The notes below the pieces were generated by a model. That model made no database searches. It saw only the letters and a program-made list of their open reading frames with translations, and was not told the origin of the DNA. This document shows positions 1 through 64,000 of a stretch of 64,000 bases of DNA, one piece after another (the stretch's first letter is position 1; the number at the start of each line of letters is the position of its first letter). This DNA comes from Chloroflexota bacterium (GTDB taxonomy: Bacteria; Chloroflexota; UBA4733), in NCBI GenBank assembly GCA_023381555.1, contig JAMCRV010000114.1, positions 2,899 through 66,898 on the forward strand. Reading direction: 5' to 3'. Made by a program: the position numbers and the translations under genes.

Positions 1-173
1 TGAAAGCGCAAACCGCCGGCATGGCTGTCGCGATCGATCAGTGTGCTCAAGAAGCTCTGGGCGAAGCCACGGCGCAGCGCTGGAAGGGTGAGGCTCGCAA
101 GTGATCGTCGCCAGCGCGCCCTGGCGGCCGGAGCGAGCTAAATGGTGCATCTACCACTGACGGGCAAGGCAGT

Positions 174-1520
174 CTAGTTAGAGCCGCGACTGCTGCCGGA
201 GTCCAGCTCTTCCTGCTCGTCCGCATGTGGCTGGTGGCCGTCGACGCGCCGTAACCACGCTGTGTACTGGCGGCCTCCCGCCAGTGCCCGGTGAACCGGT
301 TGAGGTCCAGCTCGGGCACGCGGCCGCAAAAGCGTCTCCGTCAGGAAAGGCGCCCGCCGGGTACCCGCCGGGGCAGGGTGCGAGCCCTGGCCGGTGCCGT
401 GGGGCCATGCTGTGCGTGCCACCCGCCGGCCCAACGCGCGCTCAATCTCCCGCCACTTCGGTGCGTCCGGCGGGGTAAGGAAGGTGATGACTTCGCCTGG
501 CCGCCCCATACGACCCGTTCGTCCAGCACGATGGGTGAACAGCGCGGGCGAATCGGGCAACTCGTAGTTGATCACCTGGTCGATGCCGTCCACATCGAGG
601 CCGCGGGCGGCAACATTGGTTGCCAGCAGAATGGGCAACTCGCCGGAGCGGAAGGCCGCCATGACGCGCTCACGTGCATGCTGGCTGAGGTTACCCTGGA
701 GTGCATCAACGGGGTACCCCTGCGCACTGAGTTGCTGAGCCAGCTTCTTGACCCCGTGCTTGGTTCGCCCGAAGACGAGAATGGGACCGTCTCCCCGTTG
801 ATCCAGCAAGTGGCGCAATGCGGCAAGCCGGACGGTCGGGTCCATCTCGTAGACGACGTGCTCGATGGTGGTCGGCACGACCGTCTCGGGATCAACACAG
901 ATCAGCAAGGGGTTGCGCAGGTGGCGCGCCGCGGTTGTGTTGACCCAATCTGGCACGGTGGCGGAGAAGAGCGCGGTCTGGCGTTTAGCTGGAGCCAGGG
1001 CCAGAATGCGCTCGACATCGGGCGCAAAACCGCGGTCCAGCATTTCGTCGCCCTCATCCAGCACGAAGCAGCGAAGGCGCAGCAACGATAGGTTCCCCTG
1101 CCGGAGGTGATCAAGCGTGCGGCCGGGAGTGCCGACGATGACCTGCGCGCCGTTGTACAGCGCCTGGCGTTCCGGCAACAGCGACCGGCCGCCGTAGAGC
1201 AGGGTGAGACTCAGATGTCGCACCCGACAGAGTGCATCGAGCACACCGCCGACCTGGATTGCCAGTTCACGCGTGGGCACGAGCACCAGTGCCTGCACAG
1301 CACGAATGCCGGGGTCGATGCGCTCGACTAGCGGCAGTCCGAAGGCTAGCGTCTTGCCGGAGCCGGTCTGGGCCTGGCCGATGACGTCGCGCCCGGCAAG
1401 TAGCGCCGGAATGGTCTGGGCCTGGATCGGTGTGGGCACCGTTATGCCCATGGCAGCCACGGCCGCGCGCACAGCTGGATGAAGCTGCAGTTCGTCGAAG
1501 GACACTACTGAAACTACCAA
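174..1520 (-). CDS. DEAD-box ATP-dependent RNA helicase
   Basis: 448-aa ORF with Walker A AQTGSGKTLAF, DEAD-box variant VLDEGDEML, SAT, and motif VI HRAGRTGR. It has an Arg/Pro-rich C-terminal tail. Confidence 0.9.
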   Translation of the reverse strand: MVVSVVSFDELQLHPAVRAAVAAMGITVPTPIQAQTIPALLAGRDVIGQAQTGSGKTLAFGLPLVERIDPGIRAVQALVLVPTRELAIQVGGVLDALCRVRHLSLTLLYGGRSLLPERQALYNGAQVIVGTPGRTLDHLRQGNLSLLRLRCFVLDEGDEMLDRGFAPDVERILALAPAKRQTALFSATVPDWVNTTAARHLRNPLLICVDPETVVPTTIEHVVYEMDPTVRLAALRHLLDQRGDGPILVFGRTKHGVKKLAQQLSAQGYPVDALQGNLSQHARERVMAAFRSGELPILLATNVAARGLDVDGIDQVINYELPDSPALFTHRAGRTGRMGRPGEVITFLTPPDAPKWREIERALGRRVARTAWPHGTGQGSHPAPAGTRRAPFLTETLLRPRARAGPQPVHRALAGGRQYTAWLRRVDGHQPHADEQEELDSGSSRGSN

Positions 1521-1852
1521 CGGTGGTAGCCAGCACGAAAGGTCAGTTGACTATGGCGCATCTTGCGTTGACTCCTTGGCGATTCTTCGGAACCGACCGG
1601 TCAACGCGATTTGCGGGTGAGGAGGGAAGAGGGACTTCCTGATGGAATTCCGCACTTAACCTGACCACGACGGTGGGCCGACGATCCATAACATCAAGTA
1701 TCGAATGCATCAGCGTACCATACCTTAATGGTGCTCAGGGGTAGGCGGTTGAACCGTACGTCCTCACACGATTGCTCAAAGTCGATTGAGAGAAACTGTC
1801 GCCGCGCTGATGTGGATTGGTGCTCTGGAGTCCTGATGAATGAGGAACTCGG

Positions 1853-2731
1853 CTAGCGGGTCTCGACGGGATCAGGAAGCGCTTCGAGGAAACGCACGAC
1901 CTCTCGCGTGATTTGGGTCTTGGTTGAGGCTCCTGAGGTGACGCCGACTACGGAGGCACCCTGAAGCCATTCTGTGCGAATCTCGGAGGCGCTGTCAACA
2001 CGATACGCGGGCTTCCCCGCGCGCTCCCGAACGGCGTCGACGAGCCGGTTCGTATTGGATGAGCGCTCATCACCGACGACAATGACGACATCACACAGTT
2101 TGGCCTGTTCTACAGCCGCCGTCTGCCGCTCCTGTGTGGCCGTGCAGATCTCGTTGTAGACTTCAATGTCTGGATAGCGCTCTTTGAGCCGGTCGATGAT
2201 GTCCTGGGTATCCCAGAGACTCATCGTCGTCTGTGTCGTAACGGCACGCTTACCTTCCGGAAGATCGAGCTGGTCAACCTCTCCCACCGTTTCGACCAAG
2301 AAGATGCGACCAGGAGCGTTTCCCATGACGCCTTCAGGCTCGGGATGACCGTGTCTGCCGATATAGACGATGTAATATCCCTCTGCGACCAGCATTTTGA
2401 CGAGATCATGCGTCCGTGTGACATCCGGACACGTGGCGTCAATCACGCGAAGCCCCTTTTCAAGCGCGCGTGTACGCACTTGGGGTGATACTCCGTGAGC
2501 AGTGAAGATCACGGTCCCAGATTGAATCTGTTCGAGAATCTTGAGGCGGTCAGGACCATCCACTGTGTCTACGTGGTGTTCCGCGAGGTCATCGATCATA
2601 TGTCTGTTGTGCACCATCTGACCAAGACCATATACGGGTCCGTCAGTAGAATCTCCGATTTGCTTTGCGATACGCATAGCACGGACTACGCCGTGGCAAT
2701 ACCCCTGCGGGGTAATGAAGTGCACTCTCAT
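1853..2731 (-). CDS. ispH: 4-hydroxy-3-methylbut-2-enyl diphosphate reductase (IspH/LytB)
   Basis: 292-aa ORF with the three IspH cluster-Cys contexts: YCHGV near the N-terminus, ATCPDV, and NEICTAT. Confidence 0.9.
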   Translation of the reverse strand: MRVHFITPQGYCHGVVRAMRIAKQIGDSTDGPVYGLGQMVHNRHMIDDLAEHHVDTVDGPDRLKILEQIQSGTVIFTAHGVSPQVRTRALEKGLRVIDATCPDVTRTHDLVKMLVAEGYYIVYIGRHGHPEPEGVMGNAPGRIFLVETVGEVDQLDLPEGKRAVTTQTTMSLWDTQDIIDRLKERYPDIEVYNEICTATQERQTAAVEQAKLCDVVIVVGDERSSNTNRLVDAVRERAGKPAYRVDSASEIRTEWLQGASVVGVTSGASTKTQITREVVRFLEALPDPVETR

Positions 2732-2985
2732 GCGAGCCTCTTCTACCGTTGGATGCCCTTCCTCATCCTACCCGCTGAAGCGAAAGGAGGCGCTTTTTCA
2801 CAGGGCAGGCGGCACCGAATTCCCCGGGTGCTTCGAGGTTTCGGCGACTGGACGTGCAAGACTGCCGGCTAGCGGGCACTTAAACCGATCTTAACGATCA
2901 GCTCAGCGCAAAGCTACGGGCGGGTATACTGCCAAACGTTGGTAGGCAGCCGCAAGAGATAAGCGACCGCTAAGACGGTGGTGGA

Positions 2986-3984
2986 ATGGCTCTAAGCACG
3001 CCCTTCACACCCTCCCTAGATCGTTCGAGACCTTCCAATCGCCGCCGGCGATACTGGCGAACGACGTTACTGGCCTATCTGTTCATTCTTCCTGCTGCCA
3101 TTGTCATTGCTATCTTTCACTTTTTCTCTGTGGCTTTTGCCTTCTACATCAGTCTGTTCAACTGGAAGGTGATCCGAGGCGCCTTCCTCGGATTGGAGAA
3201 CTACGCGGTCATTCTCGGCAGTAGCGACTTTCGCACCACCCTAGCGACCACGGTTTGGTATTCACTCTTCACCGTCATCCCGAGCATCACTGTCTCCTTC
3301 TTCGTTGCGCTGCTCCTGAGCAGATCGCTCAAGGGCATGAGCTTCTACCGGACGTTGTTTTTCGTCCCCTACGTCACATCGACGGTAGCTGCCGCCGCTG
3401 TGTGGCGTGTCCTCTTCCGGACGGACGGGATCTTCAGTGCACTCTGGGAGTGGATGGGAGCTTCGAGCCCGCAGTGGCTGAATGAGCCTCGTGGAATCTT
3501 CGCGCTTCTCGTCCAACCCTTTGGTGTGACGCTTCCTCATTGGGCGGTCGGTCCGAGTCTCGCGTTGGTGTGTATCGCCGTCATGACGATTTGGTACAGC
3601 CAGGGGTTCGACGTTGTCGTCTTCCTAGCGGGCATGACCTCCATCCCGAAGGAGCTGTATGAGGCAGCAAGGCTCGATGGAGCATCGGAGTGGCAGATCG
3701 TGCGTTTCATCACGTGGCCCTTGCTGTTGCCGACCACATTCTTCATCTTGGTCATCTCGGTCATCGGGAGCTTCAAAGCCTTCAATCAGATCTACATCAT
3801 GACGGGCGGAGGTCCAGCAGATACGACGACGACAGTTGCTCTGTTGGTCTACAATCAAGCGTTTCGCTATGGCCACTTGGGATATGCCTCGGCTCTCGCC
3901 TTCATTCTCTTTGCTATTATTCTGACTCTGACGCTCGTGCAGTTCCAAGTAGTCGGGCGGAGTGCGAGGGCGGTCAATGGCTAG
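2986..3984 (+). CDS. carbohydrate ABC transporter permease (MalF/UgpA-like)
   Basis: 332-aa polytopic ORF with EAA loop EAARLDGASEWQIVRFITWPLL. It lies next to a second permease and a binding protein. Confidence 0.85.
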   Translation: MALSTPFTPSLDRSRPSNRRRRYWRTTLLAYLFILPAAIVIAIFHFFSVAFAFYISLFNWKVIRGAFLGLENYAVILGSSDFRTTLATTVWYSLFTVIPSITVSFFVALLLSRSLKGMSFYRTLFFVPYVTSTVAAAAVWRVLFRTDGIFSALWEWMGASSPQWLNEPRGIFALLVQPFGVTLPHWAVGPSLALVCIAVMTIWYSQGFDVVVFLAGMTSIPKELYEAARLDGASEWQIVRFITWPLLLPTTFFILVISVIGSFKAFNQIYIMTGGGPADTTTTVALLVYNQAFRYGHLGYASALAFILFAIILTLTLVQFQVVGRSARAVNG

Positions 3985-4873
3985 CTCTGCTGAGTCACGT
4001 GCACTGCCCGGTGCGGCTGCTGCGCACACCATCCACTCGCGACGGCCCGTGACGGTACTGGCTATTCACGCGATCCTCATCGTGGGGGGGCTCTTGGTTG
4101 CCTTACCGTTTCTGTGGATGCTCCTCACGTCGGTGAAGACGCAGTTCGAAGCCCTCGCGTACCCTCCGACGTTCCTACCACGCCAATGGCAGTGGCACAA
4201 CTACGTTGACGCCTGGCGCCTTCCCGGGAGCTGGCCCAAGGGCTTCCCGCGCTACTTCGTCAACACCGTCTTCATTGCGACGGTGACGACGACGGGCGCC
4301 CTGGTGACATCGCTGCCCGCGGGCTATGCATTTGCCAAGATGGAGTTCTTCGGCAAGAATGTCATCTTCCTCTGCTTTCTGGCGACACTGATGGTTCCTT
4401 TCGAGGCAACGCTCGTCCCAGACTTCATCATCATCAAGTCACTGCACTGGTACAACACCTACTACGCGCAGATCGTTCCCTGGCTTGGCACAGTTTTCGG
4501 GATTTTCTTGCTCAGGCAGTTCATCAGCTCTTTGCCGAATGAGCTCTGGGAGGCAGCCCAAATTGATGGTCTCGGGCACGCCGGCTATCTGCGGTGGGTC
4601 GTGGCACCGTTGTCTCTGCCCGGTCTGCTCACTTTGGGCCTCTTCACATTTCTCGATAGCTGGAACGCGCTGATCTGGCCACTTATCGTCACGAGCAGTG
4701 ACCAGATGCGCCCGATTCAAGTAGGTCTCTCCTACTTCATTACTGAGGAAGGCACGCAGGTCAACCAGCTGATGGCCGCTGCCACTTTCACCATCCTTCC
4801 TGTCTTGGTTCTCTTCTTGTTTACACAGCGACAGTTCATTGAAGGGATAGCGCATTCAGGGCTGAAGGGTTGA
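3977..4873 (+). CDS. carbohydrate ABC transporter permease (MalG/UgpE-like)
   Basis: Polytopic ORF with EAA loop EAAQIDGLGHAGYLRWVVAPLSLPGL. I chose the ATG at 3977, which overlaps the upstream stop (ATGGCTAG); the ORF track starts at 3962. Confidence 0.85.
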   Translation: MASSAESRALPGAAAAHTIHSRRPVTVLAIHAILIVGGLLVALPFLWMLLTSVKTQFEALAYPPTFLPRQWQWHNYVDAWRLPGSWPKGFPRYFVNTVFIATVTTTGALVTSLPAGYAFAKMEFFGKNVIFLCFLATLMVPFEATLVPDFIIIKSLHWYNTYYAQIVPWLGTVFGIFLLRQFISSLPNELWEAAQIDGLGHAGYLRWVVAPLSLPGLLTLGLFTFLDSWNALIWPLIVTSSDQMRPIQVGLSYFITEEGTQVNQLMAAATFTILPVLVLFLFTQRQFIEGIAHSGLKG

Positions 4874-4955
4874 ATCGGAGCGCCAGGGGGAAGTTACGTA
4901 TTCCCCTCGCGGACAGAGTGTTGTGCGTAACAGGTGGAGTCTCAGTAGAAAGGTC

Positions 4956-6482
4956 ATGTTCACGATGGATTCGCTGAGCCGGCGAAAGATGCTTGTGCTG
5001 CTCGGCAGCGCGACAGCATCCATCTCGCTTGTCGCTTGTGGTGCATCACCGACCACGACGAGCGCGTCTTCCACTACCGCTAGCGCTGCGCCAGCGTCCA
5101 AGACAAGCGCGACCAGCGCATCTTCATCCCAGGGAAGCTCGTCTTCCACTGCGACGAGCGCTGCGACAGCGTCTACGTCGAAGGCGAGCACGAGCACGAC
5201 TTCCTCGAGCGCGGCCGCTGCGAAGACCTCGTCAGCTGCGAAACCCACACCAACGGCTGTTCCCATCACGGTACACGGCACCAAGGTGACGTTCTGGCAC
5301 ACCCAGAGCGGACCAAATGCCCAGCTCCTCAACAAGATAGTGCTGGGCTTCAATGCGAGCCAGTCGACGTACACTATCGTGCCGGAGTACAAGGGCAACT
5401 ATAACGACCTGTACAAAGCAAACTTAGCGGCTATCAACGCGGGTCAGCCTGTCCCGTTGTCCGTAGCCTATGAGAACCAGGTCGCCGAATATTATTCCAG
5501 CAACCTCATCGTTGCCTGGGACGAGTACATGAACAGTGCTCAAGGGGGCCTCAGTGCGAGCGACAAGAGCGACTTCTTCCCGGCTTTTCTCGAGCTCGGG
5601 AAGTTCCCGCAGTTTGGCAATAAATTCCTCACCTTCCCCTTCGCAAAGAGCCTTGAGCTCATGTGGTACGACGCTGATCTTCTGCAGAAAGCCGGCTTCG
5701 ATAAGCCACCAGCGACGTGGAATGATTTCCAGACGCAGATCTTGAAAATCAATAGGACAGTGTCGCCCGCGTGGGAGTTCTCCGCCGATGCGTCCCGCTT
5801 TGCCACTTGGGTATTCAGCCGGCACGGGGACCTCATTTCTGCCGATGGCAAGACGCTCACGATTGACACGCCCGAAGCGGAGGATGCCATGGCCTTGCTG
5901 GCCGCCGCGGTCAAGGCGAAAGCTGTGCTTGCTCCCCAGGGATACCAGGCAGAGACCGACTTCGAACAGCAGAAGACGGCATTCTATCAAGATTCCAGCT
6001 CTGCTCGCTCCTACATACTGGCAGACTTGAAGAAGGCCGGGAAGAACTTCAACTGGACGGCTGAGATGCCGCCAGTGGGCAAGGTTGGGCAAGACCCGCG
6101 GTCAGACCTCTACGGCGGCAACGTGTGCCTCTTCAAGACAAATCCAGAGGCACAACAGGGCTCCTGGGCCTTCATGAAGTACTTCAGTGATACGAAGCAG
6201 ACAGCGACATGGGCGTTGGGCACGGGCTACATGCCGTTGCGCAAGTCTGCGACTGAGACTCCGGAGTACAAACAGTTCCTGGCAGAGAATCCCCGGAACA
6301 GCGTCGCGATCGATGGTCTGAAGTATCCGGGCAACACCGGCGAGCCCAAGGTAGCCGCCTGGCAGCAGGTGCGCGACATTCTGCAGTCTATGCTCCAGCA
6401 GGTAATCGCCGGGACGGCCTCACCGAAGAGTGCGCTCGCTGCAGCAAACAAGAAGGCGAATGACGTCATGAAAACGTCGTAG
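4956..6482 (+). CDS. ABC transporter extracellular solute-binding lipoprotein (sugar family)
   Basis: Tat-like lipoprotein signal SRRKMLVLLGSATASISLVAC, followed by an approx. 85-aa Ser/Thr/Ala linker and then an SBP-like domain. It follows two permease genes. The start is chosen at ATG 4956; the track starts at 4923. Confidence 0.8.
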   Translation: MFTMDSLSRRKMLVLLGSATASISLVACGASPTTTSASSTTASAAPASKTSATSASSSQGSSSSTATSAATASTSKASTSTTSSSAAAAKTSSAAKPTPTAVPITVHGTKVTFWHTQSGPNAQLLNKIVLGFNASQSTYTIVPEYKGNYNDLYKANLAAINAGQPVPLSVAYENQVAEYYSSNLIVAWDEYMNSAQGGLSASDKSDFFPAFLELGKFPQFGNKFLTFPFAKSLELMWYDADLLQKAGFDKPPATWNDFQTQILKINRTVSPAWEFSADASRFATWVFSRHGDLISADGKTLTIDTPEAEDAMALLAAAVKAKAVLAPQGYQAETDFEQQKTAFYQDSSSARSYILADLKKAGKNFNWTAEMPPVGKVGQDPRSDLYGGNVCLFKTNPEAQQGSWAFMKYFSDTKQTATWALGTGYMPLRKSATETPEYKQFLAENPRNSVAIDGLKYPGNTGEPKVAAWQQVRDILQSMLQQVIAGTASPKSALAAANKKANDVMKTS

Positions 6483-6495
6483 ATCCTTGCGAGAT

Positions 6496-6522
6496 GGGGC
6501 CACCTCGTGCCGTGGTGGCCCC
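6496..6522 (+). terminator. GC-rich hairpin downstream of the binding-protein gene
   Basis: GGGGCCAC...GTGGCCCC is a perfect 8-bp stem located 14 nt after the stop. There is no clear U-tract. Confidence 0.35.
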
Positions 6523-6744
6523 AAGCCCTCGTTCACTTGGAGGTCTGCGTCTCGCAAGCGAAACCGAAGTGTTAGCTCTGTGTCGTGTTCTTTCTAGATT
6601 TGGGCTTGGGCTAGATGTTCTCTTGACCTCCAGACACAATGGTGCGCATAGTCAATTTGGTAGCAACTATAGGCTCGGTTGCCGAAAAGGTTGGCATACT
6701 TCCAGCGAAGCGATAATTAGGGTTTTCAGAGGAGGGAGGCGGAA

Positions 6745-7518
6745 GTGATTGCACGGGACGGCTCCGGAACACTGCAGCCTATGGGCTTGGGAGACTTGTT
6801 TGCTCGCACCGTTGAGATCTACCGGACGTACTTCGGCAACCTGGTCGCGATTGTTGCCCCGGTTCAGCTCGCGCTGGTCATACTGAACGCAGTGATCAGC
6901 CGGCAAATGCAAGGAACGGGAATCACTGTCTTCACTGCACTATCTGGGCTCCTCACGCTCATCTTTACCATCCTGGCGACCTTGCTGCAGACCGGAGCCC
7001 TCACCGTGGCGATTGCCGACGACGCGATGGACCGGCCAATTTCAGTCTCCCGTGCCTACACCACTGCTGCTGACCGGATCGGAGCGCTGCTGGGGACTGC
7101 GCTGCTGGCAGCCCTCCTCTACTTGGTCATGGGTATCACTATCATCTTGATTCCTCTGGCAATCTACTTTGGGGTACGCTGGGTTTTCTTACCCCAGGTG
7201 GTCATGCTCGAGAACATGAGCGGGATGACGGCGCTCGGGCGTAGTGGATCCATCACGCGCGGTCGCTGGTGGTCTCTTTTCGGGGTGCTCCTGTTGACAT
7301 TCATCATCATCGGAGTGATTGGTGCGTTGCTAGGGGGCATCCTCAGTTTCATCGGTCTCGTCCTACTCCGGTCGGCCTTCCTCTCTCTGTTGTTCACGTT
7401 CCTGGTTCAGACCGCCATTACTCCACTCGGCAGCATCGTCATCACGCTCCTCTACTTCGACGGGCGCGCTCGCCAGGAGGAGCTGACCATGGGTGCCATC
7501 ACCGCACTCATTCCCTAG
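6745..7518 (+). CDS. polytopic membrane protein of unknown function
   Basis: 257-aa ORF with several long hydrophobic segments and GC3-rich codons. The true start may be the internal MGLGDLF at about 6781. Confidence 0.55.
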   Translation: MIARDGSGTLQPMGLGDLFARTVEIYRTYFGNLVAIVAPVQLALVILNAVISRQMQGTGITVFTALSGLLTLIFTILATLLQTGALTVAIADDAMDRPISVSRAYTTAADRIGALLGTALLAALLYLVMGITIILIPLAIYFGVRWVFLPQVVMLENMSGMTALGRSGSITRGRWWSLFGVLLLTFIIIGVIGALLGGILSFIGLVLLRSAFLSLLFTFLVQTAITPLGSIVITLLYFDGRARQEELTMGAITALIP

Positions 7519-7599
7519 CGCTCGGCGCCGGGGAACGGCTAGTAGACCTTGCGGCTTCGTGGTGAGTGATTCTCGGCTGACTGCAACTCGAACGAGACT

Positions 7600-7631
7600 G
7601 CCCCTGGCGTCCTCGCTCAGGCGCCAGGGGC
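7600..7631 (+). terminator. hairpin downstream of the membrane-protein gene
   Basis: GCCCCTGGCG-12 nt-CGCCAGGGGC is a perfect 10-bp GC-rich stem about 80 nt after the stop. Confidence 0.4.
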
Positions 7632-7831
7632 GGTGACCCTACTGCATCGGGCTAGCCGGATAACTCGATGATGCAAGCGTTTTCCGCCCGTCTTTTCGGG
7701 AGATAGCACTTCCCGGGGCTGCCGCGCTAGTCAGGGTGAGAGCGTGGCAAACGCCGTCGTTACACTGGGCCCTAGAAACCTTGCCAGCGGAACTCTGGGA
7801 AGAACACTGAAGGCTCAGGGAGGACCCCACC

Positions 7832-8128
7832 GTGACTTGCCTTACCCGCCGGAGACTGTTGCGCACCGTTGCCGGGTTGACAGCGACTTCGCTGTCACTT
7901 GCCGCGTGCGATTGGGCTCAGTTGCCGGGCGAGTCTACTTCGTCAACAAGCGCCACAAAGATGCAGACTACTTCCAAAGTGGCGGCAACAGCGACTACCA
8001 CCGCATCGGCACAGCCAGCGCCTACGACGGCTCCGCTGACCACGCCGCAGACTGTCGCCGGGGAGTTTCTCTCTTACTGGCCGCGCGTTCAATCAACGAT
8101 CCTACATTCCGAAATAGCTGACGGTTGA
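7832..8128 (+). CDS. short Tat-lipoprotein-like ORF, possibly a gene remnant
   Basis: 98 aa with twin-arginine plus lipobox TRRRLLRTVAGLTATSLSLAAC, then an S/T/A linker and only about 25 more residues before the stop. No globular domain is present. Confidence 0.3.
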   Translation: MTCLTRRRLLRTVAGLTATSLSLAACDWAQLPGESTSSTSATKMQTTSKVAATATTTASAQPAPTTAPLTTPQTVAGEFLSYWPRVQSTILHSEIADG

Positions 8129-8294
8129 CGATGGCTGATTGCCCTAGGCGTGTCACTCTGAGTGTGCTACGATAGTTTTGTCGGAAAGGAGGTGATGTGT
8201 AGTGGGTAGTTCTTGTTGCTTGGGCAGCTCCCCTACGAAGTCGCAGCCGATGGAGGTGAGCCCATCTTAGGGGGCTGCCCGGCAGCAACCGAAT

Positions 8295-8328
8295 GAAGAG
8301 GAGCGGAGCGTTCACTCCGCTCCTCTTC
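8295..8328 (+). terminator. strong hairpin immediately upstream of birA
   Basis: GAAGAGGAGCGGAG-CGTTCA-CTCCGCTCCTCTTC is a perfect 14-bp stem with a 6-nt loop, followed by GTTGTT. Confidence 0.5.
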
Positions 8329-8342
8329 GTTGTTACACGCCA

Positions 8343-9176
8343 ATGAGCGCAGACCATATTCCAGCCGCTTTCGCCCGTGTTGCGGATAGCACTGCTTTGT
8401 GCCGGCTCCTGCATCTGGACGCCTGTGAGTCCACCCAGGCGGTTGCTGGGGAGTTGATTGCTGCTGGAGCGAGTCCTTACACGGTCGTGCTCACCAATGA
8501 ACAGACGGCGGGATATGGGACTCACGGACGGCGATGGCTCCATCAAGGGGGCAATGGGCTCGCTGTGTCGGTGATCGTTCCCTGCCCTCCCCGCGTCGAT
8601 CACGAGCCGTGGGTGACTGTGGCAGCGGCTGTTGCGTGTGCCCAGGCCCTTCGTGGCGTTGTGCTGCCTCCTCCGCGACTCAAGTGGCCGAACGACATTG
8701 TGATTGCGCAGCGCAAGGTCGGCGGCGTTCTGGCAGAGCTCGTGCAAGAGCCAAGGCTCATGATCATTGGGTTGGGGCTCAATCTCCACAGTGCCCCGGA
8801 AACTGATCCGGCGCTGCCAGCGACCGCCGCCGCCCCTTGGTCGACCCAGACGATACGACGGGAGCAGATCCTCGAGTCCTGGCTCCTCGAGCTCTACCAT
8901 CTCCTGACGTATCTCAAGCGAGGCAGGGTCGACGTGATCCGGGAGGCGTGGCATCTTCTGCTCGACACGACTGGCCGTCGAGTTACCGTCACGCTTGATG
9001 GACAGGAGCTGACTGGACTAGCGACTGCGGTTGATAGCAAGGGTGCGCTCATCGTTCGACCCGACGGCGGCGGTACCATTCGTGTACAGCCTGGCGGAGC
9101 CGCGATCATCCGGCACATCTCTCAGAGCACGGCGGCTACGACGAGGCGGAGGAGGAGTAGGCCCGGCGGTGATTGA
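8343..9176 (+). CDS. birA: biotin--[acetyl-CoA-carboxylase] ligase
   Basis: 277-aa ORF with the BirA-type motif QTAGYGTHGRRW (GRGRxGRxW-like) and KWPNDI. Confidence 0.8.
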   Translation: MSADHIPAAFARVADSTALCRLLHLDACESTQAVAGELIAAGASPYTVVLTNEQTAGYGTHGRRWLHQGGNGLAVSVIVPCPPRVDHEPWVTVAAAVACAQALRGVVLPPPRLKWPNDIVIAQRKVGGVLAELVQEPRLMIIGLGLNLHSAPETDPALPATAAAPWSTQTIRREQILESWLLELYHLLTYLKRGRVDVIREAWHLLLDTTGRRVTVTLDGQELTGLATAVDSKGALIVRPDGGGTIRVQPGGAAIIRHISQSTAATTRRRRSRPGGD

Positions 9177-10644
9177 CGACACGATAGCCTCGGGGAAGGA
9201 AGCGGCCCAGAGACGGGCCGCGCTGGGGCGCTGGCGAGCGCGCGGTGTCAACCCCTATCCACCCACATTTCATCCCTCCCATACAGCCGTGGAAGCTGGT
9301 GCGCAGGCAGACAGTGAAACGAGTGTCGTGATCGCCGGGAGACTCGGCGCCCTACGGGAGCACGGTCGCATTGCCTTTAGCCACCTCATCGATGACAGCG
9401 GTTCCGTACAGCTTATGTTTCGAAAGGATGTCTTCGGCGAGGCACACTGGGGCATGCTACGGGATCTCCACGCCGGGGACATTGTTGGGGTGGCGGGTGG
9501 TACTTTGCGGTCGCGCGCTGGAGAGCCGTCGGTGTTGGTACGCCAGCTCACGTTGCTGGCGAAGGCGCTCCAGCCGCCTCCTGAGAAGTTCCACGGTCTT
9601 CAGGATGTCGAGCTCCGGTTGCGTAAGCGTTACCTCGATCTCATGGCGAATCCTGCCGTTCGTGAGCTCTTTCGCCAGCGCACGCTTCTCGTAACGCTGA
9701 TGCGCAGTGAGCTCGATCGGCGGGGCTTCCTCGAAGTGGAAACGCCTGTGCTCCAGCCACTCTACGGCGGCGCCGCGGCGAGACCATTTGTTACCCATCA
9801 CAATGAGCTTGAGCAGACCTTGTACCTGCGGATCTCCGATGAACTGTACCTGAAGCGGCTCATCATCGGCGGGTTTCCGAAGGTCTATGAGATTGGTCAT
9901 GACTTTCGCAACGAGGGTGTGTCTCACCGTCATAACCCCGAGTTCACGATGATGGAGCTGTACTGGGCCTATGCCGATTACATCGACATCATGGATCTCA
10001 CGGAAGAAGTGGTCTGTGCCATTGTCCAGGGCGTGACAGGATCGACTTCTGTAACGTATCAGGGATCCAAGCTCGACTTTGCTCCACCTTGGCGCCGGCT
10101 GTCCATGCGTGAGGCACTGTTGCACGCCACAGGACTCGATTTTGGTCAGTTGCGAGATGAAGCTTCGCTGGCGATGGCCTGCCGTGAGCGTGGCCTCTCT
10201 ACTCAAGGCGCGAAAACCTGGGGCAAAATGATCGATGAGCTGGTAAAGACGTACGTTGAGCCAGCGCTGGTTCAGCCGGCATTCCTCGTGGACTACCCCT
10301 GGGAGTTATCTCCCCTAGCGAAGCGCCATCGGGATGATCCGCTCCTTGTGGAACGGTTTGAGGCGTTCGCAGCTGGATTTGAGTTCGCGAATGCCTTCTC
10401 GGAGCTCAACGATCCAGATGATCAGAGGTTGCGCTTCCTTGAGCAAGAACGCGCAGCGAAGGCCGGAGACGAGGAAGCGCACCAGCTCGACGAAGACTAC
10501 ATTGAAGCTCTGGAGCACGGGATGCCGCCGACTGGTGGGCTTGGTATTGGCATTGACCGGCTCACGATGCTCATCACCGACCGGCACTCCATACGAGAGG
10601 TTATCTTGTTTCCACATCTGCGTCGCCTGGAGCAGGAAGGTTAG
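9169..10644 (+). CDS. lysS: lysine--tRNA ligase (class II)
   Basis: Contains FRNEGVSHRHNPEFTMMELYWAY and the C-terminal GGLGIGIDRL motif. I chose GTG 9169, which overlaps the birA stop (GTGATTGA) and is preceded by GGAGGAGGAG. The track ORF starts at 9031 inside birA. Confidence 0.9.
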   Translation: MIDDTIASGKEAAQRRAALGRWRARGVNPYPPTFHPSHTAVEAGAQADSETSVVIAGRLGALREHGRIAFSHLIDDSGSVQLMFRKDVFGEAHWGMLRDLHAGDIVGVAGGTLRSRAGEPSVLVRQLTLLAKALQPPPEKFHGLQDVELRLRKRYLDLMANPAVRELFRQRTLLVTLMRSELDRRGFLEVETPVLQPLYGGAAARPFVTHHNELEQTLYLRISDELYLKRLIIGGFPKVYEIGHDFRNEGVSHRHNPEFTMMELYWAYADYIDIMDLTEEVVCAIVQGVTGSTSVTYQGSKLDFAPPWRRLSMREALLHATGLDFGQLRDEASLAMACRERGLSTQGAKTWGKMIDELVKTYVEPALVQPAFLVDYPWELSPLAKRHRDDPLLVERFEAFAAGFEFANAFSELNDPDDQRLRFLEQERAAKAGDEEAHQLDEDYIEALEHGMPPTGGLGIGIDRLTMLITDRHSIREVILFPHLRRLEQEG

Positions 10645-10646
10645 CA

Positions 10647-11915
10647 ATGCTGGCGCCATCATTAATCCGTGACCATCCCGAGCGCATTCGGCGGGCCCTT
10701 TCTCGGCGCCACGATCCGGGGCCACTTGACGATCTGCTTACACTCGATGTAAGCCGTAGGGAACTGCTCCAAGAGAGCCAGACACTCAGGCAGGAACGCA
10801 ACACGATCAATGAAGCCGTCAAGACGGCGGGCAGACCTACCGGTGATCAGCGCCAGCGTATGCGGGCGCTTGCCGAGCGTTTGAGGGAGGTTGAGACCAA
10901 GCTCAGCGAGACAGAGGGGTTGTTCAACGACCTGCTTCTGCGAGTTCCAAACATACCCCATGAGACGGTCCCCGAGGGGCGCGACGCCGCAGAGAACGTC
11001 GAAGTCCGCCGCTGGGGGCAAGCCCCGGCCATATCGTGCGCCCCACGGCCACACTGGGAGTTGGGAGTAAGTCTCGGCATCGTGGATTTTGATCGAGGCG
11101 CCAAGCTCGCGGGGTCGCGGTTCTACGTGCTCAAGGGGCTGGGGGCCAGATTGCAGCGCGCTCTCATCGCGTTCTTCCTCGATCGTCACGTGGAGCAGCA
11201 GGGATACACAGAGATGGGTCTTCCGTATCTGATCCGGAGTGCTGCAATGCAGGGATCAGGGAAACTGCCGAAGTTTGCGGATGACTCCTACTACCTCGAA
11301 CAAGATGATCTCTGGCTCAACCCGACTGCTGAAGTGCCGCTGACGGACTTGCATCGCGATGAAATACTCGATGGCGCCCTGCTGCCGTTGCGTTACACCG
11401 CCTACTGCCCATCATGGCGTCGTGAGGCGGGTGCAGCTGGACGTGACACCCGTGGCCTGATTCGTGTGCACCAGTTTCACAAGGTGGAGATGTACGCCTT
11501 CACGCGCCCTGAGGACTCGTATGACGAGTTCCAACGGATGGTCGGACACGCGGAAGAGCTCTTGCAGGCCCTTGGCCTTCACTACCGCGTGCTTCGCCTA
11601 TGTACGGGTGATCTTGGCTTCGCCGCAACAGATACCTACGATCTCGAGGTGTGGCTCCCGGCAGCCATGGAGTTTCGTGAGATCTCTTCAGTGAGCAACT
11701 GTGAGGATTTTCAAGCTCGCCGTGCGAGCATCCGGTTTCGCCGTGCGCCAGGTGAGCGGTTGGAGTTCGTCCACACACTTAATGGCTCTGGGTTGCCGAT
11801 CGACCGCACAATCGCAGCGATCTTGGAAAATGGGCAGCAGCCGGACGGATCGATCGTTCTTCCGAAGGTGCTACAACCGTACATGGGAACCGAGATCATC
11901 GCTCCGGAGAACTGA
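10647..11915 (+). CDS. serS: serine--tRNA ligase
   Basis: 422-aa ORF with an N-terminal coiled-coil arm and class II core motifs (RVHQFHKVEM, GSGLPIDRTIAAILEN). Confidence 0.92.
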   Translation: MLAPSLIRDHPERIRRALSRRHDPGPLDDLLTLDVSRRELLQESQTLRQERNTINEAVKTAGRPTGDQRQRMRALAERLREVETKLSETEGLFNDLLLRVPNIPHETVPEGRDAAENVEVRRWGQAPAISCAPRPHWELGVSLGIVDFDRGAKLAGSRFYVLKGLGARLQRALIAFFLDRHVEQQGYTEMGLPYLIRSAAMQGSGKLPKFADDSYYLEQDDLWLNPTAEVPLTDLHRDEILDGALLPLRYTAYCPSWRREAGAAGRDTRGLIRVHQFHKVEMYAFTRPEDSYDEFQRMVGHAEELLQALGLHYRVLRLCTGDLGFAATDTYDLEVWLPAAMEFREISSVSNCEDFQARRASIRFRRAPGERLEFVHTLNGSGLPIDRTIAAILENGQQPDGSIVLPKVLQPYMGTEIIAPEN

Positions 11916-12475
11916 TGGCTACCGAGTGCGTCGCTGCGCAGCTCTATCTGTGGCGCTCACGTGTGTGGCTCCGCGCCCATCCGAAAGTGTGGGGACCTCT
12001 CGCTGTTGCGTGCCTACTAGTAAGTGGTCTGACGGTCTACAGTCGCTTGTACGCCCCCCAACTCGAGGTGTCTCGCTGCATGCCGTATGCAGTACGTGCA
12101 GACCCTTCTTGGGATATGAGGCTCATTCCCCACGCAACCTGTGGCGATCCTGTCCTCATGGATCAGTATGTATTGACCTGGCGTGGAGCGCGACTCACGC
12201 TGACGGTGGCAGCAGTGCCCTCGGAGAGCAGCCGTGTAAGAGATCAGGCAGAGCTCTCGAAACTTGAGTCGACGATCCATCATACGCCGTCTGGGCAGGC
12301 CTACAGCCTGATCGATGAGCCTCAAGGACCTGTGTCGGTACTGAGAGCCGCATTGGCCGGCGGTGGCTACAGCTACATCCTGAAGCTTCAGGGTGGCAGC
12401 AACGCGCGTGAGGTTCGTGAGGCGCTCGTGGCAATCATTGCACGCTGGCAAACGCACGCCCTTGAACATACGTAG
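11915..12475 (+). CDS. hypothetical membrane-anchored protein
   Basis: 186-aa ORF with a single N-terminal hydrophobic helix. Its start overlaps the serS stop (TGATG). Confidence 0.5.
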   Translation: MATECVAAQLYLWRSRVWLRAHPKVWGPLAVACLLVSGLTVYSRLYAPQLEVSRCMPYAVRADPSWDMRLIPHATCGDPVLMDQYVLTWRGARLTLTVAAVPSESSRVRDQAELSKLESTIHHTPSGQAYSLIDEPQGPVSVLRAALAGGGYSYILKLQGGSNAREVREALVAIIARWQTHALEHT

Positions 12476-12488
12476 GGCTGGATAGGGA

Positions 12489-12607
12489 CTAAATCAAACC
12501 AGAATGGCGTTGCGAAGGAGGTCCTCTCTCCCTCCCCCAAGCTTGATGCTGTGGGGGAGGGGTGGCGAGCCGGGGTGAGGGCTTCGCCTTTCGCAACACC
12601 ACCGTGG
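12489..12607. repeat. 119-nt palindromic intergenic element, copy 1
   Basis: Near-identical to 21297..21425. It has nested inverted repeats: GCGTTGCGAAGG/CCTTTCGCAAC outer, and CCCTCCCCC/GGGGGAGGG inner. Confidence 0.85.
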
Positions 12608-12793
12608 AAGGACTAGGCGATGCTGTGCTGAGGCTTCATAGGGAGTTTATTGGATTTTCATTAGCTCTAACGCGCCTATAATTCCGAATGCCTACACTGC
12701 CAACCAGACAGAGACAGCGCCCCAGCGTCCTTCCCGTGACATAGGGGGGTCAACGCTGGAGGCCGCCCCATCTCTGAAAGGAGCAACGGATTG

Positions 12794-15391
12794 ATGAACC
12801 TGAACAGACTCACAGAAAAGTCAGCAGCAGCATTGGATGCTGCACGCAGACTTGCCGAGGAGCACCGGCACACACAAATTGAACCAGATCACTTACTCGC
12901 AGCGCTTGTTACCCAGGACGACGGGGTGGTGCCCGCTGTCCTTAGCTCCCTTGGCGTCGGTACGAGCGATCTCGCGCAACGCCTCGAGACTAATCTCCAC
13001 TCGTTGCCTCGCACTTCATCGACGGCGCAAGCGTACGTGGCTCCCGAGCTTGCCCGGGTGCTCGACAATGCAGAGCGCGAAGCACAGCAGCTGAAAGATG
13101 ACTTCATCTCTACAGAGCATCTTCTCCTTGCCCTTGTCCGCGATGATGAGCGATCTCGGGCGGGCCTACTGCTTCGCACTCTGGGGGTCACGCGTGAGAA
13201 GGTCCTGTCCGCGTTGCGACAGGTTCGTGGTGGGCAGCGCGTGCAGACTCAGAACCCTGAGACGACCTACCAGGCTCTGCAGCGCTACGGTCGGGACCTC
13301 ACGGTCTTAGCGCGAGAGGGCAAGCTCGATCCGGTTATTGGTCGAGACGAAGAGGTGCGACGAGTCATCCAGGTGCTCTCGCGCCGGACTAAAAACAACC
13401 CTGTCCTCATTGGTGAGCCCGGAGTAGGCAAGACCGCCATTGTGGAGGGACTGGCTCAGCGGATCGCACGCGGAGATGTGCCCGAAGGGCTCAAAGACCA
13501 CCGCGTTGTCGCTCTGGATCTCGGTGCGCTCGTTGCCGGAGCGAAGTTCCGCGGAGAGTTCGAAGAGCGGCTCAAGGCCGTTCTCAAAGAAGTGACAGAG
13601 AGTCGGGGCGAGGTCATCCTCTTCATCGACGAGCTGCACACCGTCGTTGGTGCGGGAGCGGCTGAGGGCGCGATGGATGCCAGCAACATGCTGAAGCCGA
13701 TGCTGGCCCGTGGTGAGCTTCACGCGATCGGAGCAACGACGCTCGATGAGTATCGAAAGCACATCGAAAAGGATGCTGCGCTCGAGCGCCGTTTCCAGCC
13801 AGTACTTGTCGGCGAGCCCTCTGTCGAAGACACGATCTCGATTCTGCGCGGTCTGCGCGAGCGCTATGAGCAGCACCACAAGGTGCGAATCCGCGACGCA
13901 GCGCTTGTGGCGGCAGCAGTCTTGAGCAATCGCTACATCTCTGACCGCTTCCTGCCGGATAAAGCGATTGACCTAGTGGATGAGGCAGCATCGCGCTTGC
14001 GTATGGAAGCAACCAGCAGGCCAGCAGAGCTTGACGAAGTGCTGCGACGGCTTATGCAGCTTGAGATTGAGCGCGAGGGCTTGCGTCGTGAGACGGACGG
14101 AGCGAGTCAACAGCGTCTGCAGAAGCTTGAAGGAGAGCTGGCAACGCTCCGAGAGGAGGCACACGCGCTCGAGACGCGCTGGCAGCATGAGCTCCAGCTG
14201 CTCAACAGGGTTGGTCAGTTGAAGCAACGGTTGGAGTCGATACGGAACGAGATCGAACAGGCGATGAGCCGCGGGGACCCGGAGCGCGCAGCGCGTCTTC
14301 GCTATGGTGATCTACGTGAGCTGGAGCAACAGCTGCAAACGGCTGAGTCTGAGCAGCAGCAACTCGGTTCACGCCTCGTTCGCGAGGAGGTTACCGAAGA
14401 GGACATCGCCGTAGTGGTGAGCAGATGGACTGGCGTCCCCGTGTCGCGGCTCATGCAAGGGGAGCTCGAGAAGCTCGTTCACATGGAAGCGGGCCTGCGT
14501 AAGCGCGTCGTCGGACAAGAAGACGCCCTAGCGGCTGTAGCCAACGCTGTGCGGGCGGCTCGGGCCGGACTTCAGGATCCTAACAAGCCACTCGGCTCGT
14601 TCCTCTTCCTGGGGCCTACGGGAGTAGGAAAGACGGAGACGGCCCGTGCCCTGGCGGAGTTCCTCTTCGATAGCGAGGCAGCAATGGTCCGCATCGACAT
14701 GTCGGAGTACCAGGAAAAACACACTGTATCGCGGCTCATCGGTGCGCCGCCGGGCTACGTCGGCTATGAAGAGGCGGGCCAGTTGACCGAGGCCATCCGG
14801 CGCCGTCCGTACTCTGTGTGCCTCTTCGACGAGGCCGAAAAGGCACACCCGGAGGTGCTCAACGTTCTCCTGCAGCTTCTGGATGATGGGCGTCTCACGG
14901 ACGGACAGGGAAGGACCGTTGATTTCCGGAACACTATCGTCATTATGACGAGTAACCTGGGTAGCCAGTGGATCACGGATCCTCAGCTTAACTGGGACGA
15001 TATCCAGGCGCGTGTCTTCGAAGCTGTGCGGTCCTATTTCCGGCCCGAGCTGCTCAACCGCATCGATGACATCATCATCTTCCACCAGCTTGGCAAAGAG
15101 GAGATTGCCCGCATCATAGACATTCAGCTGGACGCAGTGCGCCAGCGGCTGGCCGATCGTCACATTGAGATCGAGCTGACGCAGGAGGCCCAGCAGCTCT
15201 TGGTAAGCGCAGGATTCGATCCGGTGTATGGCGCCCGACCACTGAAGCGCGTGTTGCAGCGACAAATCGTTCAGCCGCTCGCACTGCGACTGCTGGAGGG
15301 TTCAGTCCATGATGGCGACAGCGTGGTCATCGACGCTGCTGATGGAGCGTTTCAGTTCCGGGCCGAGAGGCGCGTAGCCGTGCCGGCATGA
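12794..15391 (+). CDS. clpB: ATP-dependent chaperone ClpB
   Basis: About 865 aa with two AAA+ modules ([18 protein letters not shown]) and a long middle coiled coil. The N-terminus is [10 protein letters not shown]. Confidence 0.95.
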
Positions 15392-15414
15392 TGTAGCGTT
15401 TCGAATACGGAAGC

Positions 15415-15457
15415 GCGAGCGGAGGGGTGCACTGCCATAGGGCATCCCTCCGCTCGC
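15415..15457 (+). terminator. hairpin terminator after clpB
   Basis: GCGAGCGGAGGG...CCCTCCGCTCGC is a perfect 12-bp stem 24 nt after the clpB stop, followed by TTATGATT. Confidence 0.55.
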
Positions 15458-15527
15458 TTATGATTAAGGTGATCAAGCGTACTCGCCACGTCGAGGTACA
15501 GAGAAAGTACGGAGGAGGAATGCGATC

Positions 15528-17009
15528 GTGACATCAGCAGTGAATACCAGCGTCGTGGAGTGTCGCAATCTCATCAACGGTGAATGGCGCACGAGCTCGA
15601 GTGGAAAGACGCTCTCCCGGGAGAACCCAGCTGATACCCGTGAGATCGTGTGTCGGTATCAGGATTCAACGGCCGATGATGTGGCGGCTGCTTGTGAAGC
15701 GGCAGCAAAGGCGTCTGAATCGTGGGCTGCACTGGCGGGTCCCGCACGTGGGGAATATCTTCGCAAGGCCGCAGATGTGCTCGAGTCACGGCTCGAGGAT
15801 GTCGCGGTGACGATGACCAGAGAGATGGGCAAGACGATCGGCGAGGCGCGCGGTGAGACGCGCCGTGGTGTGACCATTCTGCGGTACTATGCCCAAGAAG
15901 GTCTGCGTGAGCTTGGATTGACTATTCCGTCTTCCGATGCTCGCACCCTCATGTACACCACTCGCGTGCCGCTCGGATCTGTTGCGCTCATCACCCCGTG
16001 GAACTTCCCTATCGCGATTCCACTGTGGAAGATGGCTCCGGCACTCATTTATGGCAACACCGTCGTGCTCAAGCCCGCAAGCTTGGCAACTGCCACTGCG
16101 ACCAAAATCGTCGAGTGCCTTGTTGAATCTGGAATTCCGGCGGGCGTAGTCAACCTCGTGGGCGGAGCGGGCAGTCGTGTTGGCAAGGCGCTCATGGCCC
16201 ATCCTAAGATCCACGCCTTGAGCTTCACAGGCTCAAACGAAGTGGGGCGGGGCCTGGCAGTCCAGGCATTGGAGCGGGGAGTGAAGTACCAGCTCGAGAT
16301 GGGCGGAAAGAATCCCGTCATCGTTTGTGATGATGCCGATCTCGATCAGGCCGTGGAGCTGACCGTCTCCGGGGCAATGCGTACTACTGGTCAAAAGTGT
16401 ACGGCCACGAGCCGGGCCATTATCATGGAGCCGCTCTACAAGGAGTTTTCCGAGCGTGTGGTGGCGCGCTGTCGCTCGCTCAAGATTGGGTCGGGCTTGG
16501 ATGAGAGTGTCTATCTGGGTCCCGCCGTCTCGAAGGACCAGATGGAGACGGACCTCAGGTATATCAGTCTCGGGAAGCAAGAAGGTGCACGCGTTTTGTG
16601 CGGCGGAGGCCAGCCTCGGAGTCCCGGTCTGGAATACGGCTACTTCGTTGAGCCCACGGTCTTCGACGAGGTTTTTCCGGGCATGCGTATTGCTCAGGAG
16701 GAGATCTTCGGCCCCGTGCTCGGTCTCATCAAGGCAAGGTCCTTTGAAGAAGCGGTGGAATTCGCGAACGCCATTCAGTACGGTCTCAGTGCCTCAGTGT
16801 TTACACGGGACATCAATCGCGCACTAGCTTTCGCTACAGGGATCGAGGCCGGAATGGTCCGCGTAAATGGCGAGACCGCCGGTGTCGAGCCCCAGGCTCC
16901 GTTTGGTGGTATGAAGGCATCGAGCTCGCATTCACGAGAGCAGGGCCGGGCCGCCCTGGAGTTCTTCACGTCGGTGAAGACCGTAGCCATTTCTCCGACT
17001 CCCCGCTGA
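15528..17009 (+). CDS. NAD(P)-dependent aldehyde dehydrogenase
   Basis: 493-aa ORF with ALDH motifs FTGSNEVGR, EMGGKNP, GQKCTATSR. GTG start preceded by GGAGGAGGA. Confidence 0.9.
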   Translation: MTSAVNTSVVECRNLINGEWRTSSSGKTLSRENPADTREIVCRYQDSTADDVAAACEAAAKASESWAALAGPARGEYLRKAADVLESRLEDVAVTMTREMGKTIGEARGETRRGVTILRYYAQEGLRELGLTIPSSDARTLMYTTRVPLGSVALITPWNFPIAIPLWKMAPALIYGNTVVLKPASLATATATKIVECLVESGIPAGVVNLVGGAGSRVGKALMAHPKIHALSFTGSNEVGRGLAVQALERGVKYQLEMGGKNPVIVCDDADLDQAVELTVSGAMRTTGQKCTATSRAIIMEPLYKEFSERVVARCRSLKIGSGLDESVYLGPAVSKDQMETDLRYISLGKQEGARVLCGGGQPRSPGLEYGYFVEPTVFDEVFPGMRIAQEEIFGPVLGLIKARSFEEAVEFANAIQYGLSASVFTRDINRALAFATGIEAGMVRVNGETAGVEPQAPFGGMKASSSHSREQGRAALEFFTSVKTVAISPTPR

Positions 17010-17121
17010 TCACATTGCGATGGCCTGCGCGGTCAGCTTGGCCCGCACCTACCCTATCTACACCGGTGGCCGGTTGGTGCGCTAAAGCTACCGGCTATAT
17101 TTTGTTCGAAAGGAAACAATA

Positions 17122-17508
17122 ATGGCCGCAAGCGCCATAGATCGTACGGAAGCTCCACCGATTTGGGGATTCGTCCTGCTCGGCTTGGTGGGTGGCTTGC
17201 TCTCCGGGTTTTTCGGCATCGGTGGTGGTGTGGTGTTCGTTCCGTCGATGGTGGCGGTTTTTGCGATCAAGCAACAACGTGCTCAGGGCACGTCGCTCGC
17301 CATCATCATTCCGACGGCACTCCTAGGACTCGTCACCTACAGCCTCCACCATCCGCTTCGCTGGGGCATTGCGCTACCGATGATGGTTGGGGCGGTTTTG
17401 TTTGCCTTTCTCGGCGCCACCGTAGCGGCGCGCGTTCCCGCGACGTTCCTTAAAGTGCTGTTCTTCATCCTGATTGTGTTCAGCGCTGTGCGTTTGTTCT
17501 TGACCTAG
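17122..17508 (+). CDS. TauE/SafE-family membrane protein, half-size (N-half-like)
   Basis: 128 aa with about 4 TM segments and the family-typical GLLSGFFGIGGGVVFVP motif. Confidence 0.7.
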   Translation: MAASAIDRTEAPPIWGFVLLGLVGGLLSGFFGIGGGVVFVPSMVAVFAIKQQRAQGTSLAIIIPTALLGLVTYSLHHPLRWGIALPMMVGAVLFAFLGATVAARVPATFLKVLFFILIVFSAVRLFLT

Positions 17509-17543
17509 CGTTCGTACTGAGTGCGACAGAGGAGGCAGTCGGC

Positions 17544-17948
17544 GTGTCATCGGTAGATGTCTGGGCGTTTCTCATCGGCGTGCTTGCGGGAACCCTGAGC
17601 GGTCTGCTCGGTATAGGTGGTGGCATCGTCATGGTCCCGCTCATGGCCTTGGGACTTGGCTTGGAGCAGCACATCGCGCAGGAGATCTCGCTCTCTGTCA
17701 TCGTTCCTACAACCATTTCCGGGGCCCTCACGAGTGCCCGAAAGGGCAACGTGGATTGGCGACTGGCAGGATTCCTCGTCATTGGCGCATTGATGGGTAG
17801 CCTCATTGGCGCGTCGCTCTCAAACCAGCTCTCAGCCGTAGTTCTCCGTAAGCTTTTCGCCGTTGCACTGGTGATTCTGGGATACAGGACTCTTCCCACC
17901 GCCGTGCGCATTGACCTGCGGAAGCGCCTGCAGTTTTGGCGCTCGTAA
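17544..17948 (+). CDS. TauE/SafE-family membrane protein, half-size (second copy)
   Basis: 134 aa with about 4 TM segments and GLLGIGGGIVMVP. It has its own GAGGAGG Shine-Dalgarno and a GTG start 35 nt after the upstream stop. Confidence 0.7.
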   Translation: MSSVDVWAFLIGVLAGTLSGLLGIGGGIVMVPLMALGLGLEQHIAQEISLSVIVPTTISGALTSARKGNVDWRLAGFLVIGALMGSLIGASLSNQLSAVVLRKLFAVALVILGYRTLPTAVRIDLRKRLQFWRS

Positions 17949-19909
17949 GCGATCGTGATGGCTCGAGAGATGACGCCTGGCACCAAGTCTTGACAGTGAC
18001 GAGAGGTTTGATGATGGACACAGAACTACGCGGGGCGAGCACGCCTGATGTGGAGCGGTTGTTGACAGCGCTTGCAGACCAAGACTTCCTCGGCCAGCTC
18101 CTGGAGCGCAGGGGGCGTGCACGTGAGCTTGCACTGGAAGGAGGCGACGTCAAGCTCGATTGGGTCGATGGAGTTGAGCACGCTCTCAATCATTCGGAAT
18201 GGCTCGAAGCGCTTGCTGACGAGGCCGTGAGTCTCCTGGAGCGCGGTATCCGTCGCGTCATCTGGTCGGGCATGGGCGGCTCCGTCCAGACGGTCTACAC
18301 ACTCCAGCGTTTAGGTCTGCTTGACTCACCTGGCTTGAGTATTCGTCCGCTCGACAGCACAGACCCAGCCGCACTTAACCGCCTCCTCTGCGAGCTGGCT
18401 CAGCGAGAGCACCTGCACCGTGAGGATCGAGAGTTGCCTGCAGCGGCGGTACGCGAGCTCCTGAGTGACACCGCCATGATCGGCGTGAGCATGGGGATGA
18501 CGAGTGAAGAGCCCATCACACATCTCACGTGGTTTGATGAACTCTTGGTGGAGCACCGCATCCCGAATCCACAGGAGCACATCGAGGTGATGACACTTCC
18601 AGGATCATTTCTCGATGCCTTCGCAGAACGGAGAGGCGCCCGGCGCGTACCGATTCAGCTCGATGGAGCAAATCACACCGCTGGACGTATGAGCGCGCCA
18701 GCAACGCGCGTCTTCCTGCGACCAGCAGCATTGATGTTTGCTGCTCAGGGACTGAACCGCACCGAGGTCACAGAGTATCTGCGCACGCTGCTGCGGGAGT
18801 GTCAAAGTTCCTACGGTGTGTCGTATGCCACCACTGCGACAGAGCGGTATGCTCTTACCCTGGCGCATCCCTATCTTCGCCTAGGAGCATTCGTTGCCAG
18901 CGAGGCGAAGGCGCGCCGCAGAAACAAGACTGTGCTCATCTGTCCACCGGCGTGGCGTGGGGTAGCTCCCTGGATCGAGCAGCTCGTCGAGGAGAGCTTG
19001 GGTAAGAACGGCAAGGGCTGGCTCGTCTTCTACGACCAGTCCATCAAAGCACTCGCCAGTCGTGACGACTGCATCTTCCTAGACCTTGCGGCCGGGGGAG
19101 AGCCGGCACTATCGGTGGCAGAGCGAGAGGCGCTCGACGAGACGGAACGTCCGCTCTTGCAACTCGGATTTTCCGTGAATTCTCGTGGGTCCGGTGACCC
19201 GAAATTCGCCGCCGTCGCGGGATTGTTCGCCAACTGGAAGCTTGCCGTGTGGGCTTTCGGTTACCTCCACGATATTGTGGTTGCTGGACAGCCTGGAGTG
19301 GAGGCCTACAAGGCCTATGCTCGAGAGCTCCGTGACGCCAGAACTCCAATCCCTTTCGACGTCGGGCCTGATGACGGTGGCAAGACCACCGTCGATGTTC
19401 GAGCGTTGGAAGACAGTGGAGCGTGGACTTCGCTGGAGGAGCAGCTGCGTCAGCGGTACCGCTCTGCAGCCGGTGATGCGCCTGCCACTCTAGCGGCAGC
19501 GCTTAGAGGCGCTCTGCGTTGTGGGATCCGTTATCTCGATCTCACCTTCAATGGCGAGATCACCGAAGATGTTCGAGGTGCGCTCGAAGAAGCTCGTCGC
19601 ACTATCGGGTTCCAGGCATTGCGACTACCCGTCAAGCTCCGTTGTGGCCCGAGCGACTATCATTCCACTGAGCAGAGTGAAATCGACGGACCCGCGGAGC
19701 TTCTCAGCGTGCGCATCGTGGCTCTGGAGCACGAAAAACCGATAGCAGGGGTGTACCCCGATCGCTTCTTGCTGGCTCAGGCCCGCGGAACTTGGCAAGC
19801 GATGTGGGATGCGCGGCGGCACGTCGTGATGGTCACGTTGCCCACGTATCGCTCTGCTGGTCAGGAACTGCATCGACTCTTTACAGCCGCGGCTATGCTG
19901 CTGGCATAA
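17936..19909 (+). CDS. large SIS/phosphoglucose-isomerase-like protein, function uncertain
   Basis: 657-aa ORF with good coding character. VIWSGMGGSVQT and IGVSMGMTSEEPITHL resemble the PGI/SIS GIGGS and SKSGtTxE motifs. The start is uncertain; an alternative MMDTEL lies near 18011. Confidence 0.45.
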   Translation: MALVSDRDGSRDDAWHQVLTVTRGLMMDTELRGASTPDVERLLTALADQDFLGQLLERRGRARELALEGGDVKLDWVDGVEHALNHSEWLEALADEAVSLLERGIRRVIWSGMGGSVQTVYTLQRLGLLDSPGLSIRPLDSTDPAALNRLLCELAQREHLHREDRELPAAAVRELLSDTAMIGVSMGMTSEEPITHLTWFDELLVEHRIPNPQEHIEVMTLPGSFLDAFAERRGARRVPIQLDGANHTAGRMSAPATRVFLRPAALMFAAQGLNRTEVTEYLRTLLRECQSSYGVSYATTATERYALTLAHPYLRLGAFVASEAKARRRNKTVLICPPAWRGVAPWIEQLVEESLGKNGKGWLVFYDQSIKALASRDDCIFLDLAAGGEPALSVAEREALDETERPLLQLGFSVNSRGSGDPKFAAVAGLFANWKLAVWAFGYLHDIVVAGQPGVEAYKAYARELRDARTPIPFDVGPDDGGKTTVDVRALEDSGAWTSLEEQLRQRYRSAAGDAPATLAAALRGALRCGIRYLDLTFNGEITEDVRGALEEARRTIGFQALRLPVKLRCGPSDYHSTEQSEIDGPAELLSVRIVALEHEKPIAGVYPDRFLLAQARGTWQAMWDARRHVVMVTLPTYRSAGQELHRLFTAAAMLLA

Positions 19910-20062
19910 GTATCCACGTCACGGAGCTCAAGCTCTCTGGAGTTCCAAATGATGACGGCGCCGGATCCAACACGGACCGGAAGGGACGCAAGCTCTTGGC
20001 GCGGCGCCCGTGCCATGGCGGTATTGACCAGCCCGGGCCACGTGCCCACTACCAAGAGATGC

Positions 20063-21178
20063 CTATCCGCTGAAGCGAAAATGGACGACATCGCCGTCCT
20101 GCATGATGTAATCACGGCCTTCAAGACGTACGAGCCCACGTGCCTGAGCTTCGGTCATTGATCCCGCAGCCATAAGGTCATCAAACGCGACGACTTCGGC
20201 TCGAATGAAGCCTCGCTGGATGTCCGAGTGTATCTTTCCAGCTGCTTCAGGAGCGGTCGCACCCTTCCGGACTGTCCAGGCGCGCACCTCCGGTTCACCG
20301 GCCGTCAAGAACGTGAGGAGGTTCAGCAGTTGGTAACCCGCTCGGATGACGGATCCCACGGTTGGTTGCGCGAGTCCCAGGCTCTTGAGATAGTCCGAAG
20401 CATCCGCGTCATCGAGCTGATTGAGCTGGAAGTCAAGGTCTGCGCTGACGACGACAGCCGAGGCGCCTTCCGCCTCGGCCGCAACCTTGACGGACCAGAC
20501 CATCTCGTCGTCCTTGGCGAACGCCGGACCGTATTTCGCCAGGTAGCCTTCGTTAACATTCGCTACGTATACCAGCGGCTTGGCTGTAAGAAGATTGAGC
20601 TCACGCAGAACAGCTGGCGACTCGGACCACTGGATTGAGCGTGCCGGTAGTCCCTCATTGAGCGTTTCCCGCAGGCGTTCGAGATCCTCGAGCTCCTGCT
20701 CAATCTTCGGGTCTCGCGACTTGGCTGCCTTCCGCGTTCGCTCGATCCGGCGATCAACTGCCTGCAGGTCGGCTACGGCCAGCTCGAGATTCAACGTTTC
20801 GATATCCCGCTGAGCATGCACACTACCGTCAACGTGCTCGACGTGATCGGCTTGGAAGCAGCGGATGACCATTGCCAGAGCATCGGCATCCCGCAGGTAA
20901 CCGAGGAATTGATTACCGAGCCCCTCCCCGGTGCTGGCGCCGCGCACCAGACCCGGGACATCAACGAACTCGACGTCGGTCGGTGTCACCTTCTTAGGGT
21001 GAAACATCTCAGCCAGACGGTCGAGTCGCTCGTCTGGCACCTGAACTACACCAATGTTACGCTCCCGCGTAGAAAATGCATAGGTCGCAACCTGCGCTTG
21101 CTCGCGCGTCATGGCGTTGAAGAGCGTCGTCTTACCCACGTTGGGCAATCCAACCAGTCCAACCTGTAACTGACTCAT
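20063..21178 (-). CDS. ychF: ribosome-binding ATPase YchF
   Basis: 371-aa ORF with GLVGLPNVGKTTLFNA, an Obg-like G domain, and a C-terminal TGS-like segment. Confidence 0.93.
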   Translation of the reverse strand: MSQLQVGLVGLPNVGKTTLFNAMTREQAQVATYAFSTRERNIGVVQVPDERLDRLAEMFHPKKVTPTDVEFVDVPGLVRGASTGEGLGNQFLGYLRDADALAMVIRCFQADHVEHVDGSVHAQRDIETLNLELAVADLQAVDRRIERTRKAAKSRDPKIEQELEDLERLRETLNEGLPARSIQWSESPAVLRELNLLTAKPLVYVANVNEGYLAKYGPAFAKDDEMVWSVKVAAEAEGASAVVVSADLDFQLNQLDDADASDYLKSLGLAQPTVGSVIRAGYQLLNLLTFLTAGEPEVRAWTVRKGATAPEAAGKIHSDIQRGFIRAEVVAFDDLMAAGSMTEAQARGLVRLEGRDYIMQDGDVVHFRFSG

Positions 21179-21296
21179 GTCTCGCTGTATTTTCTCGCTT
21201 CGAGTCTGTCATTATGCTTACCTTGGCAACCAGACAGTCTACCGGCTCACAGCTCTCTGAAAATCAGGAAGGCGCTCGATGTCGCTGTCAGCAGGC

Positions 21297-21425
21297 CTAA
21301 ATCAAACCAGAATGGCGTTGCGAAGGAGGTCCTCTCCCCCTCCCCCACAGCATCAAGCTTGGGGGAGGGGTGGCGAGCCTTGGCAAGCCGGGGTGAGGGC
21401 TTCGCCTTTCGCAACACCACCGTGG
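21297..21425. repeat. 129-nt palindromic intergenic element, copy 2
   Basis: Same flanks as copy 1 in the same orientation. The central 14 nt are reverse-complemented and there is a 10-nt insertion. It ends 8 nt from the ftsX stop. Confidence 0.85.
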
Positions 21426-21432
21426 CTTCACT

Positions 21433-22320
21433 TTAGCTCGTTGCAGGCTCCCAGAACCGGCGAACGGCGATGAGCGATCCGAGCACACCGACGCCGACAC
21501 CAATGAGTAGACCCAGGAGCAAGAGCTTCGGCAACAGCAGGGGATCTACCGGAAGAGACAAGAACGCAAACGATCCACGCAGTACTGGAATGAGGCTGTG
21601 GTAACCAGCGGCCACAATGAGGAACGACGAGAGAGAAGCGGCTGCCCCGCACAAGGCGCCCTCGAGCACGAATGGCCACCGAACAAACCACTCCGAGGCG
21701 CCTACGAGACGCATGACCTCGATCTCTGCGCGACGTGTGAAGATTGCCAGACGCGACACGTTCGTCATGATGAAGATGACCGCGACTGACAAGCCGATGA
21801 CCATCACGGCCCCGACAAGCCGGACAAATCGTCCAGCTGTCACGAGACGATTCACTACGTCCTCGTTGATTATGACATCGCTGATGCTGGGCTGAGCCTG
21901 TAAGGCCTTCCCCACATCGGTTGCCGCGGATGGGTGGACAAGGCGTACGTCGAGGCTGGCCGGCAACGGATTGTCTTTGATGGCACCGAGCAGCCCAGGG
22001 TGCGATGCGAACTGTTTCTGGAGGCGCTTCAATGCCTCGTCTTTGCTGATGTACGTGACCACAGCCACGTCTGGACGTGAGCGCATCTCACTCTCGAGAG
22101 CACTCAGTGCGGCGGGTGAAGTGCCGTCCTTGAGGTATGCGATAACGTTGACCCGTGACTGCAGCGCTTGTACACCGGCGTCGATGCTCACGACGATCAC
22201 AGCGATAGTGCTCAGCACAAGTAAGAGCACGGCTGTCGTGCCGATTGCTACACTTGTCATCAGCGCATTCCTACGCATCGTTTGCAGGGCGTACGTGCTA
22301 GCAAAGCGCAGCATGATCAC
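21433..22320 (-). CDS. ftsX: cell-division ABC transporter permease FtsX
   Basis: 295-aa ORF with the FtsX topology: TM1, a large extracytoplasmic loop, then three C-terminal TM segments. It overlaps the ftsE stop. Confidence 0.85.
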   Translation of the reverse strand: MIMLRFASTYALQTMRRNALMTSVAIGTTAVLLLVLSTIAVIVVSIDAGVQALQSRVNVIAYLKDGTSPAALSALESEMRSRPDVAVVTYISKDEALKRLQKQFASHPGLLGAIKDNPLPASLDVRLVHPSAATDVGKALQAQPSISDVIINEDVVNRLVTAGRFVRLVGAVMVIGLSVAVIFIMTNVSRLAIFTRRAEIEVMRLVGASEWFVRWPFVLEGALCGAAASLSSFLIVAAGYHSLIPVLRGSFAFLSLPVDPLLLPKLLLLGLLIGVGVGVLGSLIAVRRFWEPATS

Positions 22321-23105
22321 CTGCTCCCTTCTGGAAGTGTCAATGGTCTCCGGCCGTCCAGTGGCAGCGTTGACTCTCCGAGCGAGTCTCCAGTCGCGGC
22401 CAACGCGAGCGTATAGCCTCCGCTCTCTTCATCACGCACGAGCTTGCCTTGGTCTAACTGAAGCACACGGCGACGAAACTTGTCGACGAGATCGCGATTG
22501 TGTGTGGCGACGACAACCGTGGTCCCGAAGGTATTGATTTGATCTAGGAGCTCGGCAATAGCCAGCGCATTGTCGGGATCAAGATTTCCCGTGGGCTCAT
22601 CGGCGAGTAGCATATCTGGGCCGGTGACGAGCGCGCGGGCCACTGATACTCGTTGCTGCTCCCCACCCGAGAGAGTGGCAGGATAACGATCGGCCTGAGC
22701 GCGCAGGCCGACGAGTTCGAGTACAGCAATCGTCCGCTCGCGAATGGCGCGCGCGTCGTGAAAGCCGTGTACCCGAAGGGCGAAGGCGACGTTCTCGAAG
22801 GCGGTCAGTCGCGGGAGCAACTTGTAGTCCTGAAACACTACGCCAATTCTGCGACGGAACTGGGGAATCGCTCCCGGCTGGATACGGAGCAGGTTGTGGC
22901 CGGCCACGAAGATCCGGCCGGTTGTCACACGTTCGTCACGGAGCAAGAGCCGGAGGAGTGTTGACTTTCCAGACCCACTGGGACCTACGAGAAAGACAAA
23001 CTCCCCCGGGTTGATGGTGAGGCTTACGCTCTGCAGAGCGAGCACACCGTTCAGATAGCACTTACTAACGTTGTCGAGCCGGATGATGGGATCAAACGTA
23101 GTCAA
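22317..23105 (-). CDS. ftsE: cell-division ATP-binding protein FtsE
   Basis: 262 aa with Walker A GPSGSGKST, signature LSGGEQQR, and Walker B LLADEPTGNLD. It carries an approx. 35-aa C-terminal extension. Confidence 0.9.
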   Translation of the reverse strand: MTTFDPIIRLDNVSKCYLNGVLALQSVSLTINPGEFVFLVGPSGSGKSTLLRLLLRDERVTTGRIFVAGHNLLRIQPGAIPQFRRRIGVVFQDYKLLPRLTAFENVAFALRVHGFHDARAIRERTIAVLELVGLRAQADRYPATLSGGEQQRVSVARALVTGPDMLLADEPTGNLDPDNALAIAELLDQINTFGTTVVVATHNRDLVDKFRRRVLQLDQGKLVRDEESGGYTLALAATGDSLGESTLPLDGRRPLTLPEGSR

Positions 23106-24663
23106 GGGGATTCACCACGGTACCGTTGACACGGATCTCGAAGTGCACGTGAGGGCCGGTCGTGTTACCTGTCATGCCTACCCAGCCAATGGTCTGGCCC
23201 TGCTGTACGATCTGATTCGGGCGCACATTCACTGAAGACATATGAGCATAGAGCGTCGAATACGTTCCATTATGGGCGATGATGACGCAGATTCCATAGC
23301 CTCCGTAGAGCCATCCGGCGTGCAGGACGACTCCAGTCGCCGCTGCATGGATTGGCGTACCGTAGGGGACCGCGAGGTCGATGCCGTAGTGGAAGTGACG
23401 GTAGCCGAAGCCGGGTGGCTCGAACCAGTTGCTCGTAGGACCGAAACCCTGAGTGATGACAAAACCTTGCACTGGCCAGATGAAGTGGGGAGCACCACTT
23501 GCCTGGTATGAATGAACTTGAGAGCTCTGGGCCAGCCGGGCCGAAGCATCCGCCTGCAGTCGTTGGATCAGCGATTGAGCGGCAGCCTCGTCAGCAGCTG
23601 CCTGTTGCGCCTCTCGCTGAGCCTGAGCTTCTTGACTCTGCGCCTGGTTGAGTTTCTGCTGGATGGCCTGCCTTATCTGGAGCACTGTGTCTTGCTGTCC
23701 GACAATTGGAGCCATGGCGGTTGAGAGCTGGGTCCTGGTCGCTGCTATCTTCTGGTGCGTCGCGTCGATGCTGGCTTGCAAGGTCTTCTGCTGCTGGCTG
23801 AAGGTTTGTTGAGCGGTGGTGAGCTGCTGCTCGAGCTGCTGGATCAACTGCTGTTGATCCGATGCCTCGATCTCTGAGGCTTGACGATCGGCTTGGAGAG
23901 TATCTTGAAAGTTTTGCAGCGAAGCTTCCTGTTCCGAGAGCAACTGATGCTGGTGACTGGCAAGTGATCGTGTATTGCCCAGGTTCTGCAACGCTATCTG
24001 ATCGTGCTGAGTCAGTGTTCCGAGCATCGTCAGAGAGCTGAGTCCGTCGCTTAGGCTCTTGGCACTGAGAATGAGATCGAGCGCCGAGACCTGCGAAAGC
24101 TTGTACATCTGCACCAATGTTGCGTCGATCGCTTGAGAGCGAGTTTCGACCTCCTGGTCGAGCTGGTGGACTTGATCCTTCAGGGCGGAAGCATCCCGCT
24201 GGGTCGAGGCAATTTGAGTATCCAGAGTGCGAATCTGCGTGGCATTGCTCCGTAGCGCCGCAATTGCATCGTTCCGTTGCTGCTCAGCTTGAGCTTTCTG
24301 TGCACTGAACCGCTGCTGCTGCTGGGCGAGATCGCTCTTTGCGGCTTGAAGCTGCTGGAGAAGATCGTTCAGATTGGTGGTGAGTGCGCTCTCCTGGGCG
24401 CCAGCAGCGGCTTCCAAATTATTCGTGCGTTGTTGTAAGATCGCGAGGTCTGCGGAGTTCGTCTGCACCTGTAAGCGCAGAGCAGCAACCGCGTCGCGAG
24501 CTCGTGCTAACTGCTGTAGCGCTTGAGCCTTCCGTTCTGCGCTCTGTGCCAGCTGAGAGCGCGCGTTAGTCAGTTGATCTGCGCGAGTCGAGGGTGCGAT
24601 CCAAGCAAGCAATAGGAGAATCGGCACGAGAATAGCGAGACGCCAGCGGATGGAACGTTGCAC
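23092..24663 (-). CDS. coiled-coil M23 peptidase (EnvC/PcsB-like murein hydrolase or activator)
   Basis: 523 aa with a signal/anchor, an approx. 370-aa Gln/Ala-rich coiled coil, and a C-terminal M23 domain (HYGIDLAVPYGTPIHAAATGVV, TGPHVHFEI). Confidence 0.85.
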   Translation of the reverse strand: MQRSIRWRLAILVPILLLLAWIAPSTRADQLTNARSQLAQSAERKAQALQQLARARDAVAALRLQVQTNSADLAILQQRTNNLEAAAGAQESALTTNLNDLLQQLQAAKSDLAQQQQRFSAQKAQAEQQRNDAIAALRSNATQIRTLDTQIASTQRDASALKDQVHQLDQEVETRSQAIDATLVQMYKLSQVSALDLILSAKSLSDGLSSLTMLGTLTQHDQIALQNLGNTRSLASHQHQLLSEQEASLQNFQDTLQADRQASEIEASDQQQLIQQLEQQLTTAQQTFSQQQKTLQASIDATHQKIAATRTQLSTAMAPIVGQQDTVLQIRQAIQQKLNQAQSQEAQAQREAQQAAADEAAAQSLIQRLQADASARLAQSSQVHSYQASGAPHFIWPVQGFVITQGFGPTSNWFEPPGFGYRHFHYGIDLAVPYGTPIHAAATGVVLHAGWLYGGYGICVIIAHNGTYSTLYAHMSSVNVRPNQIVQQGQTIGWVGMTGNTTGPHVHFEIRVNGTVVNPLDYV

Positions 24664-24963
24664 GCTTCACGCACCTCCTCCCTTCTGCGAACCGGATCTC
24701 CATATTGAGCGTCTGCCGCTTGCACCCCGGTTCCGGCGCTTGCTATAGCCCGAGTGTAGAGAACTGGCTGGCACGGGTGGTGGACACAATGGGAAAAATG
24801 GCCTAGTGCAGTTGTCGATAGTCACAAAATCACAGCCCCGTTGGTACCTTGTGTCACCCTATGGGGCAGCTCTTGCAGGCCCGTATAAATTGCTGTCCGG
24901 CACGAACGGGTATGTCTGCTCGCTTCGTACAATGAGGCAGGCAAGGGTGAGAGATGGGCAGTG

Positions 24964-25764
24964 ATGACTGTCGTGATTGCTGTCGCGAATCAAAAGGGAG
25001 GCGTCGGTAAGACAACCACAGCAGTCAACCTGGCTGTTGCATTGGCGGAGTGTGGGCAGCGGATCTTACTCGTCGATGCCGATCCTCAGTCGAATACCTC
25101 CAGCATGTTTGGATCTGCCAAGCGCGGCGCTCTCTCGCTATACGACGGGATGATTCGAGGACTTCCAGCCAGCGCCCTCATACGCTCCCGGGTTCGGGAT
25201 GGAATCGATCTGCTTCCAAGTGCCGTCGACCTTGCAGCCGCGGAGTCTGAGCTCGCAACCTGGAGCAGCCGGGAGCGGGTGCTCGCGGTCCTGCTCGAGC
25301 CGGTTGTGTCTGACTACGATCTCGTGCTGGTCGATAGTCCGCCCTCACTTGGGCTTCTCATGATCAACATTCTCGTGGCGTCATCCGGGGTGCTCGTACC
25401 CATCCAGTGCGAATATCTGGCTCTAGAGGGCTTGTCTCTGCTCGTAGACACTGTACAGAGGGTACACCGGTCCTTCCGTCCGCAGCTACGGCTCTTTGGC
25501 ATCGTGCTCACGATGTTCGATGCAAGAACAAAGCTGTCGCGGGATGTTGAGCGAGAAGTTCGGAGGATCTACCCGCGTGAGACGTTCACTACGCTGATCC
25601 CACGATCCGTCAAGGTCGCGGAGGCGCCAAGCTTCAATCTCAGCGTCATCGAGCACGCACCAACGTCTGGCGCGACGTCAGCGTATCGTGAGTTATGTAA
25701 TGAGCTCGTGGGGCGGCTGGCAGACTTCTCCTCTGCCAGTCGCCCGAGAATTACGAGGTCTTGA
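24964..25764 (+). CDS. ParA/Soj-family ATPase
   Basis: Deviant Walker [13 protein letters not shown] and typical ParA body. No parB is adjacent. Confidence 0.88.
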
Positions 25765-25960
25765 TACGCCTTAGCACCGGCAGCCCTGATCCAACGCCCT
25801 CGTTGACCTCATAGCCGCTCGGCAAAGCTTCCAGTGCCTTGCCCTCCCTGGGCTCACGCGTGAAGAAATAGATTTGCTGATCCCTGCCATTCTTCAGGCG
25901 GACCACCTGCCCGTTGAGGTAGTAGGTGTCGCCCTTACTGTTCCTGTACAAATAGGCCAT
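25751..25960 (-). CDS. small hypothetical protein (69 aa)
   Basis: The ORF occupies an otherwise empty gap and has plausible codon usage. Its 3' end overlaps the parA 3' end by 14 nt. No recognisable motif. Confidence 0.35.
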
Positions 25961-26177
25961 TGACTCCCTCCTCGACCGATCTGACTAGACGGACACTCGT
26001 AGTGACGAAATGGCAGCAGAGAAGCGGGAATCTAGGGAGGATGTCCTAGGACGCAATTCTTTGCTACGCTGGGACGCCACGGGGTAGGATGATTGCTGGG
26101 TGATGTGGGCAGAGTAGCCGCTCGCGTGTGAGCCGTTGGCGCCGCGCGCCGAGCCGAAGAGAGAACGTAGTGCTCAT

Positions 26178-27422
26178 ATGGCGCACGAAGTGTTGATGCC
26201 GCGACTCAGTGACACGATGGAAGAAGGCACTATTGCCCGTTGGGTCAAGCAGGTGGGGGATCGTGTTGAGAAGGGTGAGGTACTGGCCGAAGTCGAGACG
26301 GACAAGGCCAATATGGAGTGCATGTCATTCTTCTCCGGCGTGCTGTCTCGTATTGTTGCCCAAGAAGGGCAGACCGTGAAGATCGGCGATGTTATTGCGG
26401 TCATTGCCGGCGAGGGTGAGGAGGCAGCCACTGCTTCTCGCGCGCCACAGACTCAGGCAGCTTCTACACCGCAACCCTCCACTAGAACGGCACCAGAGGA
26501 GCCAGAACGGAGCCAGACAGGTCCATCGGTGCAACCGCACGACGAGAGTTCATCTGCCAGTTCGGGGACACGCTTGTTCGTGACTCCTTTGGCACGCCGT
26601 CTCGCCCAGGAGCGCCATATCGACCTCCGCCAGGTGAAGGGAAGTGGACCTGGAGGGCGGATCACTCGTGACGATGTCGATGCGTTTACACTCCCCAGTG
26701 CTGCCGCAGCCGCATCTGTGGAACCTACCAGTACCACTCTGCCTCGCATCAAGCAGCCCTCGCGCATGCAACAGATCATTGCGCGGAGAATGGTCGAGTC
26801 GAAGACTCAAGTGCCGCATTTCTATGTGCGCACGGAAGTGGACTTGGGGTCTTTTCTTGACCTGCGTGCTGCCTTGAACAAGGGTGTCGACAAAGACCAA
26901 CAAGTTCGTATCGACGCGATGCTCATTCGAGCTTGCGCGCTGGTCATCGCCAGGTTTCCGGAAGTGAACGCCAGCTACATCGATGGTCACTTCGAGTATC
27001 ACGAAGACATCAACGTCGGTTTCGCCGTATCGCTGCCTGAAGGCCTGGTCGTTCCTGTGGTGCGCCAGTGTGATCGAAAGGGGGTGCGCCAGATCGATCA
27101 AGAGATGCGCCCGCTCATTGAGCGTGCGCGAGCGCTGAAGAGCACCACAGCGGACCTCGAAGAGTGCACCTTCAGCATCTCGAACCTAGGCATGTACGGG
27201 GTAGAAGAGTTCAACGCGGTAGTAAATCCACCGAACGCTGCCATCCTCGCGGTTGGCGCAACGCAGACTGTGCCGGCTGTTGTCGATGGTGTAATTGCGA
27301 TTCGCCAGCGAGTAAAGCTGACGCTGTCCTGCGACCACCGGATTCTCTACGGCGCCCCAGCGGCGCAGTTCCTTCAAGAGCTCCAACGCATACTTGAGAA
27401 TCCTTACGAGATACTTCTCTAG
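26178..27422 (+). CDS. 2-oxoacid dehydrogenase E2 (dihydrolipoamide acyltransferase)
   Basis: Contains a lipoyl domain ([10 protein letters not shown]), an E3/E1-binding domain ([32 protein letters not shown]), and a catalytic domain with DHRILYG. Start at ATG 26178 ([17 protein letters not shown]). Confidence 0.88.
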
Positions 27423-27442
27423 GCATTGCCTACCACATTGGA

Positions 27443-28381
27443 GTGGAGAATCCGATGACGATTCGAATCAGCCCTGTTCCTACCGCTCCGGCTGATGGAA
27501 GCCAGCCAATCGACTTCCATGCACGCAAGCCACCCTGGCTCAAAGTTCCCCTTCCAGGAGGTTCCAACTACCAGGATGTGAAACAACTGCTGCGCACTTA
27601 CCAGCTGCACACTGTATGTGAAGAGGCGAATTGCCCAAACATCGGCGAATGCTTCGATCATCGAACAGCCACATTCATGATTCTCGGAGAGATCTGTACG
27701 CGCGCGTGCCGGTATTGTGCCGTCACCACTGGCCGCCCGCTTCCCGTGGATGAGGACGAGCCCCGCAGGGTCGCTGAAGCGGTCCACCTACTGGGGTTGC
27801 AGCACGCCGTGATCACCTCGGTCGATCGCGACGATCAGCATGATGGGGGAGCGCATAGCTTTGCAGAGACAATTCGCCAGATACGCCGCGTCTCACCGGG
27901 TACCACCGTCGAAGTGCTCATCCCTGATTTCCAAGGTAACTGGCAAGCCCTGGAAATGGTGATGGACGCGGGCCCCGAGATTCTCAACCACAACACGGAG
28001 ACAGTGCCGCGACTCTACCGAAAAGTGCGACCGAAAGCGAAATACGAGCAGTCGCTCGAGCTTCTCGAGCGGGCCGGACTCTTACGTTCGGAGAGCAAGG
28101 TCAAGTCAGGTCTGATGGTAGGTCTCGGCGAAGAATGGGACGAGCTCGTCCAGACCATGGCGGACATTCGAGCGGTGGGTACCCACATTCTCACATTGGG
28201 CCAGTACCTACGCCCATCGATGAAGCACGTACCCGTTGCACGCTACTACACACCGCAGGAGTTCGAGACTCTGAAGAAAATTGGACTCGATCTAGGATTC
28301 CGGCACGTGGAGTCGGGGCCACTTGTTCGCAGCTCGTACCATGCTCACGAGCAGGCGAGCCAAGTTGCAACTGCCAGCTGA
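27443..28381 (+). CDS. lipA: lipoyl synthase
   Basis: Radical-SAM CRYCAV motif plus the N-terminal [12 protein letters not shown] auxiliary cluster motif. Confidence 0.93.
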
Positions 28382-28393
28382 CGCGGAACGACC

Positions 28394-29152
28394 GTGACGG
28401 TAGACTTGGCGCCATTACAAACTATCTGGCTCGGGCGGCGATCTTACCGCTCGACGTGGGCCTTGCAACGTGCTCTCGCCGATGCGCGCCGCAAGGGCTG
28501 GCAGGAGGATACCTTGTTGCTCGTGGAGCACGAGCCAACCATCACTCTCGGACGGCGAGCCATTCCAGATCATCTCCTGGCCTCGAATGAGGAGCTCGAG
28601 GCACTGAACCTCGATGTTGTAGCTATCGACCGAGGTGGGGATGTCACACTCCATTGCCCTGGACAGCTCGTGGCGTACCCGATTCTGCACCTTGATCGCT
28701 GGGGCAATGACGTTATCGCGTATCTACGACACCTCGAAGAGGTGGGCATCCGTGTCGCGCGTGAGTTTGGTGTCACGAGCCACCGCGATGCCGGGTTCAC
28801 GGGCGTGTGGGTTGGGGAGAACAAGCTCGCTGCCATCGGGGTTCGGGTGTCACGGGGAGTGACAACACACGGGATCGCTCTGAATGTAGATCCCGATCTC
28901 AAGCTCTTTCGGACCATCGTGCCCTGCGGTTTGCATGATCGCGGTGTGACGTCCCTGCGGGAGCTCGCCAATCCAGTTCCTCGGTTGGAACAGGTTCGAG
29001 AAGTCTTCATCCAGCAGTTCTGTGCGGTATTCGAGTGTGAGGCGGTGCCGTATCCTTCTGACAGCGTCGATCCTCTGGCAGAATTTGCACCCCCCGAGCC
29101 AGCACCTTCTCCTCTGCAGCTCAGCCTCTCTCTGAAACGTCAGGCCAGCTAA
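28394..29152 (+). CDS. lipB: octanoyltransferase (lipoyl(octanoyl) transferase)
   Basis: 252 aa with the LipB pattern LLLVEHEPTITLGR, RGGDVTLHCPGQLVAYPI, KLAAIGVRV. Confidence 0.9.
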   Translation: MTVDLAPLQTIWLGRRSYRSTWALQRALADARRKGWQEDTLLLVEHEPTITLGRRAIPDHLLASNEELEALNLDVVAIDRGGDVTLHCPGQLVAYPILHLDRWGNDVIAYLRHLEEVGIRVAREFGVTSHRDAGFTGVWVGENKLAAIGVRVSRGVTTHGIALNVDPDLKLFRTIVPCGLHDRGVTSLRELANPVPRLEQVREVFIQQFCAVFECEAVPYPSDSVDPLAEFAPPEPAPSPLQLSLSLKRQAS

Positions 29153-29526
29153 TGCGCTGCCTTGTGGGAGTCGACGTGATCGCCATTGACCGTGTAGAGC
29201 GAATCATCTCGCGCTTTGGAGCGCGGTTCCTTGAGCGTGTCTTCACAGAGGAAGAAGTGCGCTCGTCGCTCAACCGAGCCGATAAGCTTGCTGCCCGCCT
29301 TGCAGCCAAAGAAGCGGCGAGCAAAGCGCTGGGCTGCGGCATAGGTCGCGTCGGTTGGCGTGACCTCGAAGTACGTGTGCTCGCATCTGGACAGCCTGAG
29401 CTCATCTTCCACGGGCACGCGTGCGAGCTTGTATCTGAGCTCGACCTCGCCGGTTGGAGCGTAAGCTTGTCGCACGACCGCGACGCTAACGTGGCGGTTG
29501 CCACGGTTGTGGCTTGGTCGGCCTGA
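29152..29526 (+). CDS. acpS: holo-[acyl-carrier-protein] synthase
   Basis: 124 aa with GVDVIAIDRV, AARLAAKEAASKA, SLSHDRD. Its start overlaps the lipB stop (TAATG). Confidence 0.88.
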   Translation: MRCLVGVDVIAIDRVERIISRFGARFLERVFTEEEVRSSLNRADKLAARLAAKEAASKALGCGIGRVGWRDLEVRVLASGQPELIFHGHACELVSELDLAGWSVSLSHDRDANVAVATVVAWSA

Positions 29527-29601
29527 GAGGCGGGAGATTCCCTGGGGACGTATCGATACGCGGTGCACCGCACTCGCGCTGAAGACGGAGTGAACGTACG
29601 A

Positions 29602-30510
29602 ATGCAAAGCGCAGCGTGGCTCTTTCCAGGACAAGGGAGTCAGTTCGTCGCAATGGGTCGAGACCTGTACGCCCAGGACTTCGCGACCCGGGAGCTGTTT
29701 GCTCTCGCGTCCGCTACTACTGGCCTTGATCTCACGACGCTGTGCTTCGAGGGGCCCGCTGCTACCTTACAGCAAACACAGTTTGCGCAACCAGCCCTCC
29801 TAACGGTGTCAGTTGCTTTCGTGCGCTATTTGCAACATCGAGGCGCACGCGCCGATTGGGTCCTGGGTCACAGTCTCGGTGAGTACAGCGCGCTGGTCGC
29901 GTCTGGCGTCCTGAACTTCTCGGATGCCATTCGCATCGTCCAGCGCCGCGGGACACTCATGGCGAAAGCCGCAGATGGTGCAATGGCTGCAGTCCTGGGG
30001 CTGCCAGAGGACACCGTCTGTGATCTGTGTGATGATGCCGGCGGGGGTGTCTGGCCCGCTAACTTCAACGCTCCAAGACAAGTCGTCATTTCCGGAACAC
30101 TACAGGCCATTCAGAAAGTGGCGGATTTGGTAAAGGAGCGGGGCGGCGGTAGAGTAGTCCCCTTGCGAGTGAGTGGAGCTTTCCATTCGCCGCTCATGCG
30201 AACTGCTGCAGAAGGATTGCGTCAGACACTTTCATCGGCATCCTTCTACGATGCAGAGATACCGGTGATCAGTACGGTTGATGGGCAGGTGCATAGGCAC
30301 GGAGAGGACTTTCGGGAGCTTCTAGAGGTGCAGGTGGTAGCACCGGTGTTGTGGACGCGCTCGATCACGACGCTCCTAGAACTCACGCATGGTCCGCTGC
30401 TCGAAGTAGGGCCAGGATCAGTGCTCGCCGGACTCGTCCGTCAGCATGACCCTGGTGCGACGGTGACGTCAGTGGGTACGGTGAAGGCTGCCAAGGAACT
30501 GCCTCTGTGA
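29602..30510 (+). CDS. fabD: malonyl CoA-ACP transacylase
   Basis: Contains FPGQGSQ, the active-site GHSLGEYSAL, and SGAFHSPLM. Start chosen at ATG 29602. Confidence 0.9.
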   Translation: MQSAAWLFPGQGSQFVAMGRDLYAQDFATRELFALASATTGLDLTTLCFEGPAATLQQTQFAQPALLTVSVAFVRYLQHRGARADWVLGHSLGEYSALVASGVLNFSDAIRIVQRRGTLMAKAADGAMAAVLGLPEDTVCDLCDDAGGGVWPANFNAPRQVVISGTLQAIQKVADLVKERGGGRVVPLRVSGAFHSPLMRTAAEGLRQTLSSASFYDAEIPVISTVDGQVHRHGEDFRELLEVQVVAPVLWTRSITTLLELTHGPLLEVGPGSVLAGLVRQHDPGATVTSVGTVKAAKELPL

Positions 30511-30571
30511 AGCACCCCCGGCGAGTCGTGGTTCTCGCAGCCACGAGAGCAAGGCGTAGGCTTCGGAGATT

Positions 30572-31828
30572 GTGAAAGGGGGAGACTCCGGCGAAGTGGC
30601 GGCTCTTCCACACATCGGAGCAGTGATTGTCGCTGCTGGGTCTAGCGCTCGAATGCGAGGTACTGACAAGCTTCGCGCCGACCTGTCTGGGTCGCCGCTC
30701 CTCCAATGGAGCGTACAAGCCGCCGATGCTTGCTCCAAGGTCGAGCGGATCGTTTTGGTCGTGCATGCAGATCGCTTGCAGTGGGGTGGGGAGCTGGTGA
30801 GGCAGATTCCTGTACACAAGCCAGTGGATGTCGTCCTCGGTGGCCCACTACGACAGGACTCGGTCTCTCTAGGTTGCGCGGCACTGGCAGGATGCGAGTA
30901 TGTAGCTGTCCACGATGGAGCACGGCCATTTGCGACGGCAGCACTGTGGGATCGTTGCATCACGGCTGCTCTTGCCGTGGAGACGTGCGCCATCGCGGCC
31001 TTTCCCGTGCACGACACGCTCAAGATGGTCAGCGATCAGCGTGTGGAGCGTACGATCCCTCGTGAGTCACTATGGATGGCGCAGACTCCTCAAGTAGCCC
31101 ACCGCGAGACGCTTCTCGCAGGATTGACCGCCCTTCGCCAGGAAGGCCGGCTCGTGACTGACGAGGCTTCTGTGTTCGAGTATCTGGGGCTTGCCGTGCA
31201 GATCGTTGATGGAGAACCGCACAATTTCAAGGTGACGGCTCCTAATGATCTTGAGCTTGCAAGGGCGCTCACACAATCTGATACCATTCACCACCCTTGG
31301 ACAAGTTCATCGGAGCGAGCGTCGCGACCAGCCCCCGCCCACGATCCGCGTGTCGGAATCGGCTACGACATTCACCGACTGATCCCGGGGCGGCCTCTCG
31401 TACTTGGTGGTGTTCGCTTCCAACACCCGTCCGGCTTGGAGGGGCACTCAGACGCCGATGTCGTGCTGCACGCCATCATGGATGCGGTGCTGGGAGCAGC
31501 AGCCCTTGGCGACATTGGCGCCCACTTTCCGCCACAGGATGAGCGTTACCGCAATGCTGACAGTAGGATGCTTCTGCGCCAAGTACGCGACATCGTGTCC
31601 GTCGCTGGATTCTCCGTTCAGGGGGTGGATGTGGTAGTGGTGGCTGAGCAGCCACGGTTGCAGCCGTCAATCGACCGCATGCGTCACAATATCGCCGGAG
31701 ATTTGCACTGCGATGTACAGGCCGTGAGCGTCAAGGCCACAACGAATGAGCGCTTAGGACCGGAAGGAAGAGAAGAGGGGATCTCCGCGATTGCTATCGC
31801 TTCCCTTGCGCTTCAGAAGCATTCGTGA
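30572..31828 (+). CDS. ispDF: bifunctional IspD/IspF (MEP cytidylyltransferase / MEcPP synthase)
   Basis: The N-half has AAGSSARM (IspD). The C-half has GIGYDIHRL, GHSDADVVLHA, and FPPQDERYRNADS (IspF). The exact start is uncertain. Confidence 0.9.
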   Translation: MKGGDSGEVAALPHIGAVIVAAGSSARMRGTDKLRADLSGSPLLQWSVQAADACSKVERIVLVVHADRLQWGGELVRQIPVHKPVDVVLGGPLRQDSVSLGCAALAGCEYVAVHDGARPFATAALWDRCITAALAVETCAIAAFPVHDTLKMVSDQRVERTIPRESLWMAQTPQVAHRETLLAGLTALRQEGRLVTDEASVFEYLGLAVQIVDGEPHNFKVTAPNDLELARALTQSDTIHHPWTSSSERASRPAPAHDPRVGIGYDIHRLIPGRPLVLGGVRFQHPSGLEGHSDADVVLHAIMDAVLGAAALGDIGAHFPPQDERYRNADSRMLLRQVRDIVSVAGFSVQGVDVVVVAEQPRLQPSIDRMRHNIAGDLHCDVQAVSVKATTNERLGPEGREEGISAIAIASLALQKHS

Positions 31829-31847
31829 CGTTTGAGGAGCACGTTGA

Positions 31848-33317
31848 GTGACGCTTCGGATCTACAACACACTAAGCCGCCGCAAAGAAGAGTTTCAACC
31901 CCTTGGCGATCCGGTGCGCTTCTACTGTTGTGGAATGACGCCGAAGTTTCATCCCCACTTGGGCCACGCGAAGCTGTTCGTCACCATGGACGTCATTCGA
32001 CGGTACCTCGGAGAAAAGGGATACCGCGTTCGTTACGTCCAGAACTTCACGGATGTGGACGATAAGATCATTGCTCGAGGCTTGTCCGAAGGGGTCTCAG
32101 CGGCAGCGGTAGCGCGACGGTACACCGACGGTTATTTCCACAGCATGGAAGCGCTCAATGTTCAACCCGCAGATGTCTACCCCCGAGTCTCGCAGACGAT
32201 CTCTGGCATCATCGAGATGATCCAGGGTCTCATCGCGGGTGGCAATGCCTACGCGCCGGGGAATGGCGATGTCTATTTTCGTGTTGCTTCATTCCCGAGT
32301 TATGGCAAGTTGTCCCATCGGACGGCGGACGACGTGCTCGCCGGTGCGCGGGTCACGGTGGGTGAAGAGAAGGAGGACCCTCGTGACTTCGCTCTCTGGA
32401 AGGCGGCGAAAGAGGATGAGCCATCGTGGCCGAGTCCGTGGGGTGCTGGGCGTCCAGGGTGGCATATCGAGTGCTCGGCGATGTCGAGACAGGAGCTCGG
32501 TGATCAGATAGATATCCACGCTGGTGGTCCCGATCTTATTTTTCCTCACCACGAGAATGAAATCGCCCAGTCAGAGTCTTTCACTCATAAAGAGCCCTTT
32601 GCCCGTTACTGGGTCCACATTGGTCAACTCAACGTGGGTAGTGAAAAGATGGCTCACTCACTCAACAACTTCACTACCGTGCTCGAGACCTTGGAGCGAC
32701 ACCATCCGGTTGTGCTTCGGCTCTACTACCTGTCCCAACACTACCGTACACCAGTGACCTACACGGACGAGAGCCTTGTACTCGCGCGCAAACAGGCAGA
32801 GCACCTCATCGAAGGAAGGTCCGCGCTCGCGTCTCTGATCGCGCAGCCGGCCCAAGATGCCGTCAAAGGCTCTTCTCCAGCTCCGGTCAGGGAGCTGGCT
32901 TCGATGGCATCCGATCTTTCCTTGCGCTTCTTCGAAGCGATGGATGATGACTTCAACACAGCACTCGCGCTGAGCCGCCTCTACGTGTTCAGCCGGGAAG
33001 CTGTACGCGTCTCTCAGATGAGACCGATTGGTCACGACCCTCAAGCACAGCACGAGGCACTGCGGTTGGCCCTCACCACGTTCGATCACCTTGTGTCGAT
33101 CCTGGGTTTCGATCTTCCGCGATCGTCTGTGGAACTCGTGAGAGGCGAGCGGGCACTTGCCCTGGACGCTGCGACAATCGAAGCAGCTATCGCCAGGCGT
33201 GCCGAGTTGCGACGGCAGCGCAAGTGGTCAGAGGCAGACGCGATCCGCGAGCAATTGCTCACGCAGGGGATCGTTCTTGAGGACGGCTCGCACGGAACTA
33301 CGTGGCGACGTGCGTGA
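31848..33317 (+). CDS. cysS: cysteine--tRNA ligase
   Basis: 489 aa with the HIGH-type HLGHA and the KMSKS-equivalent KMAHS. The N-terminus is LRIYNTLSRRKEEF. Confidence 0.93.
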   Translation: MTLRIYNTLSRRKEEFQPLGDPVRFYCCGMTPKFHPHLGHAKLFVTMDVIRRYLGEKGYRVRYVQNFTDVDDKIIARGLSEGVSAAAVARRYTDGYFHSMEALNVQPADVYPRVSQTISGIIEMIQGLIAGGNAYAPGNGDVYFRVASFPSYGKLSHRTADDVLAGARVTVGEEKEDPRDFALWKAAKEDEPSWPSPWGAGRPGWHIECSAMSRQELGDQIDIHAGGPDLIFPHHENEIAQSESFTHKEPFARYWVHIGQLNVGSEKMAHSLNNFTTVLETLERHHPVVLRLYYLSQHYRTPVTYTDESLVLARKQAEHLIEGRSALASLIAQPAQDAVKGSSPAPVRELASMASDLSLRFFEAMDDDFNTALALSRLYVFSREAVRVSQMRPIGHDPQAQHEALRLALTTFDHLVSILGFDLPRSSVELVRGERALALDAATIEAAIARRAELRRQRKWSEADAIREQLLTQGIVLEDGSHGTTWRRA

Positions 33318-33360
33318 GGTGCAGCACCACCGGGCTGGCAGATGGGGTGGAGGCCCCGCA

Positions 33361-34092
33361 GTGATAGGGGGGCGCCGCCCGGTGGAGGAAGCACTTCGCC
33401 GGTTCGGAATCGTACGTGAGCTGCTCATCGTCGGAAATGACCACGCGAGAGGACCTGTGAAGAGCCTCATCGACAAGGCGAACGAGCGCGGTGTGCCCGT
33501 GACATTGGTCGATCCAGTGACACTGGACCGGATTACAGACGGTCAACATCACCAGGGTGTGGCAGCCATTTGTGGGCTGCCAGCATCGTGCGATCTGGAA
33601 GAGCTTCTGGGCCAGGCCAGTGCACGTGGAGATAAGGCTCTAGTGGTGCTCGCAGACCACTTGCAGGATCCGCACAACCTGGGGGCTTTGATGCGCTCTG
33701 CGCTGGCTGCGGGGGCACACGGGATCATCGTTCCAGAGGACCGAGCAGTGACAATGACGCCTGCTGTGGTGCGCGCCTCCTCAGGGGCTGCACTCCTTCT
33801 GCCGTACACGGTCGTGGTCAACTTGGCACGCACTGTGCGCCTTCTCAAGCGCGCGGGTTTGTGGGTGGTAGGCCTACATCTGCAAGGAGAGAGCGACCTA
33901 TACGGGTTGGATCTTACCGAGCCGACTTGCATTGCTATTGGCAGCGAAGGGGCTGGGCTCTCACGCCTCGTGAGAGACGAATGTGATGTGCTTGCACATA
34001 TCCCTCTGAATGGAGCGGTGGAGACTCTCAATGCCTCCGTTGCTGGGGCGGTCGCACTCTTCGAAGCTCAGCGGCAGCGCCGGAGCGAGTGA
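33361..34092 (+). CDS. TrmH/SpoU-family 23S rRNA 2'-O-methyltransferase (RlmB-like)
   Basis: SpoU motifs LQDPHNLGALMRSALAAG, IGSEGAGLS, ETLNASVAGAVALFE. The start is chosen at GTG 33361; the track ORF (33157) overlaps cysS. Confidence 0.8.
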   Translation: MIGGRRPVEEALRRFGIVRELLIVGNDHARGPVKSLIDKANERGVPVTLVDPVTLDRITDGQHHQGVAAICGLPASCDLEELLGQASARGDKALVVLADHLQDPHNLGALMRSALAAGAHGIIVPEDRAVTMTPAVVRASSGAALLLPYTVVVNLARTVRLLKRAGLWVVGLHLQGESDLYGLDLTEPTCIAIGSEGAGLSRLVRDECDVLAHIPLNGAVETLNASVAGAVALFEAQRQRRSE

Positions 34093-34211
34093 GCTGCGGA
34101 TCACCCCACCCCGAGTCGGTACTTGCTGGAGGGGGAGCGCTCGGTGAAGAAAGCCGTGCTGCTTACAATGTTATAGTCAGTTTGATGCTATCGGAATAAA
34201 GGCATGTAACG

Positions 34212-37055
34212 GTGATCGACCTCTCCTCGTTTCCCGGACCGAACTCAGCGTACGTTCTCGATCTTTACGAGCGCTACCGCAGCGACCCTTTATCTGTTGA
34301 CGAGGTAACTCGCGATTACTTCACGCGCCTCGAGCGCGCAGATCAGCAGTTGGTTCAGCCAGCGCAATTTCCCGCTGTAACGGGCGAGGTGTCTCGTCCC
34401 TTTGCGAGCATTCCGGCCAGCGAGGCAGTGCGACTTGCGATGGGCGCCACAAGCTTGGCGCGAACGATTCGAGAGTACGGGCATCTGGCGGCGCGGCTCG
34501 ACCCGCTGGGCAGCGCCCCGCCCGGCGATCCAGGTTTGGAGCCGGCGGCGCATCAAATCCTTGCTGAGGAGCTTACGACCCTGGCGCCCTCAGTAGTTCC
34601 TAGCCAGGCTGCTCCGGAGGCGCGCACTGCACTCGACGTTATCGAGCGGCTCCGGGAGATCTATTGCGGCTCCATCGGTTACGACTTCACCCACGTCCAG
34701 ATGGCAGAAGAACGCACGTGGCTCATTGATACGATCGAGTCCGAAGAATGCCGGCCTCATCTCAGTAGGGACCAGAGCCGCGCCTTGTTGGAACGTCTGA
34801 CCCGTGTCGAAGGCTTCGAGCAGTTTCTCCAGCAGACCTACCGCGGGAAGACCAGATTTTCAATTGAAGGGCTCGATGCCCTCATCCCAATGCTCGATGA
34901 GATCTTGACTGCGGCTGGCGCCCAGGGAACTGGTGATGTACTGGTGGGGATGGCGCACCGCGGCCGCCTCAATGTTCTCACGCACGTTCTTGGGCGTCCA
35001 TACGCTGAGATTGTTGCGGAGTTTGAGGCGAGCAAGCGAGGCCTCGAAACGTCGATGTCGGTCCGCGACTATCAGGGCTGGACAGGCGACGTGCAGTATC
35101 ACGAGGGTGGACAGCGCGTCGTCAACGGTGATACTGGCGAGTACCGGCTCACGGTTCATCTTGCTCCCAACCCCAGTCATTTGGAGCACGTGAACCCTGT
35201 TGTTGAAGGTCGGACACGGGCAGCGCAGGAGCAATGCCTCGAACGAGGACTGCCACGCCAGGACGTAGATAGTGCCCTCGCCCTCCTCGTACATGGTGAT
35301 GCCTCCTTCACCGGACAGGGCATCGTCGCTGAGACCCTGAACCTTTCACAGCTTCCGGGATACACAACCGGGGGAACCATCCACATCATCGCGAACAACC
35401 AGATAGGCTTCACAACCGATCCCTCTGATGGTCGATCAACTCTCTATGCGAGTGATCTTGCCAAAGGGTTCGAGATTCCTGTCTTTCACGTCAATGCAGA
35501 TGATCTCGTCGCCTGCCTGATGGTTTCGCGACTCGCTGTGGCGTATCGGTATCGCTTTCATAAGGACGTGCTCATAGACCTGGTCGGCTACCGCCGACTT
35601 GGACATAACGAGGGTGATGAGCCTTCCTTCACTCAGCCGCAGATGTATGCTATGGTCGCGCAACATCCAACGCTGCGTACCCAAGTTGCCCAGCGGTTGA
35701 TCGCTGACGGTATGGTGACCGATGAGGAAGCAGCGGCGATGGCCACTAAGGTCCGTGATGAGCTCGAGCGGGCCGTCCACGCTATCAACGACGCACACTC
35801 TGTCTCGGACCAAGAGTATGCAGCTCAAGACGTCAAAGATATGGTTCCGACAGAAGTGCGGGAGACGCGCCTCCGTGAGCTCAATGCGGCACTCTTCACC
35901 CTGCCGGAGGGATTCGAGCCCCGAGCCAGCAGGATTATCGAGCGCCGCCGAGAAGCTCTCGACGTTGATGGCCCTATCGACTGGGGCCATGCTGAGCTGC
36001 TTGCCCTCGCCAGCATTCTGGCCGATGGAACACCAATCCGCTTGGCGGGACAGGACAGTCAGCGTGGCACATTTGGTCAGCGTCTGGCTGCGGTGCACGA
36101 AGCGCGGACCGGCCAGAGAATCAGCCTTTTTCACCAGCTGCCGCAGGTCCACGTCAATGCCGCGATCTACAACAGCCCGCTCTCAGAGGCAGCAGTGCTG
36201 GGATTCGAGTATGGCTATTCGATCCAGCGGCCGGAGGTTCTCGTGCTCTGGGAGGCGCAGTACGGCGACTTCATCAATGGCGCGCAAGTCATCGTCGACG
36301 AGTTCGTAGTTTCTGGTTATGCCAAGTGGGCCCAGACGTCGTCACTCGTGCTCCTGTTGCCACACGGGTATGAAGGGCAGGGTCCCGATCATTCCAGCGC
36401 TCGTATCGAGCGATTTCTGCGACTGTGTACCAACAACAATCTCGTAGTCGCTAACTGCACCACTGCGGCTCAGTACTACCATCTGCTGCGGCGTCACGCG
36501 GCGATTGCACGAGCGGTGCCAATTCCGCTCGTCGTATTCACGCCGAAGTCGTTGCTGCGTCATCCTAAGGCCGCGGCTCATCTCAGCGATCTGGCGCGCG
36601 GAAGATTCTACAGTCTGCTGGATGATCCGCTTCCTGGTCGAGACCCTGCCGAAGTGACCCGACTCATTTTGTGCTCGGGCAAGATCTACGTCGATCTTGA
36701 CAGCGCTCCATCGCGGCCACTGACTCCTTCCATAGCGATTGCACGTATCGAACAGCTCTACCCCGTACCGGAAGACGAGATCCGAAGGCTGCTACAACGC
36801 TATGTCAATGTCAAGGAACTCGTCTGGGTGCAAGAGGAGCCATCCAACATGGGTGCGCTGCCTTACTATCTGCCTATCGTGTGGCGCCTTGCCGGCCAGC
36901 TGCCTTTACGCGTCGTCGCGCGCTCAGCGCGAGTAAGCCCAGCGGAAGGCTCGCCGGAGGCGCATCGAACCGAGCAGAACCGCATCGTCCGCGAGGCATT
37001 GCTCGATGCTCCAGTGCTGGATAAGGCCAAGAGAGAGGTTATCCATGCCAGTTGA
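34212..37055 (+). CDS. sucA: 2-oxoglutarate dehydrogenase E1 component
   Basis: 947 aa. N-terminus SFPGPNSAYVLDLYERY, with the TPP-binding region and overall SucA length and pattern. Confidence 0.92.
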   Translation: MIDLSSFPGPNSAYVLDLYERYRSDPLSVDEVTRDYFTRLERADQQLVQPAQFPAVTGEVSRPFASIPASEAVRLAMGATSLARTIREYGHLAARLDPLGSAPPGDPGLEPAAHQILAEELTTLAPSVVPSQAAPEARTALDVIERLREIYCGSIGYDFTHVQMAEERTWLIDTIESEECRPHLSRDQSRALLERLTRVEGFEQFLQQTYRGKTRFSIEGLDALIPMLDEILTAAGAQGTGDVLVGMAHRGRLNVLTHVLGRPYAEIVAEFEASKRGLETSMSVRDYQGWTGDVQYHEGGQRVVNGDTGEYRLTVHLAPNPSHLEHVNPVVEGRTRAAQEQCLERGLPRQDVDSALALLVHGDASFTGQGIVAETLNLSQLPGYTTGGTIHIIANNQIGFTTDPSDGRSTLYASDLAKGFEIPVFHVNADDLVACLMVSRLAVAYRYRFHKDVLIDLVGYRRLGHNEGDEPSFTQPQMYAMVAQHPTLRTQVAQRLIADGMVTDEEAAAMATKVRDELERAVHAINDAHSVSDQEYAAQDVKDMVPTEVRETRLRELNAALFTLPEGFEPRASRIIERRREALDVDGPIDWGHAELLALASILADGTPIRLAGQDSQRGTFGQRLAAVHEARTGQRISLFHQLPQVHVNAAIYNSPLSEAAVLGFEYGYSIQRPEVLVLWEAQYGDFINGAQVIVDEFVVSGYAKWAQTSSLVLLLPHGYEGQGPDHSSARIERFLRLCTNNNLVVANCTTAAQYYHLLRRHAAIARAVPIPLVVFTPKSLLRHPKAAAHLSDLARGRFYSLLDDPLPGRDPAEVTRLILCSGKIYVDLDSAPSRPLTPSIAIARIEQLYPVPEDEIRRLLQRYVNVKELVWVQEEPSNMGALPYYLPIVWRLAGQLPLRVVARSARVSPAEGSPEAHRTEQNRIVREALLDAPVLDKAKREVIHAS

Positions 37056-38298
37056 TGTGCGAGTTCCATCTGTTGGCGAATCGGTCGTTGAGGCTACGAT
37101 TCTGCGCTGGCACAAGCAGGAGGGTGATCAGGTGGCTGCCGGTGACGCGCTTGCGGAGCTGGAGACGGACAAGGTCACTGTCGACGTCAATGCCGAGACT
37201 GCTGGTGTGCTCCAAACGATCGTCAAGGGAGAGGGAGCTACGGTTACGATAGGTGAGACTATCGCTGTGATCAACGAAGCAGCAGTGGCAGCTGTGCCTC
37301 AATCGGTCCCTGTCACCCCCACCGCTCGTACCGATAGCTCTGCTCCAGCGGAGACACCGCGCGCTCCGGCTGGTAGCGATGGTGATCATCTCCGTGTCAC
37401 TCCTCTCGCGCGAAAGCTTGCTGAGCAGCTGGGAGTAGATCCCTCCCAAGTTGAAGCATCCGGACCTGGAGGTCGGGTCACTCGCACAGATGTCGCCGCT
37501 CATGCGGGCACCGCAACGGTGGCCAGGACCAGCCCATCTTCGACCCTCTCTGGCTTGATGCCTGGGCCACCGAAGATCGAGGCTTACTCGCAGGTAGGGG
37601 AGCGGGAAGAGATTGTTCCGCTCAGTCGCCGGCGCCGCACGATTGCGCAGCGACTGGTCGAGGCGAAGTCCGTCACGGCCATGCTCACGACGTTCAACGA
37701 AGTGGACATGAGCGCCGTGATGGAGCTCCGTAAACGCCGGCGCGATGCATTCAAGGATCAGCACGGCGTGAGCCTGGGGTTCATGTCATTTTTTACTCGT
37801 GCAGCGATCGGAGCACTCAAAGCGTATCCGCGCCTCAATAGTGAGATTCGTGGCGACAATCTGATCGTGAAGAAGCACTACGACGTCGGGATCGCCGTTG
37901 ATAGTGAGGAGGGGTTGGTCGTCCCAGTTGTGCGGGATGCTGATCGCCTCTCGTTTGCTCAGATTGAGCAAACCATTGCCGACCTGGCGCAGCGTGCACG
38001 ATCGGGCAAGCTTTCTATTGTAGACCTCCAGGGCGGCACGTTCACTATCACCAATGGAGGAGTTTTCGGCTCACTGTTCTCTACACCGCTGCTCAATATG
38101 CCGCAGGCGGCCATTCTGGGAATGCATCGTATTCAGGAACGGCCGGTTGTGATCGATGGCCAGATCGTGGTGCGCCCGATGATGTACCTTGCGCTGACTT
38201 ACGACCACCGCATTGTTGATGGTAGAGAAGCGGTTCAGTTCCTGACGAGGGTCCGCGAGTTCGTGCAGGATCCGGAGCTGCTCCTCATCGAGGCGTGA
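37045..38298 (+). CDS. sucB: dihydrolipoyllysine-residue succinyltransferase (E2o)
   Basis: Lipoyl domain (ELETDKVTVD), PSBD, and the canonical catalytic DHRIVDG. ATG 37045 overlaps the sucA 3' end by 11 nt. Confidence 0.9.
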   Translation: MPVDVRVPSVGESVVEATILRWHKQEGDQVAAGDALAELETDKVTVDVNAETAGVLQTIVKGEGATVTIGETIAVINEAAVAAVPQSVPVTPTARTDSSAPAETPRAPAGSDGDHLRVTPLARKLAEQLGVDPSQVEASGPGGRVTRTDVAAHAGTATVARTSPSSTLSGLMPGPPKIEAYSQVGEREEIVPLSRRRRTIAQRLVEAKSVTAMLTTFNEVDMSAVMELRKRRRDAFKDQHGVSLGFMSFFTRAAIGALKAYPRLNSEIRGDNLIVKKHYDVGIAVDSEEGLVVPVVRDADRLSFAQIEQTIADLAQRARSGKLSIVDLQGGTFTITNGGVFGSLFSTPLLNMPQAAILGMHRIQERPVVIDGQIVVRPMMYLALTYDHRIVDGREAVQFLTRVREFVQDPELLLIEA

Positions 38299-38511
38299 CG
38301 CAGTGGCGAGAAGCATTGCGATACACCACACCTGTCGCTCCCGTATGGTCGGCTTCTTTTTCACGGGAGACTGCTCCCACCACCGCTTGAGAAGATCTGG
38401 CACGAAATTTGCCTACTCGGCGCAGTGCAGCAATCGATGCGGGGCGCGAGATTTCGGTTAGAGCCCGCGTGGTGATGTTCCAGAGGTGATTTCTGTAAGG
38501 AGAATAAAGAC

Positions 38512-38724
38512 TTGGCAGACGTAACAATCACAGCGACTCGCAATGGTCCGTACATGGTCAAGGGCAAGGTAAAGCTGATCGATCCGCGTGGAAATGAAGT
38601 CGACAGTGAGAGCGACGAGATCTACCTGTGCCGCTGTGGACATTCGGAGAGCAAGCCGTTCTGTGATGGGACACATCAGAAGATCGGATTCAAAGCCTCT
38701 GATCCTGCCCCAGAGGTCGGCTAA
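38512..38724 (+). CDS. CDGSH iron-sulfur domain protein
   Basis: 70 aa with CRCGHSESKPFCDGTH (C-x-C-x2-S-x5-P-x-CDGSH). TTG start preceded by AAGGAG. Confidence 0.75.
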   Translation: MADVTITATRNGPYMVKGKVKLIDPRGNEVDSESDEIYLCRCGHSESKPFCDGTHQKIGFKASDPAPEVG

Positions 38725-38781
38725 AACAGTATCGTCAGAGGGTTGACGAGGGACTCCACCCTCTGGCTTGAGGAGTATGCG

Positions 38782-39105
38782 ATGACCGGTTTCGTGTCTG
38801 TAGCACGTAGCGAGGACATCAAAGAGGGGGCGCTTTCTCGAGTTGACGTCAATGGGCGTCCGATTCTCATCACGCGTGTGTATGGCCGTCTCTGTGTGCT
38901 CTCTGCCATCTGCACACATGAAGATGCCGATCTCTCGAAGGGCGAGCTCGAAGATGAGACGGTGTGGTGTCCTCTACACGCTTCAGGGTTCAACATCTTT
39001 ACAGGAGCGGTGACAAGCCCTCCAGCGGAGGAGCCGCTGGAGGTGTATGAGGCTCGTGAATACGATGGCAAGATTGCGGTTAGCCCGATCCCGCGAAAAT
39101 CGTAA
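38782..39105 (+). CDS. Rieske [2Fe-2S] ferredoxin
   Basis: Rieske ligand boxes CTHED and CPLHASGF. ATG 38782 is preceded by GAGGAG; the track start is TTG 38743. Confidence 0.8.
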   Translation: MTGFVSVARSEDIKEGALSRVDVNGRPILITRVYGRLCVLSAICTHEDADLSKGELEDETVWCPLHASGFNIFTGAVTSPPAEEPLEVYEAREYDGKIAVSPIPRKS

Positions 39106-39110
39106 CGAGA

Positions 39111-40343
39111 GTGTCTCCAGAGCGCATTGTCGTCGTTGGCGCAGGCATTGGCGGTGTTCATACGTGCCAGGCGCTGCGCGCTCAGGGATACGACGGCGAT
39201 GTCATACTCGTCGGCGATGAGCTGGATGAGCCCTACGACCGCCCGCCCCTCTCGAAAGCGTTTCTCCAGGGTAAGAAGCAGACCAGTGATCTGACTCTGG
39301 TATCACCTGAGCAATGGCGTTCTTTACAGATCGAGGTCAGGACGGGGCACCGAGCCATCGGAATCGATCCGGCTTCGCGAGCGGTCATTGTCTCTGGGTA
39401 TGAGCCGGTGCGCTATGATCGGTTGGTTGTGGCTACTGGCTCTTACAATAGGCCTTTATCTATCCGTGGCGCCACGTTGGAAGGCGTCTTCTCGCTGCGA
39501 TCTCTTCGCGATGCTACCGCTCTCCGCGAAGCTGCTCGTAGTGGGCACCGTGCTGTCGTCATCGGTGCAGGGTTTATCGGTTGCGAAGTGGCCGCGTCTT
39601 TGCGGCAGCTCGGTCTCGAGGTCGCCGTCGTTGAAGTTGCTGAGGTACCGCTTCTCCGAGTGGTAGGCACAGAAGCCGGCCAGTTTCTCATCCGGCTGCA
39701 TCGACGCCACGGTGTCACGATGCTCACCGGGACCGGTGTCACCGAGATTCGAGGTCATCGCCGCGTTGAAGACGTGGTCACGTCGACGGGTGCAGTGATC
39801 CCTACTGACCTGGTTGTCGTTGCTGTGGGAGTGCGACCAGCCCTTGATTGGCTGCTTGAGAGCGGACTGGCCGATGGAGGCGGCATCACAGTCGACGTGT
39901 CCTTGCGCAGCCGAGATCCGCACGTCTTCGCAATCGGTGACGTTGCACGGTTTCCGGACCCTGTGACCCATTCGCTGATTCGCGTTGAGCATTGGGATGT
40001 GGCACGCGCTCACGCTGCGCACGTCGCTCGCGCGCTCCTGGGATCGCAGCAACCCTACTCGATCCTGCCATATTTCTGGTCGGACGTGTTCGATGTCACC
40101 TTGCAGTATGCTGGACATTGTGAACAGTGGAACCAGATTGTGGTACGGGGTAGTACGGACGAGACAAGCTTTTCCGTGTTCTATTGCGTCGATGGCCGGG
40201 TGAGAGCTGTGCTCAGCGTGAACAGTCCTCGTGACTTTCGCCACGCTCGCACGCTCGTTGAGGCGCAAGTTCCTGTTCGCACCGCAATTCTCGAAGACTC
40301 GAGCGCTGACCTGCGCCAGTTCGGACGGACTGAAGACCGCTGA
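39111..40343 (+). CDS. FAD-dependent NAD(P)H:ferredoxin oxidoreductase (pyridine nucleotide-disulfide oxidoreductase family)
   Basis: 410 aa with two dinucleotide-binding motifs, VVVGAGIGG and VVIGAGFIGCEVA, and a ferredoxin-reductase-like C-terminus. Confidence 0.88.
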   Translation: MSPERIVVVGAGIGGVHTCQALRAQGYDGDVILVGDELDEPYDRPPLSKAFLQGKKQTSDLTLVSPEQWRSLQIEVRTGHRAIGIDPASRAVIVSGYEPVRYDRLVVATGSYNRPLSIRGATLEGVFSLRSLRDATALREAARSGHRAVVIGAGFIGCEVAASLRQLGLEVAVVEVAEVPLLRVVGTEAGQFLIRLHRRHGVTMLTGTGVTEIRGHRRVEDVVTSTGAVIPTDLVVVAVGVRPALDWLLESGLADGGGITVDVSLRSRDPHVFAIGDVARFPDPVTHSLIRVEHWDVARAHAAHVARALLGSQQPYSILPYFWSDVFDVTLQYAGHCEQWNQIVVRGSTDETSFSVFYCVDGRVRAVLSVNSPRDFRHARTLVEAQVPVRTAILEDSSADLRQFGRTEDR

Positions 40344-41632
40344 TGTTGCGCCATCGGGGACGAGAGCGGCTACTGCTACTGCCACCTATAGCTCTCCTGG
40401 CCGTTCTCGAAATGTCGCTCTCGTTGGAAGGAAAACAGTCTTTCGGGGCGACCTTTGCGGCAGTAGGTCTTTTCGGGTGCACATTCCTGGCCGGGAACAT
40501 TGCACTCTCTGTGCGACGCTCCAATGGGGATGAACTATTGCTACCCAGTGTGGCCTTGCTCACGTCGGTGGGACTGGCGTTCAATCTCCGCTTGCACCCC
40601 AGCACGTATCACCAACAGTTTGCTTGGATTATCTTAGCGGTGATCGTCGCCGTGGGATTCGGTGCGAGCGGGTTTGACGTCTGGTGGCTTTCGCGCTTCA
40701 AGTACTCATTTGCTTCCTTTGGATTCTTGCTTCTGGCGGCTACGGCCCTGTTCGGTCGCGAGATCAATGGCGCCCGATTGTGGCTAGCAGTAGGTCCCAT
40801 CGAATTTCAGACGACTGAGCTCATGAAGATTGTGCTCGCGGTGTTCATGGCGGGATATCTCGAAGAGAAACGCGAGCTACTGACGCTTGGAGAGCACCGT
40901 TGGCGCGGTGTACGTCTACCTCCCCTAGAATACATCGGTCCGCTCGCAGTGCTCTGGCTGGCATCGCTACTGTCACTACTCTGGCAGAGAGACCTCGGAG
41001 GCACCTTACTGTTGCTCGGTGTCGCCCTGGCGATGCTGTATGTGGGAACCGAGCGTCTCTCCTACGTGTTCGGAGGTCTCCTGCTTTTCCTCCTCAACGT
41101 CGTGATTACCTATCACTTCTTTGGCTACGTTCGATCCCGAGTCAATGTCTGGCTGGATCCGTGGGCCCACGCCCGTAGTCAGGGTTATCAGATCGTACAG
41201 GCACTCTATGCGGTGAGCAGTGGCGGACTCTTCGGGTCGGGCATTGGACGGGGATACCCCGGTTACATCCCAGAGGTCTATACCGACTTCATCTTTGCAG
41301 CCATCGGCGAGGAGCTTGGTCTGCTGGGGAGCTTTGCCCTCCTCACAGTCTTTGCCATTCTGGTCATGCGAGCCTTTCGTATCGCGATACGCTGCAGCGG
41401 AACATTTGAGCGACTGCTCGCGACTGGACTCGGCGCGCTCCTAGCGCTGCAAACGCTCGTCATCGTAGCGGGCAATCTAGAGGTAATTCCTCTCACAGGC
41501 ATCACCCTACCCTTCGTAAGCTATGGGGGAAGCTCGATGATCATCAACGCGGTGATCGTTGGGCTGCTCCTCCGCCTCTCTGCGTCTCAGGTCGCCCCTC
41601 GAGGACGGCCCGTAGGACCCCTTCTGACTTGA
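40343..41632 (+). CDS. FtsW/RodA/SpoVE-family peptidoglycan glycosyltransferase
   Basis: Polytopic ORF with SEDS motifs GYQIVQALYAVSSGGLFGSGIG, PEVYTDFIFAAIGEELG, LPFVSYGGSS. Confidence 0.88.
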   Translation: MLRHRGRERLLLLPPIALLAVLEMSLSLEGKQSFGATFAAVGLFGCTFLAGNIALSVRRSNGDELLLPSVALLTSVGLAFNLRLHPSTYHQQFAWIILAVIVAVGFGASGFDVWWLSRFKYSFASFGFLLLAATALFGREINGARLWLAVGPIEFQTTELMKIVLAVFMAGYLEEKRELLTLGEHRWRGVRLPPLEYIGPLAVLWLASLLSLLWQRDLGGTLLLLGVALAMLYVGTERLSYVFGGLLLFLLNVVITYHFFGYVRSRVNVWLDPWAHARSQGYQIVQALYAVSSGGLFGSGIGRGYPGYIPEVYTDFIFAAIGEELGLLGSFALLTVFAILVMRAFRIAIRCSGTFERLLATGLGALLALQTLVIVAGNLEVIPLTGITLPFVSYGGSSMIINAVIVGLLLRLSASQVAPRGRPVGPLLT

Positions 41633-41682
41633 TCAGGCGTGGAGCCGGTTGCAGTAGGAAGGGCCAACGTGGGAGGCAAGCT

Positions 41683-42807
41683 CTACGGTCGAGTGGAGTG
41701 AGGATGCTGTTGTGGTACTTCCGGCGGCCGCGGTCTCCTGGGACGCTGGGGTAAGAGCACGATCACTGCAAAGGCGATGACGAGCAGCAAGAGGAAGCCA
41801 AAAAGCTTCTGTGTCTTCTCTAAGAACAGGGCTGCGATTCCGGCGATGGCGGTGATCGCGTAGAGCAGGCCGAGTATCATTGGAGGTGTGTATCCGGCCG
41901 AGAGCAGGCGATGGTGCAGGTGCCCGAGATCGAAGTGCATTGGTGCGCGTCCAGTGCGAGCACGTGTGTAGATGGTGTACGCGTAATCAAGTATCGGGAT
42001 CCCGAGAACCAGCAGTGCCGTAGCAAGCCGGGCGCCGCCGAGAATCGACAGCATGCTGAGAAGATAACCGAGAAAGTGAGATCCCGTGTCTCCCATGATG
42101 AGACGGGATGGGGGCCAGTTCCACACAAGAAACCCGCAGCAGACGGCTGTGAGGAGTAGCAGCAGTTGCGCAACACCAAATTCACCTGTCATGTACCTCA
42201 ACGTATGGATGCCTAAGGCAGCTGCGGCGATCGCGACAACGCCGCCGGCAAGCCCGTCCACGCCATCAAGTGCGTTCACCGCATTTATCATCCCGGTGAA
42301 CCAGAGCAGGGTAACGGGGACAGCGAGAAATAGCGGCAGGGTGAGGGGAGCTGCCAGAGGATTAGGGTCCAGTGGGTTGTTGAGTGGCGTGGAGACGTGA
42401 TCGATGCGCAACCCGAACAAGAAGGCCAGAGCCGCAACGACAAGCTGGGCGCCCAGCTTTGTCGCTGGTGATAGGCCGTGGATGTCATCGGCAATCATGA
42501 TTGCTGCGATGAGCACAGCGCAGGCGAGTCCGCCGGCGAACTGAGGGATGAAGCTCGGTGGGAGAGTATGTACGGCCACGACGATAGAGAGAGGAACGTA
42601 GGCGAGCAGCATGCCTATACCGCCCAGGCGCGGCTTCGGGGTTCGGTGGATGCGGCGCGGGCTCGGCATATCCAACCACTCGAAGTGGCGGGCCACAGCA
42701 TCAACACCGCGGCAAAATGCCACAGAGAGCGCAAACCCAACGATAAGCACGATCCACCACCAGGAAGACGTGAGGAGGGTCTTCAGAGTGAAACCGGCTT
42801 CGGACAT
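41683..42807 (-). CDS. MraY/WecA-family polyprenyl-phosphate N-acetylhexosamine-1-phosphate transferase
   Basis: 374-aa polytopic ORF with NAVNALDGVDGLAGG and MGDTGSHFLGY. Confidence 0.85.
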   Translation of the reverse strand: MSEAGFTLKTLLTSSWWWIVLIVGFALSVAFCRGVDAVARHFEWLDMPSPRRIHRTPKPRLGGIGMLLAYVPLSIVVAVHTLPPSFIPQFAGGLACAVLIAAIMIADDIHGLSPATKLGAQLVVAALAFLFGLRIDHVSTPLNNPLDPNPLAAPLTLPLFLAVPVTLLWFTGMINAVNALDGVDGLAGGVVAIAAAALGIHTLRYMTGEFGVAQLLLLLTAVCCGFLVWNWPPSRLIMGDTGSHFLGYLLSMLSILGGARLATALLVLGIPILDYAYTIYTRARTGRAPMHFDLGHLHHRLLSAGYTPPMILGLLYAITAIAGIAALFLEKTQKLFGFLLLLVIAFAVIVLLPQRPRRPRPPEVPQQHPHSTRP

Positions 42808-42854
42808 TCATACCCTCTTTCACGGTCTCACCATCGCTGGTACATCTTACAGGC

Positions 42855-44876
42855 TCAACTGCCCGGACCCGGCTTGAGGGCAATGCGAAATGCGGCTGGC
42901 TGGGTAGTTTTGTCTGCTAATGCCGCCACCGCAACGATCACCTGCTGAGTCCCCGGTGGGAGGGAAGCAAGGTTGAGATCCCCCCGGTTCGACGCGTCCA
43001 GATGGAAGGGGGTAACCGTCGTGTGCGCTCCTTCAGTGATGAGCTGCACCAAGAACTTCACCTTGACATTATTGGGGACATAGTACCAGCCGTGAGCTAC
43101 CCAGTTCTGGCCAGCTCGCCCGGATTCATCGAGGCCGATCTGTGGAATGCGTACGTTGCGGATTGCAGCACCAGGACCACTGTATTCCTCATCGGTCACG
43201 TACTCGAAGCGGACGAGAACGTTGCGGCCAGCATATGGAGTGAGATCAACGTGTTCGTGCCACCAGATCGGGACCGGCGATCCTGGAGTGAGACTCTCTC
43301 CCGTGTACCCCACACCGAGGTTTGCACCGGTGGGGTTAGCGGTTGTTGTATGCGTGGCTGGCAGGAGCTGCCACCTCTTGCCGCCATTGGTCGACACCTC
43401 CACGTAGAGATAGTCGTAGTTCTTTTCTATGTCGAGCCAGAGGTCGAAAGAGAGCGTCGCCGACTGCACGTGAGCGAGATCGACCTGGCGGGTTAGCGTC
43501 GTGTCGATGAGATCACCGTGATTGCTCCACCACTGATCGGATGTGTACGGAAGCGTGGGCAGGAGCCGGACGGTCTGGGCGCCCGCGAATACGAGCCGCT
43601 TCCGGAGGTCGGGAGTGTCAATGCGGTAGTAGCTGGTTCCGAACGGAGCTACAGACCCGTCGACTGCGCTTGCCAGCGGTGTGATGACTGCCGGCCCGGC
43701 TGTGCCGTGCAAGGCCTTGTAGGCGAATGCTCCACCATCGACGGTGGGGTTGTTCAGGATATTCGCTATGACCCACTGCGCGAAGACCTGGTCGGCTGAA
43801 GCGCCCTGCGACTGGAGATACTCATTGATCATTGCCCAGTCGTTCAAAGGTGAAGACAGCAGCGTGTGAAAGAGCGATGGTGATCCATAGTGCTGAGCGA
43901 GATAGGCGATGAAGAGAAACGCGGCTCCATAGTGAGCTAGTACTGCGGTGGGTGAGTCTGACCAATCAGTGAGCTGTGTCCCTGGCGCTTTCAGAAAGGC
44001 ATCCACGAGCCTATCAACGGAGAAACCGGCGAGGTACTCGGCGTAGACTGACATGCCTTCATTCACCCATGCGGAATCAGCTGGGTGATGGTCCCAGTGG
44101 ATCAAATGCTGCAGTTCGTGCACGAGTGTGTCTTCCAATGCCGGACTTCCTACCTTGTCCACGGTCTCATTGATGTAGATGGCATTGCGCTGGTTGCTGG
44201 AAGGTGCTATGCAGCGGAGATACTGATCACTGGCGGTGAAGTACCCGGCCACTCCTTGTAGCTTGGCAACGACAATAGTAAGCCTGTTTAGCCCAGAAAG
44301 ATCCGGAAACCTGGGCTTCCCAAAGGTCGTTACGTCGAGAGGATAGATCTTCTGTTCGAATTCTTGAGTGGCTGTCTGCAGCTGCTCCTGAGTGACCGGA
44401 ACGCCGTCTTCGACGTACCACAAGGCGTGAGGGCTCAAGTATGCGAGCGTGGTGTTGATGACTTCGCGGGTACGAGTCACTTCATCGTCGACCGAAAATG
44501 ATGCGTGACTACCGATAGTCGTTGCCGTGCCAAGCACTGGGGTTGGCGTGGTGCAAGTAGGATGCACGACTCGTTCGACCAATGCAGTGAGGTTGCGAAA
44601 GGGAACTGGAGCGGTGAGGTCACGTGTGGGGGCGACTGAAACAGTTGGTGGAGGCCGCGCACTGCTCACGTTCGACTCTGCGGTTGCATTCGCGGTCGCC
44701 GCCGGCGCGACCGGGGACCGCAGAGCTAGAGGCGTTTGGATAACACTGAAGCGTTGTTCAACCGCGCTAGACGTGGTCGCCATCGCCGTCGAGCGTGCTG
44801 GAGCAGGCGCCAAGGCGCAGCTCACGAGCGTGAGCGTCAGCATTTCAAGGACAACGACGCTCTGTCTCAGTCGCAT
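42855..44876 (-). CDS. secreted zinc metallopeptidase (gluzincin-like)
   Basis: 673 aa with an N-terminal signal/lipobox-like LVSCA and the motif HELQHLIHW...WVNEGMSVYAEY (HExxH plus a downstream NEG Glu). The family assignment is tentative. Confidence 0.6.
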   Translation of the reverse strand: MRLRQSVVVLEMLTLTLVSCALAPAPARSTAMATTSSAVEQRFSVIQTPLALRSPVAPAATANATAESNVSSARPPPTVSVAPTRDLTAPVPFRNLTALVERVVHPTCTTPTPVLGTATTIGSHASFSVDDEVTRTREVINTTLAYLSPHALWYVEDGVPVTQEQLQTATQEFEQKIYPLDVTTFGKPRFPDLSGLNRLTIVVAKLQGVAGYFTASDQYLRCIAPSSNQRNAIYINETVDKVGSPALEDTLVHELQHLIHWDHHPADSAWVNEGMSVYAEYLAGFSVDRLVDAFLKAPGTQLTDWSDSPTAVLAHYGAAFLFIAYLAQHYGSPSLFHTLLSSPLNDWAMINEYLQSQGASADQVFAQWVIANILNNPTVDGGAFAYKALHGTAGPAVITPLASAVDGSVAPFGTSYYRIDTPDLRKRLVFAGAQTVRLLPTLPYTSDQWWSNHGDLIDTTLTRQVDLAHVQSATLSFDLWLDIEKNYDYLYVEVSTNGGKRWQLLPATHTTTANPTGANLGVGYTGESLTPGSPVPIWWHEHVDLTPYAGRNVLVRFEYVTDEEYSGPGAAIRNVRIPQIGLDESGRAGQNWVAHGWYYVPNNVKVKFLVQLITEGAHTTVTPFHLDASNRGDLNLASLPPGTQQVIVAVAALADKTTQPAAFRIALKPGPGS

Positions 44877-45685
44877 CGAGCGAGCACTGACCTGACGAGT
44901 TGCACGATGTCCAGTACACGCTGTCCAACTACCTCTTGAACGCTCTGGTGGTCAACTTCGCCCGCTGCGCTACCAAAAGCGCTATTGGAGATGCAACTGA
45001 TCGCAGCAACACGGAGCCCGAGCTGACGTGCCACAATGACCTCGTTCGCTGTAGACATGCCGACAGCCTGAGCGCCGATGACCCGCAGGAATTGCAGTTC
45101 TGCTGGAGTCTCATACGATGGCCCGCTCACCATCGCATAGACTCCCTCTTCGAGTACGATTCCGAGCTCACGGGCAGCGGCGAGGAAGATGCGACGCAGT
45201 TCCAGGTCGTACGCGTGACCCATCGCCACAAAGCGATTCAGTCCCGAACTCACGGGCCCCCTTAGAGGGTTGAGACCGGTCAATGCTGGGAAGTTGATAT
45301 GGTCCCGAATCAGCATGAGTGACCCTGCCGGGAAGTCCTCTGTCACTCCTCCTGAAGCGTTGGTGAGGAGCAGATTCTTGATCCCGAGCTGTGCAAGTAA
45401 GCGTATGGGCTGAGCAGACTGGGTCGCACTCAACCCCTCATAGGTATGGAGTCTGCCCTCGGTGATGACGAGAGCGGTACCCTCGATGCGTCCGAGATGG
45501 AACATTCCACGGTGACCTTCCACAGTCGTCTGCGGGAGACCCGGGACTTGAGAAAATGGAACAGAACGGATGACTGTGACTGCCTTGAGAAAGTCCGCGA
45601 AGCCAGAGCCGAGCACGATCCCCCACGTTGGCTGAAGCTGCGGCTGGTGCAGCATAGCAGCGGCTTGGGCGAGCTCAGACGTCAA
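44867..45685 (-). CDS. purine nucleoside phosphorylase (PNP-I family)
   Basis: 272 aa with GRLHTYEG, GMSTANEV, and an overall PunA/DeoD-II-like pattern. Confidence 0.88.
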   Translation of the reverse strand: MTSELAQAAAMLHQPQLQPTWGIVLGSGFADFLKAVTVIRSVPFSQVPGLPQTTVEGHRGMFHLGRIEGTALVITEGRLHTYEGLSATQSAQPIRLLAQLGIKNLLLTNASGGVTEDFPAGSLMLIRDHINFPALTGLNPLRGPVSSGLNRFVAMGHAYDLELRRIFLAAARELGIVLEEGVYAMVSGPSYETPAELQFLRVIGAQAVGMSTANEVIVARQLGLRVAAISCISNSAFGSAAGEVDHQSVQEVVGQRVLDIVQLVRSVLARCD

Positions 45686-45688
45686 GTG

Positions 45689-46585
45689 CTACTCCTCAGC
45701 CACGTCGTGCTCTTGATGCAATCGAGTGTGGGCATATGCTTTAGTGGAAGACGTGTGAGCGTGCCCGAGCAAGTGCTGCACATCTGAGAGCCCGGCGCCG
45801 TTGTGCAACATGACTGCAGCGCACGAGTGGCGTAGAACGCGGGGGGAAACGCCAGCGAGGCCGGCGCGCTGCGCATATTGCTTGACGATGAGCCAGAAGC
45901 CCTGGCGAGTCAGCCGTCCCCCACGTGCATTGACGAACAACGCTCTCTCGCTGGCGCTCCCATTGAGAACTAGGCGCCCACTCGCCAGGTAAGCGTCAAG
46001 GGCTTCGCGAGCTTTCCCGTCTGCGTGCACGACACGAGAGCGATTTCCACTGCGGACGTGTATGGCACTCCCGATCACGTCGTCGATGTCAAGCGCGACG
46101 AGCTCACTGGGCAGCAAACCAGAAGCAATCATCAGCCGCAACATGGCGCGATCGCGCAGCGCCTTTGCGGTATCGGCGGCAGTAGCCGTCTCACTGCATC
46201 CCACAGCGGCGACGAGCTGCTGCAATGTGGTCTCAGTCACTACCTCTGGCGCTCGCTTCACCGGTGGAGGCATCGTCAGCGCCTTTGCGGGATCACGGTG
46301 GACCCGGTGCTCCCTAACCAAGAAGCGATAAAGGGCTCTGACTGATGCAATCTTGCGAGCACGTGTCGTCGCCTTGACATACCGTGCGTCCAGATCGCGC
46401 TTGTACTCGACGATGTCGGAAGCAGTGACGTCCCATGAATCACAGCCGTGAGCCTCCAGAAATGAGCGAAACTGCTCGAGGTCGCTTCTGTATGCCATGA
46501 TCGTGTTCTCAGATGTTATTCGCTGCTGAACTGCGTCTCGCTCGCGGAGATAGCGCAGAAAGTCCTCTATATCCTCCTGCACCAT
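45689..46585 (-). CDS. tyrosine recombinase XerC/XerD-like
   Basis: 298 aa. N-terminal core-binding pattern (TIMAYRSDLEQFRSFL) and C-terminal catalytic residues (RHSCAAVML, LLGHAHTSSTKAYAH). Confidence 0.85.
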   Translation of the reverse strand: MVQEDIEDFLRYLRERDAVQQRITSENTIMAYRSDLEQFRSFLEAHGCDSWDVTASDIVEYKRDLDARYVKATTRARKIASVRALYRFLVREHRVHRDPAKALTMPPPVKRAPEVVTETTLQQLVAAVGCSETATAADTAKALRDRAMLRLMIASGLLPSELVALDIDDVIGSAIHVRSGNRSRVVHADGKAREALDAYLASGRLVLNGSASERALFVNARGGRLTRQGFWLIVKQYAQRAGLAGVSPRVLRHSCAAVMLHNGAGLSDVQHLLGHAHTSSTKAYAHTRLHQEHDVAEE

Positions 46586-46747
46586 CTATCTATCCATTCC
46601 CTTGTCGAAGCTGAGGCGGTTGGGGCAAAGCAGCACCACCGGGACAGGGTAGGCGCACTCGCCAGCTTGAGCATTGTAGCAGTACCGATAGAATGGTCAA
46701 TCACGAAGGACAGTGTGGCTATCCGGGGCCTGTGGGGGCGAGAGTTG

Positions 46748-48472
46748 CTACTCGGGCTGTGGAGAAGGCCGCAGGAAGTCGAAGTCACATCCCTCGTCAG
46801 CCTGAAGGACGTGCTCAGCGAATAGCCTTGCGTAGCCACGCTCAGGAACTGCGGGCCGGTGGCCTTCGATTGCCCGCCTCTCCAACTCCCGATCGTCGAC
46901 GAGCACGGTGAGTGCGCGGTGTTCCCAATCCAGCTCTACCTCGTCTCCCGTGTGCACAAGACCCAAGGGGCCGCCGCTGGCCGCTTCTGGACACACGTGT
47001 AGAATGACGGTGCCGAATGCGGTCCCGCTCATTCGAGCGTCTGAGATGCGGAGCATGTCGCGGATACCTTGCCGCAGCAGTGCCCGGGGAATCGGGAGGT
47101 TTCCGACCTCGGGCATTCCCGGGCCGCCAAGCGGGCCTGCTCCTCCCAGCACGAGGGCGTCTTCCGGATTGATCTGGTCCTTATCGGCATCCGCCGCTTC
47201 AAGCAGCGCGTCATAGCTGTGAAATACGTGCGCCCGCGCACGGTGCTGCAGCAGCGACCTAGTAGCTGCTGAATGCTTGAGGATCGCTCCGTGCGGGGCA
47301 AGATTCCCATACACAGCGGAGATCCCGCCTTCTGGGGCCAGTGGATGGTCCAGATGCGCAATCACCGTGCCGTCGCCTGTTACGGGCCTCTCGGAGAGCT
47401 CCTCCGCAAGGGCGCGCCCGCTGATACGGCGAGTGTTGAGGTGGAGCAGTGGTCGGAGCTGGTGCAACACCGCTGGGACGCCACCAGCGCGGTGAAAATC
47501 GGACATCTGGAAGATTCCGCTCGGCTTTAGGGCAACGAGGAGTGGAGTCTGGCGACTCACCCTGTCGAAATCAGAGGGACGAAGGGCGATGCCAGCCCGA
47601 CCGGCGATGGCTGTGAGATGAATGACCGCGTTGGTTGATCCTCCAATCGCACAGAGGACCCTGATCGCGTTCTCAAATGCCTCAGGTGTGAGGATGTCGC
47701 TCGGACGTAGGGGATCGTTCGCCAAGCGCACTGCTTCGTAGCCCGTCATCTCAGCAAGTCGGAATCGCTCGGCTAAGGGAGCAGGTGCCGCTGCAGCGCC
47801 GAGTACCGTCATCCCGAGGGCCTCAGCAAGGCAAGCCATAGTGCTGGCGGTTCCCATCACCATGCAGTGGCCCGTGGAGGGTGCGAGAGCATCGCTCACC
47901 TGGTCCAGTTGCTCCGTCGTGAGCCGGCCAGCTCGAAACTCTGTCCAGAGCCGGCGACAGTCCGTGCAGGCTCCGATCGTCTCTCCCTCGAAGTAGCCAT
48001 CAAGCATGGGGCCGCCCGGGAGCAGAATCGCGGGGACATTGGCGCTGACTGCGGCCATCAGCTGTGCTGGGATAGTCTTGTCACAACTTCCAAGGAGTAC
48101 GGCGGCATCTAGTGGCTGTGCTCGGAGAAGCTCCTCGGTCTCCATCGCCAGCAGGTTTCGGAAGAACATTGCGCTGGGGCTCACGAACATTTCTCCCAGC
48201 GACATCGTGGGGAACTCTACCGGTAGCCCCCCAGCCAGGAGCACGCCGCGCTTTACTGCTGCGGCCAGCTCGCGGAAGTGACCGTGGCAGGGGTTCAACT
48301 CGCTCCAGGTCTGGGCGATGCCAATGATAGGCCGGTTTGTCGCCGAGCGGGTGTAGCCCAGCCCCTTTGCGAAAGACGAGCGTAGGAATGCGCTGAAGTC
48401 GCGGTCACCGTAGTTGGTGAGGTTGCGGTTCAATCCTTTCCACGACGTCCCCGAGCCACCCTTCCGTTCCAT
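46748..48472 (-). CDS. IlvD/Edd-family dehydratase (dihydroxy-acid or sugar-acid dehydratase)
   Basis: Contains PIIGIAQTWSELNPCHGH, CDKTIPA, and GGSTNAVIHL. The start is chosen at MERKGG (48472), 5 nt after the upstream gene's stop; the track ORF extends to 48607. Confidence 0.88.
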   Translation of the reverse strand: MERKGGSGTSWKGLNRNLTNYGDRDFSAFLRSSFAKGLGYTRSATNRPIIGIAQTWSELNPCHGHFRELAAAVKRGVLLAGGLPVEFPTMSLGEMFVSPSAMFFRNLLAMETEELLRAQPLDAAVLLGSCDKTIPAQLMAAVSANVPAILLPGGPMLDGYFEGETIGACTDCRRLWTEFRAGRLTTEQLDQVSDALAPSTGHCMVMGTASTMACLAEALGMTVLGAAAAPAPLAERFRLAEMTGYEAVRLANDPLRPSDILTPEAFENAIRVLCAIGGSTNAVIHLTAIAGRAGIALRPSDFDRVSRQTPLLVALKPSGIFQMSDFHRAGGVPAVLHQLRPLLHLNTRRISGRALAEELSERPVTGDGTVIAHLDHPLAPEGGISAVYGNLAPHGAILKHSAATRSLLQHRARAHVFHSYDALLEAADADKDQINPEDALVLGGAGPLGGPGMPEVGNLPIPRALLRQGIRDMLRISDARMSGTAFGTVILHVCPEAASGGPLGLVHTGDEVELDWEHRALTVLVDDRELERRAIEGHRPAVPERGYARLFAEHVLQADEGCDFDFLRPSPQPE

Positions 48473-48477
48473 TGGGT

Positions 48478-49110
48478 CTAATCCTTCTCTAGACTGACGG
48501 CTTGCACAGTCTCCGACCCGTGGCGAACCATGACAGAAACGTTCCCCACCGTGAGCCCGAGGTCCCGCTCTAATGCCTCGTGAACTCGTGCCACACCTTG
48601 TTCGCACACCGCGGGTACCGCTGAGCCCTGCAAGGTGGCCAGCGTGACTAGCACATCCACCTCAGGCTGTGCCCGTTTCGGGACAAGCCGTACCGCAGCG
48701 CTGCTGACTCCATCGATGGCGCGGAGGACTGTCACCAGATGGTGCTCGGCGCTCGTGACGGTTATCCAGGTGTCAGCCGGAGAGCCGGCACGAATGCGAA
48801 GACGGTGCTCTCGAGGTGGCCCCAAGGTCTCGAGAGCAAGGAGTAGGAGTGCCGCAACAACGACGGTCAAGCTGGTCGCAATCGCAACCAGCTTATCCTG
48901 AGTTGTAAACGGATCGAAGCGATACTCCAAGCCATTGTAGGCTGTGAGGATGTATGGTCCAGGTAGGCTGAGAACAAAGGCGGCAGCTCCGAGTGCCAAG
49001 ACGAGACAGATCACGGCGAAAGCTATCGCGAACAGACGATTCGTACGCTGCACGTTAGCCGTGCTCCTTTTCGCGCGGTTCCGAGGGCGATACGGCAGTA
49101 GTGCTTGCAT
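48478..49110 (-). CDS. membrane-anchored Asp23/alkaline-shock-like protein (tentative)
   Basis: Two N-terminal TM helices and a C-terminal region resembling Asp23-type repeats. The start is uncertain and may be the GTG at 49053, just after the upstream stop. Confidence 0.45.
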   Translation of the reverse strand: MQALLPYRPRNRAKRSTANVQRTNRLFAIAFAVICLVLALGAAAFVLSLPGPYILTAYNGLEYRFDPFTTQDKLVAIATSLTVVVAALLLLALETLGPPREHRLRIRAGSPADTWITVTSAEHHLVTVLRAIDGVSSAAVRLVPKRAQPEVDVLVTLATLQGSAVPAVCEQGVARVHEALERDLGLTVGNVSVMVRHGSETVQAVSLEKD

Positions 49111-51988
49111 TGGCCGGCGGCCGGATGAGCCAAGACAGTGGCCGCAAGAGCCAGGGCAGCCCGGCTAGCAATATGGTGGCAATAACACTGGCGATGGCTC
49201 CAAGCCACACCGATGCCGGTGCATACCACACTCGAACAGTGTGCCGGCCTGCCGGCACTGGCACGGCTTGTAGGGCAAGGTCTGCCCGGTAGATTGGTAC
49301 GCGGTGACCATCCACCGTCGCCTTCCAACCTGGGTACCAACTCTGGCGTAGAAGCAGGTAGCTGGGCCCCGAGCATGACGTCTGGGCGGTAATGACTTGA
49401 CGTTGTTGTTGCACGGTGAGCGTGCCGTTGGTGCAGCGAGCAGAGGGAGGCGGTGGAGGCAGGCGGGGGTCGCCATTAGCGATGGCAATGATCCGATGGA
49501 TTGCCCGGCTGGCGAGGCTTCGTAGTGGGAGAAAGTCTGGATAACTCAGGAGAAGCGTATGGCTGAGCGGGAACGAAGGATTTGAGAGCTCCTTCGCTAT
49601 CGTGCCGTTATCTCCCGATGTTCTCATAGACCCGTAGAGACTGGCGAACGGCGCGGGTGATGAAGCTTCATACACCGACACGTCACCGCGAAGCACACGC
49701 TTGAAGCCGGAGGATGGTGTCGGTGGAAGCTGCCACTGACCACGTGTAAGCGCATCGTAGATAGTGACTGCGTGGAGATCAAGAGGCTCTTGGAGGGCCT
49801 GTATCGAGATACTGGAGATCCAGCGGCGGGTGGGAAGCTGCACAACGAGGAGTTGAGCCTTGGCGCCTGCCGGCGCCCGCAGGGGAACGGCGACTGGGAT
49901 AGGTTGTAGCTGGAGTTGAGTGCTTCCGGGAATGCCCTCAACCGCCTGCTCGGACGAGCCATCAGCGAAGTGCAGTATCACAGTCATAGTAGGAGCGGGC
50001 CCGCTGTCAGACTGAGTTGTGGCGGAAACCACAAACCCAAGGGTGCTCGCCGGTTCGGCTGCATCGAGATGGAGCGCCAAAGAGCTCTCTCGAGGGAGAA
50101 CAGAGGTGAACGTCAGGTCGAAGTCTAGACCGTTCCAATGGAAGTCCTGGAGGCGGTCGTTGACGATGGTGCCGATGCCGAGCAAGTCGAGCCACGATGG
50201 AGATGGGGGAGTGCTGAGCTCATCACGGAGGAGCGCGTCAGGGTTGCTACAGATCGGACACGGCGGTAGAAACGCGCTCTTGAGCAGAACGTAGTCACGC
50301 AAGGGCAGAATGCCACCGTCATACCCATCGACACTCTGCACACCGTAGGCGAGCGGAAGATTGGGGGTGAGCACATCCTGATACTTCATGTAGATGCTGG
50401 TCGGCACGGCTGCGGCTTTACCAGCAGTAAGACGGCCAATAGCTTCCCGAGTGGCCTCATCGCCTGGGACGAAACCACTGCGAGCGATCGACAGCGCCCG
50501 ACCGTTCTCGTTGCCATTCTGGAGGAGGGTCACTGTCTGTTGGAGATCGGAATATACTTGACGGGGTACCGGCTGATTTGGAGGGAGCCAGCTCGCGGCT
50601 ACGACGAGCTCTCCCGCGCACAGGAGAGCCAGTGTCAACCGTCCGCCCCACGCGACGCGCCGAGTCAAAGCGAGGGCTATCGCCGCCGCAGTTGCGACCG
50701 CAGTAAGGCCATTCACTGCAAGTGGGCTCATCCCCGTGGCTCCAAGCACCCCCCGGGCCCCGAGAGCGGCAGCACCAACGATAAGCCCAACCCAAAGCGG
50801 CGTCATAGCTGGTGCGAAGCGCGGGCGAGCGGTGAGTGTCACATCCGCCCCCACACTCGCCAGCAGAGACAGAGCAAAGGTCGACATGTAGAGCGCTCGC
50901 GCAGGAACACGGAACGAAGCAAAGCCCGGCACAAACTTCCACGCAGCGTGCCACACAGGGGAATACAGGCCGAAGGCGAGTGCGATGCCCAGCACGAGGA
51001 GTCCTAAGAGCAGCACTCCACCTTGCCTCTTCCAAATGCTGACCATCCCAAGCACGGCGAGCAGGAAGCCTCCGACACCGACATAGCCCACGTACTCCGT
51101 GCTCGCCGGCTGCTCGCTGTAGGCGGGTAAGAACTCCCGTAAGAGCTGATCGGGGCGGAGCGAGAATGAGCTCGCCTCACCGAGGGGCAGACCTCCAGAG
51201 CGGATCGATTGCTGCGCGAGCTCGTAGGTCGGGAGAAGCTGTACTCCTGATAGCCCGATTCCTAAGATCACCGCCAGGAGCGACATAAGGGCGATGAAGA
51301 GAGCCATACGGGGGGCATGGAGGTGCTGGAATAAGCGCCAGACGATCCATAGAGCAGCGATGACAAGAAGGTAGTATGACTCCTGCGTGTGACCGGCCAA
51401 GAACTGCAAGGCGACGATGACAGCTACCGTTGCGACGTAGCGGGCCCGCCGTTGTTGCCAGGCGGCATCTAGGCCGAGGATGAGCCAGGGAAGCCACGCG
51501 GCGGCATCGACCTGATTGAGGTGCCCTGCCTGAGCCGAAAAGAAGCCACCAAGCCCAAAGGCAATCCCACCAATAAAGGCCGCAAGCCAGTGAACACGCC
51601 ACGTTCTCCGACACAGCACAGCGGCGCCAAACGCCCCCCACCAAACGTGGAGAACGACAGACGTAGCGATCGCCTCCGGGATGGGAATGAAGAAGAAGAA
51701 GACATTCGGTAGGTAGAGCACAGCTGACTGGATGTTGGCAAACAGCGGTGCGCCAAGGAACAGGTCGTTCTCCCACAGGGGAAACCGGCCGTGGAGAAGA
51801 TCGCGAACTACCGCCGTGTGGTAGGGGAAGAAATACGTCTGCGTGTCGTAGCCACCCGGGACGCCTGGCCCAAACGTGAAACGCCGGTAGGCAAGAAGGG
51901 CGGCAGCGAGCAGGCCGGCGGCTATCCACAGAAGGGATGGCAAGTCTTCACCCCACGCGATCTGCTGTGGTGCTGACCGTTGAGTCAT
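49055..51988 (-). CDS. large polytopic membrane protein, YfhO-like (putative glycosyltransferase)
   Basis: 977 aa with more than 10 N-terminal TM segments and a large C-terminal extracytoplasmic part. The N-terminal [13 protein letters not shown]...[13 protein letters not shown] resembles the YfhO family. Confidence 0.6.
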
Positions 51989-52223
51989 GACTCTCCCAGG
52001 CTCACAAGTGCTCTGTGCCCATCAGCCCCCCGATCATAACCGTCTGAGGTCGCGGTGCGGGCACTTGCCCTCTTGGTGCCGCTGTCTTCCTGGTACACTA
52101 CTCACTTGCGATTTGAAGCATTGTCGCGGTCTTGCGCACTGGCGTGTGGTTCAGTTGCGGGGTGTGCTTCTTAGCAGCCCAGAGACGTGCGCTACGTACA
52201 GAGAGATTACGGGTGGAACTCAG

Positions 52224-52418
52224 ATGCCGAAGCTCAAGACGCATAAGGGAGCTGTCAAGCGGTTTTCCCTCACCGGGACCGGCAAGATACGATTTCGAAA
52301 GGCGTGGCAGAACCATCGCCGCCACAAGAGTGACCAGAATCGCCGGCTCCTGGGGCGGATGCAAGTTGCGCCTTCCAGTGAGCGAAGCCATTTGCGCCAA
52401 GCGTTGAGCGCTCAGTAG
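52224..52418 (+). CDS. rpmI: 50S ribosomal protein L35
   Basis: The internal ATG at 52224 of the track ORF gives [31 protein letters not shown], a classic L35 N-terminus. Confidence 0.9.
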
Positions 52419-52478
52419 CAGCGGGCGTAGACTAGCGGTCAAAGCACCGAGTCTTGAGGATTTGAGAGGAGAAGAGCA

Positions 52479-52841
52479 GTGCCACGCGCCCGGCGGAGTG
52501 TTGCAGCGCATAAGCGGCATAAGAAGGTTCTGGTCCAGACTGAGGGTCAGCGTGGAGTCCGGCACCGGCTTTTTCGTCTTGCCCATGAGTCCTTGTTGCG
52601 TTCACTCGCCTTTGCGACCGAGGATCGCCGTAAGCGAAAGCGCGATTTCCGCTCGCTGTGGATCACGCGGATCAATGCAGCGTGCCGGCTGCGGGACTTC
52701 GATTACCATCGATTCATCCACGGTCTGGAACGCGCCAACGTTCGTGTCGACCGCAAGATTCTGGCTGATCTCGCAGTCAACGAACCGGCAGCATTTTCCC
52801 AACTGGTGACGCAGGCGCGCGCAGCCCTTGCACAGGACTGA
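52479..52841 (+). CDS. rplT: 50S ribosomal protein L20
   Basis: 120 aa with MPRARRSVAAHKRHKKVL...RDFRSLWITRINAA. Confidence 0.93.
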   Translation: MPRARRSVAAHKRHKKVLVQTEGQRGVRHRLFRLAHESLLRSLAFATEDRRKRKRDFRSLWITRINAACRLRDFDYHRFIHGLERANVRVDRKILADLAVNEPAAFSQLVTQARAALAQD

Positions 52842-52864
52842 GCTTTGCTTGTCTTGCAGATGCG

Positions 52865-53680
52865 GTGATCACGAGCGTTACGAATTCGCGTGCGCGACTA
52901 CTTCGCAGTCTTGCTTCTCCTCGTGGCCGCGCTGAGTCTGGACTGTTTCTCGCTGAAGGCACGCGCCTTGTTGCAGCGGGCCTTCAGTTCGGGCTCAATC
53001 CAGTGCTCGCTCTCGTTGATCCGCAGTGTGTGAGGGAGTCTTCAGCGTCACAGGTTGTGACGGCGGAGCTGTTCAACCGCGCAGAAGAGTGCGAAGAGGC
53101 ATCCTCGAAGGTACTGGACAGTATCAGCGATGTTCGGCATCATCAGGGCGTAGTCGCTGCATTTCGTATCGGGTCGTTTCACACACCTTCCAAGCGCACG
53201 AAGGGTGCGCTGCTAGATGCTGTCATCGTGCTTGACGGAGTGACCGATCCAGGCAATGCGGGCACGGTGCTCCGTTCCTCTGCCGCCGCCGGAGTGCGGC
53301 GCGCGATCTTGACATCTGGATGTGTCGATCCCTACAACCCGAAAGTGGTGCGAGCCGGCGCGGGGGCACACTTCGTGCTTGAGATCAGCACGGCATTTCG
53401 CTGGCCTGAGCTCACGTCGCACACGCCTTCCCTACCCCCGCTGTACTTGGCTGATGCACATAGAGGCAAACCTCAGTGGGAGGTAGACTGGCGCGCACCG
53501 TTCGGGCTGGTCATTGGGAGCGAAGCGCACGGCCACTCTCTGGCAGCAAAGAAAGCAGCAGAAGGGTTCGTTCGAATTCCCCAGCCCGGAGCCGCGGAGT
53601 CGCTCAATGCGGCTGTCGCGAGTGCTATTGTCCTATTCGAGGCCGTTCGTCAACGTATTCAGGGGAGTGCTCGCTCGTGA
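52865..53680 (+). CDS. TrmH/SpoU-family RNA methyltransferase
   Basis: 271 aa with DGVTDPGNAGTVLRSSAAAG, IGSEAHG, ESLNAAVASAIVLFE. Confidence 0.85.
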   Translation: MITSVTNSRARLLRSLASPRGRAESGLFLAEGTRLVAAGLQFGLNPVLALVDPQCVRESSASQVVTAELFNRAEECEEASSKVLDSISDVRHHQGVVAAFRIGSFHTPSKRTKGALLDAVIVLDGVTDPGNAGTVLRSSAAAGVRRAILTSGCVDPYNPKVVRAGAGAHFVLEISTAFRWPELTSHTPSLPPLYLADAHRGKPQWEVDWRAPFGLVIGSEAHGHSLAAKKAAEGFVRIPQPGAAESLNAAVASAIVLFEAVRQRIQGSARS

Positions 53681-54840
53681 CAGGCTTGCCGGATACCCTC
53701 CGGGTTGCACTAGTCCACGATTATCTCAATCAGATGGGCGGGGCCGAGCAGGTTCTGGAGGTATTCCATACGCTCTTCCCCTCCGCCCCGATTTTCGTGA
53801 GCGTGTTTGACCGCAAAGTCATGCCCCCTGCGTTTCGCGATATGGACATTCGCACGAGCTTCATGCAGCGCATTTCTCCTCGCACGAGTGTTGCGTATAA
53901 GCTCTTGCCGCTATTCCCGCTCGCTTTCGAGCGGTTCGATCTTCGCGAGTACGATCTCGTCTTGAGCAGCACCACTACCTTTGCGAAAGGGGTCTTGACG
54001 AGGCCACACACGTGTCACGTGTGCTATTGCAACACCCCGTTTCGCTACCTCTGGATGTATCAAGAATATGTCGAGAATCAGCGCGTCAGCCGCCCCGTGG
54101 AGGCGCTGCTCTCGGCTCTTGCAACGCCGCTACGTGTGTGGGACTTTGCCGCTGCCCAAAGGGTGGACTACTTTCTCGCAGGCTCAAGAAATGCCGCACG
54201 GCGCATCAAGAAGTTCTACCGGCGTGAATCTTCGGTACTCCACTCACCGGTTGACGTCCAGTCGATGCCACTGGGGAGGAATTCTGGGGAGTACTACCTC
54301 TTGGCGGGGCGGCACCAAGCATACAAGCGCATGGACCTCGCTATCGCTGCTTGTAACACCCTGCACTTGCCCCTCATCGTGACGAACGAGGGTCCGGAAA
54401 CGGCCAGATTGAAGGCGCTCGCCGGACCCACGGTTCAGTTCACAGGGCGCTTGACACACTCCGAGCTACGGCAGGTCTTCGCTGGCGCCCGGGCACTGCT
54501 CTGGCCTGGAGAAGAGGACTATGGCATAGCACCAGTGGAGGCGATGGGGGCCGGACGTCCCGTGATTGCGATCAAGCGCGGTGGCGTATGTGAGACTGTC
54601 ATAGCCGGGCAGACCGGTGTGTTCTTCGAGAAGCAGACAGTGGAGAGCTTGGTAGAGGCGTTGCGGAACTTTGAAATGCTGTCATTCGATCCACAGCGGA
54701 TCCGCGCGCACGCCATGCAGTTTGACGAATCTGTCTTCAAGCAGCGTCTCCTAGCGCTCTTGGGTGATCTGTGGGACGCGCACACGGAGCAGCTTCACTC
54801 CGGATCGCTACTCGGAGCGCCGTTGAACTCGCTCGACTGA
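53677..54840 (+). CDS. glycosyltransferase, GT-B group 1 family
   Basis: Contains RVALVHDYLNQMGGAEQ and the C-terminal EEDYGIAPVEAMGAGRPVIA (E-x7-E). GTG 53677 overlaps the upstream stop (GTGA); the track ORF starts at 53476 inside the upstream gene. Confidence 0.85.
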   Translation: MTGLPDTLRVALVHDYLNQMGGAEQVLEVFHTLFPSAPIFVSVFDRKVMPPAFRDMDIRTSFMQRISPRTSVAYKLLPLFPLAFERFDLREYDLVLSSTTTFAKGVLTRPHTCHVCYCNTPFRYLWMYQEYVENQRVSRPVEALLSALATPLRVWDFAAAQRVDYFLAGSRNAARRIKKFYRRESSVLHSPVDVQSMPLGRNSGEYYLLAGRHQAYKRMDLAIAACNTLHLPLIVTNEGPETARLKALAGPTVQFTGRLTHSELRQVFAGARALLWPGEEDYGIAPVEAMGAGRPVIAIKRGGVCETVIAGQTGVFFEKQTVESLVEALRNFEMLSFDPQRIRAHAMQFDESVFKQRLLALLGDLWDAHTEQLHSGSLLGAPLNSLD

Positions 54841-55118
54841 CTTCCGTTGCGTGGAGTCTTCACCTTGGTTTTGACCGTACGTGTGCCACCTTTGTCGCCT
54901 GTCGCCGGCTCGTCATCAACGAGGGAGGAGTGCGCGGAATTCGGTCACTGGCGGACCTGGATCTCACACTGATCCACAGTCACCCGCCTCTTGGTAGTGG
55001 GCCTTTTCTACCGGGGCGCTTGTGCCCACGCTCCAACGCATGAATTCGGCGGGCGTCCATTGCCGTCTCCTATGCCGCTAGTAAAGAGGGCGCGGACGGT
55101 GTGAGCGCCTTGCTGAGT

Positions 55119-55454
55119 CTAGTACCGGTTAGAGCGCATCTTGGCGTAGCACTCGTTACAGTACACCGGCTTGCCCGATGTCGGCTGAAACGGCACGCGT
55201 GCCTCGCGCCCGCACGAGGAACAGGGAACCGTATAGTACTCGCGCTGGCTGTGGCTGCCCGCGTTGTCATACCCAGGCCCGGCAGAACGGTTCTCTCGCG
55301 TACCGGCTGACGACTTGCGCGTTGAGCGGCACTCCGGGCAGCGAGAAGGATCGTGAGAAAGACCATGCGAAGCGTAGAACTGCTGCTCCCCGATAGTGAA
55401 CACAAACGAGCGACCACACTCCCGACACGTCAACGTCTTGTCAGATAGGGCCAT
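55119..55454 (-). CDS. zinc-ribbon protein (two CxxC pairs at each end)
   Basis: 111 aa with CRECG...CPEC and CSSCG...CNEC separated by a basic linker. It is the last gene before the defence island. Confidence 0.6.
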   Translation of the reverse strand: MALSDKTLTCRECGRSFVFTIGEQQFYASHGLSHDPSRCPECRSTRKSSAGTRENRSAGPGYDNAGSHSQREYYTVPCSSCGREARVPFQPTSGKPVYCNECYAKMRSNRY

Positions 55455-55920
55455 TAGAGACGAACCTCCCTGGAAACAGCTACCACCTAAGGTCTGGAGA
55501 CTCGTCTGCTTAGCCCTGGGCGGCTACGTACCGATTGGCCCGGTGTTCACTCGCGGACGGGACTCAACAACCGGCAAGAGTATACCTGAAGGCTCCAGCG
55601 TTTCCTAGATCATAGACCTCATGGTGGAAATCAAGGCATGGTGACGGCTCGATCGCTGGCATCCAAGACCAGAATCACACTCTGCTAGCATCGTGAGGAT
55701 GGGATCTTGCTGGCGTGGGTTGGACAAGGAGAGACGTGCGGTGTAGTGGTTCGCGCGCAGTAGCAGCAGTGCGGACGGCGTGTCTGACGCCGAGGCCTAC
55801 ACAGCGCTGTCTCGTAATCGCGCGTGGAACTGCTCGCCATTGCCAACCGCTCGCCGCCGCCATTGCCATTCCTGATCGCCAGGAGTATTCTGCGGCGAGA
55901 AGAAAGCTTGTGCTGGCAAC

Positions 55921-56631
55921 GTGATTGCGACAGACACCCAGTGGCGCGCCTGCGGCCCGTACTTGGCAGTTAATGCCTCGAAGGCGGGGCTAGTCGATGA
56001 GACGCGCCTCGCCCTGCTGCTCTATCAGCGTCTTGGCGATCTAGACGCAACGAAACGGAAGTTGCTCCAGGACGTCCTGCCCCAGCGCTCTCGCTCCTCG
56101 CGGGAGGGCATCGTGGAACGCATCGTGTCGCGGCTGGCGCGCTGGAACCCGCCGGCCTGGGTCTGCCAGGATCTCATTGCCGCTGCGACCGTGGAGGATG
56201 GCATCGACCTGCGCGCCTTGCTGCTCGTGCACGCCGCCCGGCAAGACAGGCTGCTGTACGAGGTGATCCAATGCCTCGTGGTACCGCGCTGGCGCCGGGG
56301 GGAACAGCAAATCATCCGCGCTGACGTCCAGCACTTCCTCGATGCAGCGGAGTCCGACCATCCTGAAATAGCCCGTTGGAGCCGGCAGACGCGAGAGAAG
56401 CTGGCCAGCAACGTCCTGGCTATCCTGCACGACTATGGCCTCCTGACCGGCAAGGTGACGCGGCGCATCGTCGAGCCGGTGGTGCGTTCAAACGTGGCCG
56501 GGCATTTGGAACGGTTGCTGCTGGAAGAAGGGATCGTGCCAGAGGCCGTCCCCACGCACCCGGACTGGCGGCTGTGGCTTTGGGATGAGCAACGCGTCAA
56601 GAGCTGGCAGATCCGTCGCGATCGGAAGTAA
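55921..56631 (+). CDS. brxA: BrxA-like protein (DUF1819-type)
   Basis: 236 aa and first gene of the cassette. Its size, position and helical pattern (LLLVHAARQDRLLYEVI) are consistent with BrxA. Called mainly from context. Confidence 0.55.
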   Translation: MIATDTQWRACGPYLAVNASKAGLVDETRLALLLYQRLGDLDATKRKLLQDVLPQRSRSSREGIVERIVSRLARWNPPAWVCQDLIAAATVEDGIDLRALLLVHAARQDRLLYEVIQCLVVPRWRRGEQQIIRADVQHFLDAAESDHPEIARWSRQTREKLASNVLAILHDYGLLTGKVTRRIVEPVVRSNVAGHLERLLLEEGIVPEAVPTHPDWRLWLWDEQRVKSWQIRRDRK

Positions 56632-57218
56632 TGGGAATGGATGAGCTAGGCACGCGACTAGAGGCGCTGCTGGTGCGTCTACGCACGGCATATGACGGCA
56701 TCGGCCATAGCTATGGCCGGCCCTACATCTACTTCGTCTACCGGCCGGCGGAGGAACGGGCGCTGCGCAAGCTGGCGGATGAGACATTGCGCAGCGACCA
56801 GACGCTACGCTTTCACCACCTCGATCTGCTGCCGTTGACCATCGCCAGCATCGCCGGCCAGGAGGAGCGCCGGCAGGAGCTGCTGGCCGGTCCGCGCGGC
56901 GGGGCGGTGGCGGGGCAGATCTTGGGACACTGGGTACGGACGTTGGGGCGAGAGATCGACCAGCAGCTCATCGCTATGCAGGATGGCCGGCGGCCGGTCG
57001 TCGTGCTGCGCGGCCTGGCGGCGCTCCATCCGCTCAGTCATCCGACGGCTATGATGGAAGCGCTAGCCGAGCAAGAACCGCGCGATGCCGAGACTGGGCG
57101 GACGGTGCCGCTTGTCGCCCTGGTGCCGGGCGTCCGTCCTCCCCAGACCAGCCGCGAGTATCTGTTTCTGGGGCAGGAGCGGCTGCGCTTCACGTTCTAC
57201 CGAGGAGAGGAGTGGTAA
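56631..57218 (+). CDS. brxB: BrxB-like protein (DUF1788-type)
   Basis: 195 aa. Its start overlaps the brxA stop (TAATG). It has PYIYFVYRPAEE, VVVLRGLAALHP and a C-terminal FTFYRGEEW resembling DUF1788. Confidence 0.6.
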   Translation: MGMDELGTRLEALLVRLRTAYDGIGHSYGRPYIYFVYRPAEERALRKLADETLRSDQTLRFHHLDLLPLTIASIAGQEERRQELLAGPRGGAVAGQILGHWVRTLGREIDQQLIAMQDGRRPVVVLRGLAALHPLSHPTAMMEALAEQEPRDAETGRTVPLVALVPGVRPPQTSREYLFLGQERLRFTFYRGEEW

Positions 57219-60200
57219 TGGCAATCCGCGATCTCTTCGCCACGCGCATTCAGGAGCGCATCGAGCCGGTCGTGAAGATTGCCGACCGTCGCCCCGCCGT
57301 GCTGGCGGGAGAGCTCTCGGCGCTGGTGGTGACGCCCCAATGGGAGCAGTACCTGCGCCGCATCCTCGATGCCTACGTCGACGCTGCCGATCGTGACGAC
57401 GAACAGGCCATCGGCATCTGGATCAGCGGCTTCTTCGGCTCCGGAAAGTCCTTACTGCTCAAAGTGCTGGGTGCACTCCTGGAAGGCGGCGAGCTGGGAG
57501 GGCGCTCCGTCCACGAGATGTTCCTGGAGCGCCTACCGGCGAATAGCCCGGACCGCACCGAGTTGCAGCACCTGCTCACGGCCAGCGCTCATCGGGTGTC
57601 CGCCACCGCCGTAGGCGGCAACCTGCACGCGCTGATCGGTGACACCAGTGACACGCTGGCCCTGATCACCTTCAAGCTGTTTGCCCAGGCGCGAGGCTAC
57701 ACCACGAACTGGGCGCTGGCCTGGGCGGTGGAGTATCAGCTTGACCGGCGCGGCAGCACCGCCGCCTTCCAGCAACACGCTGCCAGCCTGTGCGAGTGCG
57801 ACTGGGAAGACCTCGCCGCCGACGCCGACTTCTATGCCGGCCAGCTCTATCAGGCCGCCGCTGATACGCTGCCAGAGCACTTTGCTGGCGGAGCAGCTGC
57901 CGTGGAACGGGCGGTGGCGGGCGCCACCCGCAACGGCATCGACGCGCGTATGCTAGTGGAGCGGCTGCGGACCTGGTGTGAAGCGCGCGACGCCCATGGA
58001 CGGCGGCATAAAGTGCTACTGCAACTGGACGAGCTGGGCCAGTGGATCGGTGGTGATCCACACAACCGCACCATGCAGGTGGCCGCGCTGGCGGAGGAGG
58101 CGGCCGTGCACGGCGGTGGTCGGGTCTGGATCGGCGTCACTGCTCATGGTGACGTGCAGGAGCTCAGCCAGAACATTCAGCAGGAGTACTATGCCAAGAT
58201 CGTCCAGCGTTTCGGCACGCGCTACAAGCTCAGCAACGAGGAGATGGGCCAGGTCGTCGAGCAGCGCGTGCTCCAGAAGACCCAGCCGGGGCGCCGGGAG
58301 CTGGAGCAGCGGTTCGACGCGCGTAGCGGCGAGCTGACCGACCTCGGCACCCTGGAGCGACCCCAACGGGTCTATGCATCGCCGGACCGGCGGAGCGTAG
58401 CGCTCTTCTATCCCTACTTGCCCTGGACCGTCGCGGTGGTGCCCGACATCGTCAAGAACATCGCTCTGGCTGCGGGACGCGGTGAGGCGCTGAGCGGCGC
58501 CACCCGCACTATGATCGGCGTGGTACAGGGCGGCATCATCGAGACGCCTGGTCTGCTCGACGGCCCGGTCGGACCGCTCTTGAGCCTGGCTGACGTGTAC
58601 GATCAGGTCTCGAGCGACGTGCCCATCGAAACCAAGACCGACCTGAACAGCGTGTTGAAGTCGGTGCCGGAAGCAACGGCGTTCACGGTGCGCGTCGCGC
58701 GGGGCCTGTACCTGCTGGGCAAGGCGGAGTACATCCCACCGACGCTGGAAAATGTGACGCGGGCTCTGGCCGGCGGCCTCGATACTGACCTGGGGGCGCT
58801 GCGCCGGCAGGTGCAGACCGAGCTGGTCCGGCTCATCGACGCGGGCTACGCCAAGCAGGTGGGGGAGGAATACGTCTTCCTCAGCACGCAGCAGCGCGGC
58901 TTCCAGGCTCGCGTGCGCGAGCGGCAGGGCGAACTAGAGAGCCGTAGCTACGAGCTGGTCCAGGCGCTCAAGGAGTTCGAGAGCGATGAGGCTCTGCGCT
59001 TCGACCGGCCGGCCATCGCCGGCGGGCGGGAAATCCCATTGAAATTGGAGATCGACGAGCGCACCGTGCGCAACATCGGCGCCAGCGTGACGTTGCGCGT
59101 CTACAGTCCTTTGCAGCGGGCGCTCGATCCGGCCATCGGCGACGACGTCACACTCAACCAGCGTTCCAACGGCGAGCCGAACAGCATCATTGTGCGCCTG
59201 GGCGAGGCGCCCGACCTGCGCAAGAAACTGGCGCTCACTTTGGCGACGGCCCAGGTCGCCGAGGAGACGCTCAGTGCTACCCCCAACGGTCCGGAGGCGG
59301 AGGTCGCCCGGCAGGCGCGCCAGAACGACCTACCCAGCTTCCGGACGGATGTGCGCCGGCTGCTCGCTCAGGCGGTACGCAACGCTGTCCTCTTTTTCCG
59401 GGGCAGCGGCTACCAGCTCGCCGCGGGTGACAGCCCGGCCGGGGCGGTACGGGCGACGCTGGCCCAGCTCCTGCCCCAGGTCTACCCACGCTTCGCTGAC
59501 GTGCCGCAGCGCATCGCCAATGAAGAGTCAGCGGTGCGCACCGCGCTGGCCGGGGCCGCAAACAGCGACCTCCAGGCGCTCGGCGTCTACAAGGCCGACA
59601 AGAGCATCAATGAAGCCCACGTCCTGCTCACTACCCTGCGCGGAGAGCTGCCGGTAGAAGGACAAGACACGTTGCCGGTGCTCGCGGAGCAGATCCGCAC
59701 CAAGCTGGAAGGACCGCCCTTCGGCTGGGACGGCAACTGCGTCAAGGTGGGGCTGGCGCTGCTGCTGCGCTGTTCCGGCTGCAAGCTGATCGACAACGGG
59801 CAGCCGGTGACCGACCCAACCAACCCGGAAGCGTCCCTCTTGCTCACGCGCGAGCAGCGCTTCAAGAACCTGCGCGTCGTGGCTGTGCGTGGCACCCTCA
59901 CCATGCCGGAGCAGATCCAGATCCGGACGGCGCTGGAGGAAATCTTCCATGAAAAAGCGTCCCTGGTGCCGGCGACGCTCAATGCTAGGCTGGGCACAGG
60001 ATTGGACGCGCTGGTGCGACGGGCACAAGACCTGAGCTCCTGGGCAAATGCGGCCCGCTGCCCCTTGCCGCTGGCCTTCGAGTCTGGACTGAGTCGGGCC
60101 GGCGACCTTGCCAGCGTTACCGCGCCGGCCGTCCGTCTCCAGCGTTTCCTGGGAGAAAGGGAGGCGCTGCGGGACTGGGCGGCGCTGGTGGATGAGTTGG

Positions 60201-60835
60201 AGACTTTCCGGCGGGAGCACGGGGCCGAGTTTGGGGGGATCCGCGACGACGCCAACCGCATGCTCTACCTGGACGTGCCGGTACCCGAGCTGCGCCGCTT
60301 TATCGAAGACTGGCGGACGTTAAGCAACGAGCACAGCGTAACGGAGCCGCCGCGCTGGAACGAATTGGCGGCGGCATATCGGGCAGCCAAAGAGGCACTG
60401 GCCCGTCAGGCCACAACCTGGCGGGAGGAGACAACGACCGAGCTGGCGCAGCTGGAAGCCCAACTGCCAGAGCAAGTCGCCGCCAAGGGAGCGCCGCCCG
60501 CCCAGATGGAGAGCGAGCTGGCTCGCTTACGCGAGGCGCTGGCGCCGGCCCGGCAGCACCTGGAGACTGCCGGCAGCGACATCGGTGCCCTACGGGAAGC
60601 CCGCCACACGCTCGCTGCCGCGCAGTTGGAGTTGCCGCGGCTGTTGCGAGAAATCGAGCTTCGCTACGCTCCGGAGCCGGTGCCGAATACCGATGGGTAC
60701 GACGGCGGGGACAACGGAGCGCTCCGCATCCCGCCGGAGGAAGACCTGGAGACAGCGCTGTCCGGCTTGCGGCAGCGTCTCCAGAATCTCCAGGAGCAAG
60801 GGAAGACAGTCATCGTCACGGTCAAGGTGGAATAG
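57218..60835 (+). CDS. brxC: BrxC/PglY-like P-loop ATPase
   Basis: About 1205 aa with Walker A GFFGSGKS (57428..57451), Walker B-like VLLQLDELGQW, and a C-terminal coiled coil. ATG 57218 overlaps the brxB stop (TAATG); the track start is GTG 57212. Confidence 0.75.
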   Translation: MAIRDLFATRIQERIEPVVKIADRRPAVLAGELSALVVTPQWEQYLRRILDAYVDAADRDDEQAIGIWISGFFGSGKSLLLKVLGALLEGGELGGRSVHEMFLERLPANSPDRTELQHLLTASAHRVSATAVGGNLHALIGDTSDTLALITFKLFAQARGYTTNWALAWAVEYQLDRRGSTAAFQQHAASLCECDWEDLAADADFYAGQLYQAAADTLPEHFAGGAAAVERAVAGATRNGIDARMLVERLRTWCEARDAHGRRHKVLLQLDELGQWIGGDPHNRTMQVAALAEEAAVHGGGRVWIGVTAHGDVQELSQNIQQEYYAKIVQRFGTRYKLSNEEMGQVVEQRVLQKTQPGRRELEQRFDARSGELTDLGTLERPQRVYASPDRRSVALFYPYLPWTVAVVPDIVKNIALAAGRGEALSGATRTMIGVVQGGIIETPGLLDGPVGPLLSLADVYDQVSSDVPIETKTDLNSVLKSVPEATAFTVRVARGLYLLGKAEYIPPTLENVTRALAGGLDTDLGALRRQVQTELVRLIDAGYAKQVGEEYVFLSTQQRGFQARVRERQGELESRSYELVQALKEFESDEALRFDRPAIAGGREIPLKLEIDERTVRNIGASVTLRVYSPLQRALDPAIGDDVTLNQRSNGEPNSIIVRLGEAPDLRKKLALTLATAQVAEETLSATPNGPEAEVARQARQNDLPSFRTDVRRLLAQAVRNAVLFFRGSGYQLAAGDSPAGAVRATLAQLLPQVYPRFADVPQRIANEESAVRTALAGAANSDLQALGVYKADKSINEAHVLLTTLRGELPVEGQDTLPVLAEQIRTKLEGPPFGWDGNCVKVGLALLLRCSGCKLIDNGQPVTDPTNPEASLLLTREQRFKNLRVVAVRGTLTMPEQIQIRTALEEIFHEKASLVPATLNARLGTGLDALVRRAQDLSSWANAARCPLPLAFESGLSRAGDLASVTAPAVRLQRFLGEREALRDWAALVDELETFRREHGAEFGGIRDDANRMLYLDVPVPELRRFIEDWRTLSNEHSVTEPPRWNELAAAYRAAKEALARQATTWREETTTELAQLEAQLPEQVAAKGAPPAQMESELARLREALAPARQHLETAGSDIGALREARHTLAAAQLELPRLLREIELRYAPEPVPNTDGYDGGDNGALRIPPEEDLETALSGLRQRLQNLQEQGKTVIVTVKVE

Positions 60836-60851
60836 CGGGCAGAGGGCAATA

Positions 60852-62909
60852 ATGCAGAAACGCCAGAAGGATCTCCTCCGTGCCGTCGTCCTGGATCTAC
60901 GTCACACGCTCGCCGGCAACACGACCAACGGTAAACAGGTGCGCGGCGACCTGGATCGCGAGCTGGCGCGGCTGGGCGTGGCGCCTGACGGCACGCTGAC
61001 ACCCTTCGACATCGTCGCCAACCCGGCGACCCACGAGCGGCGAGCGCGCCAGGTAGCGGAAGCAGAACTGGCCGGCCTGCCGGGGGCTGAACGCCCGGTG
61101 GCGCGAACAGAACTGGTGGAACACGCCGCCTACTCCTGGATCAACCGGCTGCTGGCGCTGCGGGCGATGGAGGCGCGTGGACTGATTGGGGAGACGCTGC
61201 GTCCCAACCCGGACTACGACGGCCAGCCGGAAGCGCTCTACATCCTCGCCACCACCGACCCGGCGCGCGCCGCCGCGGCCGATCGAGGCTGGTGGAAGGT
61301 GATCGAGGACGTCTGCGCCGGCCAGGCCGCCAGCCTGCCGGGCCTCTTCGGCGCCGGTGACCCCAACACCGCCCTGCGCCCCAGTGTCGCCGCCCTCTTG
61401 CACATCGTTGCCGCCCTTGGCGGCAGCCAGCTACCGGGCTTCACGCTGGAGGACTGCGATGCCGCCTTCTCTGACCCTGACGCCACCGGCTGGGCCTACC
61501 AGTTCTATCAAGAAGAAGCGAAGGCGCAGGTCTACGCCACGCTCAAGGCGGGCGGCAAGGTGACCACGCGGGCTGAGATTGCCGCCGCCACCCAGTTGTT
61601 CACCGAACCCTACATGGTGCAGTGGCTGCTCCAGAACAGTCTCGGCCGCAGCTACCACGAGGCGTATCCAGCAAGCAAGCTGCCGGAGACCTGGCCCTAC
61701 TACATCCGGCCGGAAAGGCTCGACCAGCCGGCCGTCCCGAGCCTCGCCGGTCTCACCGTCATGGACCCGTGCATGGGCAGCGGCCACTTCCTGCGCGAAG
61801 CGTTTGACATGCTCGCGGCAATGTACCGCGAGCAGCAGCCAGTATTGACTGCCGCGGAGATTGCCGGCCGCATCCTGGGTGTGCACCTGCACGGCATCGA
61901 CATCGATCCGCGCGCTGCCCAACTGGCCGCGCTCACCCTTTACCTGCGCGCTTGGGAGCTCGTGCGTGACGAGCGTAAGAGCCGGCGCGTAGCCGGTCTT
62001 GCGCCCTACCGGCCGCCGGTGATGAATCTGGCCACGACGCCCAGCCGCCTGGACACAGGCGTGCTGGACCGCCATCTGCGCCGCCATCCCGAAGATCTGG
62101 TCTTCAAAGACCTGCTGGAAGAGATCTTCGCCTCCCTGGAGCAAGCCGGCATCCTCGGCAGTCTGCTGAAGCCGGAGGAACACCTTGACGCCGGCATCAA
62201 CAAGCTGCGCCGCACGCATACGCAACGCATGGACAGCGACCCCACGGCAATGCAGTTGCGCGCCACCGTCACCCGCCTCATTCAGGATGACCCGGCAGAC
62301 GCCAAGCGTCTACTCTTGGAGCGGGTGGCGGCGATCTTCAACGCCGAGGCTGCGAACACGGGTGATGTCGGGGATCAGCTCTTCGGACGTGAGGCGGAGC
62401 AGGGCGTGCGGCTGGTGCAGTTGCTCGACCGGCACTACGCGGTAGTGGTGACGAATCCGCCGTACATGGGCAGCGCAAACATGGACCGCCCGCTGCGCAG
62501 CTACGTGGAGCGACAGTACCCAGCGGGCAAGCGCGACCTCTATGCCACCTTCATCCAGCGCTGCCTGCAACTCGCTGCAGCTCAGGGCAAGGTGGCGATG
62601 GTGACGCAGCAGTCCTGGATGTTCCTGCGCTCGTTCGCCGACCTGCGCAAGGGCATCCTGGAGCAGCAGACGGTCGACTGTCTCGCGCACCTTGGCCCAC
62701 GTGCCTTCGAAGAAATCTCCGGCGAGGTGGTCAACATCGCACTCTTCGTGGTCACGCAGGCGATACCCAGGCAAGATCACCGGCTGTGGGCGGCGCGGCT
62801 GATCGGACCGAAGAGCCCGGCGGAGAAGGATAAGCTGTTACGGGAGGTGGTGGCGGGTGGGACGCAGACCGAGTCCCGATCACAGCAGGAGATGGAGGCA
62901 GCGCGATGA
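60852..62909 (+). CDS. pglX: PglX-like N6-adenine DNA methyltransferase, short form (685 aa)
   Basis: Contains AYSWINRLLALRAMEARG, QLFTEPYMVQWLLQNSLG, motif I DPCMGSGHF (from 61764) and motif IV TNPPYMG (NPPY at 62454..62465). It ends 147 aa after NPPY. The track ORF start at 60585 lies inside brxC. Confidence 0.8.
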   Translation: MQKRQKDLLRAVVLDLRHTLAGNTTNGKQVRGDLDRELARLGVAPDGTLTPFDIVANPATHERRARQVAEAELAGLPGAERPVARTELVEHAAYSWINRLLALRAMEARGLIGETLRPNPDYDGQPEALYILATTDPARAAAADRGWWKVIEDVCAGQAASLPGLFGAGDPNTALRPSVAALLHIVAALGGSQLPGFTLEDCDAAFSDPDATGWAYQFYQEEAKAQVYATLKAGGKVTTRAEIAAATQLFTEPYMVQWLLQNSLGRSYHEAYPASKLPETWPYYIRPERLDQPAVPSLAGLTVMDPCMGSGHFLREAFDMLAAMYREQQPVLTAAEIAGRILGVHLHGIDIDPRAAQLAALTLYLRAWELVRDERKSRRVAGLAPYRPPVMNLATTPSRLDTGVLDRHLRRHPEDLVFKDLLEEIFASLEQAGILGSLLKPEEHLDAGINKLRRTHTQRMDSDPTAMQLRATVTRLIQDDPADAKRLLLERVAAIFNAEAANTGDVGDQLFGREAEQGVRLVQLLDRHYAVVVTNPPYMGSANMDRPLRSYVERQYPAGKRDLYATFIQRCLQLAAAQGKVAMVTQQSWMFLRSFADLRKGILEQQTVDCLAHLGPRAFEEISGEVVNIALFVVTQAIPRQDHRLWAARLIGPKSPAEKDKLLREVVAGGTQTESRSQQEMEAAR

Positions 62910-63895
62910 GCCCTGTTCCCTATGAGTGGCGACTGCACGCCGAGAGCGACTTGTGGACCGGATCGGTGAAGATAGAGCAGAGGGACAGTCAGCCGAGCGA
63001 GCGAATTGTCCCCGACAAGCTTGTTACCACTGGCCTACTCGGCTCCATTCGCTGGTGGTTTGAGGTGCTGGTTCGCGGCCTTGGCGGCGCCGCATGTGAT
63101 CCATCTGGCGGAGGCGGCAATGATCGTTGCCCAGACCAGGGTGGTAAGCACTGCGTTGTCTGCGAGCTGTTTGGTTGTACGGGCTGGGCGCGCAAGTTCC
63201 GGTTCGAGGTGCGGGATCCGAGCGGTGCGGTCGTGGGCGACCAGATCAAGAGGGACGCCGTCTTCACCCTCCGCTTCACCCCGCTCCGCCCTATCCTGGC
63301 GGAGGAGTGGGCTTTGCTCGATCTGACGCTCCGGCTCATCGCCAACTACGGCGCCATCGGCGGCAAGACGGTGCTCAAGCCATCCGACGAAGCGAATCGC
63401 ATGCGCCTACAGCATCATCTGGACTACGGCATCATCTCAGTTGACGGGCGTCCAACTGTCCCACACGCGTCAAGATTGGAACTCGAAAGCTATGTGCGTG
63501 ACCCCCGTTGGCGGAAACCGCCCCAGACAGACTTCGAATGGGCATCGCTCACCACCTTCTGGTGCGTGAATGACAGCTACCTCGCCAGGCAAGATCCCAG
63601 CCAGAGCACCTTCAATAGGGTCCTGGGTCGAACGGAACCGAAGAATCAGGGCCAGCAGCTGGCGACCAACGATAGGGCAAGCCGGTGGCTCGCCGGACGG
63701 CAGCAAGAGAGCAAGAAGGTCTTCAGCTTCAAGAATCCGCCCCGCACATTCGGATTTGTCAACCCCGGAGTCATCACCTTCGATCAGACGAAGCAGCGCC
63801 TGACGCGGGCATGGGTGAACTTCCGTCCGGATGACTTCGTGACCGGTGACGTTATTCTCGCGCGTCTCACGACACAAGATGGACAGATCCCGTGA
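62906..63895 (+). CDS. RAMP-superfamily protein, Cmr1-like (type III CRISPR-associated family)
   Basis: 329 aa with GSIRWWFEVLVRGL (63041..), CVVCELFGCTGW (63152..63187), a glycine loop NYGAIGGKT (63344..), and C-terminal RTFGFVNPG. Its ATG overlaps the pglX stop (ATGA). Assigned by motif resemblance only. Confidence 0.55.
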   Translation: MSPVPYEWRLHAESDLWTGSVKIEQRDSQPSERIVPDKLVTTGLLGSIRWWFEVLVRGLGGAACDPSGGGGNDRCPDQGGKHCVVCELFGCTGWARKFRFEVRDPSGAVVGDQIKRDAVFTLRFTPLRPILAEEWALLDLTLRLIANYGAIGGKTVLKPSDEANRMRLQHHLDYGIISVDGRPTVPHASRLELESYVRDPRWRKPPQTDFEWASLTTFWCVNDSYLARQDPSQSTFNRVLGRTEPKNQGQQLATNDRASRWLAGRQQESKKVFSFKNPPRTFGFVNPGVITFDQTKQRLTRAWVNFRPDDFVTGDVILARLTTQDGQIP

Positions 63896-64000
63896 CATTC
63901 GAGCTGTACACCGATCTGGCCACCCAAACCTCTTGCCCTACCGACGGCCCGCTGCCCGCGGGGCTGGCATCCGGATTCGTGGACGGATGCACCTTTTGGT
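63892..64000 (+). CDS. 5' end of an unidentified gene running off the window
   Basis: The GTG at 63892 overlaps the RAMP stop (GTGA). There are 36 open GC3-rich codons (VTFELYTDLATQTSCPTDGPLPAGLASGFVDGCTFW) and no recognisable motif. Confidence 0.35.
   Translation, partial: MTFELYTDLATQTSCPTDGPLPAGLASGFVDGCTFW

What the first reader, a model, noticed from the sequence alone, without database searches (positions are those of the whole stretch)
60852..63895. PglX-like methyltransferase lacks its C-terminal half and is start/stop-coupled to a RAMP gene
Seen in the sequence: the pglX-like gene (ATG 60852) has a complete N-terminal region and a complete gamma-type MTase core. Motif I is DPCMGSGHF at about residue 305 and motif IV NPPY is at residues 535-538. 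The gene stops at 62907-62909, 147 aa after NPPY. The next gene's ATG (62906) overlaps that stop as ATGA, and that gene carries RAMP hallmarks rather than PglZ hallmarks. Established: BREX PglX proteins are normally roughly 1100-1250 aa, with a large post-NPPY region implicated in target-site recognition. The canonical type 1 order continues with pglZ and brxL. Inference: either a type III CRISPR-like module recombined into pglX and left a decayed BREX, or this is a functional hybrid. In the hybrid case a RAMP module would substitute for the protein specificity or effector part; RNA-guided targeting of a BREX methylase is the boldest and most speculative reading. The tidy ATGA coupling argues weakly against a recent random insertion.
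Basis: partly seen in the sequence, partly recalled or inferred. Interest (0 to 1): 0.85.

Follow-up and report, generated by a model that had tools for sequence, protein, structure and literature searches.

The report
Split BREX methylase hosting a CRISPR module
The "half" methyltransferase is the N-terminal piece of a BREX methylase that many bacteria encode as two genes, and the RAMP gene after it starts an ordinary type III-C CRISPR effector cassette sitting as cargo in that gap, not a new RNA-guided hybrid.

Summary
A 685-aa PglX with intact motif I and NPPY stops at 62907-62909, and its stop overlaps (ATGA) the start of a RAMP gene. The interpretation mostly fails.

1. The RAMP is Cmr1. 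An identical contig that runs past the window continues with cmr6 and a type III-C cas10. Relatives in other phyla carry the same cmr1-cmr6-cas10-cmr4-cmr5-cmr3 cassette, mostly away from BREX, and one has a CRISPR array.
2. PglX forms of about 680-710 aa are common. About 14 of 58 informative related loci stop at the same point. This is the hinge between the methylase domain and the DNA-recognition domain.
3. The missing half exists in relatives as a separate 650-850-aa gene further down the operon, followed by pglZ and brxL.
4. The gap holds different cargo in different genomes, including SIR2-HerA, toxin-antitoxin pairs, a Ppl-like gene, AAA_21-RloB and a Tn3 transposon. The first cargo gene is often start/stop-coupled in the same way.
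5. The same MAG and the same sequencing run carry PglX-C, a toxin-antitoxin pair, PglZ and BrxL on another contig.

Best reading: an intact type 1 BREX with a split PglX and a nested CRISPR effector. Physical linkage across the unassembled gap is inferred. Interest is modest.

The parts
55863..55891 (+). Sigma-70-like promoter candidate just upstream of brxA. It is a possible operon start.
   Evidence: This is the only promoter-like site in 54800-64000 (TTGCCA-17-TATTCT, 9 of 12 matches). The count does not exceed the shuffle expectation (1 found vs 0.8 expected), so the evidence is weak.
55921..56631 (+). brxA
   Evidence: Pfam BrxA E 1e-24, above the cut-off. PADLOC BrxA E 2e-23.
56631..57218 (+). 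brxB (weak match, supported by its position)
   Evidence: PADLOC BrxB E 4e-4. The L019 counterpart at the same position is 92% identical.
57212..60835 (+). brxC (P-loop ATPase)
   Evidence: NCBIfam BREX_BrxC E 3e-149, 499 bits vs a 400-bit cut-off, covering profile positions 2-1172 of 1173.
60852..62909 (+). pglX-N. It encodes the N-terminal helical bundle plus the gamma-class N6-adenine methyltransferase domain of a split PglX, and ends at the inter-domain hinge.
   Evidence: The AlphaFold2 model has pLDDT 80 and pTM 0.86. Its best fold matches are PglX/BrxX structures 8q56, 9ewz and 8c45, covering about 40% of those chains. All residues that are invariant across 19 short forms are present.
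62906..63895 (+). cmr1 (RAMP), the first gene of a type III-C CRISPR-Cas effector cassette. Its start overlaps the pglX-N stop.
   Evidence: Pfam RAMPs E 1.4e-14. TIGR01894 Cmr1 E 1.5e-10. It is 49-59% identical to the Cmr1 of III-C cassettes L007-L011. NCBI names it Cmr1 (MCL4509266.1).
63892..64000 (+). cmr6 5' end, cut by the window end. Its start overlaps the cmr1 stop.
   Evidence: These 36 codons are the start of the 307-aa L001 protein that matches PADLOC Cmr6 at E 1.7e-64.

Best explanation
The locus is a type 1 BREX operon in which the methyltransferase PglX is encoded as two genes.

**PglX-N.** Window 60852-62909 encodes the complete N-terminal helical bundle and the SAM-dependent N6-adenine methyltransferase domain. 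It stops at the hinge that joins the two domains in single-chain PglX.

**PglX-C.** The DNA-recognition half (target recognition domain, spacer helices and C-terminal region) is a separate protein encoded further downstream, ahead of pglZ and brxL. The two halves most likely reassemble non-covalently, as the HsdM and HsdS subunits of type I restriction-modification enzymes do. This step is inferred.

**The gap.** The space between the two half-genes tolerates insertions and repeatedly holds accessory cargo. In this genome the cargo is an ordinary type III-C CRISPR-Cas effector cassette: cmr1, cmr6 and cas10 are seen, and cmr4, cmr5 and cmr3 are expected from relatives. The cassette lies on the same strand, is start/stop-coupled to pglX-N, and is therefore probably co-transcribed with BREX.

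**How the cassette works (inferred).** It acts on its own as a crRNA-guided, RNA-targeting complex, using crRNAs from arrays elsewhere in the genome. Its Cas10 lacks the GGDD cyclase motif.

**Shown:** gene identities, the split point, the recurrence of the split and its variable cargo, and the presence of PglX-C, PglZ and BrxL in the same MAG.

**Inferred:** that those genes lie directly downstream of the cassette, that the two PglX halves work together, and that the cassette is co-transcribed and functionally independent.
For: **1. Identity of the downstream genes.** L001 is 100% identical to window 55687-64000. It continues with Cmr6 (PADLOC E 1.7e-64) and a type III-C Cas10 (PDLC01314, E 1.2e-72).

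**2. The cassette is a standard unit.**
- Seven genome loci from the taxa named in their record titles (Deltaproteobacteria, Syntrophobacteraceae, Synergistales, Omnitrophota, Syntrophorhabdus and Lentisphaerae) encode a III-C Cas10 52-58% identical to this one. cmr1 and cmr6 precede it in the same order wherever the contig reaches.
- L011 adds cmr4, cmr5 and cmr3.
- L007 has a 16-repeat CRISPR array next to the cassette.

**3. The split is at a domain boundary.**
- PglX-N aligns to P0007 residues 1-679.
- Stand-alone proteins of 733 and 798 aa in L003 and L006 align to P0007 from residues 682-690 onwards (E 3e-113 and 6e-116).
- Window residue 635 aligns to E. coli BrxX residue 608.
- The Salmonella PglX hinge is at residues 654-659, and its C-terminal domain resembles type I specificity subunits (PMC11341690).

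**4. The split recurs.**
- Many homologues are 680-710 aa.
- Most of the 120 listed hits to the C-terminal half of P0007 (260 hits in all) are 650-850-aa proteins without a Pfam methyltransferase domain, and those examined in context are stand-alone PglX-C genes.
- Among the 80 metagenome loci, 44 are fused, about 14 stop cleanly at 678-701 aa, 3 end elsewhere or look degenerate, and 19 run off their contig.
- Split and fused forms are interleaved on a neighbour-joining tree. The window's nearest full-length neighbour, L019 (75% identity), is fused.

**5. The cargo varies.**
- SIR2-HerA plus an MNT nucleotidyltransferase.
- An MNT-HEPN pair.
- PIN and small genes.
- A Tn3 transposon, and HEPN plus ATPases.
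- A Ppl-like gene and a pAgo-associated-like gene.
- AAA_21-RloB, and a DUF433-DUF5615 pair.

**6. Overlapping stop/start junctions are generic at this site**.

**7. The rest of BREX is in the same MAG.**
- L099 comes from the same run, SRR10244963. It carries the 3' part of PglX-C (72% identical to L019 PglX residues 947-1445), a BrnT-like/CopG pair, PglZ (80% identical to L019 PglZ) and the start of BrxL.
- The PglZ accession MCL4508023.1 lies in the same block as PglX-N MCL4509265.1.
- GC is 67% in both BREX parts, against 60-64% in the cassette.
Against: - The physical link from cas10 to PglX-C is not assembled in any sequence I could reach. L001 ends inside cas10 and L099 starts inside PglX-C, with no overlap.
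- L099 could therefore belong to a second BREX locus.
- No experiment shows that separate PglX halves reconstitute activity. In Salmonella the C-terminal domain alone could not be expressed (PMC11341690).
- No CRISPR array lies in the 64-kb window, so the source of guide RNA is unknown.
- Three of the five III-C loci of this clade with readable flanks (the window, L009 next to a type 3-like BREX, L011 next to type I hsdM/hsdS) abut methylation-based defence. This leaves some room for a non-random association.
Confidence: 0.77

Rival explanations
1. Decayed BREX. Insertion of the CRISPR cassette truncated pglX and inactivated the system. The PglX-C/PglZ/BrxL contig belongs to a different, intact BREX locus in the same genome or in a mis-binned relative.
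For: - The linkage between L001 and L099 is not demonstrated.
- L033 shows that a Tn3 transposon can occupy the same site.
- The closest relative by identity (P0005, 86%) carries a 486-aa truncated PglX.
Against: - The break lies exactly at the conserved hinge where at least 14 other loci end cleanly. The tail motif (K659, L663) is conserved across 19 short forms.
- brxA, brxB, brxC and pglX-N are intact, and the sequence is identical in two runs.
- No second close PglX-N appeared in the protein search: after the 100% hit, the next full-length hits are 64% identical or less.
- Identities to L019 are coherent across both contigs: BrxC 84%, PglX-N 75%, PglX-C 72%, PglZ 80%.
- GC content matches between the two contigs.
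Confidence: 0.12
2. Functional hybrid. The Cmr complex replaces or supplements the protein specificity module, giving RNA-guided targeting or triggering of the BREX methylase or effector.
For: - The cassette is start/stop-coupled to pglX-N and lies on the same strand.
- Its Cas10 lacks GGDD and has HM where HD is expected, so the usual Cas10 outputs may be missing.
- A second cassette of this clade sits directly after the pglZ of a type 3-like BREX in L009.
Against: - A protein specificity half (PglX-C) is present in the same MAG.
- The same gap holds unrelated cargo with the same kind of coupling.
- The same cassette occurs among housekeeping genes in L007 and L010. None of the 80 PglX-related metagenome loci carries Cmr or Cas10 genes.
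- The Cmr proteins show no extra domain or fusion pointing to BREX.
Confidence: 0.05

Closest known systems
Type 1 BREX (brxA-brxB-brxC-pglX-pglZ-brxL; E. coli HS and Salmonella D23580 systems)
   Same: - The gene order brxA, brxB, brxC, pglX is the same.
- PglX-N matches the BREX-1 PglX profile and the solved PglX/BrxX structures.
- PglZ and BrxL are present in the same MAG.
   Different: - PglX is encoded as two genes split at the hinge.
- The fused relatives of this clade are longer (about 1390-1590 aa) than the 1205-1225-aa model proteins.
- Cargo sits inside the split.
Type I restriction-modification HsdM + HsdS (and type IIB enzymes with a separate specificity subunit)
   Same: A methyltransferase polypeptide and a separate DNA-recognition polypeptide. 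The PglX C-terminal domain structurally resembles type I specificity subunits with spacer helices (PMC11341690).
   Different: - There is no HsdR.
- PglX-C carries a further conserved C-terminal region.
- Assembly of the two halves has not been tested here.
BREX islands with embedded accessory defence genes (BrxU in pEFER, PARIS in Salmonella D23580)
   Same: Extra defence genes lie between core BREX genes on the same strand. About 7000 of about 9000 genomes have genes between BREX components (PMC11341690).
   Different: - Here the cargo sits within a split core gene rather than between whole genes.
- The cargo is a CRISPR-Cas effector. That survey lists only one cas category ('cas_type_other'), at 0.11% of the 1902 defence genes found between pglX and pglZ.
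Type III-C CRISPR-Cas (Cmr-like effector with a divergent Cas10 and an apparently inactive cyclase)
   Same: - The order cmr1-cmr6-cas10 is the same, with cmr4-cmr5-cmr3 in relatives.
- PADLOC III-C Cas10 and Cmr5 models match.
- GGDD is replaced by FSFPGER.
- An inactive cyclase in subtype III-C is described in PMC6013697.
   Different: - No CRISPR array or adaptation genes are seen near it in the window.
- It is embedded in a BREX operon.

Membership tests
Type 1 BREX | brxA, brxB and brxC are present, in that order | tested here: met
   Pfam BrxA E 1e-24, PADLOC BrxB E 4e-4 (weak), NCBIfam BrxC E 3e-149.
Type 1 BREX | PglX adenine methyltransferase with SAM-binding motif I and the NPPY motif | tested here: met
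   DPCMGSGHF at residue 305 and NPPY at 535-538. NF033452 E 2e-121, but the score is below its full-length cut-off because only half the profile is covered.
Type 1 BREX | pglZ and brxL in the same locus | tested here: inconclusive
   Neither gene is in the window. PglZ (809 aa) and the start of BrxL lie on L099, from the same run and the same MAG accession block. Contiguity with the window is not shown.
Canonical single-chain PglX | Methyltransferase domain and target-recognition/C-terminal domain in one polypeptide of about 1200 aa or more | tested here: not met
   The stop is at residue 685, at the hinge. In relatives the C-terminal half is a separate gene.
RAMP superfamily / Cmr1 | Profile match above the curated cut-off | tested here: met
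   Pfam PF03787, 55.5 bits vs 22.1. TIGR01894, 41.5 bits vs 28.65.
Type III-C CRISPR-Cas effector | Cas10 of the III-C kind with a degenerate cyclase motif, preceded by cmr1 and cmr6 | tested here: met
   On L001, which is identical to the window where they overlap: PADLOC Cas10c E 1.2e-72 and Cmr6 E 1.7e-64. There is no GGDD, and FSFPGER is invariant in five homologues.
Type III-C CRISPR-Cas effector | cmr4, cmr5 and cmr3 complete the complex | not testable with these tools
   The sequence beyond L001 is unavailable. These genes are present in the relative L011, and ORFs of matching sizes follow cas10 in L009 and L010.
Type III-C CRISPR-Cas effector | A CRISPR array supplies the guides | tested here: not met
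   No array is found in the 64-kb window. The relative L007 has a 16-repeat array next to its cassette. The rest of the MAG was not searchable.

The most novel reading that the evidence does not exclude
The type III-C cassette is not neutral cargo but is functionally tied to BREX. It is co-transcribed and start/stop-coupled with the methylase. Its Cas10 lacks the cyclase motif and has an atypical HD motif. Another member of the same cassette clade sits right after the pglZ of a type 3-like BREX. One reading is that RNA-guided sensing by the Cmr complex is read out through, or coordinated with, BREX components rather than through Cas10's own activities.
Probability: 0.06. Interest if true: 0.85.

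Novelty: new variant of a known kind. Interest (0 to 1): 0.35.

Why it matters
- **Separable halves.** The data suggest that the BREX methylase can be split at its hinge into a catalytic protein and a specificity protein, and that this has happened repeatedly. This supports the view of PglX as a fused HsdM/HsdS-like enzyme. It also offers a ready-made design for swapping specificity modules.
- **Annotation.** The gap is a recurrent landing site for other defence genes. Pipelines should treat 680-710-aa PglX proteins and the domain-less 650-850-aa proteins downstream as two halves of one component, not as a truncated gene plus a hypothetical protein.
- **Rarity.** A whole CRISPR-Cas effector nested in, and probably co-transcribed with, a BREX operon is rare. 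One survey lists a single cas category at 0.11% of the defence genes found between pglX and pglZ. It is a good test case for co-regulation of layered defences.
- **Limits.** The finding does not support RNA-guided methylation.

Tried and rejected
- **Reaching the sequence beyond 64000.**
  - Exact-protein look-ups returned only two Logan contigs, and the longer one ends inside cas10.
  - The MAG is not among the GTDB representative genomes scanned.
  - L001 and L099 do not overlap.
- **BREX genes elsewhere in the window.** tblastn with PglX-C, PglZ and BrxL found nothing.
- **CRISPR arrays in the window.** Tandem Repeats Finder, direct-repeat search and Rfam found nothing.
- **Conserved short-PglX plus Cmr adjacency.** None of the 80 PglX-related metagenome loci has a Cmr or Cas10 hit. 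Among the seven III-C genome loci, only L009 lies next to BREX, and that is a type 3-like system.
- **Nesting in L009.** I looked for a brxA after its cassette. None was found, so there it is adjacency only.
- **Fingerprinting by contig length.** I looked for a PglX-C hit on a 71123-bp contig. None was among the 120 hits listed.
- **Literature.** I found no paper describing split PglX. The 2026 BREX survey (PMC12839542) contains none of the words split, truncated, RAMP or Cas10. PADLOC does hold half-length PglX models that fit each half.
- **Alternative start.** I rejected the GTG 60585 start (774 aa) because homologues align from M1 at 60852.
Full report
**Observation**

The window encodes, on the + strand:
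- brxA (55921-56631)
- brxB (56631-57218)
- brxC (57212-60835)
- a 685-aa PglX-like protein (60852-62909)
- a 329-aa RAMP protein (62906-63895), whose ATG overlaps the PglX stop as ATGA
- the first 36 codons of another gene (63892-64000)

Profile searches confirm BrxA, BrxC and PglX, and give weak support for BrxB. PglX matches the BREX-1 profile at E 2e-121, but only over positions 62-623 of 1210. The RAMP passes the Pfam RAMPs and NCBIfam Cmr1 cut-offs. Two independent run assemblies are 100% identical to the window across the junction, so it is not a chimera.

**What follows the RAMP gene**

Contig L001 is identical to window 55687-64000 and extends 3.3 kb further. It encodes Cmr6 (PADLOC E 1.7e-64) and then a Cas10 of the III-C kind (E 1.2e-72), cut by the contig end. 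The RAMP is therefore Cmr1, the first gene of a type III-C effector operon.

A scan of representative genomes with the Cas10 fragment found seven loci.
- Their record titles name Deltaproteobacteria, Syntrophobacteraceae, Synergistales, Omnitrophota, Syntrophorhabdus and Lentisphaerae.
- Their Cas10 is 52-58% identical to this one, and cmr1 and cmr6 precede it wherever the contig reaches.
- L011 adds cmr4, cmr5 and cmr3.
- L007 has a 16-repeat CRISPR array beside the cassette.

The Cas10 family is highly conserved (74% mean column identity). It has FSFPGER where GGDD is expected, and GWLHMxGKA where an HD motif is expected. This fits the published description of III-C as having an apparently inactive cyclase (PMC6013697).

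The neighbours of the cassette differ between genomes:
- housekeeping genes in L007 and L010
- type I hsdM/hsdS in L011
- a type 3-like BREX (PglXI, BrxH helicase, PglZ) in L009

**What the short PglX is**

The protein search returned many homologues of 680-710 aa, down to about 40% identity, alongside long forms. Gene contexts give the explanation.
- In L003, L006 and L018, brxA-brxB-brxC is followed by a 689-710-aa PglX, then a few unrelated genes, then a 733-798-aa protein with no Pfam domain. L003 and L006 then reach pglZ, and L006 also reaches brxL.
- The L003 and L006 domain-less proteins are the C-terminal half of PglX. They align to residues 682-1196 of a long relative at 40% identity (E 3e-113 to 6e-116). 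The window protein aligns to residues 1-679 of the same relative at 61%.
- PADLOC PglX models match the L006 and L018 proteins over the C-terminal half (about positions 625-1091). PADLOC also holds half-length PglX models that fit either half.
- A search with a C-terminal half returned 260 hits. Most of the 120 listed are 650-850-aa proteins without a Pfam methyltransferase domain, from sources named as Nitrospira, Acidobacteria, Rokubacteria, Chloroploca, Omnitrophota and Ktedonobacteraceae.

**Where the split lies**

- Window residue 635 aligns to E. coli BrxX residue 608. The end at residue 685 therefore falls at about residue 655-660 of the solved proteins.
- In Salmonella PglX the two domains are joined by a hinge at residues 654-659. 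The C-terminal domain is a target recognition domain plus spacer helices, resembling type I specificity subunits (PMC11341690).
- An AlphaFold2 model of the window protein (pLDDT 80, pTM 0.86) best matches PglX/BrxX structures. It covers about 40% of each chain.
- Nineteen short forms share conserved residues to the very end (K659, L663), so they all stop at the same place.

**How common the split is, and what sits in it**

| State of PglX in the 80 related metagenome loci | Loci |
|---|---|
| Single gene of about 1390-1590 aa | 44 |
| Clean stop at 678-701 aa | about 14 |
| Ends elsewhere or looks degenerate | 3 |
| Runs off the contig | 19 |

On a neighbour-joining tree, split and fused forms are interleaved. 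The window's nearest full-length neighbour (L019, 75% identity) is fused. The split, or a re-fusion, has therefore occurred several times at the same point.

The genes after PglX-N differ from locus to locus:
- SIR2-HerA plus an MNT nucleotidyltransferase
- an MNT-HEPN pair
- PIN and small genes
- a Tn3 transposon with passenger genes
- HEPN plus two ATPases
- a Ppl-like gene and a pAgo-associated-like gene
- AAA_21-RloB
- a DUF433-DUF5615 pair
- nothing at all in L093, where pglX-C follows directly

In at least ten of these loci the next gene's start overlaps the PglX-N stop (ATGA, GTGA, TTGA or TAATG). The tidy coupling seen in the window is therefore a property of the site, not of the RAMP gene.

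**Where the rest of BREX is in this organism**

The window holds no PglX-C, PglZ or BrxL. A search with the PglZ of the closest relative found an 80% identical PglZ named "MAG: Chloroflexi bacterium". Its accession, MCL4508023.1, lies in the same block as PglX-N (MCL4509265.1) and Cmr1 (MCL4509266.1), but it sits on a 49,996-bp contig.

Its Logan copy, L099, comes from the same run as L001. It encodes:
- the last 527 aa of PglX-C (72% identical to L019 residues 947-1445)
- a BrnT-like/CopG pair
- PglZ
- the start of BrxL

GC is 67% in both BREX pieces and 60-64% in the Cmr part. The piece between cas10 and pglX-C is not assembled, so the order "cassette, then pglX-C" is inferred.

**Interpretation**

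The best-supported reading (confidence about 0.77) is an intact type 1 BREX operon with a split PglX, carrying a self-contained III-C effector cassette as cargo in the split.
- The catalytic and specificity halves of PglX would associate as separate subunits, as in type I enzymes. This is inferred.
- The Cmr complex would act independently, with guides from arrays elsewhere. This is also inferred.
- A decayed BREX (0.12) is not excluded until linkage is shown.
- An RNA-guided hybrid (0.05) is unlikely, for three reasons: a protein specificity half is present, the cargo at this site is interchangeable, and the cassette occurs away from BREX in other genomes.

**Relation to what is known**

Genes embedded between BREX core genes are well documented. 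One survey found them in about 7000 of about 9000 genomes. BrxU and PARIS were the commonest identified systems, and the only cas category listed ('cas_type_other') made up 0.11% of 1902 defence genes (PMC11341690).

I found no paper describing a PglX split at the hinge or cargo inside the split. A 2026 BREX survey does not use the words split, truncated, RAMP or Cas10. Database models nevertheless already reflect half-length forms.

I therefore rate this as a new variant of a known kind, of modest interest.

Noticed in passing
L009:48-15262: A Synergistales MAG has a type 3-like BREX (PglXI, BrxH helicase, PglZ) ending about 700 nt before the cmr1 of the same III-C cassette clade, on the same strand. 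No brxA was found after the cassette, and housekeeping genes follow.
   Followed up: partly
L007:15548-16693: A CRISPR array of 16 copies of a 37-nt repeat (GTTGCAGACCGTTCCCCGATGAGGAGGGGACTGAAAG) lies just downstream of the III-C cassette closest to the window's. Rfam found no known repeat family there.
   Followed up: partly
L001:9122-11263 and alignment A2: The III-C Cas10 family has an invariant GWLHMxGKA near its N-terminus (HM where HD-domain proteins have HD) and FSFPGER in place of GGDD. Both usual Cas10 activities may therefore be altered.
   Followed up: no
L014-L017 (P0005): The relative most similar to the window's PglX-N (86% identity) is only 486 aa. The four contigs fetched all end 34-170 nt after its stop, which suggests a repeat or a variable region that breaks assemblies there.
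   Followed up: no
L097:10001-18418: Two complete PglX-like genes lie in tandem, each with an N and a C half.
   Followed up: no
P0313, P0316, P0318, P0320, P0321, P0327, P0331-P0335 and others: Many close PglZ homologues of 1150-1177 aa carry a Ser/Thr protein kinase domain fused to PglZ. Those named by their source are from Chloroflexota.
   Followed up: no
L018:1-4047: A pglZ-brxL pair lies directly upstream of brxA on the same strand. This suggests two BREX loci in tandem or a wrapped circular contig.
   Followed up: no
L006:2300-6343: This BrxC is 1347 aa and carries an HNH_2 nuclease domain.
   Followed up: no
L019:6455-10001 and 14341-16244; L014:8606-9707; L100:8702-9982; L101:9502-9991: Cargo also sits at other BREX junctions in this clade. 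Between brxC and pglX these loci carry Nuc_deoxyrib_tr-like genes, a PDDEXK_4 gene or a DUF4160/DUF2442 pair. L019 also has cargo between pglX and pglZ.
   Followed up: no
window:51987-52418: The mechanical 143-aa ORF matches ribosomal protein L35 only over residues 81-139, so the real start is probably downstream. Nearby genes are housekeeping: a YfhO-like membrane protein, a SpoU methylase and a glycosyltransferase. The BREX locus therefore begins abruptly at about 55.9 kb.
   Followed up: no
window:5061-5190: Two adjacent 55-nt direct repeats, 76% identical and spaced 75 nt apart. This is the only short-range repeat in the window.
   Followed up: no

Follow-up and report, generated by a model that had tools for sequence, protein, structure and literature searches.

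The window analysed here is a 64,000-nucleotide stretch of a contig from a Chloroflexota bacterium. Towards its end lies a BREX type 1 operon, in which brxA, brxB, brxC and pglX follow one another in canonical order on the forward strand. The first gene, brxA (55921–56631, 236 aa), matches both the Pfam BrxA family (1e-24) and the PADLOC BrxA model (2.2e-23). The product of brxB (56631–57218, 195 aa) gave a weak PADLOC match (4.3e-4), and its assignment draws on its position and on 62–65% identity to BrxB of three related loci (L166–L168). The BREX ATPase is encoded by brxC (57212–60835, 1207 aa; PADLOC BrxC 1e-98, Pfam BREX_BrxC_4th 3e-10). An earlier reading of the window, made from the letters alone (the sequence-only reading), had described the same-strand neighbours of the gene under study as BREX genes, and the Pfam and PADLOC matches for BrxA, BrxB, BrxC and PglX agree with it. 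PglZ was not detected in the window by tblastn with PglZ references, and both PglZ and BrxL are absent among the 25 of 42 PADLOC families listed for the 49 upstream ORFs.

The fourth gene of the operon, pglX (60852–62909; start codon taken from the gene call on an identical contig, L001), does not encode a single PglX polypeptide of ~1200 aa with methyltransferase and target-recognition domains. Its product is an N-terminal half of 685 aa, comprising the N-terminal domain and the methyltransferase domain (PADLOC PglX 6.2e-105; Pfam Eco57I, N6_Mtase and MmeI_Mtase), and in related loci the C-terminal half is a separate gene. The SAM motif DPCMGSGHF and the catalytic NPPY are both intact. The conserved part of this N-half aligns to Salmonella PglX as far as residue 639, and the hinge of BrxX spans residues 638–675 (PMC11842806); the protein thus terminates at the hinge that joins the methyltransferase domain to the target-recognition domain. 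At locus L003, the N-half covers positions 13–623 of the PADLOC PglX model, and the separate C-half covers positions 627–914 and beyond. There, the pglX N-half is followed by six cas genes, the pglX C-half and pglZ, and the same layout is seen at L010. The C-halves align with one another over residues 1–649 of 657.

Immediately downstream of the pglX N-half is cmr1 (62906–63895, forward strand), which starts with ATG and encodes 329 aa. Its product is Cmr1, a Cas7-group RAMP protein of type III-B/III-C systems. The motifs from which a Cmr1/Cmr6-type RAMP had been proposed (GSIRWWF, CxxC-ELFG and a glycine-rich loop) could all be located: residues 44–54 read LLGSIRWWFEV, residues 83–94 read CVVCELFGCTGW, and the glycine-rich stretches are PSGGGGND and YGAIGGKT. 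In a 26-sequence alignment of the family, G46, S47, R49, W50 and W51 are invariant, as are C86, E87, G90, C91, T92 and G93 in the second motif and Y148, G149, A150, G152 and G153 in the third. The profile searches that had been called for gave matches to Pfam PF03787 (RAMP; 55.5 bits against a curated cut-off of 22.1, residues 10–155), to TIGR01894 (Cmr1; 41.5 bits, cut-off 28.65) and, in PADLOC, to Csm3 and Cmr1 (Cmr1 2.8e-8). The Cmr1-specific profile match spans the N-terminal part only (residues 35–105). An AF2 model (pLDDT 84, pTM 0.88) was compared with known folds, and its best Foldseek matches are solved Cmr1 structures, namely those from A. fulgidus (9l7c_A and 4l6u_B, E ~1.6e-6) and P. 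furiosus (4w8x), with TM-scores of just 0.40–0.46. Many of the 1275 homologues are named Cmr1, as is the identical NCBI protein.

The junction between pglX and cmr1 carries a scar (62853–62909, forward strand), where the leader of cmr1, with its Shine-Dalgarno sequence GGAGG at 62894–62898, forms part of the pglX reading frame and adds an 18-aa tail ending ...AGGTQTESRSQQEMEAAR before the stop. The cassette came with its own ribosome-binding leader, whose sequence now supplies the final 18 residues of the PglX N-half. A tail ending ..Q.MEAAR-stop is common to the window, L003 and a remnant at L006. The MEAAR ending is missing from the N-halves of the closest cassette-less BREX relatives (L166–L168), two of which end ..LREAVR-stop. 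The pglX stop codon TGA overlaps the ATG of cmr1 (ATGA, 62906–62909). The GTGA coupling of cmr1 to the following ORF, noted previously, was located at 63892–63895 (GTG 63892–63894, TGA 63893–63895). Because these overlaps couple translation of the cassette to that of its neighbours, it is probably co-transcribed with BREX.

Only the first 36 codons of the next gene, cmr6, lie in the window (63892–64000, forward strand). Two Logan contigs were obtained to extend the organism's sequence, and they bring the first three cassette genes into view. One of them, L001, is identical to the window (0 mismatches over 8,314 bp) and continues for a further 3 kb. On it, the full cmr6 ORF encodes 307 aa (PADLOC Cmr6 1.7e-64), which explains why the N-terminus of this ORF had not resembled Cas10/Cmr2. 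The third gene encodes a Cas10c of CAS-III-C (PADLOC 1.2e-72 for the partial protein, and 1.3e-107 for Cas10c of L003), and the NCBI name for the organism's Cas10c protein is Csx11. The visible order is therefore cmr1-cmr6-cas10c, and the visible cassette ORFs are all intact and tightly coupled. Both available assemblies of the organism break inside cas10c; the 71-kb NCBI contig stops after 603 csx11 codons. Among 165 related loci, every one that reaches far enough has the order cmr1-cmr6-cas10c-cmr4-cmr5-cmr3, and no deviating order was seen. We conclude that cmr1 opens a six-gene effector cassette of CRISPR-Cas subtype III-C and that the larger part of this cassette lies beyond the window end. 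Extending the contig and typing its cas genes thus bore out the first of two alternatives in the sequence-only reading, a type III locus that starts at cmr1 and continues beyond the window. The background offered with it, a type III-B operon in which cmr1 is followed by cas10, holds for the type and fails for the subtype; III-B is rejected on account of a Csx11-type Cas10 and of a gene order that, with cmr6 second, is that of III-C. Genes cmr4, cmr5 and cmr3 were observed in relatives. Because the window organism's own sequence stops inside cas10c, we infer from relatives that it possesses these three genes, the pglX C-half, pglZ and brxL.

The catalytic motifs of the cassette were assessed in family alignments. 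Of 93 Cas10c sequences, 90 carry HM in place of HD, and all but one lack GGD[DE]; this motif status is read from the family alignment because searching the PDB by sequence with Cas10c brought no meaningful match. Loss of these motifs in III-C is consistent with published statements (PMC8730458; PMC3973734). Of 91 Cmr4 sequences, 87 keep the catalytic Asp; among the 36 BREX-linked ones, 35 do.

No CRISPR array was found in the 64-kb window by Tandem Repeats Finder (0 rows) or by a k-mer array scan, and Rfam gave no match to the CRISPR-DR family. Cas1, Cas2, Cas6 and Cas10 are absent among the 25 of 42 PADLOC families listed for the 49 upstream ORFs, and the only Cas3 match among those listed is a weak, generic helicase match. 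These searches uphold the earlier observation that no array, cas6, cas1/cas2 or cas10 is visible upstream. Arrays are likewise absent within 10 kb of the BREX-1-nested relatives. Elsewhere in the family, arrays do lie within 10 kb of the cassette at 15 loci, which marks this family as a genuine effector of crRNAs. It is common for type III effector modules to be encoded at a distance from arrays (PMC3150331), and crRNAs would here be supplied in trans from arrays elsewhere in the genome.

On the evidence of L003 and L010, the cassette sits inside the BREX type 1 operon, between the halves of a hinge-split pglX, and not beside BREX. With this nesting, and with no array adjoining the BREX-linked relatives, an ordinary juxtaposition of two defence systems, raised at the outset, does not describe the locus. 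In the closest BREX relatives, with 52–55% BrxC identity to the window, the same gap holds unrelated genes: AAA_21 and RloB at L166, and a PIN protein with small ORFs at L167. At L168, DUF433 and DUF5615 follow the N-half, and the contig ends before any C-half. On the P0175 contig, MNT and HepT lie between the N-half and a 798-aa ORF at the C-half position, for which no DNA or domain match confirming it as a C-half was obtained; pglZ and brxL come after it. The pglX gap in this BREX lineage acts as a cargo slot, which in relatives holds toxin-antitoxin-like or AbiL-like modules. Earlier work has documented HEPN-MNT, PIN and nuclease modules within BREX loci (PMC12839542).

A survey was used to place the locus among its relatives. 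A metagenome scan with a single Cmr1 protein as query returned nothing, a Cmr1 alignment as query gave matches, and a plasmid collection yielded three distant, partial matches. The survey covered III-C loci only. BREX-1, BREX-3-like or Hma genes occur within 10 kb at 52 of 149 non-redundant loci (35%), a share that could be inflated because loci were chosen by similarity to the window Cmr1; among loci with adequate flanks, BREX or Hma genes occur within 10 kb at 38 of 88. All 111 such BREX/Hma genes are co-directional with the cassette. The gap between the nearest upstream gene and cmr1 is below 100 bp in 33 of 47 cases. Cas genes (screened without cas6) or arrays lie near 20% of the 149 loci, and BREX-like genes occur together with cas genes or an array at one locus only. 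The junctions vary: the cassette is found inside pglX, behind a complete BREX-1 operon (L132), downstream of brxA in BREX-3-like operons, and either between HmaA, HmaB and HmaC or behind them. A 926-aa protein encoded upstream in BREX-3-like loci was identified only as a CcrM-like methyltransferase. BREX-linked loci are scattered over the Cmr1-Cmr6 tree. A single ancestral insertion of the cassette into BREX is doubtful because nested loci are interleaved with other contexts in this tree and the BREX genes have diverged much further than the cassettes have (BrxC 25% and PglX_N 39% identity between the window and L003, against 71% for the cassettes). The same cassette clade also adjoins type I-D and type I-G systems, adaptation genes and an SbcCD-NurA-HerA-like operon.

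We consider it probable that the nested cassette, occupying the pglX cargo slot, is a co-transcribed auxiliary RNA-targeting layer that uses crRNAs from elsewhere. A Cmr-type complex would bind crRNAs from arrays elsewhere in the genome and recognise complementary invader transcripts, which Cmr4, with its conserved catalytic Asp, would cut. Cas10, without HD and cyclase motifs, would be expected to produce no cyclic-oligoadenylate signal and to cut no DNA. The III-C cassette would thus provide an RNA-level layer expressed with BREX and acting independently of it, and BREX would handle DNA through a two-subunit PglX. The cargo slot covers the BREX-1 cases and does not by itself account for the recurrence next to BREX-3-like and Hma genes. 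That recurrence, always co-directional, hints at a functional link over neutral co-location. A functional hybrid, which we regard as possible although clearly the less probable account, would have the catalytically dead-Cas10 III-C cassette taken over by BREX-1, BREX-3-like and Hma systems. An RNA-guided or RNA-sensing module might then mark foreign or transcribed DNA, or work physically with the DNA-level machinery, and the effector activity lost by Cas10 might come from host-system helicases, ATPases and PglZ. Slightly more tentative still is the proposal that Csx11-type III-C complexes, devoid of both Cas10 activities, have repeatedly been built into BREX-like operons, where they would direct or license DNA-level machinery, either guided by RNA or by sensing transcripts. 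The frequency, orientation and tight spacing of the linkage speak for a hybrid, as do the rarity of loci that combine BREX-like genes with cas genes or an array (one only), the many junctions, the spread over the tree, the divergence of BREX genes around similar cassettes and the loss of the HD and GGDD motifs; earlier work noted a tendency of CRISPR variants whose Cas10 is inactivated to team up with helicases from outside (PMC3150331). Against it, unrelated cargo fills the same pglX gap in the closest BREX relatives, the same cassette clade keeps other company, and no domain fusion, BREX-specific change in Cmr proteins or local guide RNA was found. Moreover, clustering in islands is usual for defence genes, and embedded modules have been described in BREX loci (PMC12839542).

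An accident of decay, in which the insertion broke pglX and left BREX dead, or in which the array-less cassette is a non-functional relic, appears improbable. The pglX frame does stop about halfway along the normal protein, there is no array in 64 kb, and both assemblies break inside cas10c. However, many lineages encode N-halves of ~685–710 aa, at 57–63% identity, in which the SAM and NPPY motifs are intact, and the C-halves are intact full-length ORFs at L003, L010 and L167 (that of L166 is cut by the contig end). Split-pglX loci span Chloroflexota and Actinomycetota at 39–61% PglX_N identity, which argues for long-term upkeep of a two-subunit PglX; a recent disruption of pglX is rejected given that intact halves recur across such divergent lineages. 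The intact, coupled cassette ORFs and the conserved Asp of Cmr4 also speak against a relic. The second earlier alternative, a single RAMP recruited into BREX and acting without crRNA or other Cas proteins, fits a window that shows only cmr1, 36 codons of the next gene and no array or other cas gene. It can be set aside with near certainty, as the identical L001 continues with cmr6 and csx11/cas10c and relatives share the six-gene order.

The cassette resembles known subtype III-C systems (MTH326-like; Csx11, TIGR02682) in the content and order of its genes, in a divergent Cas10 that has lost the cyclase motif, and in an effector cassette that often lies apart from adaptation genes and arrays. 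It differs in being operonic with and nested inside BREX, in having no array or adaptation gene within reach, and in a leader that has become the in-frame tail of the pglX N-half. Compared with canonical BREX type 1 (brxA-brxB-brxC-pglX-pglZ-brxL), the locus keeps brxA, brxB, brxC and a PglX-type N6-adenine methyltransferase in order, with pglZ following in related loci and brxL in one relative, whereas its pglX is two genes split at the hinge with foreign cargo between them. Among the auxiliary effectors embedded in BREX loci is the type IV restriction enzyme BrxU of the pEFER BREX island. As with the embedded BREX auxiliary effectors of Rakesh and Krishnan (NAR 2026, PMC12839542), an extra same-strand defence module lies inside a BREX operon, and MNT-HEPN and PIN modules occupy the same place in relatives; here, however, the module is a six-gene CRISPR effector complex rather than a single nuclease or toxin-antitoxin pair, and Cas10, Cmr and RAMP proteins go unmentioned in their survey (PMC12839542). 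Co-opted, nuclease-disabled CRISPR effectors (type IV with DinG, Tn7-associated I-F and V-K; PMC8730458 in part) likewise have a large subunit without catalytic motifs, no local adaptation module and recurrent operonic linkage to a non-CRISPR machine. In contrast to these, a functional dependence between III-C and BREX is hypothetical, and many family members adjoin arrays, cas1, cas2 or cas4. Literature searches on BREX and PglX with III-C or Cmr, on DUF499/DUF1156 with CRISPR, and on type III-C, Csx11 and Hma found no paper describing the nesting or the wider association of III-C with BREX-like genes. Among the proteins encoded now and then beside type III systems, Shah et al. (2018) name a DUF499 ATPase, a methyltransferase and an HKD-Snf2 protein, and they do not mention BREX. 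Mentions of "type III-C" in the CoCoNuT paper were rejected as precedent, as they concern a different system.

About a third of the cassette family lies in BREX-1, BREX-3-like or Hma operons, co-directional and often with overlapping stop and start codons. To our knowledge, III-C is the least understood type III variant. What a Cas10 without DNA-cleavage and signal-synthesis motifs contributes beyond RNA cutting is a puzzle that the finding addresses, as is the anti-phage mechanism of BREX. It offers a testable lead: either CRISPR effector cassettes that lack arrays are carried preferentially by BREX-like operons, or there is cooperation between the two machineries. If the latter is true, this would be a CRISPR-BREX hybrid immune system for which the split pglX is one docking point. 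The divided pglX suggests that a BREX methyltransferase can function as two hinge-divided subunits, much as type I restriction systems have separate methylase and specificity subunits, and that defence cargo is exchanged at the point where the two halves part. In annotation, Cas genes that come after a "truncated PglX" should not be taken as the sign of a broken BREX system.

The window gene at 62906..63895 on the forward strand is an ATG-initiated ORF encoding 329 amino acids. Every motif named in the sequence-only reading is present (LLGSIRWWFEV, CVVCELFGCTGW and the G-rich stretches PSGGGGND and YGAIGGKT), and these are conserved throughout an alignment of 26 homologues (A1). Profile searches confirm the call of a Cmr1-like RAMP: the Pfam RAMPs match scores 55.5 bits (curated cut-off 22.1) and the NCBIfam Cmr1 model TIGR01894 scores 41.5 bits (curated cut-off 28.65). 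AlphaFold2, run with A1 as its alignment, produced a confident model (pLDDT 84, pTM 0.88). Compared with solved structures, this model comes closest to the Cmr1 proteins of Archaeoglobus fulgidus (9l7c_A, 4l6u_B) and Pyrococcus furiosus (4w8x); Cas7-family subunits rank next, and all of this with modest TM-scores of 0.40–0.46. We regard the identity of the gene as cmr1 of a subtype III-C cassette as secure. Five cysteines (C64, C75, C83, C86 and C91; window 63095–63178) are invariant or nearly so across the family, which suggests a putative zinc-binding insertion within the first RRM domain; model confidence drops over this region (residues 64–91, pLDDT 65–74).

An exact-sequence look-up of the Cmr1 protein returned two Logan contigs. 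The contig L001 is identical to the window at 8,314/8,314 overlapping bases and extends 3 kb past its end. The next ORF, which the sequence-only reading could not match to Cas10, is cmr6 (forward strand, GTG start at 63892, running past the window end on L001; 307 aa; PADLOC Cmr6, 1.7e-64). It is followed, beyond the window end, by cas10c/csx11 (L001 9122–11263; PADLOC Cas10c of CAS-III-C, 1.2e-72). The earlier proposal that cmr1 opens a type III locus lying beyond the window is thus borne out. The identical Cas10c protein on a 71-kb Chloroflexi MAG contig is named 'Csx11, partial' at NCBI (P0241); subtype III-C is defined by having Csx11 as its Cas10 analogue (PMC3973734). The gene is broken off in both assemblies, at 603 codons in the MAG contig and 714 codons in L001, and two independent breaks within one gene suggest that a repeat, strain variation or a problem with coverage disrupts assembly at this point.

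Upstream, the same-strand neighbours are the BREX genes brxA, brxB, brxC and pglX, as originally described, and the reported lack of an array or other cas genes also stands. Neither Tandem Repeats Finder nor a purpose-made k-mer scan found an array in the 64-kb window, an Rfam search of the window gave no match, and no Cas1, Cas2, Cas6 or Cas10 was among the 25 PADLOC families listed for the 49 upstream ORFs. Matches between 1 and 55000 include mad3 (2.4e-30), mad8 (3e-13, two ORFs), PDC-M37B (1.4e-36), DolB (1.5e-31), SngC and a DpdF/BrxH-like helicase, so further defence-like genes may lie upstream of BREX. Just upstream of brxA, a divergent gene (55119–55454, reverse strand) encodes a 111-aa protein in which a zinc-ribbon-like CxxC...CxxC repeat occurs twice; an HTH_17 gene takes its place in the related locus L003, and some BREX loci have a regulator there.

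Related loci came from exact look-ups, a GTDB genome scan (80 loci) and a metagenome scan (80 loci), and were selected by similarity to the window Cmr1. On a tblastn map, all loci long enough to show it share the order cmr1-cmr6-cas10c-cmr4-cmr5-cmr3. Among 93 aligned Cas10c sequences, 90 have H-M in place of the N-terminal HD signature, only one has GGD[DE], and the zinc finger CPVC...C..C is kept; this motif state agrees with the stated inactivation of the III-C polymerase (PMC8730458). The catalytic aspartate of Cmr4, which aligns with P. furiosus D26, is retained in 87/91 sequences. A CRISPR array lies within 10 kb in 15 family loci, which argues that the family is a genuine crRNA effector.

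The BREX methyltransferase gene that precedes cmr1 encodes half a protein. Window pglX (60852–62909, forward strand) encodes 685 aa, versus about 1200 aa for canonical PglX/BrxX; we adopted the ATG start called on the identical L001, just past the brxC stop, in place of the longest mechanical ORF (GTG 60585 to 62909), which overlaps brxC by 250 bp. The protein retains the DPCMGSGHF SAM motif and the NPPY catalytic motif, and its conserved sequence ends opposite residue 639 of Salmonella PglX. Escherichia coli BrxX consists of an N-terminal domain (1–210), a methyltransferase domain (211–650), a target-recognition domain (651–837) and a C-terminal domain (838–1205), with a flexible hinge at 638–675 (PMC11842806). 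In L003, whose Cmr1 is 71% identical to that of the window, the pglX N-half spans positions 13–623 of the PADLOC PglX model and the six cas genes come next (PADLOC confirms Cmr4, Cmr5 of the CAS-III-C model, and Cmr3). The C-half follows as a separate 657-aa ORF that covers model positions 627–914 and beyond, matches Salmonella PglX 647–857 and BrxX 1062–1188, and is itself followed by MNT, HEPN and pglZ. An Actinomycetota MAG (L010) has the order PglX_N-MNT-HEPN-[cassette]-PglX_C-...-PglZ, and a Dehalococcoidia MAG (L008) contains the upstream half of this layout. These three layouts and the hinge position indicate that in relatives the cassette sits nested inside a pglX gene split exactly at the hinge. 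Four independent relatives and a junction scar make the same arrangement likely in the window organism.

The scar lies at the end of the N-half. Before a cassette, this half ends in ..SQQEMEAAR (window) or ..SPQVMEAAR (L003) and then a stop codon; three N-halves followed by other cargo (L166–L168) have no MEAAR ending, and two of them stop about 17 residues earlier at ..LREAVR. Read in the pglX frame, the cmr1 leader ATGGAGGCNGCNCGATGA gives the tail common to the window and L003; this leader carries a Shine-Dalgarno GGAGG (62894–62898) seven bases ahead of the ATG. Outside BREX, locus L006 (9918–10001) and its duplicate L086 retain 28 codons of an L003-like N-half end (82% identical) directly before cmr1, a remnant that suggests that the cassette left a split pglX and may have moved between contexts. 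Downstream in L006, a 656-aa ORF (18176–20146) has no Pfam or PADLOC match.

A search with the window N-half returned many close homologues of about 685–710 aa (57–63% identity), as well as full-length proteins of about 1100–1200 aa. Contexts were read for four short homologues, whose BREX genes are the closest to those of the window (BrxC 52–55%, BrxB 62–65% identity). The gap holds AAA_21 and RloB in L166 (12198–14261), with a confirmed C-half next, and a PIN protein with small ORFs in L167 (12436–14662), before a C-half that aligns over residues 1–649/657. In L168 (12254–12942), DUF433 and DUF5615 follow the N-half and the contig ends before any C-half; on the P0175 contig, MNT and HepT precede a 798-aa ORF that is a candidate C-half by its position, then pglZ and brxL. 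Short N-halves with differing cargo in the closest relatives argue that the split is old and maintained and that the gap takes varied defence or toxin-antitoxin cargo, of which the III-C cassette is the largest seen.

The wider survey was limited to III-C loci, with 10-kb flanks on each side and crude ORF calling; flanking genes were clustered and cluster representatives annotated. After near-duplicate removal, 149 locus groups remained: 52 with BREX or Hma genes within 10 kb, 30 with cas1, cas3, cas4, type I genes or an array, and 68 with neither, the single locus having both being counted in each of the first two. Of the 88 groups whose flank reaches 5 kb or more upstream or 3 kb or more downstream, 38, 24 and 27 fall into these classes, again with one locus in both of the first two. 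All BREX-like flank genes (111/111) are co-directional with the cassette, and in 33/47 cases fewer than 100 bp separate cmr1 from the end of the closest such gene upstream. Besides the split pglX of BREX-1, the cassette can close a complete BREX-1 whose 1405-aa PglX is unsplit (L132). In at least 12 groups it follows a BREX type-3-like block of a CcrM-like methyltransferase, an SNF2 helicase (BrxH), PglZ and a closing BrxA, an order that matches that of BREX type 3; it starts 6–24 bp after BrxA in L012, L015, L039, L060, L099, L100, L102, L106, L113, L118, L128, L137 and L164. Three junctions involve the 'BREX-related' helicase-methylase-ATPase system Hma, whose methylase HmaB carries DUF1156 and whose ATPase HmaC carries DUF499: HmaB-HmaC-[cassette], HmaA-[cassette]-HmaB-MNT-HEPN and HmaB-[cassette]-HmaC. 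Hma-operonic cassettes fall into three sets (L007, L017/L018 from Desulfacinum infernum DSM 9756, L059, L089, L117, L136 and L140; L026, L032, L110, L130 and L139; and L064). Another defence-like operon, SbcD-SbcC-NurA-DUF8166-[cassette]-MNT-HEPN-MNT-...-DUF87 (HerA-like), holds a cassette with a 66% identical Cmr1 (L004/L005/L009, 3472–20719). The close relatives L075 (4916–8184), L011, L095 and L145 adjoin type I-D genes (Cas10d, E=0; Cas11d) or type I-G genes (Cas5/6g, Cas3g), which could be crRNA donors in those genomes. In a neighbour-joining tree of Cmr1 plus Cmr6, loci in BREX/Hma contexts intermingle with CRISPR-linked loci.

The linkage to three kinds of BREX-like system is recurrent and co-directional and almost never coincides with an array. 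Along with the dead Cas10, this would fit a true functional coupling of the III-C cassette to its hosts, which we nevertheless consider unlikely. The reading we prefer is an auxiliary layer that is co-transcribed with BREX and targets RNA, its crRNAs coming from arrays elsewhere. In its favour, the pglX slot of the closest relatives is filled with unrelated cargo, members of the cassette clade also occur beside type I and adaptation genes, and BREX loci are known to embed auxiliary modules. Embedded nucleases of an auxiliary kind, as well as HEPN-MNT or PIN modules, are on record in a 2026 survey of BREX diversity, which mentions no Cas10, Cmr or RAMP proteins (PMC12839542); type III-C is absent from the PADLOC paper that defines Hma. 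Shah et al. (2018) name a DUF499 ATPase and a methyltransferase as neighbours that type III systems have sporadically, with no reference to BREX, and other searches returned nothing relevant. Within the literature searched, both the nesting of the cassette in pglX and the III-C/BREX association appear to be undescribed. Apart from the cassette, a split pglX that serves to exchange defence cargo may deserve attention of its own.
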